From positions 61,196,001-61,260,000 of the forward strand of contig NC_086108.1 in the NCBI RefSeq assembly GCF_963921235.1: a stretch of DNA of 64,000 bases. Direction: 5' to 3'. The position numbers and the translations under genes are program-made. Numbering within the stretch: position 1 is the first letter of the stretch; each line of letters begins with the position of its first letter. The stretch comes from Mobula hypostoma. Its lineage: Eukaryota. The notes below the pieces were generated by a model. The model saw nothing but the letters and a program-made list of their open reading frames with translations. It was not told the origin of the DNA and did no database searches. Positions 1 through 64,000 of this stretch are shown here, piece by piece.

Positions 1-1270
1 ACAGAGACATAGCTGACACAGGGAGAGGAATGGCTACTGGATTTTCTGAGGTTTTAGTGTTTCCAAAGGGACAGGGAGGGAGAGAAAAGAGATGGGTGTG
101 GCATTGCTAATCAGGGATGCTATCACAGTTGCAGAAAAGGAGGCTGTCACGACTACTGAGTCACTGTGCGTGGAAGTCAGAAACAGGAAGGGAGCAATAA
201 CTCCATTGGAAGTATTCTACAGATCCCTAGTAGCAAAACAGACACTGAGGAGCAGATCAGGAGACACATTTTGGAAAGGTGCAAACATAACATAATGTTG
301 TCATTGGTGACTTCAACTTCCCTAATATAGATTGGCACCTTCTTAATGCAAAAGGTGTAAATGGGGCAGAATTTGTTAGGTGTGTCCAGGAAGGACTCCT
401 GACACAGTATGTAGACAGGTTGCCATGCTGGATCAGGAAGGACTCCTGACACAATGTGTAGACAGGTTGATCAAAGGAGAGGCCATACTGGATCAGGTTC
501 CAGGCAATGAAGCTGGTCAGATGACAAATCTTTGGGTGGATGAGCATTCAGAGAGAGCAATCACAACTGCCTGATGGTTACTGTAGGGGTAGGAACAGAT
601 GGCATGGACTTCAAGGAGTCCTTGGAGAGTAGGATTAAGGAAAACAAGGTTTTCTACAGAATGTAAAGAACAGGAAGATGAGTAAAGTGAGGGTAGAACC
701 GATCTGCGATAAAAGGTGAAACGTGCCTGGAGTCAGAAGTGGTAGGGATGTCCTGAATGAATACTTTGCTTCAGTATTCACCAGTGAGCGGGATCTTGAC
801 AAATATGAGGACAGTGTAGACCAGGCTAATATGCTGAAACTTGTCAATGTTAAGAAATAGGATGTGCGGGAACTTTTGAAAAACATTAAGATAGTTAAGT
901 CACAGAGACAGAGTGGATATGCCTTCAGGTTACTATGAGAAGTGAGAGAAGGGATTGCTGCACCTCTTGTGATGATTTTTGCATTTTCACTGGCCACAGG
1001 AGCGGTACCAGAAGACTGGAGGATGGCAAATGTTATTCCTTTGTTCAAGAAACTTAATATGGATAGCCCTGGGAATTATAGATCAGTGAGTCTTACTTCA
1101 GTGGTGGTCAAACTTTTGGAGAACTTTCTTAGCGGTGGGATTTACAAGCATTTGCAGAACCATTGTCTGACGAGGATTGCCAGAATGGGGCACGTCATAC
1201 CTCACAAGCCTGATTGAACTCACTGAGGAAGTGACAAAACAAGTTGTTAATGTTAGAGCAGTGGATGTGG
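1..1270 (+). mobile_element. Degraded CR1-clade LINE ORF2 (endonuclease to RT), cut by window edge
   Basis: GGVALLI-like and GDFN-like EN motifs, VPEDWRMANVIPLFKK...PGNYRSVSLTSVV; frameshifts and stops. Confidence 0.9.
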
Positions 1271-1383
1271 TAAACAGATTCAGTGACGGGATTCCAAAAT
1301 TTAGGGTTTGGAGATCTTGAATGCAGAGCCTTCTGAAGTGGAGTGAATATATTCGGAGATGAGCAAGGGATCTTATTTGGAGG

Positions 1384-2217
1384 TGTGACAAGAATACACA
1401 TAGATTACGATGTAGCTGTCCTGTGCTGGCACCAGTGGAATCAGCAGTTGGTCTGCCACCCAGGAGAGAGAGAGATAAGGAAAACAACGGAGCAGCATGT
1501 GGAGATGTTAATGAAGGAAGGAGAGCTGTCAAGATCGGCTCCCCCTTTGAACCCTGAACTGTTTGAAGTGATGGACAGGCGATACCCCAGCAGGGGGATA
1601 AAAAGGAACTGGTTCGCTAAGGCAGGACACACACGACACCCGAGGTAACAAGACCCTGGAAGCGGTGCGTGTCTCACAAGTCGGTGGGAAGTATCACGCC
1701 ATAAATGCACAGGGTGGAAAGGCACGATCGGCGGGAACCTGGTGTGTGTCCACCCTTGCCTGGGTGCCAGGTTCAGCGCAGGGAAACGATCGTATCTGGA
1801 AACGGAGGGGTCACGGTCAGTGACCTCAGATGATATCACAAAGGACTCACCCGACAGCTGACTGCGAAGGTCTGTGTGTGGAAGCCGTTTGAATATTCAT
1901 TCGTTTTTGCTCTTTCTCTCTTTCCCCCACATTGTCCATCTCCCACGGCAGCGATTACTGCGAACTGAACTGAACTTTGCGTCACTTTGAAACTGATCAT
2001 TTACCCCTAGACAACGATAGAGCTTGATTGATCCTGTTATCTGAATTCTGTGTACATGTATGTTTATCATTGCTGAACTGTTGCATTCATTATCCTTTTG
2101 ATTAGAGTACTGTGTTGCTTGTTTCTTTAATAAAACTTTCTTAGTTCTCGTAATCCAGACTCCAACTGAGTGATCCATTTCTGCTGGTTTGGCAACCCAG
2201 TTACGGGGTACGTAACA
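1384..2217 (+). repeat. 5' LTR
   Basis: TGTGACA...GTAACA, direct repeat of 5354-6187; AATAAA at 2129. Confidence 0.95.
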
Positions 2218-2249
2218 TAAGTGATTTATCTCGTCCGCGATTTTGAACG
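2218..2249 (+). promoter_or_regulatory. Damaged tRNA-Pro primer-binding site
   Basis: TAAGTGATTTATCTCGTCCGCGATTTTGAAC versus tRNA-Pro complement TGGGGGCTCGTCCGGGATTTGAAC. Confidence 0.6.
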
Positions 2250-2317
2250 CTAAATTCGGGACGGAGTAAATTGATTGGGTCAAAATTCCTGAAAGAAAGA
2301 AAAGACAAACAGCAGAA

Positions 2318-5173
2318 ATGGAGGCTGAGGAATTTATAAAGGCGCCGACCATGGAGGCATTAGAGGATGCCAGGAAATCGGAGTTGGTAGCTGTGGCCAA
2401 ACGGTTGAATCTTGCTAAGGGGAAGTCGACAATGAGGAGAGAGGAGATACACAGAGCTATCGTAGAGCACTATGTATCAAAAGGTGTGTTTCCCCAAGGC
2501 GAGCTGGAGGTGGTGTCTATTGAAAAACCTGCCGGAGACGCGGTACAGGTGCAGCTTGAAAAACTGAGACTCGAGCACGAGTTCCGGGTACGGCAGTTGG
2601 AGCGAGAAGAGGAGAGAGATTTAGAAAGGCAAGAGAGAGAGTTAGAAAGGCAAGAGAAAGAGAAAGAGTTAGAAAGGCAGGAGAGAGAGAGACAGTGGGA
2701 GCGAGAGGAGAAACAGAGGGAAAGGGAATTCGAGCTGGAGAAGTTAAGGTTAAGGGCGAAGCAGGGGCTCGTGCCGAACCAAGGTGGAGGGTTCCGGGCG
2801 ACCCAGGAGGTTAGGCTGGTTCCCCCATTTGACGATACCGACGTGGATTGGTACTTTCTCCATTTTGAAAAAGTGGCTACAAGTCAGGACTGGCCGAGGG
2901 ATAAGTGGGTTGTTTTACTTCAGAGTGTACTGAAAGGGAAAGCCCAACAAGCTTACTCAGCTTTGTCCACGGAAGATGCCCAGAAGTATGAGGTGGTGAA
3001 AGGGGCCATCCTCAGGATTTATGAGTTGGTCCCGGAGGCATACCGGCAGAGGTTCCGGAATGCGAGGAAGCAGTGGGACCGCACGTATTTGGAGTTTGCC
3101 CGTGAGATGCAGACATATTGTGAGCGTTGGTGCGCCTCGAAGGGGGTAGAGGGGGATTATGACAGATTGCTGCAGCTGACCCTGATCGAGCAGTTTAAAG
3201 GTTGTGTCCCTGAGGGTATGAGACCCTACCTAGATGAGAAAGAGGCAGCCACGTTAGCCGCAACTGCTAAGTTAGCGGATGAGTATGCGTTGACGCATAA
3301 AATGAAGTTTGCCCCGAGTAAAGGCTACCAGAAGGGAAGTCAGGATGGCGGGGAGAGTCTGCTGGAAAAGTCAGAAAGTAGGCCGGGGACTAGTGAGAAG
3401 GATAAGGTAGACCGGGAGCAGTCTAGTAGGAAGTCTCCTGGGGTCATCTGTTATAATTGCGGGAAAGTCGGACACTTTGCGTCCAGGTGCTTTGCCCCAA
3501 AGAAGGAGACGGGAAAAGGAAAAACGGCGATTTTGACTGGCTGTATTGAGCTGGTAAACGAACCGCTAGGGAAGGACAGGTCTGCCAAAGTTCAGGAAGG
3601 GTGCGAGAGGTTTATCTCGGCCGGATTGGTGTCAGTGAAGGAGGGGTTAAACCCAGTTCCAGTGCGGATCTGGAGAGACACGGGAGTGTGTCAGTCACTG
3701 ATACTGAAGAGTGTATTAGAGTTTAGCTCAGAGGCCCAGACTGGGGAGGTCAAGGTCAAAGGTATTGGGGGATGGACAGAGACAGTCCCTTTGCACCAGG
3801 TACACTTACAAAGCAACCTGGTCTCTGGACTAGTCACGATCGGGGTGAGGTCCGAATTACCGATGAAAGGCGTGGAAGTCTTGCTCGGTAATGACGTCGC
3901 CAGGGGAATCGTGTTCCCAGCCGTGAGATTGACAGGTCAGCCTGCCAGCATTGAGGCCCCGCCCATGGACTCACAGGTTCATCATGGGACCGCGGTAGTA
4001 AATTTAGCTGAGACGTTTCTGCCAGCCTTGTACGAGAAGGGGGTAGAAAGTGAAAAGAAGGAGTGCAGTGAGACAAGAGGTAGTGAGGGAGCTGAGATAG
4101 ACTTAGCATTAGCCAGGAAAGAATTTATGCAGGCACAGGAGCGAGACGAGGGGCTGATGGTTTTGGTGGAGGAGGAAGTGCTAAGGAAGAAAGGGAAACC
4201 AAGTACCGTACCCGCAGATGAGGAATGGGGGGTGGTGCAAAAGAGTTATGGGGATGAGATTTTTAACCTGGCCCACAAGGTACCCCCCGGTGGACAATTT
4301 GCGGTGCTGGAGGAAACAGCTGGTGGAATCACGAAAGAGGTTTACCGGCTGCCCAGGAGGAAGGATGTTATTGATTATGACCGACGCGAACTGAGACGAT
4401 CACAGGCTTTTGATATGCTAACAAACCTAGGCGGTGTTAGCGCGGAAATCAATGAAGCTAGGGTCCCCCTGATAAGAGAAAAAAACCATTTTGAAAAGAT
4501 GAGTATGGTATCGACTAGATGGGAGAAGGCTATTGTTTTGGCCAGCTCTGCTGATAAGGTCTCTCCCTTAATCCCCGAACAAAGCGACTCTTTAGGAGAA
4601 GTAATTAAACGACTCGCACCTGTGTGTTTGATTGTCCCAAGGCGATGCAAAGAACTAGGACATTGGGTGGTGTCTGTTACAGTAGGTCAGTCTAGCAAGC
4701 AACATCCGTGTGGAATGAGTCAATCAGTGACTAAAGGGCTGACGAACACAGAGGTGTGTATTGGCAATTTATTACGGCTGTCTGAAGCCAGCTTAAGAGT
4801 GAACCTCGGAAAAAATGAGTTCGGCCACACGAAGGTCACTTATCTGGGAATTGTGTTGTCACAGGGGCAGCTGGCAGCGATGCAAGCTACAGTGCAGGCT
4901 ATCGCTGACCTCCTAACCCCGACAGACAAGAGGGCCCTCAGAAGGCTCTTGGAGATGGTGGGGTACTGTAGGAAGTTTTGCAATAACTCTGCGGTCACTA
5001 CCCCTCCCCCTCCTACTAAGCCCTTGCGAGAGAAAACTAAGTCGGAATGGGACGACCCTTGTTATTGTGGTCCGGGACAAAACCAAATGAGAGGTTACAT
5101 TGATCGCAATTCATCAGTGTTTTTGGCCACTATGAAGTTTGCTAAGTTGGAGCCTAGCCTAAAGGATTATTAA
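2318..5173 (+). CDS. Retrotransposon Gag-protease polyprotein with remnant IN/RT (951 aa)
   Basis: E/R coiled coil; SCAN-like capsid (LVPEAYRQRFR...EQF...LADEY, ~3026-3290); CYNCGKVGHFASRC knuckle (3449-3490); protease RDTG (3677) and LLGND; LAHKVPPGG integrase remnant; VTYLG and MVGYCRKF RT remnants. Confidence 0.9.
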   Translation: MEAEEFIKAPTMEALEDARKSELVAVAKRLNLAKGKSTMRREEIHRAIVEHYVSKGVFPQGELEVVSIEKPAGDAVQVQLEKLRLEHEFRVRQLEREEERDLERQERELERQEKEKELERQERERQWEREEKQREREFELEKLRLRAKQGLVPNQGGGFRATQEVRLVPPFDDTDVDWYFLHFEKVATSQDWPRDKWVVLLQSVLKGKAQQAYSALSTEDAQKYEVVKGAILRIYELVPEAYRQRFRNARKQWDRTYLEFAREMQTYCERWCASKGVEGDYDRLLQLTLIEQFKGCVPEGMRPYLDEKEAATLAATAKLADEYALTHKMKFAPSKGYQKGSQDGGESLLEKSESRPGTSEKDKVDREQSSRKSPGVICYNCGKVGHFASRCFAPKKETGKGKTAILTGCIELVNEPLGKDRSAKVQEGCERFISAGLVSVKEGLNPVPVRIWRDTGVCQSLILKSVLEFSSEAQTGEVKVKGIGGWTETVPLHQVHLQSNLVSGLVTIGVRSELPMKGVEVLLGNDVARGIVFPAVRLTGQPASIEAPPMDSQVHHGTAVVNLAETFLPALYEKGVESEKKECSETRGSEGAEIDLALARKEFMQAQERDEGLMVLVEEEVLRKKGKPSTVPADEEWGVVQKSYGDEIFNLAHKVPPGGQFAVLEETAGGITKEVYRLPRRKDVIDYDRRELRRSQAFDMLTNLGGVSAEINEARVPLIREKNHFEKMSMVSTRWEKAIVLASSADKVSPLIPEQSDSLGEVIKRLAPVCLIVPRRCKELGHWVVSVTVGQSSKQHPCGMSQSVTKGLTNTEVCIGNLLRLSEASLRVNLGKNEFGHTKVTYLGIVLSQGQLAAMQATVQAIADLLTPTDKRALRRLLEMVGYCRKFCNNSAVTTPPPPTKPLREKTKSEWDDPCYCGPGQNQMRGYIDRNSSVFLATMKFAKLEPSLKDY

Positions 5174-5341
5174 TAACACATATAAAAGGAACAGAAAATG
5201 TGATGGCTGACTGTCTGTCAGGTGTTGACAACTTCAAACTCGCTATATTAGCCAAATAGCTGATAAAGATGTATATTTGTGTGTGTATCAAATAATGTAT
5301 TCATGTTTGTAATTTTTACCCCCCCCCCGGTAAAAATCCTT

Positions 5342-5353
5342 AAAGGGGGGAAG
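5342..5353 (+). promoter_or_regulatory. Polypurine tract
   Basis: AAAGGGGGGAAG immediately before the 3' LTR. Confidence 0.85.
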
Positions 5354-6187
5354 TGTGACAAGAATGCACATAGATTACGATGTAGCTGTCCTGTGCTGGC
5401 ACCAGTGGAATCAGCAGTTGGTCTGCAACCCAGGAGAGAGAGAGAGATAAGGAAAACAATGGAGCAGCATGTGGAGATGTTAATGAAGGAAGGAGAGCTG
5501 TCAAGAGTGGCTCCCCCTTTGAACCCTGAACTGTTTGAAGTGATGGACAGGCGATACCCCAGCAGGGGGATAAAAAGGGACAGGTTTGCTAAGGCACACA
5601 AACGACACCCGAGGTAACAAGACCCTGGAAGCGGTGCGTCTCTCACAAGTCGGTGGAAAGTACCGGGCCATAAACGCACAGGGTGGAAAGGCACGATCGG
5701 CGGGAACCTGGTGTGTGTCCACCCTTGCCTGGGTGCCAGGTTCAGCGCAGGGAAACGATCGTATCTGGAAACGGAGGGGTCACGGTTGGTGACCTCAGAT
5801 GATATCACAAAGGACCTGCCCGACAGCTGACTGCGAAGGTCTGTGTGTGGAAGCCGTTTGAATATTCATTCGTTTTTGCTCTCTCTCTCCTTCCCCCACA
5901 CTGTCCATCTCCCACAGCAGCGATTACTGCGAACTGAACTGAACTTTGCGTCACTTTGAAACTGGTCATTTGCCCCTAGACAACCATTAGAGCTTTATTG
6001 ATCCTGTTATCTGAATTCTGTGTACATATATGTTTATCATTGCTGAACTGTTGCATTCATTATCCTTTTGATTAGAGTACTGTGTTGCTTGTTTCTTAAA
6101 TAAAACTTTCTTAGTTCTAGTAATCCAGACTCCAACTGAGTGATCCACTTTCACTGGTTTGGCAACCCAGTTATGGGGTACGTAACA
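5354..6187 (+). repeat. 3' LTR
   Basis: TGTGACA...GTAACA followed by GAGG TSD. Confidence 0.95.
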
Positions 6188-6191
6188 GAGG

Positions 6192-7500
6192 AATGAGGAG
6201 AACCAGGAAGAATTTTAAAATCTGAATGAGAATTTTCAAAACAGGACATCATTAAATTGGGAAATGGTGTAGGTTAGAAAATACAAGGCTAATGGAAAGG
6301 TGGGATTGGTGCATGCCAGAACATTTGGGGCAAAATTTGCATGATCTGAATTTTACAGTGTGTATAAAGAGACCACTCAGAAGGGCATTGGAATAGTCAT
6401 GTCTCGTGATAACAACCAATGAAGTGGCCACAGTGTTGTTGAGGTGAAATTAAGGCAGCCACTGTAATGGCAGGTAAAATGTAGGTCAAATGTGTTATCA
6501 AGCAGCCTGTTTGGTTTCAGAAAGTTTCTGGCAAGAATGGTGTAGCTCCAGGAAATGAATTCTGCAAATGGAACTACTGGCAAGTCTTGATCATGCCTGA
6601 ATTAATTGGAAATGTCTCCTCATCCATAAATGTGTTTGAAAGTTTAGAGCTGGGGTGGGTCAGAAAGGGTGATAATTATTTAAAATTGTGTCTTTTCAGA
6701 GTCCATATAGAAATTGATATTTCTGGATGAGGATCAACATGTAAATGAAAGGGCCAGGATTTATCTTTGAAGGACATAAAGGCATCCAAAAACAAGCCAT
6801 CGTTAGTAATTCTTTGCTCAGGGCTGGATAGAAGGAACTGAGCAAAGCAGCCCCAGCAACTAGAAGACTGTGTAGAAGCACTGAGAGACGCAACCGCGAT
6901 CAATGACTGAAGATGAAGCCTTTGTCACCATCATACAGAATACCATAGCTGACTTTGGCTGGAACTGCTACAGTGTTATGGCAGGAAATGAAACCTAATT
7001 GACCGTATTAAATCAAGAAGTTCCAAGTGCAAGACTCTGGGGAGTAATGATGTCCTAATTTAAAAATTCTCATCCGGATTTTAAAATTCTTCCTGGTTCT
7101 CATCATCCCTCTGATTGCGATCCCTTACTCGTCACTGGATATAATCACTCCACTTCAGAAGGAACATGTGTGGCTTCAAGGTGTCCAAACCCTAGATTTT
7201 AGAATTCCCTCACTGAACACCTTTGCCTTTCTAGCTCTCCTTCCTTCTTTGAAGCACAGCTTAACCTATCACATCACTTTAACCAAGGATGTGTGATCTG
7301 TCCTCCTGCCCTCTCATTTCCAAGCTACACCTCATCAAAAGACATGACACCAGTTTCAACACTGACAGAACTAAATTTTACCTCATCTCCATTTCTCAAA
7401 ACTATTTCCAGAATCTTGTTTTCTGTTTATTTACATCTCACTGAATCTTGGGAACTTTTTGTTATTTCAAAGGCACTACAGAAATAGATGCTATTGTGGG
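6192..7500. mobile_element. Ancient L2-like LINE relics in both orientations
   Basis: Degenerate; L2-like 3' end (AAAGGCACTACAGAAATAGATG) near 7470; 7045-7217 is inverted relative to the LTR element flanks. Confidence 0.35.
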
Positions 7501-7685
7501 ATGAAAATGTGTCCTATTGGAGTAATATAGCAATGAATTTATATTGGCATTGGCCTTCACAATTCAAATAAACTCCATGGAAAGTTTCTTTGAATTGTGA
7601 AAGGCAAAACCAATACTGCATTGAAGTTACTGTAACTGAACGCTCATCTAAAATCAAATCATAATTTCTTTAAGTAAGCCAAAAA

Positions 7686-8420
7686 CAGTGAATTCTGTGT
7701 AATCGGGCCATAAGTTAATCAGGGCAGCTGCCTATTTGGGACAACTCTTAAAGAACAAAACTTAATTCAGAAATAGACAGCATTCCCTTTGTCTATTTGG
7801 GAAACCATGCTACTTAAGTGGGACAGGAAAATGTTCCTGAACAGTTTCTAACTAATGTTGGTCACATGCACTTGTGTGGCCATTAGACACCACACTGTGC
7901 TTAGAGCGAATGGTTTTTAAATAGCTTCGATTGCGCATGCTTGTACAGAAAAAGCAGTGATTCTTGTCATTGATAGTTGGCAAGAAATAAGCAATAAGAC
8001 AATTTAGAACTGTTTTGCTCACTGCGGTTTCAAGCATTCAGACTTAGAGAGGCCAGAGGTGGCTGGGAGTGAAAATGAAACAATTTTACTACTTCAACAT
8101 GTTAGAAATTATGATTAACTTGAAGGTATTAACAATTATCTTGAAAGTTACAATGAAAATGAAGATTTGGAGAATACAATGATTGAATGTAGTCCATTAC
8201 CTGCACTAGGTGTTTGTGCTGATTCTGTTCATTTATAGTCAATCAAAATAGCGCACAATGTGCACTCGATGAATTCCTCCATCATGTGGTATTCAATTTG
8301 TTCTGTATTTTATTTAAACACGTAATTATTTTTACTCAGTTAAATGGTAGATTGTCTTTTTTTATTTCTTTTTAACTATTGCCATGAAACTTGGGCTAAT
8401 GAAGCTAATGAGGCTTGCAC
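7686..8420 (+). mobile_element. Tigger/pogo-like DNA transposon relic
   Basis: Starts CAGTG; encodes ISNKTI*NCFAHCGFKH, like the pogo transposase C-terminal TIxNCFxxxGF motif. Confidence 0.55.
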
Positions 8421-9307
8421 TAATTTTATTTGAATCCAAAAAGTTATTCCACATTAATCCGCAAGGTAGAAGTTAATATTTCACATTCTTTCAATTTTTA
8501 CATTATATTCAGACTTGGAAGACTTAAAATCTTGTTTTGGATCCGAATGGGATATGTACAACTCAATGGACAGTGGAAAATAAGCAAATCAAACATTTTC
8601 ATGTTTTAAAAAAGATCTTTGCAACACAAGGTCAAGCTTTTGTGACCTTTATAAAGGTACGTGATGGGAATATATACCACACAGTAGAAGTTATACAGGC
8701 TTTATCGATAGAGAACAGAATGCTAGCATTGAAGTCAACAGAACAAACTGTTGTAGTGTAATCCAAATTGCCATATACAGCAAACAAAACATTTTAATTG
8801 ATATGATATTTGTAACAAATTCTTTCACTATAAACAATGTCCATAATTATTCAAACCATCAGCTTGGAAATGCTGAAATTAAATCGACAGCACAATAAGA
8901 GACTGGTTCACTTAGCAACTGTTGCTAATGCATTTACAGAGTCACTGCATCAAATTAGGTTGAATTATTTTCTTGTTTCCTAGACAACATCAACATGAAT
9001 TGATGTCAGTAGTTATTTTGAAGTTAAATCATATAACTTCTTCAATTTTGTTTAAAGTTGTTTCACACAGTGGCTGTTTTATGCCACCTATTTAACTCTG
9101 TCGTAGTGATGTCTTACTGCAATGTCCGCACAGAAACCTGATAAGTGGTGTAAGACTCTTTCTTGTTACTACACTGAGAGGTTGCTTAGTTTGCTATCTG
9201 TTAGGCCACAATTATTAACCCATAACATGTTGATCATTTTAATGAAAATTATGTAAAAAAAAGAAACATTTATACCATCAATATAAACTTCAATATATTG
9301 TATTTTT

Positions 9308-9540
9308 GAGGCAGCATGATAGTTCAGAAGTTAGTGTAATGTTATTACAGCACCAGTGACCCAGGTTTAATTCCACCGCAGTGAGCAAAGAGTTTGTTTG
9401 TTCTCCCCATGACCACATGGGTTTTCTCTTGGTAATCTGGTACATATGGGTTATTAGATTATTTGGTCACATGAATGTAATGGGGCTGTGTAGCTTATTG
9501 AACTGGAAGGGCTTGATACCATGCTATATCTCTAAATCGA
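9308..9540 (+). mobile_element. tRNA-derived V-SINE (HE1-like)
   Basis: Degenerate A/B boxes then V-domain GAGTTTGTTTGTTCTCCCCATGACCACATGGGTTTTC; ends about 110 bp from DAB1 exon 8. Confidence 0.7.
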
Positions 9541-9649
9541 AAATTTCTGTCCTTTGAACACTATTGTTGATTTTCTTAAGAAGTGGGGAACAATATACAG
9601 TATATATCACAAAAATGACTCCTTGAATATTTAGATCAAAAGTTTGTAC

Positions 9650-9709
9650 CTGGTAAATGCTCTCCTCTGTTTCACGGATTGGTTCATGTCCAGCTTCAAA
9701 CACAATGTA
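9650..9709 (-). CDS. DAB1: DAB1 60-nt exon (exon 8 equivalent), Y200 and Y220
   Basis: CAG/GTACA; YIVFEAGHEPIRETEESIYQ. Confidence 0.95.
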
Positions 9710-10444
9710 CTGTGACAGTGCCAGCACAAAGCGGAAAGCAAAAAGGCAAGAGTAGGAAAGCACATGGTGATTTAAGAAGTTGGAGCAAAGAAAAATCAAT
9801 AGTAAGAGTAAGATCAACAATTTCATAAGACTTTATAGTATAGTTCGATATATAGAGGTACAAGTAAGTGAGAAGCATAGGATCAAAGGCTATCCTGCTG
9901 GTTCTCCAGCAACCACTGATTGCTGCTATTAAGGACACTTTCTGTAGGACACCATGGTCAAGAAATTGGATCATTAGCATTTTTTAGTGCAGTTCAGTGT
10001 GGGTAAGTTCACACTATTTATCTTCTCAGGGCAAAATTACACCAATCAAGAAACTGGCCCATTTCTTGTGCAATGCATACTATTGCATTTTTCATCACAA
10101 ATCATGCACTGCATGTTTCTTCCTTTATCAGTACACGCCATTCACTGAACTCTCACAATATCAGTACAGTTTTCTTTTTGCCCTATTTTGTTCTATTTAC
10201 TTCTGCTTAAAAAGACACTCTGCCGACATCAGGAGACCAGGTTGGGCAGCCTTAGAAATTACTGCAGGTGGCTCAACTTTGCGCAACTTGCTGATGACAA
10301 AAAAAAACTTACTCAGTCACTGGCTCAGAGGTGATAGCTCTTGGCTTCACTTCATTCCTGGAGGCACTGATCTGGCTGTGACTGACTATGCAAGCTGGAT
10401 TGGGACATCGGGATCGAAGATGCAATAAGAAATATGAATGAAGA

Positions 10445-10580
10445 GTTCTGATTAAGTGTCTGGGCCCAAAACGTTGACTGTTTACTATTTTCCATAGATG
10501 CTGCCTGGCCTGCTGAGTTCCTCCTGCCCTTTGTGTGTGTTGCTTGGATTTCCAGCATTTGCAGATTTTCTCTTGTTTGT
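10445..10580 (+). mobile_element. Penelope-like terminal fragment with decayed hammerhead
   Basis: CTGATTAAG...CAAAACGTTGACTG then ATAGATGCTGCCTGGCCTGCTGAGTTCCTCC module. Confidence 0.7.
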
Positions 10581-13334
10581 GATATGAATGAAGCGCCTAC
10601 TCCCATAAACTTTCAGAGACACTGCATTCTACCAGGAGCTTTCCTTGGTGAATAACATTTTCATAGCTTCCATTATCCAATGCAGTCATCACCACTGCAG
10701 GAAGACCTTTAATCTCTTGCACCTAGACTTTCAATCTCTAAATGGGGGGGGGGGAAGGGTTTGGTGGTCAAGACAGTCTTGTCTCACAGTTTGCTATGCA
10801 CTGCAACGTTACAGTGGTCACTGAGGTCACAGTGATCTTGTTTTTTGGAAATAGTTAAATACAGTTACATTGATCACAGCAAGAATAGGGGACACCTCAG
10901 GCACTGCGATTTGCCTGCATGATTAACTTTCCGCAGTACAGACAGCCAGTACCTGCTCTCATGTGCCTAAAAGAACTCCTATATCAACCCAAACATGTTC
11001 CTCAATAGAAATGATTTCCAGTTCCTAAATCAACAGGTAGTTGTGGATCTCCAGATATTCCTGATGGTGAAAGCCATGTTTTCCAGGAAGGTACTCAAGC
11101 AACAAAATAATGTGACAAGTATGTTGTGGGGATGGCTCTGCCCAGTGGGCTGGGTCCTGGGGTACAAGGGATGCCTTCTACTCCTCACACCAAATCATGG
11201 CTCTACGCAAGCTTCTGGCACCACTTCCACATGTTTCAGAAAGATGGTGTGAATCCACACTGGTTTTCTGCGCATAAATTCCATCGCTTGCATCAGTCCA
11301 GTGGTGCCCCGCAGAACGTTCAGCAGATGTGGCGACACTGTAGCATGCTTCACGCTGAACAACCTCAGAACCTGAAGACAGTAGCTGGTGCCGGAGGAGC
11401 AGCTGGAGGCTGTGGGGTGGGGTGGAGGTTCAGGCTGAAGGTTAGAAGGACCAAGAGGAAGAGGAAGATGAGGAAAGCTCCCAGGGCATATCCCAGTAAA
11501 ACACTACCAGCCTCATTTCTTGCAGAGTGCAGAACAGGGTTTCACTGCACAGATATTAGGGTACTTTGATAAGGATTCTTCAAATTTATGGACCCCAAAC
11601 AAGTTTACCCACTTACGCACTCCAATCTTCAACACAGTTCATCAGTACTCGGGTTACATGTAATAAATTATCAAGTACTCCACTTTTAGACCATGTGCAC
11701 TGATCATAACACTACAGTCAATTAATCCTGAAATAGTTGGCTCTAACTCACTTATATATTGTGAGGTTAAAATTTTTTGCTGTTTTGCTTAAATGACTGG
11801 GGACTCTCACCTCTGGAGGGGCCATTCTTTACTAGATTCTTTCTATACTGATCCTATCTGATCTCCTGCTCCACCTGACACTCTGCTTGGCAAATCTTAC
11901 TTGATGAGGATTTCCATGTGTCTTTTAGTGAATCTAAGAGCTGTCTTCCTTTCTCTCCTTTGTAAATGCCATAGCTTCACCGGTATTTGACTGCCTTGGG
12001 CAAAGCACCTTCAAAGGGATGAAACCCTTCTCAGACTGGTATGCAGCAAAATTGTCTGAAGCAGCAGGAAACAGAATATGTTCTCTCTGGCATTTGAGCT
12101 TTAGAACGTTTCTGGGTGCAAACCACTCTAAAATTGTTTCAAATATCTCTGGTTAAATTCACAATGTTCTGCAAACTGGATGGACATTAATATTACTTCC
12201 AGTGCCACTATGAACACAAAAATGAGCAGAACCAAATTTCTAGGCATAAATAACAAAACAGGACTCAAGTACTGAAATTATTAATCGCCTGTGTTTCAAT
12301 TAAGAAAAGATGTTATATATGGGACTTGGAACTTTTCATCGATATTTGGCAAGGGTTTATCTAACTTTAATCTCTAATGCGATATATTTTCTTTCAAGTG
12401 TCCTGTACCTTCAACACTTTACTCTTACTTGTTCAGCAAAAACAATGAATTTAAACTTGAATGAGGGAGACGTCAATTATTAATTTTTAAAAATGGTTTG
12501 CTAAAGAAATGAGTGTAGCTCATTTTGAATGTAGCTTTTCAATTGTAGCTGACCTCTACTTGAAGCTTCCAACACCCAAAGGTTTTTAAAACAGGTTAAA
12601 ATCGTTTCAGCCATAAAGCCCTTTACTAAAGAATGATTTTCATATGTTAATTAGATAGCCGCTTCCTGCAACGCGCTTCTTGAAGCGTAGTTCAGATGGT
12701 AGAGGTGAATTCAATTTGACTGCCTTTCCCTTTAAGATGAAATACTAAAATAAAACTAACAAAAATAGTGGGTTTAAGTGAGAGTCAGCCCTAATCCTGT
12801 AGATGGGATTGAACTGTTTGATTGAATTGCTGGCTTTGCCCAGTGTATTTTACAAAAGAAAATCACTAATACCACCTATCAAGGTCAGGCACATATTTGT
12901 CTTTCTAGAGGATTATATTCTTTAAGGTGTTACTCGATTTGAGCTTTTGAAGGATTGTGAAACACAGCCAGTGTTAGATCAACTCAGACTATCAGAAGAC
13001 TCATCAGAAGGTGGGTCTTCTCGTACATTTGGAATCGATCATCAGGACACTGACTGTATGAACTGAACAGTTTTAAAGCTGATAGACAGTGTTAGTGAAA
13101 ACCCGACTGACTTCTGCTAACATTTTTAGACTCAGTTTCCAGATTTTACTGTTAGAGAGTTTAACCAAAGGTTGCATCTTCTATGTTTTCCCATCCATTG
13201 AATGTGCAACTAAATAATCTTACTCTGTGTACCCAAGCCTTTGTGATTTGTTCAGTCAGTGGGCAGGGCTCCCTATTTGTCTTGCAAAAAGAATAATGCT
13301 GTCCCGTTGTTTTGGATTTGGTTTCTTTGACTGT

Positions 13335-13585
13335 ACCAGGTGTCTGTAAGGAGTTTATACGTTCTCCCCATGACCGCATGGGTTTCCTCTGCGTGCTCCG
13401 GTTTCTTTCCACATTCCAAGGACCTACGGCTAGGTTTAGTAAATTGTGGGCATGCTATGTTGGTGCCAAAAATATGGTGAAACTTGCTGCCTGCCCCAGC
13501 ACAATCCTCGCTGATTTGATTTGATGCAAATGACGCTTTTCACTGAATGTTTTGATGTACATGTGACAAATAAAGCTAATCTCTT
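13335..13585 (+). mobile_element. V-SINE, 5' truncated
   Basis: V-domain GGAGTTTATACGTTCTCCCCATGACCGCATGGGTTTCCTC and tail GTGACAAATAAAGCTAATC. Confidence 0.75.
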
Positions 13586-15229
13586 TGAAGAAATAGCCCA
13601 TTTAATTAAGGTACATGTCCAAAGGATAGCTAGTTGGTAGGTTAATTGATGCTGTAAATTGTCCTAATGTTGTTGGGTGTTAGGAGAATCAGGATGGAGT
13701 TGGTTGGCAATTGGCTATAGGGAGATATGTTACAGTATAATTGGTCTGATGAGTGTGCTGCGAAAACTGACATTGATTCAATGAACTGAGTGTCATAAGA
13801 GAATGCTAGAAAACTGTTCAAAAGAAGAACATGCGTTTCAATTAAGTCATTGGGTGGTGGTGGCAAATTGGTAAATCGGATTAGTGTTGTCACATGTACC
13901 GAGGTACAGAGGAAAGCTTTGCTTTGCATGCCACCTATACAGATCATTTCAAAGCAACAGTGCACTGAGGCAATGCAAGGCAAGTCAATAGCAGAATATA
14001 GAATGAGATGTTACAGTAACAGACAAAGGGTGGTGCAGACAGACAATAAGGTGCAAGGCCATAACAAGGTAGACTGTGAGGTCTTACTTTACTAGGGTAA
14101 ACTAACCTTGAGCCTGTGGCATGTTCTTTCAAAACAGCTGGTCTTATCATGGGATATAGAAGTCATAAATTCTCCAAGTGTTTCCAGCCAAAGTATAATT
14201 TGGGAATGTGGCATTGCCTTGTTGCCAAATAGCACATAGCAAGATCCCAACAGCAATGTTGAAACTAATAAACAAATTACTTGTTCTCGGTGGTGTTGTT
14301 TGGATAGATTTTCTTTAAATAATGCTGTACAGTTTTCGCATCTATCTCTGTCATGCAGAATCCCCTCATTATTACACCCCCTTTCCCCTATTTTCTCCAG
14401 TTACAAACCCCTGAGTTATCTGTGCTCCTCTAAAATTCCCAATAGTCTCAGAATTAAAAGCCTCAGTTTGAAATTCCCTTTCTAACTTCCATTTTCTCCT
14501 TTAAAACACGCCATTAAACTTCTATTTTTGACCAAGCTTTTTGGCATTTGTCCTATCATCACATGTGGTTGGGTGTCAAATTTTACTTGATGACACATGA
14601 GTAGCTTGCTACATTAAATGTGCTTTATAAACACATTATTCTTGTTGAATAGAGTATCTAGTACAACAGTGGGGTGCACAGAAACAATGTACTACTCACA
14701 TGAATTCTGTTAGTTACTGTGGTTTTCACCTTCTCCCTGCAATCTGCTCTTCATCTCACAGTCACTTATCTTGAACAGTTTTAAGATTTTGCATTTTGCA
14801 GGATCAAATTGGTAAAATTTGGTTGTGGCTACAAATGCCTTAAAATGATTGCACTGATGTGGGATATGAATTCACTACTTTCAGCCTCAGAGCCAACAGT
14901 ATTAACAGACATCAATTTCAAATTGAAATAGCTGTTGATCTGGATAGAGATGGCCAACCCCCCATGTCATTGATAAAATCAACCACCCATTTCATGCACA
15001 GATATCTCAGTAATGGTAACTCAGTTTAGTAAATTTCAATCATTGGGGTTACTGCAACTACAGTGTATTAGATTTGCTCCTTACTTTAGCCAAAGCATCT
15101 CATGTTCTGCTAAGCTGGTTCACCATAATTAACAAAATAACAAAACAGGAAAGAAAATAAATCATTTGGTCTTCATAACGGAAAAGACGATTGGAAGACC
15201 ATCTTCAAAAGGCTCAAAAAAGTGGGATG

Positions 15230-15495
15230 CATCACTGAGGAACTCCGTCAGTCTGGAACACCCTCTTCTCATTACTACCATTAGGAAGGAGGTACAGGAG
15301 CCCGAAGACACACACTCAATATTTTAGGAGCAGTTTGTTCCCCTCCACCATCAGGTTTTTGAATGGTCCGTGAATTCCTGAACACTACCTCGCTATCTTG
15401 CTCTTTTTACAATATTTATTTAGTTACTTTTCTATGCCATAAAACAACAAACTTCATGACATATGTTAGTGATAATAAACCTGAGTCTGATTTGG
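15230..15495 (+). mobile_element. Rex1-type LINE 3' fragment
   Basis: LFSLLPLGRRYRS motif and tail GATAATAAACCTGAGTCTGA. Confidence 0.65.
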
Positions 15496-15848
15496 AACTA
15501 AGAAGCACTAACGGGAAACAGTCTTAAAATATTTTTGAACCTGGTGAATGCCTAATTGTCATCTAAGTTTTCTCAGTTAGTGGAAGATTTTACTTGTTAC
15601 ATTCAAATGATTAATATTTCAATGAGTAAAACAATGAATTCTAGTATATGTATCAACAAAAGATTATTGAAAATCCAGACTGTTGCTTTATCCCATTGTC
15701 AAAAACCAATATGACAATCCCATTAACATTCCAATATTGATTGTATTTATTGAAAATATTTAGATCTCAACTTCAGCAAGAAAGTAAATCCAGACAGATT
15801 TATTTATTTATTTTTAAATGAGAAATAGATCTATGTTATTCAATTTAC

Positions 15849-15887
15849 CTGATAGACGGGATCCTCTACATCTTCCTCCAAAATTGT
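15849..15887 (-). CDS. DAB1: DAB1 39-nt exon (exon 7 equivalent), Y198
   Basis: CAG/GTAAA with long polypyrimidine tract; TILEEDVEDPVYQ, as in mammalian DAB1. Confidence 0.96.
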
Positions 15888-16324
15888 CTGAATTAGAATT
15901 AAACAGAAATGTAAAGAGAGAGAGAAAATCAGCACAAGCATAAGCAAATGTTGTTTGGGAAAGCCAAGGTTACAGAATTTGTGAAGTAAAAGAGAAGCAA
16001 TTATTGATATATTGTAGTCAATTAAAATAGTTCATTTCTGGATTAGTGGTCAGAAAAATTGAAACAAACATAGATCTTAAGGATAATTTCTCTTTAATTT
16101 TGTTTCCTTTCGTCTAATCATTATAAATGATGCAAAGACAACCCCAGATCAAGTAACCATGCTTAACAAAACATGGGTTCCAAAACTAAACAAAAACAGT
16201 GCTTCATGTAACATTGGGAGAAAAATCTCAACTATACGGGTTCACTAATTAACATTCCATTCTTAGCCTCTGCAAGCGAGACTTCCCATTGAATACAATT
16301 ATAGCATTGATCTAAAATGGACAG

Positions 16325-17217
16325 TGTGACGAGAATACACATTAAGATGAAAATTAAGATGTTTGCTGGCCTGGGCTAGCACCAGTGGCATCAGCAGTTG
16401 GTCTGCCACCTGTCCTCAGGGGAGGGAGAGATAAGGAACACAATGAAGCAGCATTTGGAGATGTTAATGAAGGAGCCATCAGTCTGGGTATTGTCAAGAT
16501 CGGCTCCCCCTTTGACCCCTGAACTGTTTGAAGTGTGATGGACAGGCGATACCCCAGCAGGGGGATAAAAAGGGACAGGTTCGCTAAGGCAGGACACACA
16601 CGACACCACGAGGTAACGAGACCCTGGAAGCGGTGCCCCCCCACAAGTCGGCGGGAGTCATTAAGAAGGCTGGTTGCGGAACCAAGCCATAGACACACAG
16701 GGTGGAAAGGTACGATCAGCGGGAACCCGGTGTGTGTCCACCCTTGCTTGGGTGTCAGGTTCACTGCAGAGGATCGACCGCATCTGGAGGAGGGGTCACA
16801 GTCGGTGACCTCAGGTGACATCACAAAGGACTCGCCCGAAAGCTGCTTGTGAGCAATATCGCAGGTCTGGGAGTGGAAGCCGTTTTGAATGATTATTCGT
16901 TCTTGTTCTCTCTCTCCTTCCCCCACGTTGTCCATCGCCACGGCAACGATTACTGCGAACTGAACTAAATTGGACTGAACTTTGCGTCACTTTGAAATTG
17001 GTCATTTACCCCTAGACAACGATAGAGCTTGATTGATCCTGTTATCTTAATTCTGTGCACATGTGTGTTTATCATTGCTGAACTGTCGCATTTATTATCC
17101 TTTCGATCACTGTGTTGCTTGTTTCTTTAATAAAACTTTCTTAGTTCTAGTACTCCAGACTCCAACTGAGTGATCCATTTCTGCTGGTTTGGCAACCCAG
17201 TTACGGGGTACGTAACA
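16325..17217 (+). mobile_element. Solo LTR of the same Gypsy family
   Basis: TGTGAC...GTAACA, ACAG TSD on both sides, colinear with the LTRs at 1384 and 5354. Confidence 0.95.
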
Positions 17218-17699
17218 ACAGTAAGAATCCATTCAGAGCTAGATTGAGATAATCAGGATTCTTGACATGCCTTCATAATGAAAGTCCTTAATATCATCTT
17301 TTCAAATTATGTCCAAACATAGGATCAGTGGAAAGCAACAGAATAATTTTAAATACTTCTTCCGATTGAAGTTTAGCATGAAGTTCAATTTTTCAAAATA
17401 GAATCCATTGGTACAAGATGGCTATTGTTTTTTTTTGCCATGTTTGCATTCCTGCCCAGACATCCTGACTGAGGTAAAATTTACTGGAATGATGTGGCAA
17501 AACAGCTGCTTTTACATTTTATCTTTGACTACTAATATGAAGATTATGGGAGCAATGAACAACCAAAGAATTGTCTAGACTGGTATAGACACATGCCAGT
17601 CGAAAAACTGACCTTTTAGAAATTGAAAAATTGCACGTCTGCTGGGAAATTGAGGTGGACCAAAGGAAGCTGTCCCACTTAGGGCATTTTTCAGGAAAT

Positions 17700-18060
17700 T
17701 TATTTTCTGATGATTCCCCCCCCCCCCCACTTCCCTCTTTTTCTATTCCCTACTCTGGCCTCTTACTTCTCCTCACCTGCCTATCACCTTCCCCTGGTGC
17801 CCCTGCTTCTTGCCTTTCTCCCATGGTCTATTCTCCTCTCCTATCAGATTCCTTCCTCTCCAACCTTTTACCTTTCCCACCCAGCTGGCTTCACCTATCA
17901 CCTTCTAGCTAGTATTCCTCTCCCCCCACCATTTTGTTCTGGCATCTCCCCTTCCTTTTCAGTTCTGAAGAAAGGTCTTGGCTTGAGACATTGACTGTTT
18001 ATTCAGTTCCATAGATATTGCCTGACCTGCTGATATCCTCCAGCATTGTGTGTGTGTTGT
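17700..18060 (+). mobile_element. Penelope-like 3' region
   Basis: Pyrimidine-rich body, decayed hammerhead near 17960-17997, CTGACCTGCTGA...CCAGCATT module. Confidence 0.75.
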
Positions 18061-18267
18061 TCCAGGAAACTGCTTGGACAGATATTGTGAACCAAATCAA
18101 TGACACCAGATAAATGAAAACAAATATGAGTTTACTGGTGTAAGCAAAGTCAAGTATATTTGCTCTTCACTGAGCAGATCTTGAAAGACCATCAACCATG
18201 GCAGAAAACAAAGGACAATGCTTTCTGAAAATGATTGGAAAATGGAGTGTGCTGTTTGAGATCATCA

Positions 18268-18420
<153 letters not shown>

Positions 18421-18688
18421 CTAACAGTCAAAGTGAAAGAAAATAAGGCATAGTCTGCAAATGGAGACTTTTTTACAATGAGAACAAACAATTTGGCATC
18501 ACTTAACTAATGATTCTAATGATTTGGGTTTAGCACATTTACATTCAGTAAATGACTTTGTCTACCAATCTTCACATCTGAGTATGTATTACAAATTTAA
18601 TTTGGAAGGCAGTAGTGAACAATGGATTCCTAGAAAGCCAGGCCAGACAGTGCTGATTAAAATTCACTTGGATGTCTGCGGTGTGAAG

Positions 18689-18864
18689 GAGGAAGGAATC
18701 TGATAGGAGAGGAGAATGGACCATGGGAGAAAGGCGAGAAGCAGGGGCACCAGGGGAAGGTGATAGGCAGGTGAGGAGAAGTAAGAGGCCAGAGTAGGGA
18801 ATAGAAAAAGAGGGAAGTGGCGGGGGAGGGGGGAAATCATCAGAAAATAAATTTCCTGGAAAAT
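18689..18864 (-). repeat. Inverted copy of 17686-17858
   Basis: Reverse complement nearly identical to 17686-17858. Confidence 0.95.
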
Positions 18865-19203
18865 CAGGAGGTGTGAAGTTTGAGTGTTGTTTCAAAGAAA
18901 CCATTGTCATGTGTTTAGCACATAAAATATTGAGCCCCTCTTGGGCCAGCCTGACCCTTCAACCAAAAGCATCTCCATATGATGCCTGCTGTCTCTTGTT
19001 TTGTCAAATAAGGAAGCTGCTTCGTATCTACCAGTACTTTTCTCAAAGCCTTCATTCACCCAACAACAATGATATACATATATTATTAAAGAAACACAGT
19101 GTACAACCAATGGTTGTTATCCACTAAACATAATGTTTTAATTATTTTCAGATGATTTCCTTTGACATGATCTACAAAAGCACATGCTCAAAGTTTTACT
19201 CAC

Positions 19204-19335
19204 CGCTTGGGATGTCTTTATTGCTACAAACCGATGATTTCCTTCTTTGCCACAGATATAGCCAAAGGCGCGATGGTCAGTAATATCCTTAGCAATGTAT
19301 GATACTTCATGAACTGCATGGTGATGCTGCATAGC
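19204..19335 (-). CDS. DAB1: DAB1 coding exon (exon 5 equivalent), PTB domain
   Basis: 132 nt, [55 protein letters not shown]1-type rather than DAB2-type. Confidence 0.97.
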
Positions 19336-20279
19336 CTACAACAATAAACACAGTAATATGTATAGAAGAAATGCAATATGCCAAAGAAATGTATGACGGC
19401 AGGTCTGGCCATTATTTGGTTGTTTAATGTCATCCTTCAGTATATTTAGATGTTGGTTTGCATGTTGGATTCATATTCTTTGCTGAACTAATAGATTGAT
19501 GCATATTTGATCAGTAGATAGGGAAGACCAATCGAAAGGGTAGGAACTTCTGGATTGCCACCTGTGCCACACGCCAGTGAGGGGAGAACCAGGATAATTT
19601 GGCAGATAGATGCGTGGCTGAGAAACCGGTGCAGGGGGCACGGCTTCAGGTTCTTGGATCATTGGGATCTCTTCTGGGGGAGGTATGACCTGTACAAAAG
19701 TGACGGGTTGCACCTGAATCTGAGGGGGACCAATATTCTCGCGGGCAGGTTTGTTAGAGCTGTTGGGGAGGGTTTAAACTGATTTGACAGGGATGTGGGA
19801 TCCAGAGTGAAGCGACTCAGTACAGGATGGATGGTAAAAAAGCAAATATAGCATGCAGTCAGACTTTCAGGAAAGGCAGGCAGATGATAGAACAAAATTG
19901 CAGCTAGCATGGTGAGTATCAGTGCATTCAGGATGCAGGATCAAAAAGGGCAGCAAATACAGCACTCAAAATGTTATATCTCAATGCATGGAGTGTAAAA
20001 AAAAGATCATGTTGCTCTGTTACAGATCGTCAGGTATGATGTTGTGGCCATCACTGACTCATGGTGAAAGGATGGTTGTAGTTGGGAACTGAATGTCCAA
20101 GGTGTTGTATTGGAGGGTGAGGAAGATAGGCAGAGGGGTTGGCGTGGCTCCGTAGGTAAAGAATGGCATGAAATCAGTGGAAAGGTGTGACACAGGATTG
20201 GAAGATGTTGAATTCTTGTGGGCTGAGTTAAGAAATTGCAAGGGTAAAAGGACCCTGATGGCAGTTATATACTGTACCG

Positions 20280-20468
20280 CAGTGGACCCCAGCCTCCGGG
20301 CTGTGGACCGACACATTGCCGCGAAGAATGCAGTGGTGCAGCGGTGGCTGGAATGCACCCAGCACATCTTTAAGAAAAAAGCCGAAATGAACAAGCTAAT
20401 TTATTAGGTACCACCCGGCATGTAAATGTCGGCCCAGATCAGAGGCGTTTGCCGATTGCGTCGCCTCT
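20280..20468. mobile_element. hAT (Charlie-like) MITE, one end
   Basis: CAGTGGACCCCAGCCTCCGGGC terminus resembling CAGTGGTCCCCAACC hAT TIRs; second end at 24767-24813. Confidence 0.6.
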
Positions 20469-21964
20469 GATGACAACAGAGCAGCAATGACTTGAGTTTC
20501 TGAGAAAAATGAGGAAAGTGCGGGATAGGTGTATTCCAAAAACAAAGAAATACTCAAATGGCAAAATAGTACAACTGTGGCTGATAAGGGAAGCAAAGCT
20601 AATGTAAAAACGAAAGAGAGGGCATACAACAAAGCAAAAATCAGCAGGACGATAGAGGATTGGGAAACTTCTAAAAACCTACAGAAAGCAACTGAAAGAA
20701 TCATTAGGAGGGAAAAGATGAAATATGAAAGCAAACTAGCAAACAATATTGAGGTTGATAGCAAAAGCTTTTTCAAGTATATAAAAAATAAGAGAGTTAA
20801 GAGTGGATATGGGACTGCTGGAGAAATAATAATGGGGTCAAAGAGATGACAGATGAACTAAATGAGTATTTTGCATCAGACTTGACTGTGGAAGACACTA
20901 GCAGTGTGCAAGGTGTTGAAGGGTGTGAGGGAAGAGAAGTGAGTGCAGTTACTATTACAAGAGAGAAGGTGCTCAAAAAGCTGAAAGACCTAACGGTACA
21001 CAAGTCACCCAGACCAGATGAACTGTACCCTAAGGTTCTAAAAGAGTTAGCAATAGAGATTATGGAGGCATTAGTAATGATCTTTCAAGAATCAATGGAC
21101 TGGCATGGTGTCAGAAGACTAGAAAATTGCAAATGTCATTCCATTCTTTAAGAAAGGAGGAAGGCAGCAGGAAGGAAATTGTAGACCCATTAGCCAGACC
21201 TCAGTGGTTGGGAAGATCTTGGAGTCAATTGTTAAAGATGAGGTTATGGAGTACCTGGTGACACAGGACAAGATAGGACAAAGTCAGCATGGTTTCCTTA
21301 AGGGAAAATCTTATTTGACAAAGCTGATGGAATTCTTTGAGGAGATTTCACGTAGGATAGATAAAGGGAAAGTAGAGGATGTTGTATATTTGAAATTTCA
21401 GAAGGCCTTTGACAAGGTGCCACACATGAAACTGCTTACCAACGTAAGAGTCGATGGTATTACAGCGTATTTACTGGCATGGTTAGAGCATTGGCTGATT
21501 GGTAGGAGGCAGTGAGTGGGAATAAAAGGATTCTTTTCTGCCAGTCAGCGACTAGTGGTGTTGCACTGGGGTTGGTGTTGGGAGTGCTTTTTTTAAACGC
21601 TGTATATCAATAATTTAGATGATGGAATAGATGGCTTTGTTGTCAAGTTTACAGATGATATGAAGATTGCTGGAGGGCAGGTAGTGTTGAGGAAACAGGA
21701 AGGCTGCCGAAGGACTTGGACTGATTAGGAGAATGAGCAAGAAATTGCAAATGAAATACATTGTTGGAAAATGCATGGTCATGCACTTTGGTTGCAGAAA
21801 TAAATATGCAGACTATTTTCTAAATGGGAAGAAAATCCAAAAATCTGAGTTGCAAAGGGACTTAGGAGTTCTTGTGCAGGACATCCTAAAGGTTAACTTG
21901 CAAGTTGAGTTAGTGGTGAAGAAGGGAAATGCAATATTAGCACACATTTCAAGAGGACTAGAAT

Positions 21965-23124
21965 ATAAGAACTAAGAAATTGGAGCAGGAGTAGGCCATC
22001 TGGCCCCTTGATCCTGCTCAGCAATTCAATAAGATTATGGCTGATCTGACCATGGACACATCTCCAACTACCTGCCTTTTCCCCATAACCCTTAATTCCC
22101 CTAGTATGCAAATCTCTACCTAACCTTGTCTTAAATATATTTACTGAGGTAGCCTCCAGTGCTTCATTGGGCAGAGAATTCTACAGATCCACCACTCTCT
22201 GGGAAAAGCAGTTCCTCCTCATCTCCATCCTAAATCTAGTTCCAGAATCTTGAGGCTATGTTCCCCAGTTCTAGTCTCACCTACCAGTGGAATCAACTTC
22301 CTTTCCTCTTTCTTATCTATCCCTTTCATAATTTTATGTTTCTATAAGATCTCCTCTCATTCTAATGAATGCTAGCAAGTATAGTCGCAGGCAACTCAAT
22401 CTCTCCTGATAGTCTAACCCCTTCTTCTCTGGAATCAACCTGGTGAACCTCCTCTGCACTGCCTCCAAAGCAAATATGTCCTTCCTCAAGTAAGGAGACC
22501 ATGACTGCATGCAGTACTCCAGCTGTGGCCTCACTAGTACTCTGTACAGTTTCAACGTAACCTCCCTGCTCTTAAATTCAATCCCACTAGCAATGAAGGC
22601 CAACATTGCATTTGCCTTCTCGATAGTCTGCTGCACCTGTAAATCAATCTTCTGTGATTCATGCACAAGCACTCCCAAGTCCCTCTGCACAGCAGCAAGC
22701 TGCAATCTTTTTTACCATTTAAATCATAATCTGTTCTTTCATTTTCCTTTCAAAGTGGTTGACCTCACATTTACCAACATTGTACTCCATCTGCCAGATC
22801 CTTGCCCACTCACTTAACCTACCTTTAACTCTCTGCAGATTCTCCTTATCTTTTGCACAATTTGCTTTTCCACTCAATTTAGTATCATCAGCAAACTTTG
22901 ATACACTACACTCGGTCCCCTCTTCCAGATCGTTAATGTTTATCATGAACAGTTGCGGGCCCAGCACCGACCCCTGCAGCACATCGCTCACCACTGATTG
23001 CCAACCAGAGTAACACCCGTGCATTACAACTCTCTGCTTTCTATTAGTTAACCAATCCTCTATCCATGCTAATATATCACCCCGAACTCTATGTATTCTT
23101 ATCTTATGAATAAGTCTTTTATGC
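21965..23124 (-). mobile_element. CR1 3' fragment nested in the plus-strand CR1
   Basis: QGSVLGPQLF, SKFADDTK, LVRPQLEYC on minus; host CR1 resumes at GATGTGATGCTG. Confidence 0.9.
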
Positions 23125-23822
23125 AGATGTGATGCTGAAGCTTTATAAGGCATTGGTGAGGCCTCACCTTGAATATTGTGAACAGTTTTGGGCTCCTTAT
23201 CTAAGAAAAGATGTGCTGGCATTGGAGAAGGTTCCGAGGAGGTTCACAAGGATGATTCTGGGAATGAAAGGGTTATCATACGAGGAACGTTTGATGGCTT
23301 TGGGCCTGTACTTGCTGGAATTTAGATGGATGAGGGGAATCTCGTTGAAGCCTTTTGAACGTTGAAAGGTCTCTGCAGAGAAGATGTGTGAAGAATGTTT
23401 CGTATCGTGAGAGAGTCTGGGACAAGAGGGCACAACCTCAGGATCGAGGGGCGTCCATTTAAAACAGAGATGCAGAGAAATTTCTTTAGCCAGAGGGTGG
23501 TGAATTTGTGGAATTTGTTATAGCTGTGGAGGCCAGGTTGTTGGGTGTATTTAAGGCAGGGATTGATAAGTTCTTGATTGGACATGGATGGTATGAAAGA
23601 TTATGGGGAGAAGGCTGGAGAGTGGGGCTGAGGAGGGGAAGAAAGGGTCAGCTATGATAGAATGTGGAGCAGACTTGATGGGCCAAATGACCTAATTCTT
23701 ATGGTTTTATGGACTTGGCACTTTTGTGCTAGAAAGGGAAAAGAAACCCAACTCTTGATTTTCATTGACCGAACTGCACATGTAACAGAATTAATCTCAG
23801 TCATGAGTATGTGCACCACACA

Positions 23823-24813
23823 CAGAATGCTGGGGTGCAGTTCATCTGGTCTGGGTGACTTGTGTACCTTTAGGTCTTTCAGCCTTTGAACACCTTCTCC
23901 TTGTAATAGTAAGTCCACTCACTTCTCTTCCCTCACACCCTCAACACCTGACACACTGCTAGTGTCTTTCACAGTCAAGACTGATGTCATTTAGTTCATC
24001 TGTCATCTCTTTGACCCCATTATTATTTCTCCAGCAGTCCTATATCCACTCTTAACTCTTTCATTTTTTATATACTTGAAAAAGCTTTTGCTATCGACCT
24101 CGATGTTATTTGCTAGCTTGCTTTCATATTTCATTTTTTCCCTCCTAATGACTCTTTCAGTTGCTTTCTGAAGGTTCTTAGAAGCTTCCGAATTCTCTAT
24201 CGTCCTGCTGATTTTTGCTTTGTTGTATGCCCTCTCTTTTGTTTTTACATTAGCTTTGCTTCCCTCGTCAGCCACAGTTGTACTATTTTGCCATGTGAGT
24301 GTTTCTTTGTTTTTGGAATATATCTATCCTGCACCTTCCTTGTTTTTCTCAGAAACTCAAGTCATTGCTGCTCTGTTGTCATCCCTACCAGCATCGCCTT
24401 CCAATTTGCTTTGGCCAACTCTTCTCTCATACCACTGTGATTTGCTTTACTCCACTGAAATAGTGCTGTGTCAGACTTTATTTTCTCCCTATCAAATGTC
24501 TAGTTGAACTCAATCATATTGTGATCACTGCCTCCTAAAGGTTCCTTTACCTGAAGTTCCTAATCACCTCTGGTTCATCATATAACACCCAATCCAGTAT
24601 AGCTGATCGTCTGGATCAACAGATTCCCTCTCTTGAGATCCATTACCAACTTGATTTTCTGATCTACCTGCATATTAAAATATTCCATGACTATCATAAC
24701 TTTTGCCCTTTTGACACACCTTTTCTATTTTCCATTGTAATCTGTAGTACACATCCCAGCTACTGCCTGTGGTCCCCAACCTCCGGGCCGTGGACTGATA
24801 CATTGCCGCGAAG
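23823..24813 (-). mobile_element. Inverted CR1 segment plus MITE end
   Basis: Reverse complement matches 20469-21030 including shared lesions, and supplies the CR1 portion missing from the plus copy. Confidence 0.85.
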
Positions 24814-24829
24814 GCGGCATCATCTCTGG

Positions 24830-25050
24830 AGGAACTCAGTTGCCCACCTTCTAGCTTGTACTCCTTCCCCTCCCACCACCTACTTATTCTGGCATCTTCC
24901 CCCCTTCCTTTCCAGATCTGATTAAGTGTTTCAGCCTGGAATGTCAACTGTTTATTCATTTCCATTTATGCCGCCTGACCTGCTGAGTTCCTCCAGCATT
25001 TTGTGTGTCTTGCTCTGGATTTCCAGCATCTGCAGAATCTCTTGTGTTTA
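24830..25050 (+). mobile_element. Penelope-like terminal fragment
   Basis: Same pyrimidine body, decayed hammerhead and CTGCTGAGTTCCTCCAGC module. Confidence 0.7.
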
Positions 25051-27062
25051 CAGAAATCATCAGTTTAGACCAGAAGTTCATGTACATGCATATCCTGCAC
25101 TTGAGCAGCAGATTATTCTTTGTTTGATTCCATTAGCTATTTTAATTGATAGTCACATTTTCTATGAGTGATGTGTTGGACAAAAAAAGTGAACAGGAAG
25201 TCTATCAGGTAAAAATAATCATTCTTTCAGTTGTATCTAAAGAGAAGTGCCCGAAAACCAGTGTCAGTGAAGTGAAAACATAACTAGAAGGAAAAGAGAT
25301 AATTATGGAACGTATGCATTTAATATCTAGTCATGTTATGTTAAGTTTTTTACTGATAAATGCTAGCTTCATAGACTGTGCAGTTTTACTTCATTCTTCA
25401 AGCTGTCTTGAATATGTGCTTTTTGGTACATTACGTTTCTTATATTCTAGTTTTTATTCAAGAAAATTGGGTCACATCATCTCTGGTGTGTTCAGCATTT
25501 CACGAGGGAGTATCTGAGCCATAATATCCAGTCTATTTCTGGCAAACGAGCAGACTCTTTGTGCAGAAAGGGATTTATATAAGAACAGCAATGTGGATCT
25601 ATATTTGGAATTGAGCTAATTTCACTTTGTCTCTTCTGGTTTTATCCCAACAGTCCTTTTGCCACCTTATCATTGTAATTCATCTCACGATTTTCATTGT
25701 ACATTTAATGCTTTTGGAAAAAATGAAGCCAACCATGTTAGAAGGTTTCATTTCTTCTGAATCCTTTAAATGCAGCATGGATTTAGGCAGGCTTTACAAG
25801 TGAATTTGGAGCAGTGAGTTAAAATGACCACTGGGTTCAAAGATGAATGATGTCTACTTGGACAAAGAACTGTAATATGACTGGATATGTGTGTAGGTGG
25901 GGGTGGGGCAGGAGACTGTTGATTCAGTGGGGGGAAGTTATTTTATTGATGGCACAGCCCTGTGCTATCCTTCTCCATTAACAATTGCTCCACACTAGTA
26001 GAAGCCCTGGCCTAATGAACCAGCAGTTTTCTGCAGGAGGAATAAATCAGCAAATGTTTTCTTTAAATCAATGTTCTAATTAACGCCAATCCCATTAACG
26101 GGTGTAGGCTATGCTCTGACCTTTTTTTCCCGCTGTTAAAAGCCTAAAGAATACTCAATGTAGCAACCAAAGAAAATAAAGAGGATGGAAAATAAGAAGT
26201 CTCCATCTTCTTTATTCTTCCATATTGTTGGTGTTTTTCAAAATATCCTCCTTTCTGCACTTAGCCACTTTATTTGACAGAGACACAAGAGACTGCAGAT
26301 GCTGGAACTGTTTGTTGCTTTTCTCTCAATAACTTTGTTCCTTTTTAAAATTTACCCGAATGATTTACAGCTTAATATGCTACATTATCTGTTCCTGTCT
26401 CACAAACCAGAAGCAATCATTCAGAATGTGCTTCTTTGAACTGACATTGTAATCAAATTCTCTGCCAAATGACTGGCAAAAAAAGTGATTGACTAACAGT
26501 ACTACAATCTTACTGCAAAATTTAGGATGCTTTTGTTTCTTTTGAACTGTTAAATAGACAATGACAGTAGGGTAGTGTCTTGGCAATCCTAAAGTTCGTT
26601 TCAGTCCCTCTGTCTTGACTCTTAATATATACTTCTACTTTAATTAGATAAAAATCATCTCCAGGTCTGAAAAAGGCATAAGATTTTTCAATGATAACTT
26701 CTAGTTAGGAAGATTTTCCAAAGCCTACACGACTGGAGCATGTCTGAAAGACACACACTATATAATGACTGTATTGTGTCTGAGTGGTGTTTCACAGACC
26801 CTGTCGTACCAGTCTTTTGTATCTTCAATAAATGTTTTGTTTCTGGCCTGACAATGTTGCGTGATAACCTTAAACCTGTGCTCTGATAGAACTGCTATGA
26901 GCTAAGGATTTACCACATGAAAGGAGATATCCCACAGCAGATTGAAGCTTTACAATAATACAGTGCTTCTCCTGCAGAAGAATGTGAGGAATTTAGTGAA
27001 GGGTTGAATGAAACCAGAGACACAATAGAAGAAATGACTCTCAAAGGGAGGGAGAAGTTAAG

Positions 27063-27760
27063 TAAGACTATAAGACCATGAGACATAGGAACAGAATTAG
27101 GCCATTTGGCCCATCATGTCTGCTCCCCCATTCAATCATGGCTGATTCTTTATTTTCGCTCCTCTGCCCCACCCCCTCCCTGGCCTTCTCCCCATAACCT
27201 TTGAGGCCATGTCTCATCAAGAAACTATCAAGCTCTGCCTTAAATACACCCAATGACCTGGACTCCAATGACTCCAAAGCTGCCTGTGGTAATAAATTCC
27301 ACAAATTGACCACCCTCTGACTAAAGAAATTCTCTGTCCGGGCCTTTCAACGTTCAAAAGGTTTCAATGAGATCCCCCTCATCTGTTTAAATTCCAGCAA
27401 GTGCAGGTCCAGAACCATTAAACATTTCTCATATGATAACCCTTTCATTCCCGGAATCATCCTTGTGAACTTCCGCTGAACCCTCTCCAATGCCAGCACA
27501 TCTTTTCTTAGATAAGAAGCCCAAAACTGTTCACAATACTCAAGGTGAGGCCTCACCAGTGCCTTATAAAGCCTCAGCATCACATCCCTACCCTTGTGTT
27601 CTAGACCTCTTGAAGTGAGTGCTAACATTGCATTTGCCTTCCTCACCACCAACTCTACTTGCAAGTTAACCTTTAGGGTGTTCTGCACAAGGACAGCCAA
27701 GATTCTTCGCATCTCAGATTTTTGGATTTTCTCCCCATTTAGAAAATAGTCTGCACATTT
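27063..27760 (-). mobile_element. CR1 3' fragment
   Basis: LYKALVRPHLEYCEQFW; tail (TCTTATGG)-like repeats. Confidence 0.9.
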
Positions 27761-28764
27761 ATTATAAACCAGATTTAGGAGAGAAGCACAGTGATTAGGG
27801 ATATAAAACTAAATCAGTGAAAGAAATGGTGAACAGGTCCCTTATATTCTATCTTCCCGAAGCAATTAAATCATGAGAGATCTGTATCTCAGTTCTATTT
27901 ACCTCCACCGGTTACCTATCCCTTACAAATATCCATCAATAATAGCTTTAACCAGTAATACAGCATTGGAAAACCATCAGCCCTTCAGCTTCAACAGGTT
28001 CCTGGCTTCACCTACAAGAGAAAATCTGCAGGTGCTGGAAATCCAAGCAACATGCACAAAATGCTGGATGAACTCAGCAGGCCAGGCAGCATCTAGGGAA
28101 ATGAGTAAACACTCAACGTTTTGAGCTGAGACCCTTAATCAGGACTGGATAAAAAGATGAGGAGTCAGAGTAAGAAAGTGGGGGGGGGGGCAGGGAAGAA
28201 CCAGAAGGTAATAGGTGAAACCGGGTGTGGGGGGAGTCAGGAAAGAAAGAGCTGGGAAGTTGATTAGTGAAAGTGATACAGGTCTGGAGAAGGGAGAATA
28301 TGATAGAGAAGGACAGAAAGCCATGGAAGTAAGAAAAGGGGGAGGAGCACCGAGAGGTGATAGACAGATAAGGTGAGAAGGTGAGAGGGAAAAGGGAATG
28401 GGGAATGGTGAAGAAGAGTGGTTGGGCAGGGGATGGGGGGCATTATCAGAAGTTTGAGAAATCTACGTTCATGCCATCAGGTTGGAGGCTACCAGATGGA
28501 ATATAAGGTGTTGTTTCTCCAACCTGAGTGTGACCTCATTGCCTTACCTGCCTATCACCTCACTCTGGTGCTCCTCCTCCTTTTCTTTCTTCCATGGCCT
28601 TTTGTCTTCTCCTATCAGGTCCCCCCTTCTCCAGTACTGTATCTCTTTCATCAATCAACTTCCCAGCTCTTTCCTTCACCCACCCACCCATAGTTTCAGC
28701 TATCACCTTGTAGTTCTTCCTCCCCTCCCTCTACTTTCTTACTCTGACTTCTCATCTCTTTTTC

Positions 28765-28807
28765 CAGTCCTGATGAAGGGTCTCGACCCGAAATGAAACG
28801 TTGACTG
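28765..28807 (+). ncRNA. Minimal type I hammerhead ribozyme motif
   Basis: CAGTC-CTGATGA-A-GGGTCTCGACCC-GAAA-TGAAACG-TT-GACTG; stem I CAGTC/GACTG. Confidence 0.6.
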
Positions 28808-28949
28808 TACTCTTTTCCATAGATGCTTCCTGGCCTGATGATTTTCTCCAGCATTTTGTATGTATTTCCTGGTTTCACTTATAACTTATCAGCTAATTTC
28901 CCTTCCTCTCCCCCACCTCTTTTATTCTGGCCTCATTCCCCTTCCTTTC

Positions 28950-28987
28950 CAGTTCTGATGAAGGGTCTTGACCTGAAATGTTGACTG
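28950..28987 (+). ncRNA. Minimal type I hammerhead ribozyme motif
   Basis: CAGTT-CTGATGA-A-GGGTCTTGACCT-GAAAT-GTT-GACTG. Confidence 0.55.
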
Positions 28988-29464
28988 TTTAATCCTCTAC
29001 ATAGATGCAGCCTGATCTGCTGAGTTCCTCCAGCATTTTTGAGTGTGTTCTGGATTTCCAGCATCTGCAATACCGCTTGTGTTTAAAGATTCTACAGTCT
29101 TACCAGGAGGTATTTAGCCACCGAGGAAAAGCTAAAAATTTAGACTTGAAAACACAAAATGAAATCAATTACCAAGTTTCCATTCTGACAAGTATACGGA
29201 AACAGGAAGGAGATTTTGTTAAGGTGGCCAGGCTAGAATTGAAGAACAATGTAAATTCATTGCCATATATTTACTATGAGGTCCATGGGAAAGAAGAACA
29301 AAATGGACATATCACCATTTCCAATAATGCACACAAAACGCTGGAGGAACTCAGCAAGACAGGCAGGATCTATGGAGAGGAATAAACAGTCAACATCTCG
29401 GGCCAAGTTCCTTCTTTATGTTCATTTATAAAGTTTGGTGTTTTCTTAACAAATGGTTCTTTAG

Positions 29465-30030
29465 GGTTGTTATAGCCAGGGTGACAGTAGGGATAAACTC
29501 CCACTACTTACTAAATGCTCCCAATGGCGTGCGTCTCAAATAGCCTCAGTCAACCAAGTCCAACTCCTGGCCTTTGTGAATGGATTAGCTACTAAACCTG
29601 GTGGAACCGTTTCTAATGACAGGAGAAGGGTCAAAGGCGGGTTACTGGCACCTTAAAACCAGTCACTTCATGCAGATGGGGCTCGTCAGCCCTTGTTGGT
29701 GGCTTACCTAGGAGAGGAAAAACTGATCTCAAACCTCTGCTGCTTTGGCAGTTATACCCACTCAAGGTAAAGCTTTGGGAATAAACCCCGAAGAAAAATC
29801 CAGAGCTGGAGTCCCTAAGGCAGTCCTACGTTGAGTTCAATGCCGACTGGCAATCCCTGTGATGCCATTGGTGCCAAACTGCATCGGCCTCTGCCGTTCC
29901 TTTGGTTTCATCAGCTGTGTAGAGACGGGGAGCATCCTACCAAAGGGCAAAAGCTTGCTCTTCATGTCATACGGCTCTGGCTTGTGCATCACACAGACAG
30001 TTGGGGCACAATGTCAATGGTCGACCCCGT
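29465..30030 (+). mobile_element. RTE-clade 5'UTR-derived non-autonomous element
   Basis: CTAGGAGAGGAAAAACTGATCTCAAACCTC motif typical of RTE 5' regions; 3' part similar to the SINE at 30706. Confidence 0.5.
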
Positions 30031-30517
30031 ATTCCATAGTACTGTTATTATGCTGATGTTTTTTTTTGCCAAAAATCTGCTGAAAGAGAAGCTTCAAAGG
30101 TTTTCTAAACTCAGAGACGAAACAACAACTTGAGGTAGCTTTTTCTTTCTCTTTGCTCCCACTGGACCTTTTCTGAAGGTGCTGACTCAAGGTACGGAAT
30201 CTTCTAGATAGTGACATCGCTGGATGGTAATGGGGAGAAATCTGCCTCTTCTATTGGCACTAAACATATGCAAAATATTATTGCATATTTGATTTCACTG
30301 AAGTCAGAGAAACAAGATCTGAGGGGCGGGAGGGGGAGTAAACTCAGCAGTTGATGTTCTCGCATGTCAAGTGTTAGTGACCAAAGATAAGTTTCTCTCT
30401 GACGTCAGAAAGCTATTCAAATGGAGATGCATCAGAATTCTATTATAATTGAAAAATCAAAACAATGCTGAAATAGAATTGGAAACCCTTAACAGCTATC
30501 TATGGAAAGAAAAGCAG

Positions 30518-30554
30518 AGCCGACATTTCGGGGTGAAAACCCCTCATCAGAGCC
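30518..30554 (-). ncRNA. Minimal hammerhead motif with complete core (Penelope-derived)
   Basis: GGCT-CTGATGA-GGGGT TTTC ACCCC-GAAAT-GTC-GGCT on the minus strand. Confidence 0.6.
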
Positions 30555-30705
30555 AGTTTTAATAAAATGTATTTTACCTGAAACAATTCCTCTGATTACT
30601 CTGCTTTGCTTTCCACAGGTTCTGTCTGACCTGCTGAGTATTTCCAGCATTAGCCATTTCTATATCAGGATTCTGTCATTGATTATCATGAACATATATT
30701 TTTTT

Positions 30706-31020
30706 GTGCTGGCGCGTAGCCAAGTGGTTAAGGCGTCTGTCTAGTGATTTGAAGGTCGCTAGTTCGAGCCTTGGCTGAGGCAGCGCGTGTGTCCTTGAGC
30801 AAGGCACTTAACCACACACATTGCTTTGCGACGACACCGGTGCCAAGCTGTACGGGTCCTAATGCCCTTCCCTTGGACAACATCAGTGGCGTGGAGAGGG
30901 GAGACTTGCTGCATGGGCAACTGCTGGTCTTCCATATAACCTTGCCCAGGCCTGTGCCCTGGAAACCTTTCAAGGCGCAAATCCATGGTCTCATGAGACT
31001 AATGGATGCCTATAATTATA
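30706..31020 (+). mobile_element. Young tRNA-derived SINE with RTE-related body
   Basis: Box A TAGCCAAGTGG, box B GTTCGAGCC, GTGTCCTTGAGCAAGGCACTTAAC domain, TATAAT tail, probable ATATTTTTT TSD. Confidence 0.8.
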
Positions 31021-32045
31021 ATATTTTTTCAGGAGGATTTCAACATAATAATCAAGAATGAGAGACTGGAAGATTTTTCCATTTTTGAGTTTAAGGGCAC
31101 ACCTGCAGTCTTAATGTCTGCAGACTGCTTACAGGGACTGATTCTGGTCTGAACTCAATAGGCTCCTCCAGCACGTTGTGTGTGTTGCTTTAGATTTCCA
31201 GCATCTGTAGAATTGCTTTCTGATTCAGGTCTAGACTACTTACTACCAGAATGTGTAGCGCACTTAGAAACTGGGCCACACTTAGAAACCTGGGAGACTG
31301 CTGTTCCCATGAAGGCTATCCTATTTATTTATTTGTAGTTCTACAAGAGGTTTTGGTTAGAATTGTTAAAGATGATAAATGTTGTATATGTTTAAGAACT
31401 TACAACTTACTCCATTTCCTTTCTCTCTGCGTATTTGTTTCATTGAGAGTTGTAAATGAATGTTATGTTATGTCAATCCTACAATCTCATAAACTGCTTC
31501 CTTTAATTTCTTTCCAAATAGACCTTAAACATACAGGGACACAATTTTGCCTTCCAAAGCTTTATCATGTAAAACTAACTTCTAGTCATGTTAATAACAC
31601 CAATACTAGTGCAATAACATCTCAATGACACAGCTTGAACCAAAGCATCACAGTTCTTTGCTTTTGGAAAAAGTAAGCTGATGAGATAGCAAAGTGGCAC
31701 ACATTGACAGATTGAAGTTTCATCTCTTTCTATACTCATCAGGAAAGACAGGAAAATGACTTAGCTTCATACTTGCTCTCTCTGTCAGGGTGGAGCTGTG
31801 TATGCTGGACTGGCATACAGTGGCGTGTAAAGATAAATCATGTGACTCATAAGCATTCAATTTCATGATTAAAATAAATGAGTGCAGGTGGCTGTGTGAA
31901 GCAGGATTAGAGGTTGTACTGCGGAAAGATATACACATCTGAATACACTTCTTCAATTCTAATTTCACTTCTACCTCATAATTCCATGACTCTTAATTTT
32001 TGATGCTGAAAAGAAGGAATGGTGCTTGGTTTTGTTTTCCTTTTT

Positions 32046-32360
32046 AGATAGATAGATAGATAGATAGATAGACAGACAGATAGGTATACTTTACTAATCC
32101 CGAGGGAAATTTGGTTTTGTTACAGCCGCACCAACCAAGAATAGAGTGTAAATATAGCAATACAAAAAACCCCAACAATCAAACACCAAAATGCAAACTA
32201 TGCCAGATGGAAAATAAGTCCAGGACCAGTCTATTGGATCAGGGTGTCTGACCCTCCACGGGAGGAGCTGCACGTTGGATGGCCACAGGCAGGAACGACC
32301 TCCCGTGCCGCCAAGTGTTGTATCACGGTGGAATGTGGCCGAAGTCCAACAGTAAAAATC
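32046..32360 (-). mobile_element. (GATA)n microsatellite forming the tail of a LINE 3' end (Rex1-like)
   Basis: (GATA)n then TACTTTACTAATCCCGAGGGAAATT; CpG-rich, so probably young. Confidence 0.6.
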
Positions 32361-32629
32361 CCACAGTTCTGAGACAGGTTGCAAACCCATGTTCCATCTG
32401 CCCTTGTCTGGTTCTACCTACTCCTACCAAACTATGCCTCTGCCCTTCCCCCTCCCCTTCGACACCTGGCTCTATCTGCTTATGATTTTTTTTCTTTTCT
32501 ATTTGTTTCCACTTATCAACTACCAGCCTTTGTCTTCACAGTCCTCCTTTCCCCTTCCCCGCCTGGGCACATCTGCCCAAAAATCCTCCCCATCTCATCT
32601 GGTTCGACCTACAACCGACTGGCCTTTGA

Positions 32630-33750
32630 TCTTAGTGCTACCCATGCCACGTGCTAGTGAGGCTAGAATTAGAAAGGTTATACAGTTTAACACATGGCTA
32701 AGGAGGTGGTGCAGGAGGGGAGATTTCAGCTTTTTTGGATCATTGGGCTCTCTTCCTGGGAACGTGGGACCTGTACAGATGACACAGTTTGCAACTGAAC
32801 TAGGGTGGGACTAATATCCCAGTGAGAAGATTGCCTGGTGCTGTTCCACTGTGGTTTAAGCTAGAACTGCAGCGGGTTGAGAACCAGGGTGCCAGCACAG
32901 TCACTTGCCATACAGGATGAAAAAGTAAATTGGCTTCAACATTGGCTTTGTGGGAGCAGCCAGACAGTGATAGTAGTTGGTTGCTTCTCTGGCTGGCGGC
33001 CTGTGACTAGTGGTGTGCTGAAGTGACTGGTGCTGGGTCCACTGTTACTTGTCATCTATACAGTGATCTGGATGATAATCTGGTAAAGTGGATCAGCAAC
33101 TTTGCTGTTGACTTCAAGATCGAAGGAATTGTGGATGGAGAGGGAGACTATCAAAACTTGCAGTGGCATCTGGATCAGCTGGAAAAATGAGCTGAGACAT
33201 GTCAGTTGGAATTTAATGCAGGCAGCTGTGAGGTGTTGCACAGTGGGAGGACAGACCAGGGTAGGACTCACACAGTAAACAGTGGAGCACTGAGGAGTGC
33301 AGTAGAATAGAGGGATGTGGGATTACAAATCCATAATCCCTTGAAAGTGGCATTACTGGTAGATATGGTCATAAAGAGAGCTTTTGGCACTTTGGCCTTC
33401 ATGAATCAAAGTATTAACCACAGAAATTGGGTTGTTATGTTGAAGTTGTATAAACATTGGTGAAGCCTAATTTGGACGAAGTATTGTATGTAGTTTTGGT
33501 CACCCACCTACTGGAAAGATATCAATAAGATTGAAAGAGTGCAGAGAACATTTACAATAAAGGAATGAGCTGCCATTGGAAGTGGTGAATACAGGTTTGA
33601 TTTCAACATTTAAGTCAAGTTTGGATAGGTACATGAATGGAAGGGGTATGGAGGACTATGGTCCAGGTGTGTGTTGATGCAACTAGACAGAATAACATTT
33701 TGGCACAGACTGAGGGGCCAAAGGGTCCCTTTCTGTGCTGTAGTGCTCTG
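32630..33750 (+). mobile_element. Degraded, internally deleted CR1
   Basis: ORF1 esterase piece (QFNTWLRRWCRRG) followed by RT 3' and tail remnants. Confidence 0.75.
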
Positions 33751-36700
33751 TGCCTCTCTGACTTTACACTCTCAGTCTTGATGCAGGATCGTGACCTGAG
33801 ACATCATGCATCCCTTTGCCTCCACAGATGTTGCTTGACCAGCTGAGTTGTTCCAGCGTTTCATGTTTCGCCCATGATTTTCCAGCCTTTGCCACCCCCT
33901 GTGTCTGTGTAGCGCCCTTGTCTCTGGTGTAACTCAGTCACTGCTGAACAATGGCGGGGTGGAGAAGACAGTGAAGGACGGGGGGAATTATTATTTGGGG
34001 GCATGGATGAAAATAGGGATTAAGAGAGTGTGAAGTAAATAAAATACAACTAATCAAAGTATGGTTTAGCCAGCAGGGGTGAACTAATTACTAAATACCA
34101 TGATTTAAATATGCCTAGGGCTGCTAAGTAGGGACCCATGGGTTTAATGCTCAAGCTTTCCTGGAGTGATATTTATAGTGTCTGATGATAGCACAGGGTA
34201 TAGTGGTTGAGGGAGCAGAACATCAGCACTTGTCCATGTGACTCAGGATTTAAGGAGAAGGCAGTGAACGCTATTGACGAAGGATGTCAGTGGCCACAGG
34301 GAAAAAGGACGCCCCATAGCTTTTACATCATGAAGAAGCTCGGAGAGATCAAAGTAACTGCCAGGTCGTAGCAGTTAATTCACCACTCTCGCCTTTCTGG
34401 ATAAACAAGCATAAAGTAGTGAACAAAATTGTAATACTAGACAGAGTCAATATGGTCTAATAAAAAAGGTAATCACATTAAATAAGTTTTCAGAGATTTG
34501 TAACTACTAAGGTGGGCAAGTAGGAACAGTGGATGCAGTATATCTAGATTTTCTAAGGCACTTATTAAGGTGTCAAAGATTCATTTCGGGATCTATATTG
34601 TACACATTTCTCCGACATTAAATGTACCTTTGAAACCTTTGAAATAAACTAGCTGCTCATAACGTAAGAGTCAGTGTTGGCGGTAAAATATGAGCAGAGA
34701 GATAGTGTAGAAAGAAACTTTCATTTTGGCAGACTAGTGATGTACAAAATCCTCAGCTCGTCACAGTCTATATTAGTGGCTGGATAAACAGACAGAACAT
34801 AATGCTTCTGTGTGTACCAAAGATAGGGACAGTGAGGAGATGTGAAGTGAAAATTTACAAAGAGAAGTAATGCAAGGATATTCATTTTGGTAGGAAGAGT
34901 GGCAAAAAGCTTGCTGAGCAGCTCCTTACAAAGTCTGCGGCAGCACGTACTCCCTTACATATGTGAGGTTTGAGGACCTCAAATATATATTGCAGACATT
35001 TATGGAACTCTGCACATGACAATGTTGCAGCCCAGAGAGCAATTAATTGCATGATACATTCTTGGAAGGCTTAACAGCCTTAAAGTCACAATCATTACTC
35101 ATAACAAACACGGCATACACAGTGAAAAGTATAATACATGGGACCTAGATAGTCATTGTGCCTTTAATTTCAATACAAAGTGTCGAAGAACAGCATATGC
35201 CTGATTTTTATCACCAGCCCAGAGCCTAATAACCTATTAAAGAAATGCAAGGGCAAAGTAATGAATCTCACGCACAAGGCAACCTCCATGCTGATTCCAC
35301 CTTACCACAGGGCTAGGTCACATATTAATTTGCTGTCTAAGACAAAGAATGAGGATCTTGTGTGGCCAAGTTTTAAAACAAGGCTGTTAATTTTGAGAAA
35401 GCAAATTAATTGTGAAGCTGACAGCAAGCCAGAAAGCATGCACATTGCAAAAAGCAGAAACAGATGCACAGTTTTTTTTCCCAGGCTGGAAATGTCAAAT
35501 ACTAGAGGACATACATTTATGTTGAGAGATAAAAAGTCTAAAAGAGATTAGTGACACCAAGTTTTTTTTACACAATATGCGTTCCTGGAGTGCATTGCTG
35601 GGGAGGTGGCAGAAACAAGTACAATAGCAACATTTAAAAGGCACTTAGACAGACATGGAGGGGTATACACTATGTACAGGCAGATGGGATTCGTTTAATT
35701 TAGCTTAAATCAGTATCATGGTTAGCATAGTTACCACAGGCCAGTAGGTTTGTTCAGGTGCTGCGGTGTTCTATGCTAGAATAAATCTGTTTTATAAATT
35801 CGTTATCAAGCAATCGTGCATCTTTATGTGGAGACATTATTTCAGCCATGAAACTATATTAAAACAGATTATCATGAAAAGTGAAGAAGAAAATCAATGG
35901 ATCTATGTCTGATGTCAGTCAGACCCCAATACAATTTTATCCTTCGGCTGCAGCCTAGAAGCAAATTATTATCAGGATTTGACTGATATCGGACTCTGAA
36001 TGTTGCCTTCCATGCTAATTGGCAAGTTTCAAAAAGACAGCATTTATTATGTCAGCTCAGGCTCATTACGGGAAATTAGGGAAATTGTGGGGGTAATGAA
36101 AGTCTTATCCTATTTTGAAACTGGTAGACCTGAACCACACTACATTTCTCAATTTAGCATTCTGACAGTGTGCAAACACTGGGTTTGAATTACAGCTAGT
36201 CAGGAACACAATGGGACAACATTGCAACATTGCAGTAGTGGTAAAGCTCTGGAATTCTCTCCCCTGGAGAGTTGTGGCAGGTACATCACTGAGGGCACTT
36301 AAAAAAAAGAGATAGATTTTTTTTGAAAGAAGGCAAATGGCAACCGGTACAGAATAGACCAGCCGTGGTCATATTGGCTAACAATGTTCGAGGGACTGAA
36401 TGTGTATTTCTGCTTCTCTTATGTTCTTGTGAATACTGTCTGAAGAGGATAAGACATTTTGTCAGCAACTTGGAAAGGATTTAATGGGTGTAGAATGTGA
36501 GGAAGGCACATCTGACACTGAGCACTGGTTGTGGAAGAACCTGCAGTAAGGAAATGGAAATCAGCAGCAATTGTCCACGTTGTTGAAATGGGCAAAGGGG
36601 TAGCAAGAGCCAAAAGAATAGGAAGAGGCTAGTACAAGTTATTGCAAAGAGATAGTGATTACATTTTCAGATTGGTATTAACCATGTTAACTGGAAAATT

Positions 36701-37978
36701 TCAAGTGTCAAAGGATGCAAATAAATTCTCACAATATAAAACAGCAGCTCTATGAAAATGATCATTGTGTGCTGATAGTAGCACCACCATGTTCCTTTCC
36801 TATGCAACAACCTTTATTCACACAGATAATTTCTCGCCTCCTGAAGCTTAAAATTGCTGGTTTCCCATCATCAGGAAACTCGATGATAATGCTCTCGCTA
36901 ACTTTATCCTCCAGCTACCGTACTCTGAGGTATCCATGCTCCTCCCAATTATCCCAGAATTAAATGGCTAACTTCAATTACCAAGGTCCTCAGGTTTGAA
37001 ATTCCCTTCCTAAACTTCTATTTCCTCCTTTAAAGCACACTATATCTTTGACCATTGTTTTAGCCAATCCTAGGAGGCTGGGTGTTAATTTTTATTTGAT
37101 GATTATTGAGTATTTTGCTACATTAAATGTGCTTTTTAAATATGTTGTTATCATTGAATTTGTTTCTAGTAAAATAGCAGTGTACAGAAAAAATGTACTC
37201 ATTGGAATTCTATTAATTTCTGTGTATTTCAGCTCCTTCGTGCAATCTGCTTTTCACCTTATTCCAATTTATCCTAAATGTTTATAGGATTTTGTGGTTT
37301 GCAGAGTCTAATTAATTAAGTTTGGTTTTGGCTAATATACTGTAAATTCCTTAAGAATTAATCTTTCTGCCATTCATCTTTAAGTATTGGTTGAAAATCC
37401 AATTATTTTATAATATCCTAGTGCCAAGTTAGGCTAAATTGCAGGCAATTAAACAGTGAATGTTAGTAATTGGGCTGAGATTACTCCAACTTGTTCCATA
37501 AAGGACCAATGGAAATTTTTACATCAGTTTTAAATGTATCTAAGTCGACACTCTACAAGTGAGAGAGCAGTGCTCCAAATCAATATGCAGCAATATAATC
37601 TACCCAATCTGATATTAGTAAGTAGATGGAAGGCCAGTGATTTGTAATATAATAAAGCAAATAATATTTCATTAACAGTACATGAAATCCCCTATGATTT
37701 CAGGATAATACAGAGTAATAAGATAAGTATTAAATGAAATTAGAAGTCAAGGTGAAATAAAATAACATATTATGTTCAGACTTACAGAGATAGCCAATTT
37801 GATGAAATGATAATTCAATTTTCTATGCTTCCGTGGGACTCATGCTTAGAAATGGAATCACACATGGTGGATTTTACAGACAACTGAAAAGCAAATTAAC
37901 GCTGAATACCAAGTGTTTGAAATTTTGAGGGCCGAATTTCTCCAACGGGATACACCTGTTGTGAATTATTCCTGCAAC

Positions 37979-38022
37979 CCCCAAATTAAAAAGTACTGAA
38001 CCCCAAATTAAAAAGTACTGAA
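37979..38022. repeat. Exact 22-bp tandem duplication
   Basis: CCCCAAATTAAAAAGTACTGAA x2. Confidence 0.9.
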
Positions 38023-39484
38023 TGACTCAGTTCCCCATGCAAAGATCCTTTTAAGGTTTTTCAAGGAAAATTGATTGAAGTTGCTCAGGGAATGCCTATC
38101 ATTGGATAATTGTAAATTCTACCATTCCGGTGCCCCCTCGACCTCCTGAGGTCCGCATGGGAAGATGAGGAATGGGCAGAATATTTTTAACGTTAAATCT
38201 TGATCTAAATGAATGCATTGGGACAACAACCAAAATGGCCACTGTTCTAGTTACTGCCTCTTTCTTGGCACAGTTTAGATGCACTGTACTTTCTAGGCAA
38301 TGGTCTTGGTGGACTGTTGCATCCGTTAGTCCGTTAGAACAAGTGTATCTTGTGCACTGTGACAACGTTAAATATGATTGGCTTCAGATAAATTTCTCTT
38401 TGAAAGCAACTTTCTGTATTACCAAATGATTGACATAAATGTCCGAAAGTCACATCCAAGAGCAATAAAATCATAATTACTATCAACCAAGGATATCATA
38501 ACGTCTTCAAAATGTGTTTAAAATACACTTTACTTTGTAACATAACAGCCAACAAAGGATGTCAAATAATTTATTAACTTTGTTGCTAGGACTGCAGTTA
38601 TCAAACTATTGATCATAGTTAGAGGCTTAGCTACAAGTTTGTAGGAATACTCTCGTAGCATTTGGCTATAGGCACGGTACTTTGGGTACTTAATTTAGCA
38701 GTACTATAACCCTTAACTGCAGTAAGTAGTGTTGTTTCAATAACATACTTAATAAATAGCTAACATCATTTGCTTTGGCATCTGATACCACTTTATGACC
38801 GCGATACGTGAGGAAATACAACAGTAATGCATACAGTTCCTCAAATCACTTGGGTTTACTTTATAACCATAATAATAATTTATTGTGGGTTAGACAATGG
38901 ACCTTTTAAATGTTCAGGTGCTTTCTCTGGCTCCTTTCTCCTTCATAAAGTAGTTGCTGTGGCAACTTCACCCAAAGCAAGCAATCAGTGGAAACAGCAT
39001 GAGGGCTGTCCTACTTTTGAACAGTTAGCTGCGTCCCACTGGCAGTGAGCTCATTCCTTTCTCTATGACACAGATAAATTTAGAACTGAGATGAGTCTAA
39101 AATTGTCTCTGGAACTGTGAAGCATTTGTCTGGTCAATGATGCTTGTTGAATTGCAATGCAACTCCTTAAATAGGTTACCTATATACAACTTACTAGATG
39201 AAAAGGGAAGCCTTGATTTAAGTAAATTCTATTGTTATGTGCAAAGACTTATTCAACACAGAGTAACTAAGATAATACGACCATCTAACTGAACACCTGT
39301 TCAATTATGATTTTACTGTAGTTAATAGTAATTTTATATACTTCATTTATAAAGATTCTCAAAAGTTGTTAATTTTTAAATATTATTTTATTCTCAAAAA
39401 GTACAAAAGAATGGAGAACAATGGCAAAAATAGGGACGAATGAACAAAATGAATGTTCAGCTTTTAGCTAAAAAACAAAGAAAG

Positions 39485-40372
39485 AGGATAGGTGGAGGGG
39501 CAGGTAGTTTTGAAGAAGTAGAGAATCTACAGAAGGACCTAGACAGATTAGGAGAATGGGCAAAGAAATGCAGATGGAATACAACATTGGGAAGTGTATG
39601 GTCGTGCACTTTGGTAAAAGAAATGAAAGGGTATTTTCTAAATGGAGAGAAAATACAATAATAAAAACTGAGGTGCAAAGGGACTTTGGGAGTGCTAGTG
39701 CAGCATTTCGTAAAGGTTAATTTGCAGGCTGTGGTGAGGAAGGCAAAAGTAATGTTAGCATTCATTTCAAGAGGACTAGAATATAAAACAAGGACGTAAT
39801 GTTAAGGCTTTATAAAGCATTGGTGAGGCCTCACTTAGAGCAGTTTTGGGTCCCTTATCTTAGCATGGATGTGCTGAAACTGGAGAGGATTCAAAGAAGG
39901 TTCACAAAAATGATTCGAGGTTTGAATGGCTTGTCATATGAAGTGCATTTGATGGCTCTGGGCCTGTATTCACTGGAATTCAGAAGAATGAGGGGTGACC
40001 TCATTGAAACCTATCAAATGGTGAAAGGCCTTGATAGAGTGGATGGGGTGAGGATGTTTTCTATGGTGAGAGAGTCTAAGACCAGAGGACACAGCCTCAG
40101 AATTTTAGAATGGAGATGAGGAGGAATTTTTTTAGCTGGAGAGAGTGGTGAATCTGTGGAATTCATTACATCAGGCAGCTGTGGAGACCAAGTCTTTATG
40201 TATATTTAAAGCAGGGATTGATAGATTCTTGATTGGTCAGGGTATGAAGGGATACAGGGAGAAGGCAAGAGATTGGGGCTGAGAGGGAAAATGGATCAAC
40301 CATGATAAAATGATGGAGCAGACTTGACAGGCCAAATGGCCTAATTCTGCTTCAATATCTTATGGTCATATA
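39485..40372 (+). mobile_element. CR1 3' fragment
   Basis: LQKDLDRLGEWA, LYKALVRPHLE, RGDLIETY, 3' tail. Confidence 0.9.
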
Positions 40373-41509
40373 GTCTTTGGTTAAATGCTTGGTGTTTTAG
40401 GCCCAGATTTATCAACGGTACACACAAAATGGCAGAGTGAAGCTTAAGTAAAGGACAATTCATATAAAGTAGTAGAATAACTTTAGGGAACTGAAAAGCT
40501 CCATTTTCCATTTCTTATTTATTTTACATCAATTCGTAAAGCCTGTTCGAGCTTCCTAGCCAGCAGTTCCTCACATTCATGGGAGGAAAATGGAAGGTCA
40601 TGGGAATTTTGTAAGCAGAAGAACTGAGTTTAGTTACCTATTTGATTACTCATTTAATTGGTTTGGCACGATGTTGTGGGTCGAAGGGCCTGATCCTGTG
40701 ATGTACTGTTCTATTTTCTATGTTCATAAACATTATCATGCACATTCTATTTTATCTCAGGTTTCATAATCTGAGTGGAAAACACAGTCCATTTCTTCAA
40801 CTAGTTTATTGTGTGCAGTCAATTGTTGAGATCACTTTAAAAGAGTATTTTCAAAGATGTATGTCTATTACGTTGTCCATTAGGCATTGAACACTGTGGT
40901 TGTGCGTGCATGCACGCATCTAAAGAAGAAACACAATCTCAACAGAGTGTGTATGCCATTCTTAAGATAAAATCTGGAGAAAATAACTTACTCATCTACC
41001 CAACTACAATTTATGATCTACATCAATATAAGCAAGCCAAAATGGTTCAACTCTAATGTTATGGAACTCCAAATAAATCTCTTGCATGAACTTTTCTTCT
41101 CAAACAGGAAAAGAAGAATGATTTTGAACTATAACAAACTGATTTTGGTAGTTTGATTGTTCCAATCAAATTATAATTTTAAATAAATACAGTTTTATAA
41201 ATATAGTTTAATTCTATTTTGGAAATACACCTCTCAAGATGTAATTTCTTTGGATGTATTGTAAGAAAAACAATGACCAAAAAACTGATGATGACAACTA
41301 ACTTACTAGTGCATCATGCAGCAGTCAGCCTCAGGGAGATTAACTAACTCAATATTGTTCCATGCATTACTGGGGATTATATCGATCTTTTAACTACTAG
41401 GGATTACTTAAAATATCCTGAATGCCAATTTTTATTGTGTTTCACTTTTTGGAAATTGGTGTATGCCAAAAGAAGTATGGTTACAAGTTGAATATTTATA
41501 CACACAGAA

Positions 41510-41865
41510 CACTGTATGTGCCCCTTGGCACACGATGTTGTACCGACCTCTTAAAATACTCTTACACCAGTCTAATGTTCTCTCCCACAAAGCCTTCCAT
41601 TTTTCTTTCACTTATATGACTATCTAAGAGTCTCTTAAATATCCCTAACGTATCTGCCCCCATCACCACCTCTGGCAGCGCGTTCCATGCACACACCACT
41701 CTCTGTGTAAAAAAAAATTCTACCTCTGACAATCCCTTTATACTTTCTTCCAATCATCTTAAAATGATGCCCTCCTACATTAACCATTTCTGCTCTGGGA
41801 AAAAGTCTCTGGCTGCCCACTCTACCAATGCCTCTTTATCGTCTTATATACCTCCATCAAGTCAT
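41510..41865 (-). mobile_element. CR1 3' end
   Basis: FFTQRVVCAWNALPEVV on minus. Confidence 0.8.
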
Positions 41866-42859
41866 ACTCTTGAAGTAAAATGTAAGCAGAGCACAAAGCA
41901 CATAATTTGGTTAGTAAACTATTGAAGTGTGACATCTTTTAAAAAAGGTGACAGTTGTCTTTTAAGTCCTGCTATTTATTTCTAAAATTGCTTCATGTGT
42001 TCCTTTGGTACAGTTATCTACACTACAGCACTTGTGAGAGAACAATAGACTTTTCATTTCACATATTGTAGGTAGCAGACTACATTTTGTGAGGGTGTAT
42101 AAGACCTATCTCTAGGAGGTGGTCTTGCTCCACTTCAGCTTTATGTGGGCATCAGCATCAAACCAATAAGTGAATGAATATCATTCTTTACTTTCCAGTA
42201 GTAATGAATGTTGGCAATCTACCCATTAACTCTACGCTAATGGTATAAATTTATTGATCTCAGAATGTGCATATGGCTTTCATGCATAAAGCCTTCTCTA
42301 AATGGCAAAACAAACAATATTACCCAGCACTCAGACTACACTGTTGACAGCTTCGGGAAATATGTGTTATTGCCTTTAACTTTCAACCCTTTTAAAATCC
42401 GAAACTCCAGACATTCATCTCTCAATAATAAATTCTATGTCATATCAAAAACTGAATAAAAGCAATGGCACAGCGGCTGTGGATTGCCTCTTTTTAGATT
42501 GAGTCATTACCTCAGCATCTAGTGCCCATAACTTTAATCTGCTGTCCCATTCCCACTCTAACCTGTCTATGCTTGGCCTTTAATAGAACTCAGTGGAAGT
42601 CTGAGGGATGGCACTTTATTTTCAGACTTAGTGCATTATAAATTCACAAATTATGTTCAATATTTTCCAGCTACCATTATTTGTATCAGTCTCAATGTCT
42701 TACTCTGGTAATTTTAGCTAACAATACTGTGTCCATTTGCAGCTTTTTCAGACTGATGTTTTGTTCCCTTGTTTGTCCTATCCTCTTTTGCCATGCACTA
42801 ACAAGCTTTTGGTCATCAAATCTTCCCTGACGCCCAACCTAACAGCTTCACTCCGTGTA

Positions 42860-43740
42860 CACTTCTGATGTGTGACCAGATCAGCTCTAACTCCATCTAT
42901 AAGTTCACAGATGTCACAACCATACCGGGCTAAATCTTAAATACTGAGAAGAGTGAGTACAGGAAGGAGAATGAGAGCCTAGCGGCATGATGTCAAGACC
43001 ACAATCTTTCCCTCAATGTCAAGGAAACAAATGAACTAGTCATTAACTTCAGGAAGCAAGGCAGACTACATGCTCCTTGATTATCTGCGGTTCTGATGTG
43101 GAGTTGATTGAGAGTTTCAACTTTCTAGGTGTAAATAACACCAATAACTTTTTTAAGTTCAACCATGAAACACCATGACCAAGAAGGCATGTTGACATCT
43201 CTACCTCCCCAGAAACCCAAGGAAAGATGGCATGTCCCTACTGACCCTCACCAATTTTTATCGATGCACCTGATTCTGTTAGTATCAGTCATAATTTGGA
43301 TGTGGCAACTGCTCTTCTCAATCCACAAGAAACTACAAAGAGTTGCAGATACAGCTCAGTCCACCATGAAAACCAGCCTCTCCTCCATTGACTGTGCCTA
43401 CGTTACCCATTGCCATGGAGAAGCTGCCAATATAATCACTGATCCCTCCTACCGGGTCATATTTTCTTCTCTTCACTCTTATTGGGAAAAAGATACAAAA
43501 GCTTGAAAACACACAGCACCAGTCTTAAGAACAACTTCTACCCCACTGTGAAATTTCTCAGCTTACCTTCTTGTGACACTTACACCCTGTACCTGTAACA
43601 TTATAGTCTGCATCTATTATTGCTTTTCCCTTTGTACAACTTTAATGTACTTGTACTTTGGAATAAACTGCATATGGATGGCATGCAAAACAAAGTTTTT
43701 AACTGTATCTTGGCACATATGACGATAATAAACCTACTAT
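42860..43740 (+). mobile_element. Rex1-type LINE 3' half, degraded
   Basis: SIYKFTD, LNVKETNELVINFRK, LQRVADTAQ motifs. Confidence 0.75.
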
Positions 43741-43829
43741 CGATTATCAACCATCTCTTTTATTTTATCCATCCCTACATTAATTCTTCAGTACCTTAAA
43801 ATATGTTTAGATCTAATATTTCATTTTCT

Positions 43830-44275
43830 GAAAAACTTCAGACTGAAACATTAACTCTCTCTTTCCACAGAAGCTGCCTGACCTGCTGAATATTTCTAGC
43901 ATTTTCTGTTTGAATTGTGCTCTTTTTTTTTAGAATAATATCACTGAGGAATAAAAGACCAGGCAATTCTGGAAACACATAGCAGTCATGCATAATATAT
44001 GGTAAAAATAAACTTTTAATATTTCAGTCTGGGACACTTCAGCAGAATTGGAAAAGAGGGAAAGCAAAGCTACACACACAAAATGCTAGAGGAACTCAGT
44101 AAGTCAGGCAGCACCTATGGAAAAGAGTACAGTTAACGTTTCGGGCTGTGACCCTTCAGCAGGACTGCCGAAGGTACTCTTTTTCATAGATGCTGCCTGG
44201 CCTGCTGAGTTCCTCCAGAATTTTGTGTGTGTTGCTTGGATTTCCAGCATCTGCAGATTTTCCCTTGTTTGTCAA
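43830..44275. mobile_element. Penelope-like fragments forming inverted repeats
   Basis: Arms 44072-44130 and 44174-44232 around a mutated minus-strand hammerhead (CTGCTGA). Confidence 0.75.
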
Positions 44276-44512
44276 GAGAGAAAGGAAGTTGGTTTTCAAT
44301 ACCAAAGAAGGTGGGGTATAGAGGAGTAGAGAAAAGGCAATATTGTGGATAAGGTGAGACCAGATGTCAATTAAGTGGACATCCCTGGAAGAGAAGTTGC
44401 AGTGAATTCAACAATGATTTTCATGAGCTCCACGTCACTCATGCTAACCTCCCAAATTATTGAGGACTCCAAGCTAGAAATATTTTAAAGTCAGACCATG
44501 CTTGAAACTTAC

Positions 44513-44611
44513 ACCTGTCTTTTCATCAAAAATTTTGATGCCTCCAAATGAAATGGTCAGAAAGATTCTTTGTTTGTGTTCTCCTTTTGAACGTGCTGCA
44601 GCTGCAATTCC
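44513..44611 (-). CDS. DAB1: DAB1 coding exon (mammalian exon 4 equivalent), PTB domain
   Basis: 99 nt, flanked by AG and GTAAG; translates [33 protein letters not shown], matching DAB1 [33 protein letters not shown]. Confidence 0.96.
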
Positions 44612-46579
44612 CTATAGGGGGGTAAACAACAACAAAATAAGTGTCAATGAGAAACAGCAAAGTTCAGTCAAGCAGCTCTTTGGTTTACATCCTACCAAGC
44701 ACAAAACAGCAGAAATGCAACAGCATTCTGTAATTATTTCCCGTGTAGTGCAAATGACTCTTGTATTCCTTGGCCCAATTATACTGCAGTTTTTGTGATG
44801 AAATGGCACCGTTTTCATTTCATGTCAGAAGAAACCCTGGGGAAAGAAGTAGCTGTGCATCACATTTTGGCAAACTGCAAATGTCGGTCAGCTCAGTTCC
44901 AGGAGATTAAAAGTAAAATCTTTACAATATATAAATTGGTTACTTTTGATCTCGAGTAATAAATTGTAATGTTGAATTGAAAGCTAGGCATGGTAAAGTG
45001 CTAAATAATTGTATTTTATTCTTGTTCTCAACATTGAAACCAAGAATAAAATACATTTACTTAGCACTTTACCATATCCTTCAGAATAACACAGAGTATT
45101 CCACAGGGGCTTACTTTGAAGTGCACTAAATATTACATTGCCAATCCACGACAATGAGGTGAACAAAATGCCACATGGAAAAAAAATAATCTGTTTCATT
45201 AAAAATTGTGGAGAGAAGAAAGTGGTTAGAGCAAATAAGTAATGCCTTGAATTAAGTAATGAAACTTAAACCAAGTCCCCACCTATTTATTATTATGTAC
45301 AGTTTATCAAACAGAAGCAGCAGCAGGCCATTTGGCCCCTCATGTGTGATCTTTTATTCAATAAAATCACAGCTGATCCTTTCCTTCAGCTCCATATTCC
45401 TGGAACAACCTCAAATCATTGATTCACTTAAATGCTTAAAACTCCACCAGTTTCTGTCTTGAATACTGAGCATCCACCACCCTCTTGGGTGGAGAATTCT
45501 GTAGATTCACCCTCTGGGTGTAAAAGATTTCCATCATGAGTGGCTGACCCCTTAACTGTGTAAACACTGGCTATGAAAAGGAGCATCAGCCCATCATCGA
45601 CATTATTACGCCATTTAAGATTGTTATGCATTTCAATGAAAGCTGCTGTCATCAGCCAGGAGATACAGAAGCTTGAAGTCCCATGCCATCAGGTTCAGAA
45701 ACAGCTCCCTTCCTACAACACTACCATGGACTTGTCTTTGACTGTATCTTTGTTCTTTTGCACTACAGTCTTGTTTTTGTACATTCCCTTGCATGGTACA
45801 ATTTTATGTATAGTTTATATACATAGAATTTATATTCTGTGTGGTCTGAACCTATGTTCCTGTGATGCTACTGCTAGCAAGTTTTACATTGTACTATTCC
45901 TCACCATGCTGGTACACGTGACAATAAACTTGACTTGACTTGAGTTATCCTCTCACTCTTCTAAGCACATGAGTGTATAGGTGTAGGCTATTTAAACACA
46001 GTTTATACAACATTTCTACCTTTGAAGGCATCAGTCTTGTGAATTTTCACTGCACTTCCTCAATTCCAAGTCAACACTTACCTGGTTAGGGAATCCAGAT
46101 CTGTGTACTTTATTTTGGACAGAGTGTTGCTGGGTCTTACATATTGGAATAAAAGATTTCTTTTCTTGCACTCAATAAAGTCCAGTATACTATTTGTCTT
46201 TCAAACTTTGGTGATTCATGAATAAGGTCACCTAGGGCCCTCAAATCTCTAACAATTTAAAATATATTTTGCTTTTCTATTTCTTTTTTCCAGAAGGGGA
46301 TGCCCTTAATTTTTTTCCCACATTATGTTCTCTTTGACACATCCTCACCCATTTACTCAATCTTTCTGCATCCTCCTCAAGATCTACATTGCCACATTCC
46401 TATATATGATCAGCAAACTTGAGTGTATTATACTTAGTCCCCTGTTTCAAATGATTAATGTAGATTTTGTACAGCTATGTCTCCAACATCAGTCTCTCCA
46501 GCACCCTCTATTCAGCACTTCCTAACCTGAAAATTACACAATTATGTCGAGATTTTGTTTTCTGTAAACAATCTGAACA

Positions 46580-47410
46580 CACATTTGGGGTACCGTGTAC
46601 AGTTTTGGTCACTTTGGTATAGGAAAGACATTGTAAAAACTGGAGAGGGTGCAGAGAAGATTTACGATGATCATGCTTGGACTAGAGGGCCTGAGTTATA
46701 GGGAGGGATAGACCATGGGGTGATAAGGTAGCACAGTGGTTAGCACAGTCGCTTGACAGCGCTAGCTGTTAGAATGAGGTACAATGCTGGTGCAGTGCTG
46801 TCTGTAAGGAGCTTGTATGTTCTCTCCGTGAGCACATGGGTATTTTTCTGAATGTGCTCCAGTTCCCTCCCACATTCCAAAGATGTACATCCAGGATTAG
46901 TGAGTTGTGGGCATACTATGTTGGCACCGGAAGCATGGTGACATTTATAGGCTGCCCAGCACAATCCTCACTGTCTTGATATGACATATTTCACTTTATG
47001 TTTTGATCCTTATCTTATCTTTATGCTGGAGCTTCATCCCCTGGAGTACAAAAGAATAAAGTTTATAGAAGTTGATAATTTCATGCGGAATTTGGAAAAG
47101 GTGGATGGTCATAGTATTTTCCCCAAGGTTGGAGATTCCAAAACAAGAGGGGACAGATACAAGGTAGAGAGAAGAGATTTGAAAGAGACCTGAGAGGTCA
47201 CTTCTTTACACAGAGAATAGTGAGTACCCAGAAGGAGCTGTCAGAGGAAGTGGTTGAGGTGGGTAGAATTTCAGCAGTTAAGAGGCATTTGGATAGGTAT
47301 GGAGGCTTATGGACTGAATGCAGATGAGTGGACTAGCAGGGAGGATGCTGTAATCAGCATAGACCTATTGGGCTGGTGTCTGCTTCAGTCCTATATTATT
47401 TTATGATTCT
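46580..47410 (+). mobile_element. CR1 3' fragment interrupted by a V-SINE (46717-47020)
   Basis: HLGYRVQFWS and LERVQRRFT, then SINE GGTAGCACAGTGGTTAGC...GGAGCTTGTATGTTCTC, then CR1 resumes. Confidence 0.75.
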
Positions 47411-48554
47411 ACTCTGCAATTCATGCCAATATATTACTGCTAATGTGGTGTGCTTTAACTTTGCTTAATAATCTCTTGTATGGCACCTTATCAAAGGCCT
47501 ACTGAAAGTTCAAATTCAACACATCAATTGATTCGCCTCGAACTAGACCGCTAATTACAACCTCAAGAAACTGGAACAGATTTGTTAAATGTGGATTCCC
47601 TTTCATAAATCCACGCTGACTCTGCCCAGTCCTAATTATTATTTTATAAACATTACAGATCTTACTGCCTCAAATCCGCACGGAAGCATCAGCCTTTCAT
47701 TATGTGCTTGGGTCATTGAGGGACATTTCCACTGTCATTTGTTTAGATCCCATTTCAACTGTCTACAGCTGTGGCAAGGAACCTCAGCGATCAGCAAGTT
47801 AATATGTCAGAAAAATATAGTGATACACATACTGGAGAAAAATAAAGGTGCTACTGAATAATGTATCCATCAGCCAAAAGAAACATGTGTTTTGTTAACA
47901 ATAATGCTAACACAGATCTCTTAGCTCCTTTGCCTCCTGTTCTTGCTGTATTATTTCATTTGATGATGGATTTTTTACTTATGGGAAAGAAGAAAATAAC
48001 CACTGATTGGAGTCAAATGTACTAGGAATAATTCTCTGAACACCAACAGCCAATTCCCTTTTGACTTGGGTCATGTCCCCAATAAAAAAGTCAGTGATAT
48101 GATCTGTTTTCGTAAATCATGCCACATCTGTTCAGACGGTTCATGGTATCCTGTGTGATAGGACAGAAAGGATCACCTGGACACAATGTAACTGGATAAA
48201 ATGATTTAACCACTGTTTTTCATTAAAATGAATGAGGATAATCAATAGATTGATAAACAGATAGCGGGGCCCAGTCAGTATGACATAATAAAATGATCTT
48301 TCTGTTAAAAGCTTAGAATCACATCAGTGTAAGAAGGCTGTGAATGAAGGAAGTAGAGAAGAATGATAGTTGTCTCAAATAACTGCACCATACACAGCAT
48401 AGGTTCCATGCCAATCTATCCTGTGTAATTCTGGTGCAGTAAACATGTTGAATGAAACCAGGAATAATTACAGCTTATAATGTTAGTCATATTTCTATTT
48501 TATTGGCCAGTGATAGGCACTAGGACTATAAGAACCAATTAATTTCCTCTGCCA

Positions 48555-49115
48555 CCATAAAAACAAAGAAGCAGAATTAGACAAGTCTGCTCCACTATTC
48601 AATCGTGGCTGATTTCTCTACTCTCTCAACCCCATTCTTTTGCTTTCTTCCCATAACTTTTGGCACTCTAACTAATCAAGAGCCTACTAACCTCCACATT
48701 AAATACACACAATGACTTTTCCTCCACAGCCTTCTGTGGCAATGAATTCCACAGCTTCATCATCCTCTGGCAAAATAAATTTCTCCTCATCACAGTTCTA
48801 AAGGAATATTCTTCTATTCTGAGGCAGTTTTATATGGACCTAGACTCTCTCACTTTCCATGTCTACTCTATCTTGGCTTTTTAGTATTTGGTAGGTTTCA
48901 ATGAAATCCCCTTTATTCTTCTAAACCTCAGTGTATACAGGCCCAGAGCCATCAAACACTTTTCTTATATTAACCCTTTCATTCCTGGGATCTTTCTCTT
49001 TCGTGTGAACCTCCTTGGACCTTCTCCAGTGCTAGCACATACTTCCTTAGATACAGGGCACAAAACTGCTCACAATACCCAAATATGGTCCGACCAATGT
49101 CTTATAAAGCCTCAG
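48555..49115 (-). mobile_element. CR1 3' fragment
   Basis: Reverse complement of CR1 C-terminal region and 3'UTR. Confidence 0.75.
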
Positions 49116-49559
49116 AATCTGTTAAGAAGATGTCATGGATGTAGGGCAAATATTGGTGAATAAAAGACTTTGTCTGCTTATCACCCATGCACCTATTATA
49201 CTTTCTTGAGGAAAACACCTTTGAGATCATTAAGATTGGTGGAACACCTTTGAGATTAGTCTCAAGCACATGTCAAGTGTAATAGGTAACAGGGTCTGAA
49301 ATCTAAAGAAGAACCAAGGAAAACTGAAAAGAAATAAGTAATATTCTACCATTACCACAGCCTACACAGAGCTGGGTGCAGTCAGTGGTCTAGTCACAAA
49401 CTGCACCCAGAGTTTCAAATTGCTTTTTTCCACTCAAGATTCTGATCAATCTCATTTGTAGATCACTATCAAACAATATGATCTTGCAGCAATTTTGGAA
49501 CTAAATGATAGCTTGTGTATTATTTTAAGATTTAAAAGAATTGCCTGGAGCTGTTAGCA

Positions 49560-50930
49560 TTCTTGATGAAAATTAGGGTGGATAAGGCCCAGGGCCTGAC
49601 AGTGTCCCCTTGGTCCTTGGGGGAGACTAGTTCAGAGACTGCAGGGGCTCTGGCAGAGGTTTTTAAGACAACCTTAACCACAGGTCAGCTGCTGGAGGAC
49701 TGGTGGTTCGCTAACGTTGTTCCAAGAAAAACTCTATGAATAAGCTGAGAATCTATACTCTGGTGAACCTGACATCAGTAGTGGGTGGATAATTGGAAGA
49801 TATTCTAAGGGAAAGGATATATAACTACTTGGATAGACAGGACTACTGGGATAAACCCTGATGAGGGATAGTCAAGATGGCTTTGTGTGTGGTAGATCAT
49901 GGCTAATCAATCTTATAGAGTTTTCTGAGGAGGTACCAGAAAAATTTATGAAGGAAAGGCAGTGGATGTTGTCTACATAGTCTTTGACAAGATATCCCAT
50001 GGGAGGTTGGTCAAGAAGGCTCAGTCATTTGCCATTCAGGATGAAGTGGTAAACTAAATTCAACACTGGCTTAGTGGGAAAACCAGATGGTGGTAATTGA
50101 TGGTTGCCTCTCTGACTAGAGCCCTGTGACCACTGGAGTGCCGTAGGGACTGGTGCTAGGTCTATTGTTGTTTGTCATCTATATCAGTGATTTGGAAGAT
50201 AATGTGGTAAACTGGATCAGCAAAGGTTTAGATCACACTAAAACAGGGAGTGTGAGGGCAGTGAGGAAGACTAAGAAAGCCTGCAGTGGTACTGGACCAG
50301 CTGGAAAAATGGGCTGAAAAATAGCAAAAGGAATTTAATGAGGACAAGTGTGAGGTGTTGAACTTTGGGAGGATAAACCAAGGTAGGACTTTCACAGTGA
50401 ACGGTAGGGCAGTAGAACAAAGGGAGCTGGGAATTCAGATCCATCATGATTCTTTGAAAGTGACATTACAGGAAGATAAGGTCATAAAGAGAATTTTGCC
50501 ACATTGCCTTCATAAATCACAGTATTGAGTACAGGAGTTGGGATGTTATGTTGAAGTTGTATAAGATGTTGGTGAGGCCTAATTGGGAGGACTGTGTGCA
50601 GTTCTGCTCAGCCACCTACAGGAAAAATATCAATAAGATTGAAAAAGTTTGGAAAAAAGTTATAAGGATGTGCCCAGGTCTTGAGGGCCAGAGTAACAAA
50701 GAAAGTTTGAATAGGTTAGGTCTGAAGTGTCAGAGAATGAGAGGGGGAATTTGATAGAGGTATACAAAATCATGAAGAGTAGAGATAGGGTAAATGTAAG
50801 CCAGCTTTTCCATTGAGGTTAGGGACACTAGAACTAGAGGTCATAGGTTAAAGGGGAAAGGTGAAATATTTAAAGGGAATCTGTGGGGAAATTTCTTTGA
50901 GCTAACAGTGAAAGTGGTGGATGTGTGATG
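49560..50930 (+). mobile_element. Degraded CR1 RT region
   Basis: EDWWFANVV, LYKMLVRPNWEDCVQF; many stops. Confidence 0.8.
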
Positions 50931-52269
50931 TGTCAGATTTAATTTCAAACTGAAATAACTTTATATAGCTATGCAAAGCCACTTGCTGCTTTCCTTAGTG
51001 CATGTTAATTAGTTTCTAAAAGGCCTACACACAATTGCAATTAGAAGGAACTCTGGTGATTAATCCGATCATGGCCAGTTTTGTGAATGGGGTGGAATGC
51101 AACAATTTTCTCATGCTTGGGCATTGTTCCTTTGTGGCCATCCACTCACCAATTTAAAATACATAATTACAACTTTGACACTAACATCTTTTAAAATAAT
51201 ATTCCATTTCTAAAAAAAATCAGATAGGAAATAGAATTCATGTTGGAATTTAAACCTTGACAAGAAAAAGCATAATTAAATTCTTGATTTTATTAGGAAA
51301 CTGGCTTTGTCACATTTATACAGTTAAAGTGGCTTTTACTGGAATCAGACGTGATATCAATCTACACTGTTTGACATTTTAATTCAATTTGTTTCAGCAA
51401 ACTAATACAGATACTATTTATCTGTGTTACCCTGACAATTCAAATAAACAACCACCTCATTTTTGTCTTTGAACCATGCAGAGTGTATAGGTTGCTGCCA
51501 ATTGCCCAGAGGTCTCAGAAAGATCTTGCACTTTATTTCTTCCCATGTGCACAGTACTTGAAGAATGTAGACATTTTACCAAAATGAATACAACAAAGCA
51601 GCCTCATTTAAAAGGCCGTTCCTTCATGCAATCATTAGAGGAATGGCTGCAAGGAATTACTTTTCATTCTCCCTGTAAAAAAAGATGTGAAATATTGGCT
51701 TATGTTATAAAAATAATTAAAAATCAGGTAGAGGAATAATGAGATTCAATCTCTCTGGAGATAGAAGTCTGTTTCCAAGAAAATTTAATATTGACAGCAT
51801 GCTTAGACGGCAATTCACTGCCATACAAATTGTTAGGCTACAACACCCAGGATCACCATATGCTGATTCACCAGTTGCAGCGATGCTAACAGGTGACAAG
51901 CACATGCCTCGGGGTGTGAAGGCAAATGGCATGGAGGTCTTTGTATTTATGGTGAGGAGATCTTGTCTGCCTCTTAGAAAGTGCTCCGTGAGATTTCCAA
52001 CCTGTGGGAGAGAACATTGAGTTGTGCAGAATGAAGGGAAACAGTACAGTACAATTCAATATTGCCTGAGGCAGTTAATTTAATTTGATTAGAAACATGG
52101 AGACTTCTTGATTGGGATTGGCCCCTGAATCTTCTGACTTGAAGATGGAGGTTGAACCAACAATCAATCATGAGTTGGTTCCATGACATCAGTGGTGTGT
52201 AGCTCAGGGCCATAAATCTTCTGAATCATTGACAGGCTAAATCCAGTTTAAATCACAACTTTGGGTGTG

Positions 52270-52540
52270 GTCTGTGTGGAGTTTGCATATTTTACAGGTG
52301 TTCTTTTTCTCGAGTTTTGCTCCACATCACAAAGGCATGTGGATTGGAAGTTACATTGGCCAGCTTAAATTTCCTTTGATGTGTAGGTGAACAGTGGAAT
52401 CTGAGGGAAGTTGATGAGAAAGTGGGGAGAATAAAAAAGGAAAAATGGATTAATATAGGATTAGTGTAACTATGTGGTTGATGGCTGACATGGACTCGAC
52501 AGGCTGAAGGGCCTGTTTCCTTGCTATCTCTCTTTATGAC
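52270..52540 (+). mobile_element. V-SINE remnant
   Basis: GTCTGTGTGGAGTTTGCA and CR1-like tail GGCTGAAGGGCCTGTTTCC. Confidence 0.55.
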
Positions 52541-53394
52541 TGTGCAAGTGATCATCGATGACCAGGAGCAAATGGACAGCTCACCAAGAAAGGTGCCACA
52601 GGGAGAGTTAGAGCGATTGGAAATGGACTGCAGAATGTGAAGTGTCACCAGGTGAGGAACAGTGCACCAGGACAGGTGAAGTGTGAACAAGCTGAGGAAG
52701 CAGAGTGAAACAAGAGCCCACCACATAGGGTGAAGAGGAGAGACAGCACAATGGCTGAGGACTGTTCAGGGTGAACCTGGAGTGACGAGGGAACTCATCA
52801 AGAAAAGCACTGCAGGACCCAGCCTCACGGTGAAGCAGGGGGAGTGGGGTGACTGAAAATATGAAGGGGGTGCAGACAGGTGAAGCACAACTGAGATGGG
52901 TAAATAGGATTAGTGTGACTAGGTAGAAAGGCCCGTTTCTGTGCTGTACGTCACTATGACTCACTCAAAGTGGCAGGTATTGAAGAGTGCCTTGGAGGAG
53001 AGGTTCATTAGGGGTTCAGTGCTTGGGGACTTGCTAGCTGAAACATGCAACTGATGACTGATAATTATTGGGTAAAGCATGGAAGATCAAGGAGGGATCT
53101 GAAAACAAATGGAGTCAATGAATTACTGGATTGGAACAATGAAAGCATGGGCTGAAGGGTGACCAAGTCTCTGTTCATGATTAGATAACAACTGGACATG
53201 CAGAGTAAAGCTAGTTGTCATCTGTTTCCATATTATTCACAAAGAACCACCCTGAAAAGACAGAGGAGCCTATTGCTACTGGCGGTGCCTTTTTTTTTAA
53301 CACTTCTTTACCAAAAGCCAGGATTTCATTAGAATTACACATAATTTTACAGAATCTTATTTGATTCATTATGCATCAACTTTAATTTTCTCAA

Positions 53395-53840
53395 ACATGA
53401 GACAATCTGCGGATGCTGGAGCAACGTACACAAAATGCTGGAGGAAATCAGCAGGCCAGGTAGCATTTATGGAAAAGAGCAAACAGTCCCTTGATCAGGA
53501 CTTTAATTTTCTTGCTGGTTTTCCAATGGCACAAAATTTCATCTATACAAAAGGGCTTGCCAGATACCAGAGGGCATGCACTTAAGATGATTGGGCAAAC
53601 TTTAAAGGAGATGTGAAGGGCAAGCTTCTTTAAAACAGAGTGTAGTGGGTGCCTAGGATAGGCTGTTGTGGTATGATAGTGCTGTTCAGGAGGCTGTGGG
53701 TTAGACACATGAATATGCAGCGAATGGAGGGATATGAACATGTACAGACCAAAGAGAATTAGTTTAATTTGGCACCGTGTTCAGCACAGACATTGTGGGC
53801 TGAACAGTTTGTTCCTAGGCTGTACTCTAAGTTCTATTGT
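53395..53840. mobile_element. Penelope-like fragment (minus) followed by CR1 3' end (plus)
   Basis: AATCTGCGGATGCTGGA...CACAAAATGCTGGAGG module; ACCAGAGGGCAT CR1 3' motif. Confidence 0.65.
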
Positions 53841-53958
53841 TCCTTCTGCCCTAGCAAAAGAGGAAGGACTGATCACACAAAAAGTGAAAAATGCCAAATT
53901 TCATATAATACTTCCCAATAAGTAATGCCAAGTTCAAGTTCGATCAGACACTTTCTTA

Positions 53959-55652
53959 TGTTACGTACCCCGTAACTGGGTTGCCAAACCAGCAGAAATG
54001 GATCACTCAGTTGGAGTCTGGAGTACTAGAACTAAGAAAGTTTTATTAAAGAAACAAGCAACACAGTAACCGAAAGGATAATAAATGCAACAATTCAACA
54101 ATGATAACCACACATGTGCACAGAATTAAGATAACAGCATCAATCAAGCTCTATCGTTGTCTAGGGGTAAATGCCCAATTTCAAAATGACTCAAAGTTCA
54201 GTCCAGTTTAGTAGTTCAGTTCGCAGTAATCGTTGCCATGGCGGTGGACAACGTGGGGGAAGAGAGAGATAGAATAGGAACAACTCATCATTCAGAACGG
54301 CTTCACTCACAGACCAGCAAGATGGCTCACAGACCAGCGAGATGGTTCACAAACAGCTTTTGGGCGGGTCCTTGGTGATAGAAACATAGAAACATAGAAA
54401 ATAGGTGCAGGAGTAGGCCATTCGGCCCTTCGAGCCTGCACCGCCATTTATTATGATCATGGCTGATCATCCAACTCAGAACCCAGCCTTCCCTCCATAC
54501 CCCCTGACCCCTGTAGCCACAAGGGCCATATCTAACTTCCTTTTAAACATAGCTAATGAACTGGCCTCAACAGTTTGCTGTGGCAGAGAATTCCACAGAT
54601 TCACCACTCTCTGTGTGAAGAAGTTTTTCCTAACCTCGGTCCTAAAAGGCTTCCCCTCTATCCTCAAACTGTGACCCCTCGTTCTAGACCTCCCCAACAT
54701 CGGGAACAATCTTCCTGCATCTAGCCTGTCCAATCCCTTTAGGATCTTATACGTTTCAATCAGATCCCCCCTCAATCTTCTAAATTCCAACGAGTACAAG
54801 CCCAGTTCATCCAGTCTTTCTTCATATGAAAGACCTGCCATCCCAGGAATCAATCTGGTGAACCTTCTTTGTACTCCCTCTATGGCAAAGATGTCTTTCC
54901 TCAGATTAGGGGACCAAAACTGCACACAATACTCCAGGTGTGGTCTCACCAAGGCCTTGTACAACTGCAGTAGTACCTCCCTGCTCCTGTACTCGAATCC
55001 TCTCGCTATAAATGCCAGCATACCGTTCGCCTTTTTCACCGCCTGCTGTACCTGCATGCCCACTTTCAATGACTGGTGTATAATGACACCCAGGTCTCGT
55101 TGCACCTCCCCTTTTCCTAATCGGCCACCATTCAGATAATAATCTGTTTTCCTATTTTTGCCACCAAAGTGGATAACTTCACATTTATCCTGATGTCACC
55201 TGAGGTCACCGACTGTGACCCCACCTCCAGATGCGGTCGATCCTCTGCAGTGAACCCGGCACCCAGGCAAGGGCGGACACACACCGGGTTCCCGCTGATC
55301 GTACCTTTCCACCCTGTGCGTTGTCCGGTACTTCTCACCACTCGTGAGAGGCGCACCGCTTCCAGGGTCTCGTTACCTCGGGTGGCGTGTGTGTCTGTCT
55401 TAGCGAACCTGTCCCTTTTTATCCCCCTGCTGGGGTATCGCCTGTCCATCACTTCAAACAGTTCAGGGTTCAAAGGGGGGAGCCGCTCCAGACAGCTCTT
55501 CCTCCCACATCCCTTCATTACACATCTCCAGACGCTGCTCCATTGTTCCTTATCTCTCCTTCCCCTGAGGGCAGGTGGCAGACCAACTGCTGATGCCACT
55601 GATGCTAGCCCAGGCCAGCAAACATCTTAATTTTATGTGTATTCTCGTAACA
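53959..55652 (-). mobile_element. Solo LTR of the same Gypsy family, split by a CR1 insertion
   Basis: Reverse complement of the 16325 LTR type; halves 53959-54379 and 55191-55652. Confidence 0.93.
54380..55190 (-). mobile_element. Young 5'-truncated CR1 LINE
   Basis: Uninterrupted 209-aa ORF2 C-terminus (54476-55105), (TTTCTATG)n tail, TGAT duplicated at both junctions. Confidence 0.95.
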
Positions 55653-55659
55653 ATTGCCA

Positions 55660-56390
55660 GTAAGTGAAACATACTGAAATTGATTGTGGTTCAGTGCCAA
55701 GCATAAAACACAGGACAATATCATAACAGACAACACAATAGTAACCGACAATTTACAAGACAATAATACAAACAGTCATGAGTAACCAACAACTAGCAGA
55801 ACATTCACCTGTCAAGCATCAATAATGAAACTTAAATAAGTGTGGAATTTAATGGATTTTGTGCAGGGTCTGTAAGGGTATTATAACTGACTGAGATTTG
55901 TTGAGAAACTGGATAGTTACAGGAAAGAAGCTTCGGAGATTATGTGTGGTCCTGATGGTGATGGACTTGTAGCATCTCCCTGATGGTAGTTTGGTGAACA
56001 GGTGACTGCTAGGATGGGTGGATTCAGCAGTATTTTTTTCATCTCTTTTCTTTGCTCTGGCAATGAACAGGTCTTTCAAAGTCAGTCGCTGACAATCAAT
56101 GATCTCCACTGAGTGAACCACTTGCTCCAGCCTGACTGGGATAGGAGGGAGGTGACAGGGAGCAAACAGTGATGGAGGTGGTCATAACACTCTCAATGAT
56201 GGCTGAGTAAAATTAAATCAGGATATGCCCTGAGATATTAAATTTCCTGAACTGGTTTAGGAAGAACAATCTATGTTGGGCTTCCCAATGATGAGCTTTA
56301 TGTGCTTGTCCCATTTCAATGTACTGGTATTGGTAGTCCCCATGAATTTGAGTGATTTAACCACAGACACAGTCCAACCATTAATTTCCA
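55660..56390 (-). mobile_element. Rex1-type LINE 3' fragment
   Basis: HPSSHLFTKLPSGRCYKSI...SFFP on minus. Confidence 0.7.
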
Positions 56391-58392
56391 AGTTGGGGGG
56401 GCGGGTAGGGGGTTGTTGGCAGTGGTCAGGGGCTTGGGGCTAAGGGACTTGGACTATTTTTTTTGTGTGACTGTATTTTACTGCTATCTTATACATGCTT
56501 ACTATCTATATGTGCTTTGTATGACTGATGCTACTGTGTTTTGCGCCTTGGCCCTGGAGCAATGCTGTTTTGTTTGACTGTATACATGTGCACAGTATTC
56601 ATGTGTGGTTGAATGATAATTAAACTTGAGCTTGAATAATGATGTGAACTGCTATCAAAGAGAGGTAGACCATCTTGCAACATGGTGTGCTCGTAACAAT
56701 TTAAAGTTTAATGCTATCAAGAAATAAGGTTGTTTACTTCTCTTCTCTGCTTGCTTATTCTCCCGTCTCTGAACAAGGCCGTTTGAATAGTGGTTGCAGA
56801 TAACTCTATGGTTATTTGCTACTTGACTGTATTGTATGTTCTACAATGCAGCCTGGCCCATACATCCTGATGTACTAATTTTAAGTGAGTGCTGCCTTTG
56901 ATATGTTTAAATGAATGTGGTATTGTGTCAGTCCTTTACAGCAGGTGCAGCTGCTTTTGGCTGCTGGCAGGCAGTAGGCAGAACTGATGGGATTTCTGTG
57001 GAAGCCCAGTACTGAATCTTCATAAATGACATTATGATGAAAGACGTTCACTGCTGCCAATCATAATGTCTCATGTCTGTCAGGAACACAGGAGGGAAGC
57101 AGATTGTGTCCCAAATACTTGCTCCTCCTCTTCAAACAGCACAGAAGTGATTCCCTTCTAATATTCAGGAGTGTTGCAGCAGGTGTAATGAATGCCAGAG
57201 ATTCTTTGAAAAATTAACACTGGAGTGAACGGATTTGTTCTCACCAGTGATGTTTCTGCATGAAGGCATTGATGGAGCTGCCTTGTGAGAATATGAAGCA
57301 GAGGACTGGCACAAGGATGTCAAAACATGCAATGCCAAGGAATACTAAGACAGCAGAAGTTGAATGGGTGGAGTGGCTGTCTTGCAGGCCCAACAGGCAG
57401 CAGGTGAAAAGGGCAACAGCACTGCACAAATATTGTCAAAATTTCTAAAGGGGTCTTGAATTTACCATCTTGTTATTTACCCTAATCAGCATTTAACTAT
57501 CCGACAAGCACCACCAAGGTTTGACAGGGGGCATTGTTCATCTGAACGCTCACACTGGATGGAATTCCTTGTTCCCATAGATGCATTACATTTCTGGCTT
57601 TTGGTTAGCTCATTACAGCTCATACAGCTTTTACAGCTTATTAGCATAATAAAATACAAGATATATTAAATGAGGATTTAGTACGGTACTAAGTGTGCTC
57701 GACGTGGTTAAGGTATAATGAGCCACAAATACCTTCATGTTGGAAGCTAGTGCATCTTATTTCTGAGTGCTGATCACACTCCTTCATGGGTATCTGCTAG
57801 GAAACATGACAGCGCAGAGGGACTATTCTGAAGCACTAATTCTTCAGAAAATATTATGACAGCATCCATCCAATGCTGACTGCTTTCCTGCAGCCATACT
57901 AATTATTTCTGGCCAGAATAGTGAAAGCAGATCTACTCAAATTCCATGTATGTCAGTAATTCTAGACTTTTTGAAACCCCTGAAATAAATTTTTCAAAAA
58001 CATATCATAATACAGAGAGAAGGCTATTCAGTCTACCGAGTCTGCACTGTCTCTTTAGAAGAGCCATGCTCGTTCATTCTCTGAATGACTGAAATATTTT
58101 TCTCCATAATCTATTTACGTGCCTCCCCTCTGAAGGCCATGGTGGAATCTCCTGTCAAGCAGTACTTTCAAAATGCTGACCACTTTTTGCACAGGAAAGT
58201 TATTTCTTGCTTAGTCAAAAGAAATCACCTCAAACTTGTATCATTTGATCTTGGATATTTATCCACTGGGAGTAGTTATATCTAAAGCATGAAATGCCAG
58301 AAATGCTTAAAAGAAACCTTCTATTTTTAGCAGTTTGCTCTCAAAGGGAGAAATTTGAGGGCAGAATGGCAAATAAAGAATCATGTGATTGC

Positions 58393-59601
58393 AAAGTTCA
58401 AAGTTCAACGTAAAAATTACTATCAGAGTACATACATGTCCCCACATACAACCCTGAGACTTAGCAAATCTATAGAACAGTAACTAAACAATGGACAACA
58501 AGCCGTGCAAATACAGATCTAAATAAATGACAATAAATAATGAGCAAAAAATAACAAGATAAAAGAGTCCTTAAGTAAGTGTAGTTATCCCCATTTGTTC
58601 AAGGTTGAGGGGTAGTAACTGTTCTTGAACCTGGTGGTGCGAGTCCTGAGCCATTTGTACCTTCTACCTGATGGCAGCAGTGAGAAAAGAGCACGGCCTG
58701 GGTGGTGAGGATCTTCGATGATGGATGCTGCTTTTCTACAGCAACATTTCATGTGGAAGTGTTCAATGGTTGGGAGAGGTTTACCCATGATGTACTAAGC
58801 CCTATCGACTACCTTTTGTAGGATTTTCTGCTCAAAGGCATTGGTGTTCCATACCAGGCTGTAATGCAGCCAGTCAGCACACTTTCCACCACACATCTAC
58901 AGATGTTTGCCAAAGTTTTTGATGACATGTCGTATCTCCGCAGACTCCTGAGAAAATAGAGGTGCTGTCATGCTTTCTTCACAATTATATTTATATGATG
59001 GGTCCAGGACAGGTCCTTTGAGATCGTGAGACACAGGAATTTAAACTCACTGACCCTCTCCACCTTTGATCTTCCGATGATTGCTAGCTCATGGACCTCT
59101 GGTTTCCCTCTCCTGAAGTCTACAATTAGCTCCTTGGTCTTATTGACATTGGGTGAGAGGTGGTTGTTATTACACCACTCAGCCAAGTTTTCAATCTCCC
59201 TTCTGTATGCTGATTCATCACCACCTTTGATCCAGCCCACAACAGTGGTGTCATCAGCAAACTTGTATATGGTGTTGGAGCTGTACTTAGCCACACAGTC
59301 ACAGGCGTAAAGCGAGTAGAGCAGGGGGATAAGTACACAACCCTGTGGTGCTCCTGCACAGGATTGTGGAGAGATATTTTTGCCAATCCAATCTGAATGT
59401 GGTCGACAAGTGAGAAAATTGAGAATCCAATTGAACGAGGGGCTATTGCAGCCCTGGTCTTGAAGTTTACTGATTAGTTTTTAGGGAGTGCTAGTGTTAA
59501 ATGCTGAACTGTAATCAATAAAGAGCATCTTGATGTATGCACCTTTGCTGTCCAGATGTCCCAGAACTGTGTGAAGAGCCAATGAATAGCATCTGCTGTA
59601 G
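58393..59601 (-). mobile_element. Rex1-type LINE, 3' part
   Basis: MLFIDYSSAFNT, IYKFADDTTVVG, LFSLLPSGRRY; (TTGAACT)-type tail. Confidence 0.9.
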
Positions 59602-62600
59602 GCATCGTTGCAGCGGCCATTGTCTGAGTGGACATAGTCAGCGTGGTGTTCGTAAGGCTTTGAGGCTTCAGTAAAGAAAGGGTTCACTCAGAGAAAGCAA
59701 AGGAAAGAAAAGCTAAGTTATTTTCCCCTTCTCTTCTTTATATCTGCTCAGCTAGGTAGAGATGGCAGGCAGGAAAATGCAATGCTCCTCTTACGGGATA
59801 TGGAAAGGCAGGGAGACCTATAGTACCCCCAACCACTACAACTGCGTTAAGGACACAAGAAATTGGGTGACAGTCAGGAATGGGAAAGGGGCTAAGGAGC
59901 CAGTGCAGAGCACCCCTGTAGTCATTACCCACAACAAGAGGTTCAGATACTGTCAAGGGGGTTGACCTAACAGAGGAAAGTCACAATCGTCAGGTCAAAG
60001 GGATGAGCACGGTGCAACAAAATCGAAAGGGTGAATACAGGACTGAAGGTGTTGTATCCGAATGGGTGCAGCGTACGGAATGCGGTAGGTGAACTTGCAG
60101 CACATTTGCCGATTGGCAGGTATGATGTTGTAGGCGTCATGGAATCATAGCTGAAAGAGGATTATAGATGGGAGCTTTATGTCCAAAGATACACATTGTA
60201 TCAAAAGGATATGCAGGAAGGCAGAGGGAGCAGTGTTGCTCTGTTCATAAAAAATGAAATCAAATCAAATCATTAGAAAGTGGTGACATAGGGTCAAAAT
60301 GTGTTGATTCAATGTAGATAGAACTAAGGAACTGCAAGGGTAAAAAAACTCTGATGGGAGTTGTATACAGACCCCCAAACAGTAGAAAGGATGTTGCCTA
60401 CAAATTACACTGGGAGATAGAAAATGCATGCCAAAAGGGCCATATTACAATAGTCATGAAGGACTTCAATATGTAGGTAGATTGGGAAAATCAGGTTGTT
60501 GCTGGATTACAAAAGAGGGAATTTCTAGAATGCCCATGAGCTGGCTTCTTACAGTAGCTCGTGGTTGAGCCCACCAGAGGATCAGCTATTCTGGATTGGG
60601 TGTTGTGCAATGAACCAGAATTGATTAGAGAGCTTGAGGTAGAAGAACCCTTTGGGGAAATTGATCATAATACGATCAAATTCTCCCTGAATTTTGAGAA
60701 GGAGAAGCTAAGGTCAGATGATTCAGTATTACAGTAGATTAAAGGGAATTATAGAGCCATGAGAGAGGAGTTGGCCAGAATTGATCAGAAAAGAACACTG
60801 GCAGAGATGACGGCAGAGCAGCAATAGCTGGATTTTCTAGAAGCAGTTCGGAAGGCACAGGGTATATACATCCCAAAGAGGAAGAGGTATTCTAATGGAA
60901 AGATGACACAACCATGGCTAACAAGGGAAGTCAAAGCCAATATAAAAGCCAAAGGGAGGGCATATAATAGAGAAAAGATTAGTGGAAAGTTAGAGGATTG
61001 GAAGGCTTTTAAAAATCAACAGAAGGCAACTGAAAAAATCATTAAGAAAGTAAAGGTGGAATACAAAAGTAAGCTTGCCAGTAATATTAAAGAGGATACA
61101 AAAGTTTCTTCCAATACATAAAGTGCAAAACAGAGGCAAAAGTGGATATTGGATCACTGGAAAAAGATGCTGGAGAGGTAGTAATGGGGGACAATGAAAT
61201 AGCAGACAAACTGAATAAGTATTTTGCCTTAGTTTTCACTGTGGAAGAGACACCAGTAGAATGGTGGAAGTTCCAGGTATCAGGAGGTATGATGTGTGTG
61301 AAGTTACATAACGAGAGAGAAGGTTCTTGGGTAACTGTAAGGTCTGAAGTGGTGGCTGAAGAGATTGTGGAGGCATTATTAATGATCTTTCAAGAATCAC
61401 TAGGTTCTGGAAGACTGGAAGATTGCAAATATCACTCCACTCTTCAAGAAAGGAGAGAAGCAGAAGAAAGGAAACTATAGGGAAGTTAGTTTGATCTCAG
61501 TGGTTGGGAAGATGTTGGAGTCGATTGTTAAGGATGAGGTCTCAGATTACTTGGAGGCACATGATAAAATAGGCCGTAGTCAGCATGGTTTCCTCAAAGG
61601 AAAATCTTGCCTGACAAATCTGTTGGAATTCTTTGAAGAAGTAACAAGTAGGATAGGCAAAGGAGAATCAGTTGATGTTGTAGACTTGGATCTTCAGAAT
61701 ACCTTTGACAAGGTGCAACAAATGAGGTTGCTTACAAGCTATGAGTCCATGGTATTACAGGAAAGATTCTAGCATGGATAAAGCAGTGGCTGATTGGCAG
61801 GAGGTAAAGTGTAGGAATAAAGGGAGCCTTTGCTGACTGGCTGCCAGTGACTAGTGGTATTCCACAGGGGTCTGTGCTGGACTGATTCTTTTTATGTTAT
61901 ATGTCAATGATTCAGATTATGTAATTGATGGCTTTCTTGCGAAGTTTGCAGATGATAAAAAGATAAGTGGAGGGGCAGGTAGTTTTGAAGAGGTAGAGAG
62001 GCTACAGAAGGACAGACAGATTAAGAGAATGGCCAAGAAATAGCAGATAGAATATAGTGTCAGGAAGTGTATGATCATGCACTTTGGTAGAAGAAATGAA
62101 AGGGTTGACTGTTTTCTAAATGAAGAGAAAATACGAAAAAGATTGAGGTGCAAAGGGACTTGGGAGAGTTTGTGCAGGATTCCCTAAAGGTTAATTTTCA
62201 GGTTGAGTCTGTGGTAAGGAAGGCAAATACGATGTTAGCATTAATTTTAAAAGGACTAGAATATAAAAGCAAGGATGTAATGTTGAGACTTTATAAAGCA
62301 TTGGTGAGGGCTCACTTGGAGTATTGTGAGCAGGTTTAGTCCCCTTATCTTAGAACGGAGTGCTGAAACTGGACAGGGTTCAAAGGAGATTCACGAAAAT
62401 GATTCCAGGATTGAATGGTTTGTCATATGAAGAGTGTTTGATGGCTCTGGGCCTGTATTCACTAGAATTCAGTAAATTGAGGAGTGACCTCATTAAAAAA
62501 CCTATCAAACAGTGAAAGGCCCTGATGAAGTGGACATGGAGAAGACGTTTCCTGTGATGGGAGAGTCTAGGACCAGAGGACACAGCCTCAGAATAGAATG

Positions 62601-63090
62601 GAGATGAGGAAGGATTTCTTTAACCAGAGAGTGGTGAATCAGAGGAATTCTTTGCCACAGTCAGCTGTGGAGGATGTGTCTTTATGTATATTTAAGGCAG
62701 AGGTTGATAGATCCTTGATTGGTCAGGACATGAAGAGATATGGGGAGAAGGCAGGAGATTGGGGCTGAGAGGGAAAATGGATCAGCCATGATGAAATGGC
62801 GGAGCAGACTCAGTGGGCCAAATGGCCTAATTCTACTCCAATATCTTATGGTCATACAGTCTTTAGTTAAATACCTGGTGTTTTTAGTTAAGTAGCTGGT
62901 GTTTTTATACCTGGTGTTTTTATATTTAAGGCAGAGGTTGATAGATTCTTGATTGGTCAGGACACGAAGGGATATGGGGAGAAGGCAGGAGATTGGGGAA
63001 GAGAGGGAAAATGGATCAGCCATGATGAAATGGTGGAACATTCTCAAAGGGCCAAATGGCCTAATTCTGCTCCTATATCTTTGGTCTTAT
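59602..63090 (+). mobile_element. Near full-span CR1 (5'UTR, ORF1 start, ORF2, duplicated 3' end) inserted in the Rex1-type LINE
   Basis: ORF1 zinc-finger-like start MAGRKMQCSS...YNCVK, EN YRPPNS, QHGFLKGKSCLTNLLEFFE, 3' tail twice. Confidence 0.88.
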
Positions 63091-63900
63091 TGCAGATCTG
63101 TTGCTTTGGTAGGCGAATTGGAGCGGATTCAAGTTGCCATTCAGACAGGAGCTGATATACTTCTCTCCAACCTCTCAAAACAATTCATCACTCTTGATGT
63201 AAGTGCCACTGGGTGATAGTCATTTAGACAGGTTACCACAGTCTTCTTGGGCACTGGTCTAATTGGAGCCTGTTTGAAGCAGGTGAGTACCACACACTGC
63301 CAGAGCGAGAAGTTGAAGATGTCCGTGAATATACCACACAGTTGGTCAGCACAGGTCTTCACTACTCGGCCAGGTACTCTGTAGGTCCGGATACTCTCCT
63401 TGGATTTACTCTCTTGAAGGCAGCCCACTTCATCTTCAGATACTGAGACCAAAGGACCTTTGGAATAGATGGGGGTACATGATGGTTCCTCCCTCTTCTG
63501 GTGATCCAAGCGAGCATAGAAGTCATTGAGCTCATCAGGAAGCAAAGCTCTGCTGTCCCCCATGTCGCAAGATTTAACTTTGTAGGAGGTTATGGCACTC
63601 AAACTCTGCTACAGCTGTCGAGCATCCCTCATTGATTCCAGTCTAGCCTGGAGTCTCCACGTCGCCTGAGAGATGGCTTTCTGGAAGTCATTCTTGGACC
63701 TCTTGTAGTTTTCTTGATCTCTAGACTTGAATGCCTCCGATCTGGCTCTCAGTGGGTTCCAGATTTCATTGTTCATCCAGGGCTTCTGACCGGGGAAACC
63801 CTGAATGATTTCGTGGAGACACACTCATTCGCAGCTGTTTTAATAAAGTCTGTAACAACCCTGGTGTAGTCCACCTGTCCAATGCCAAGTCCTACTGATG
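63091..63900 (-). mobile_element. Rex1-type LINE, 5' continuation
   Basis: KPWMNNEI, LPDELNDFYAR, PVPKKTVVTCLNDYHPVALTS; joins 59601 once the CR1 is removed. Confidence 0.9.
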
Positions 63901-64000
63901 TTCCGTATTTAAAGAAAGATTGCTCGGGTTTAATAAATGTATTATTTTGTATGTAGAAATACTTCTGGGAGCTTAATACAACATTATCCATTTTGATCCA

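Follow-up and report, generated by a model that had tools for sequence, protein, structure and literature searches.

The locus considered here raises the question of how a retroelement that has lost its enzymes can still carry one long open reading frame. The window, i.e., the whole stretch of 64,000 nucleotides of Mobula hypostoma DNA that was analysed, contains a complete Gmr1-like Ty3/Gypsy LTR element at positions 1384-6187. Its descent appears to be Gmr1-like, judging from the combination of a SCAN-type capsid with the order protease (PR), integrase (IN), reverse transcriptase (RT). Gmr1-like elements are described as having a SCAN capsid, PR, IN and RT/RNase H in that order (bioRxiv 10.1101/2025.03.03.638093), and the vertebrate SCAN domain as being derived from the C-lobe of their capsid (PMC8321522; bioRxiv 10.1101/2025.03.03.638093). 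The features of the element are as follows.

1380-1383, +, left target-site duplication (TSD) GAGG, from the flank comparison
1384-2217, +, 5′ LTR of 834 bp, TG...CA, with AATAAA at 2129
2218-2250, +, expected position of the primer-binding site, in the window copy without the usual TGG opener
2318-5173, +, single ORF of 951 aa (P0001), comprising Gag, protease and collapsed pol
2540-2761, +, coiled coil (aa 75-148) of charged repeats of variable length; pLDDT 86-95 over aa 81-140
2801-3301, +, two-lobed capsid (aa 162-328), from Pfam SCAN and VIA-align
3032-3301, +, SCAN domain, i.e., the capsid C-lobe, from Pfam
3446-3490, +, CCHC zinc knuckle (aa 377-391), from Pfam
3602-3937, +, aspartic protease region with DTG at 3677; near-invariant sites kept
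4109-4387, +, remnant of the integrase N-terminus, up to the first large junction (~4385), where ~290 residues including the whole DDE core are gone
4388-4720, +, last residues of the integrase, the linker between IN and RT, and the N-terminus of RT, up to the second junction (~4715), where ~126 residues are gone
4721-5062, +, RT palm/thumb remnant, with CIGN as catalytic motif at 4757 and a further 18-residue deletion
5063-5173, +, RNase H remnant after the third junction (~87 residues gone), and the stop shared by the family
5167-5220, +, RNase H C-terminal motif in another frame, beyond the stop
5342-5353, +, polypurine tract (PPT), directly before the 3′ LTR
5354-6187, +, 3′ LTR of 834 bp, with AATAAA at 6099
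6188-6191, +, right TSD GAGG

The TG...CA termini, the TSD and the PPT by which an LTR element is recognised are all present. The two LTRs are 4.1% apart (K2P 0.041), with 797 identities over 830 ungapped columns, 23 transitions, 10 transversions and 8 gap columns. The element has split a repeat of ~170 bp (1279-1383 and 6188-6254), and the insertion point is confirmed by an uninterrupted inverted copy of this repeat at 7045-7217, 0.8 kb downstream, with 81% identity. The ORF shows no internal stop over its 951 aa and remains open almost up to the PPT. In the tail region the other two forward frames contain 30 and 33 stops, and none of 2000 shuffles left the tail stop-free, which rules out a chance ORF. 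Rfam yields no match at the primer-binding-site position or elsewhere in the window; as this position lacks TGG, the window copy may itself be a dead end.

The Gag part of the ORF has the organization that was originally predicted for it, since the coiled coil, the SCAN-like capsid, the CCHC knuckle and the DTG motif (aa 454) are all borne out by Pfam, pLDDT and the positions of the motifs. The profile scan proposed along with that prediction gives SCAN (aa 239-328, E 3e-12) and zf-CCHC (aa 377-391, E 3e-7) as the only Pfam matches in the 951-aa ORF, with no match to RVP, rve or RVT_1. In the AlphaFold model of residues 1-540, a small helical N-domain is followed by a long coiled coil, the length of which differs between copies, and a two-lobed capsid. 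The top 16 rows of a VIA-align search with the Gag model are all retroelement capsids, with Z-scores of 7.2-9.6 that are middling for helical proteins; the best are PEG10 (9.6), MLV (9.3), Copia (9.2) and Arc (9.1). Foldseek finds no match to the Gag model at E≤0.001, the best being a weak one at E 0.02. The capsid is identified by the Pfam SCAN match together with the consistency of the VIA-align list. The protease was predicted to be intact, and this holds for its DTG motif and for its alignment (31 of 36 near-invariant sites kept), but Pfam misses the domain and its part of the model has low confidence (pLDDT <50). The N-terminal helical domain (P0001 aa 10-58, pLDDT mostly 64-81) matches the Rho RNA-binding domain (chain 1a62) with Z 6.7 and an rmsd of 1.7 over 48 residues, a middling Z, so that this likeness may serve as a lead only.

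Downstream of the protease, the pol region has collapsed. Relative to the full-length relative P0013, integrase residues 763-1050 and RT residues 1173-1298 are deleted, 18 more are missing from the palm, and a third deletion of ~87 residues removes connection and RNase H sequence. In sum, the integrase has lost ~290 residues, RT 126+18 and RNase H 87, and every one of these deletions preserves the frame. Aligned to P0013 and P0145, the remnants keep the same linear order, with IN before RT and RT before RNase H, which agrees with the IN-before-RT order read from this locus at the outset, and all matched pol pieces up to 5137 are in the frame of the ORF. They include the RT palm/thumb remnant (aa 800-915), with 43-46% identity to full-length relatives, and an IN-RT linker remnant that was placed by pairwise BLAST via P0139. 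None of the integrase HHCC and DDE core, the RT YxDD motif and an intact RNase H is found in the window copy, and its pol is unable to specify any of the three enzymes. As predicted, the DDE core is absent, the whole of it lying within the ~290-residue deletion, and the RT is cut down with CIGN (aa 814) at the YxDD position. The integrase zinc finger has indeed lost its second His and both Cys here, but the change of this His to Gln occurs only in the window copy and in P0136 among the 10 rows tabulated; one Cys lies inside the deletion, and the other is still present in P0139 and so decayed later. Similarly, the RNase H end (HIKG...CLS, 5167-5220) does lie past the stop in a different frame, but another short stretch of RNase H (5063-5137) is joined to the ORF in frame.

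The original prediction regarded several large deletions that all keep the frame as a sign of a propagated lineage. The deletions do keep the frame, but the IN and RT junctions sit on dipeptides found on both sides, as would be expected from template switching, and with such short in-frame repeats those two could be in frame without selection. Because the two large junctions are uninformative by themselves, the case for selection on the frame rests on the later indels and on the missing stops.

The best homologues of the ORF are Mobula RefSeq proteins with 79-84% identity. Thirty-six Mobula proteins were fetched, and the test for the junctions covered the 21 whose sequence extends into the pol remnant; of the remaining 15, 14 stop short of the IN junction, and P0012 has an intact IN start. 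The IN junction is common to 20 of the 21 tested proteins, the RT junction to 16 and the RNase H junction to 11, and the same stop is present in 11, which come from 10 contigs of two species. As the junction-bearing loci are on different chromosome-scale contigs, the deletions are not unique to this locus, and their recurrence rules out decay at a single locus. Together with the stronger conservation of Gag, this upholds the predicted propagation of a non-autonomous lineage that keeps its capsid. P0139, from M. birostris, shares the IN and RT junctions but is less decayed, and it retains the palm segment and one zinc-finger Cys; P0136, also from M. birostris, shares with the window copy an 18-residue linker deletion and the His to Gln change. 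Across the loci the RT motif reads YIDD (Pristis), YIGD, CIGD and CIGN, and the junction residue reads Cys, Gly and Asp, a series that would be expected from successive master copies, each propagated after further decay. Among young M. hypostoma copies, the identity per segment is 93-100%, which points to recent activity in this species. In a HMMER search of 1.84 billion representatives, only P0139 and P0006, both from Mobula, span a junction among the best 150 of 816 matches; P0012 matches the IN N-terminal part, and the remaining ones match only the RT palm/thumb region.

Within the window, tblastn finds no second coding copy. A solo LTR of the same family (893 bp, ~90% identical over the aligned columns) lies at 16325-17217 on the + strand with ACAG on both flanks. 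A third related LTR, at 53959-55652 on the - strand, is interrupted by an 875-bp LINE fragment and has no matching TSD; the letters after it, TAAG, resemble the beginning of the internal region. With three LTR loci of the family in 64 kb, the copy number is probably high. Copies of the element account for many gene models of Mobula, one of which is labelled as a MACC1 isoform. The ORF of the element is what P0002, P0010, P0128 and P0133 represent, although their RefSeq names refer to MACC1, phosphatidylserine decarboxylase, UBE2G2 and PPM1Lb; these models represent either insertions in or near those genes, or misannotation.

At the protein level, the capsid is approximately four times more conserved than the tail. 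At sites fixed in five young M. hypostoma copies, the window copy differs at 9 of 260 positions in Gag and at 46 of 318 in the tail (p=3.5e-6), and among nine copies the informative sites number 6/186 in Gag versus 25/241 in the tail (p=0.0045); the SCAN domain shows 0/84 in the conservation comparison. The picture for the protease is mixed, as it does not differ from the tail in the young-copy test (14/108 versus 46/318, p=0.75), but is slower in the nine-copy test (p=0.036). Neutral evolution of gag and protease among the copies is thus not what is observed at this level. Of the near-invariant sites, i.e., those with an invariance of ≥90% across 58 full-length relatives, the window copy retains 59/65 in the capsid, 5/5 in the nucleocapsid (NC), 31/36 in PR, 13/25 in the IN N-terminal part and 25/40 in RT.

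A comparable architecture is found in a second group of rays. P0014, P0015, P0017, P0025 and P0082, four of which are from the stingrays Hypanus and Hemitrygon, consist of gag-pro followed by an open tail of 212-323 residues. This tail shows no match to pol and is instead a decayed duplicate of the region from capsid C-lobe to protease (24-28% identity); the architecture is 72-76% identical among three loci of two genera. As the content of the tails differs, the devil-ray and stingray tails are of separate origin. In P0014 the stingray-type tail is joined to a gag-pro of another backbone, which points to recombination. A midpoint-rooted tree of capsid and protease sequences was built from 26 rows, with relatives that are unnamed or uncharacterised. 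In it P0012 is the sister of the Mobula group (99/97), and P0011 together with P0014 is the next, weakly supported sister (86/80). The remaining stingray rows make up a clade of their own (100/100), the elements with intact IN, P0011 and P0012, branch between the Mobula and stingray groups, and the full-length elements lie outside under midpoint rooting. P0016 contains the Gag-protease unit about three times in one frame of 1245 aa, which is either a tandem duplication or an assembly artefact.

Taken together, we consider it moderately probable that the element belongs to a long-lived, semi-autonomous devil-ray Gmr1-like family, which obtains RT and IN in trans and is under selection for continued translation of its tail. 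This reading builds on established features, i.e., LTR-type integration, a dead pol, deletions shared by many loci in two species, a conserved capsid, stepwise decay of motifs and an open frame. That the family is non-autonomous and propagated is nearly certain, and selection on the open frame of the tail is likely; given such selection, translation itself is a somewhat more probable target than a function of the tail protein. Translation is favoured because the motifs decay freely, no segment is consistently protected, the model (from a shallow alignment) is unfolded, and stingrays have an unrelated tail in the same place.

Replication of LTR elements requires RT, RNase H and IN, and a multi-copy family without these enzymes must therefore use a helper; RT and IN are presumably borrowed in trans. 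A full-length autonomous partner from Mobula is not present among the 120 matches listed of 566, a weak negative. Among the matches listed, the nearest relatives with intact IN are P0012 (M. birostris) and P0011 (Hypanus), both partial models, and of the full-length batoid elements one from Pristis comes closest, with 45% identity to P0012. In the proposed mechanism, the LTR transcript would be translated as a Gag-protease-tail protein, whose Gag would package its own RNA in cis, the protease probably being supplied as well. This Gag would co-assemble with the polyprotein of an autonomous Gmr1-like helper, the source of RT and IN. Selection on the tail would mainly concern the passage of ribosomes, with the stop kept near the 3′ end, rather than the amino-acid sequence, and the benefit might be RNA stability, avoidance of nonsense-mediated decay, or delivery of the RNA into particles in cis. 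Long 3′ UTRs trigger decay, and a stop directly after the protease would, as computed, give a 3′ UTR of 2161 nt in place of 926 nt. No direct demonstration of decay avoidance for an element of this kind was found in the literature, and this step is proposed here.

The openness of the tail might also have a trivial origin, with selection limited to Gag, or Gag and protease, and the tail evolving neutrally but remaining open through template-switch deletions at in-frame repeats, a small number of master copies and annotation bias. The dipeptides at the IN and RT junctions fit this explanation, as do the 14 Mobula proteins that end early and the composition of the sample, which consists of RefSeq proteins. 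Frame-broken ends shared between loci also exist: P0004 and P0005 share one ~100 residues early and P0006 and P0141 share one near aa 722, so that the tail may be dispensable in part. P0144, P0221 and P0222 have a common end early in the IN remnant, are on one contig and were left out of the count of frame-broken ends. What makes a neutral tail improbable is the number of changes that the frame has survived. P0139 and the window copy differ at 113 of 298 tail sites and contain zero stops, where 6.0 (raw) to 8.9 (tree) are expected neutrally (P 3e-3 to 1e-4), P0139 being a gene model known as protein and the frame of the window copy alone being verified in DNA. Moreover, 14 in-frame length changes after the protease are shared by at least two loci, against 2 shared frame-broken ends (P 1e-5), and upon removal of the two microhomology junctions the 12 further indels, of 1 to 87 residues, still give P 8e-5; since the other copies are annotated proteins only, the sample favours open frames, compensated frameshifts are invisible and these P-values are optimistic. 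In the window copy the frame of the pol remnants breaks only past the shared stop.

If the frame is under selection, the tail protein could have a residual task, for example by an RT-thumb or IN N-terminal remnant that would bind the helper polyprotein or the RNA of the element and pull enzymes into the particle, by analogy with the mouse element IAP 1Δ1. Consistent with such a task, the RT palm/thumb has fewer differences than the linker remnant (9/102 versus 20/97, p=0.026) in one test, although not in another, 25 of the 40 near-invariant RT sites are kept, 11 of 21 loci have a common C-terminus, and two of the three Gag-Pol linkers change faster than the tail. However, no tail segment stands out, with values of 0.12-0.19 among six diverse copies and 0.29-0.52 against P0139; the tail model has no confident fold (pLDDT 28, from a shallow alignment of 8 rows), the thumb is missing from two loci with a common early end, and the tail of the stingray elements is unrelated but in the same place. 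We regard a residual task as unlikely, albeit slightly less so than a neutral tail. Host domestication of the capsid, as for SCAN in tetrapods, which the original prediction offered as its other option, or usefulness to the host of the Gag of a young family, is very improbable. An intact SCAN-type capsid and the annotation of many Mobula loci as genes, several with isoforms, would fit it, and zebrafish Bik indicates that young multi-copy Gag elements can be host-essential (PMC12067270). Domestication is judged by synteny and selection (PMC8321522), but there is no sign of a single orthologous locus; instead the family is multi-copy and dispersed with near-identical young members, and the element retains both LTRs, only 4% apart, the PPT and the TSD, so that early capsid domestication finds no support.

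The semi-autonomous reading can be compared with several known systems. Full-length Gmr1-like elements (P0145 and P0234 of Pristis pectinata; P0013) have the same domain order in one ORF, as shown by the Pfam map of P0013, and are 38-42% identical over gag-pro-IN-N. Unlike these, the window copy lacks the IN core, the RT core, most of RNase H and the catalytic motifs, and cannot be autonomous. The closest functional precedent is IAP 1Δ1 of mouse, in which an in-frame internal deletion is reported to create a Gag-Pol fusion that aids retrotransposition in cis, with enzymes provided in trans (PMC7411935, PMC6466679); a cis effect of the ray element may be supposed by analogy. Both are in-frame Gag-Pol fusions made by internal deletion. 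IAP 1Δ1, however, is described as a retrovirus-type ERV with one deletion of 1.9 kb, in which part of gag is lost and Gag is needed in trans, whereas the ray element is a Gypsy element with a whole Gag and many successive deletions that form a series across two species.

Like the wheat elements RLG_Sabrina_SA (Gag-Pro) and RLG_Quinta (Gag and DUF1), which are considered semi-autonomous and proposed to provide Gag and borrow RT/INT (PMC9744471, PMC11302176), and like the plant TR-GAG elements, which are semi-autonomous LTR elements with a Gag ORF (PMC4350172), the ray element has a conserved Gag ORF, no functional RT/INT and many dispersed copies, here at the protein level. These are plant lineages without RT/INT coding sequence, whereas the ray element keeps the wreckage of IN, RT and RNase H fused in frame. 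Among vertebrates, Bhikhari of zebrafish (Bik-1, Bik-2) comprises non-autonomous LTR families that encode Gag and, as described, neither pol nor env, with a demonstrated developmental role (PMC12067270), whereas the ray element is known here from its sequence. Vertebrate SCAN zinc-finger proteins share the SCAN domain, but the ray element has no C2H2 array or KRAB and is still a whole mobile element. A semi-autonomous, Gag-keeping element in the Gmr1-like lineage or in rays was not found described in the open-access literature. Gag-keeping semi-autonomous elements as such are already known from plants, mouse and zebrafish; what was not found in that literature is the combination of a vertebrate Gmr1-like setting, a whole Gag, a long-decaying open pol, a graded series and a convergent sister case.

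The family thus provides a graded series, with a stepwise loss of enzyme function under a frame that remains open, plus a separately derived lineage for comparison. This makes the question raised by IAP 1Δ1, whether the fusion protein or the act of translation is kept, testable from public genomes. The family further illustrates one way in which a capsid of SCAN type becomes uncoupled from the enzymes, yet stays conserved and multi-copy, a raw state for host capture. More tentatively, and with some doubt, Gmr1-like elements in rays may have become suppliers of capsid and protease twice or more independently, each with a translated spacer of 200-400 codons of arbitrary content that would be selected for translated length and not for sequence. 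If true, selection on translated length would be a general rule for single-ORF retroelements, and possibly there would be a stable division of labour, in which surplus Gag is supplied that a helper making Gag and Pol at 1:1 cannot make.

In the remainder of the window, Pfam was run on 107 of the 111 other ORFs of at least 85 codons, and neither a host gene nor a helper was found among these 107. The matches consist of four LINE-type RT remnants (21123-21512, 22722-23243, 58971-59480 and 61404-61769) and one sub-threshold GDSL/esterase match (19522-19779), pieces that are expected from LINE decay in a repeat-rich region.
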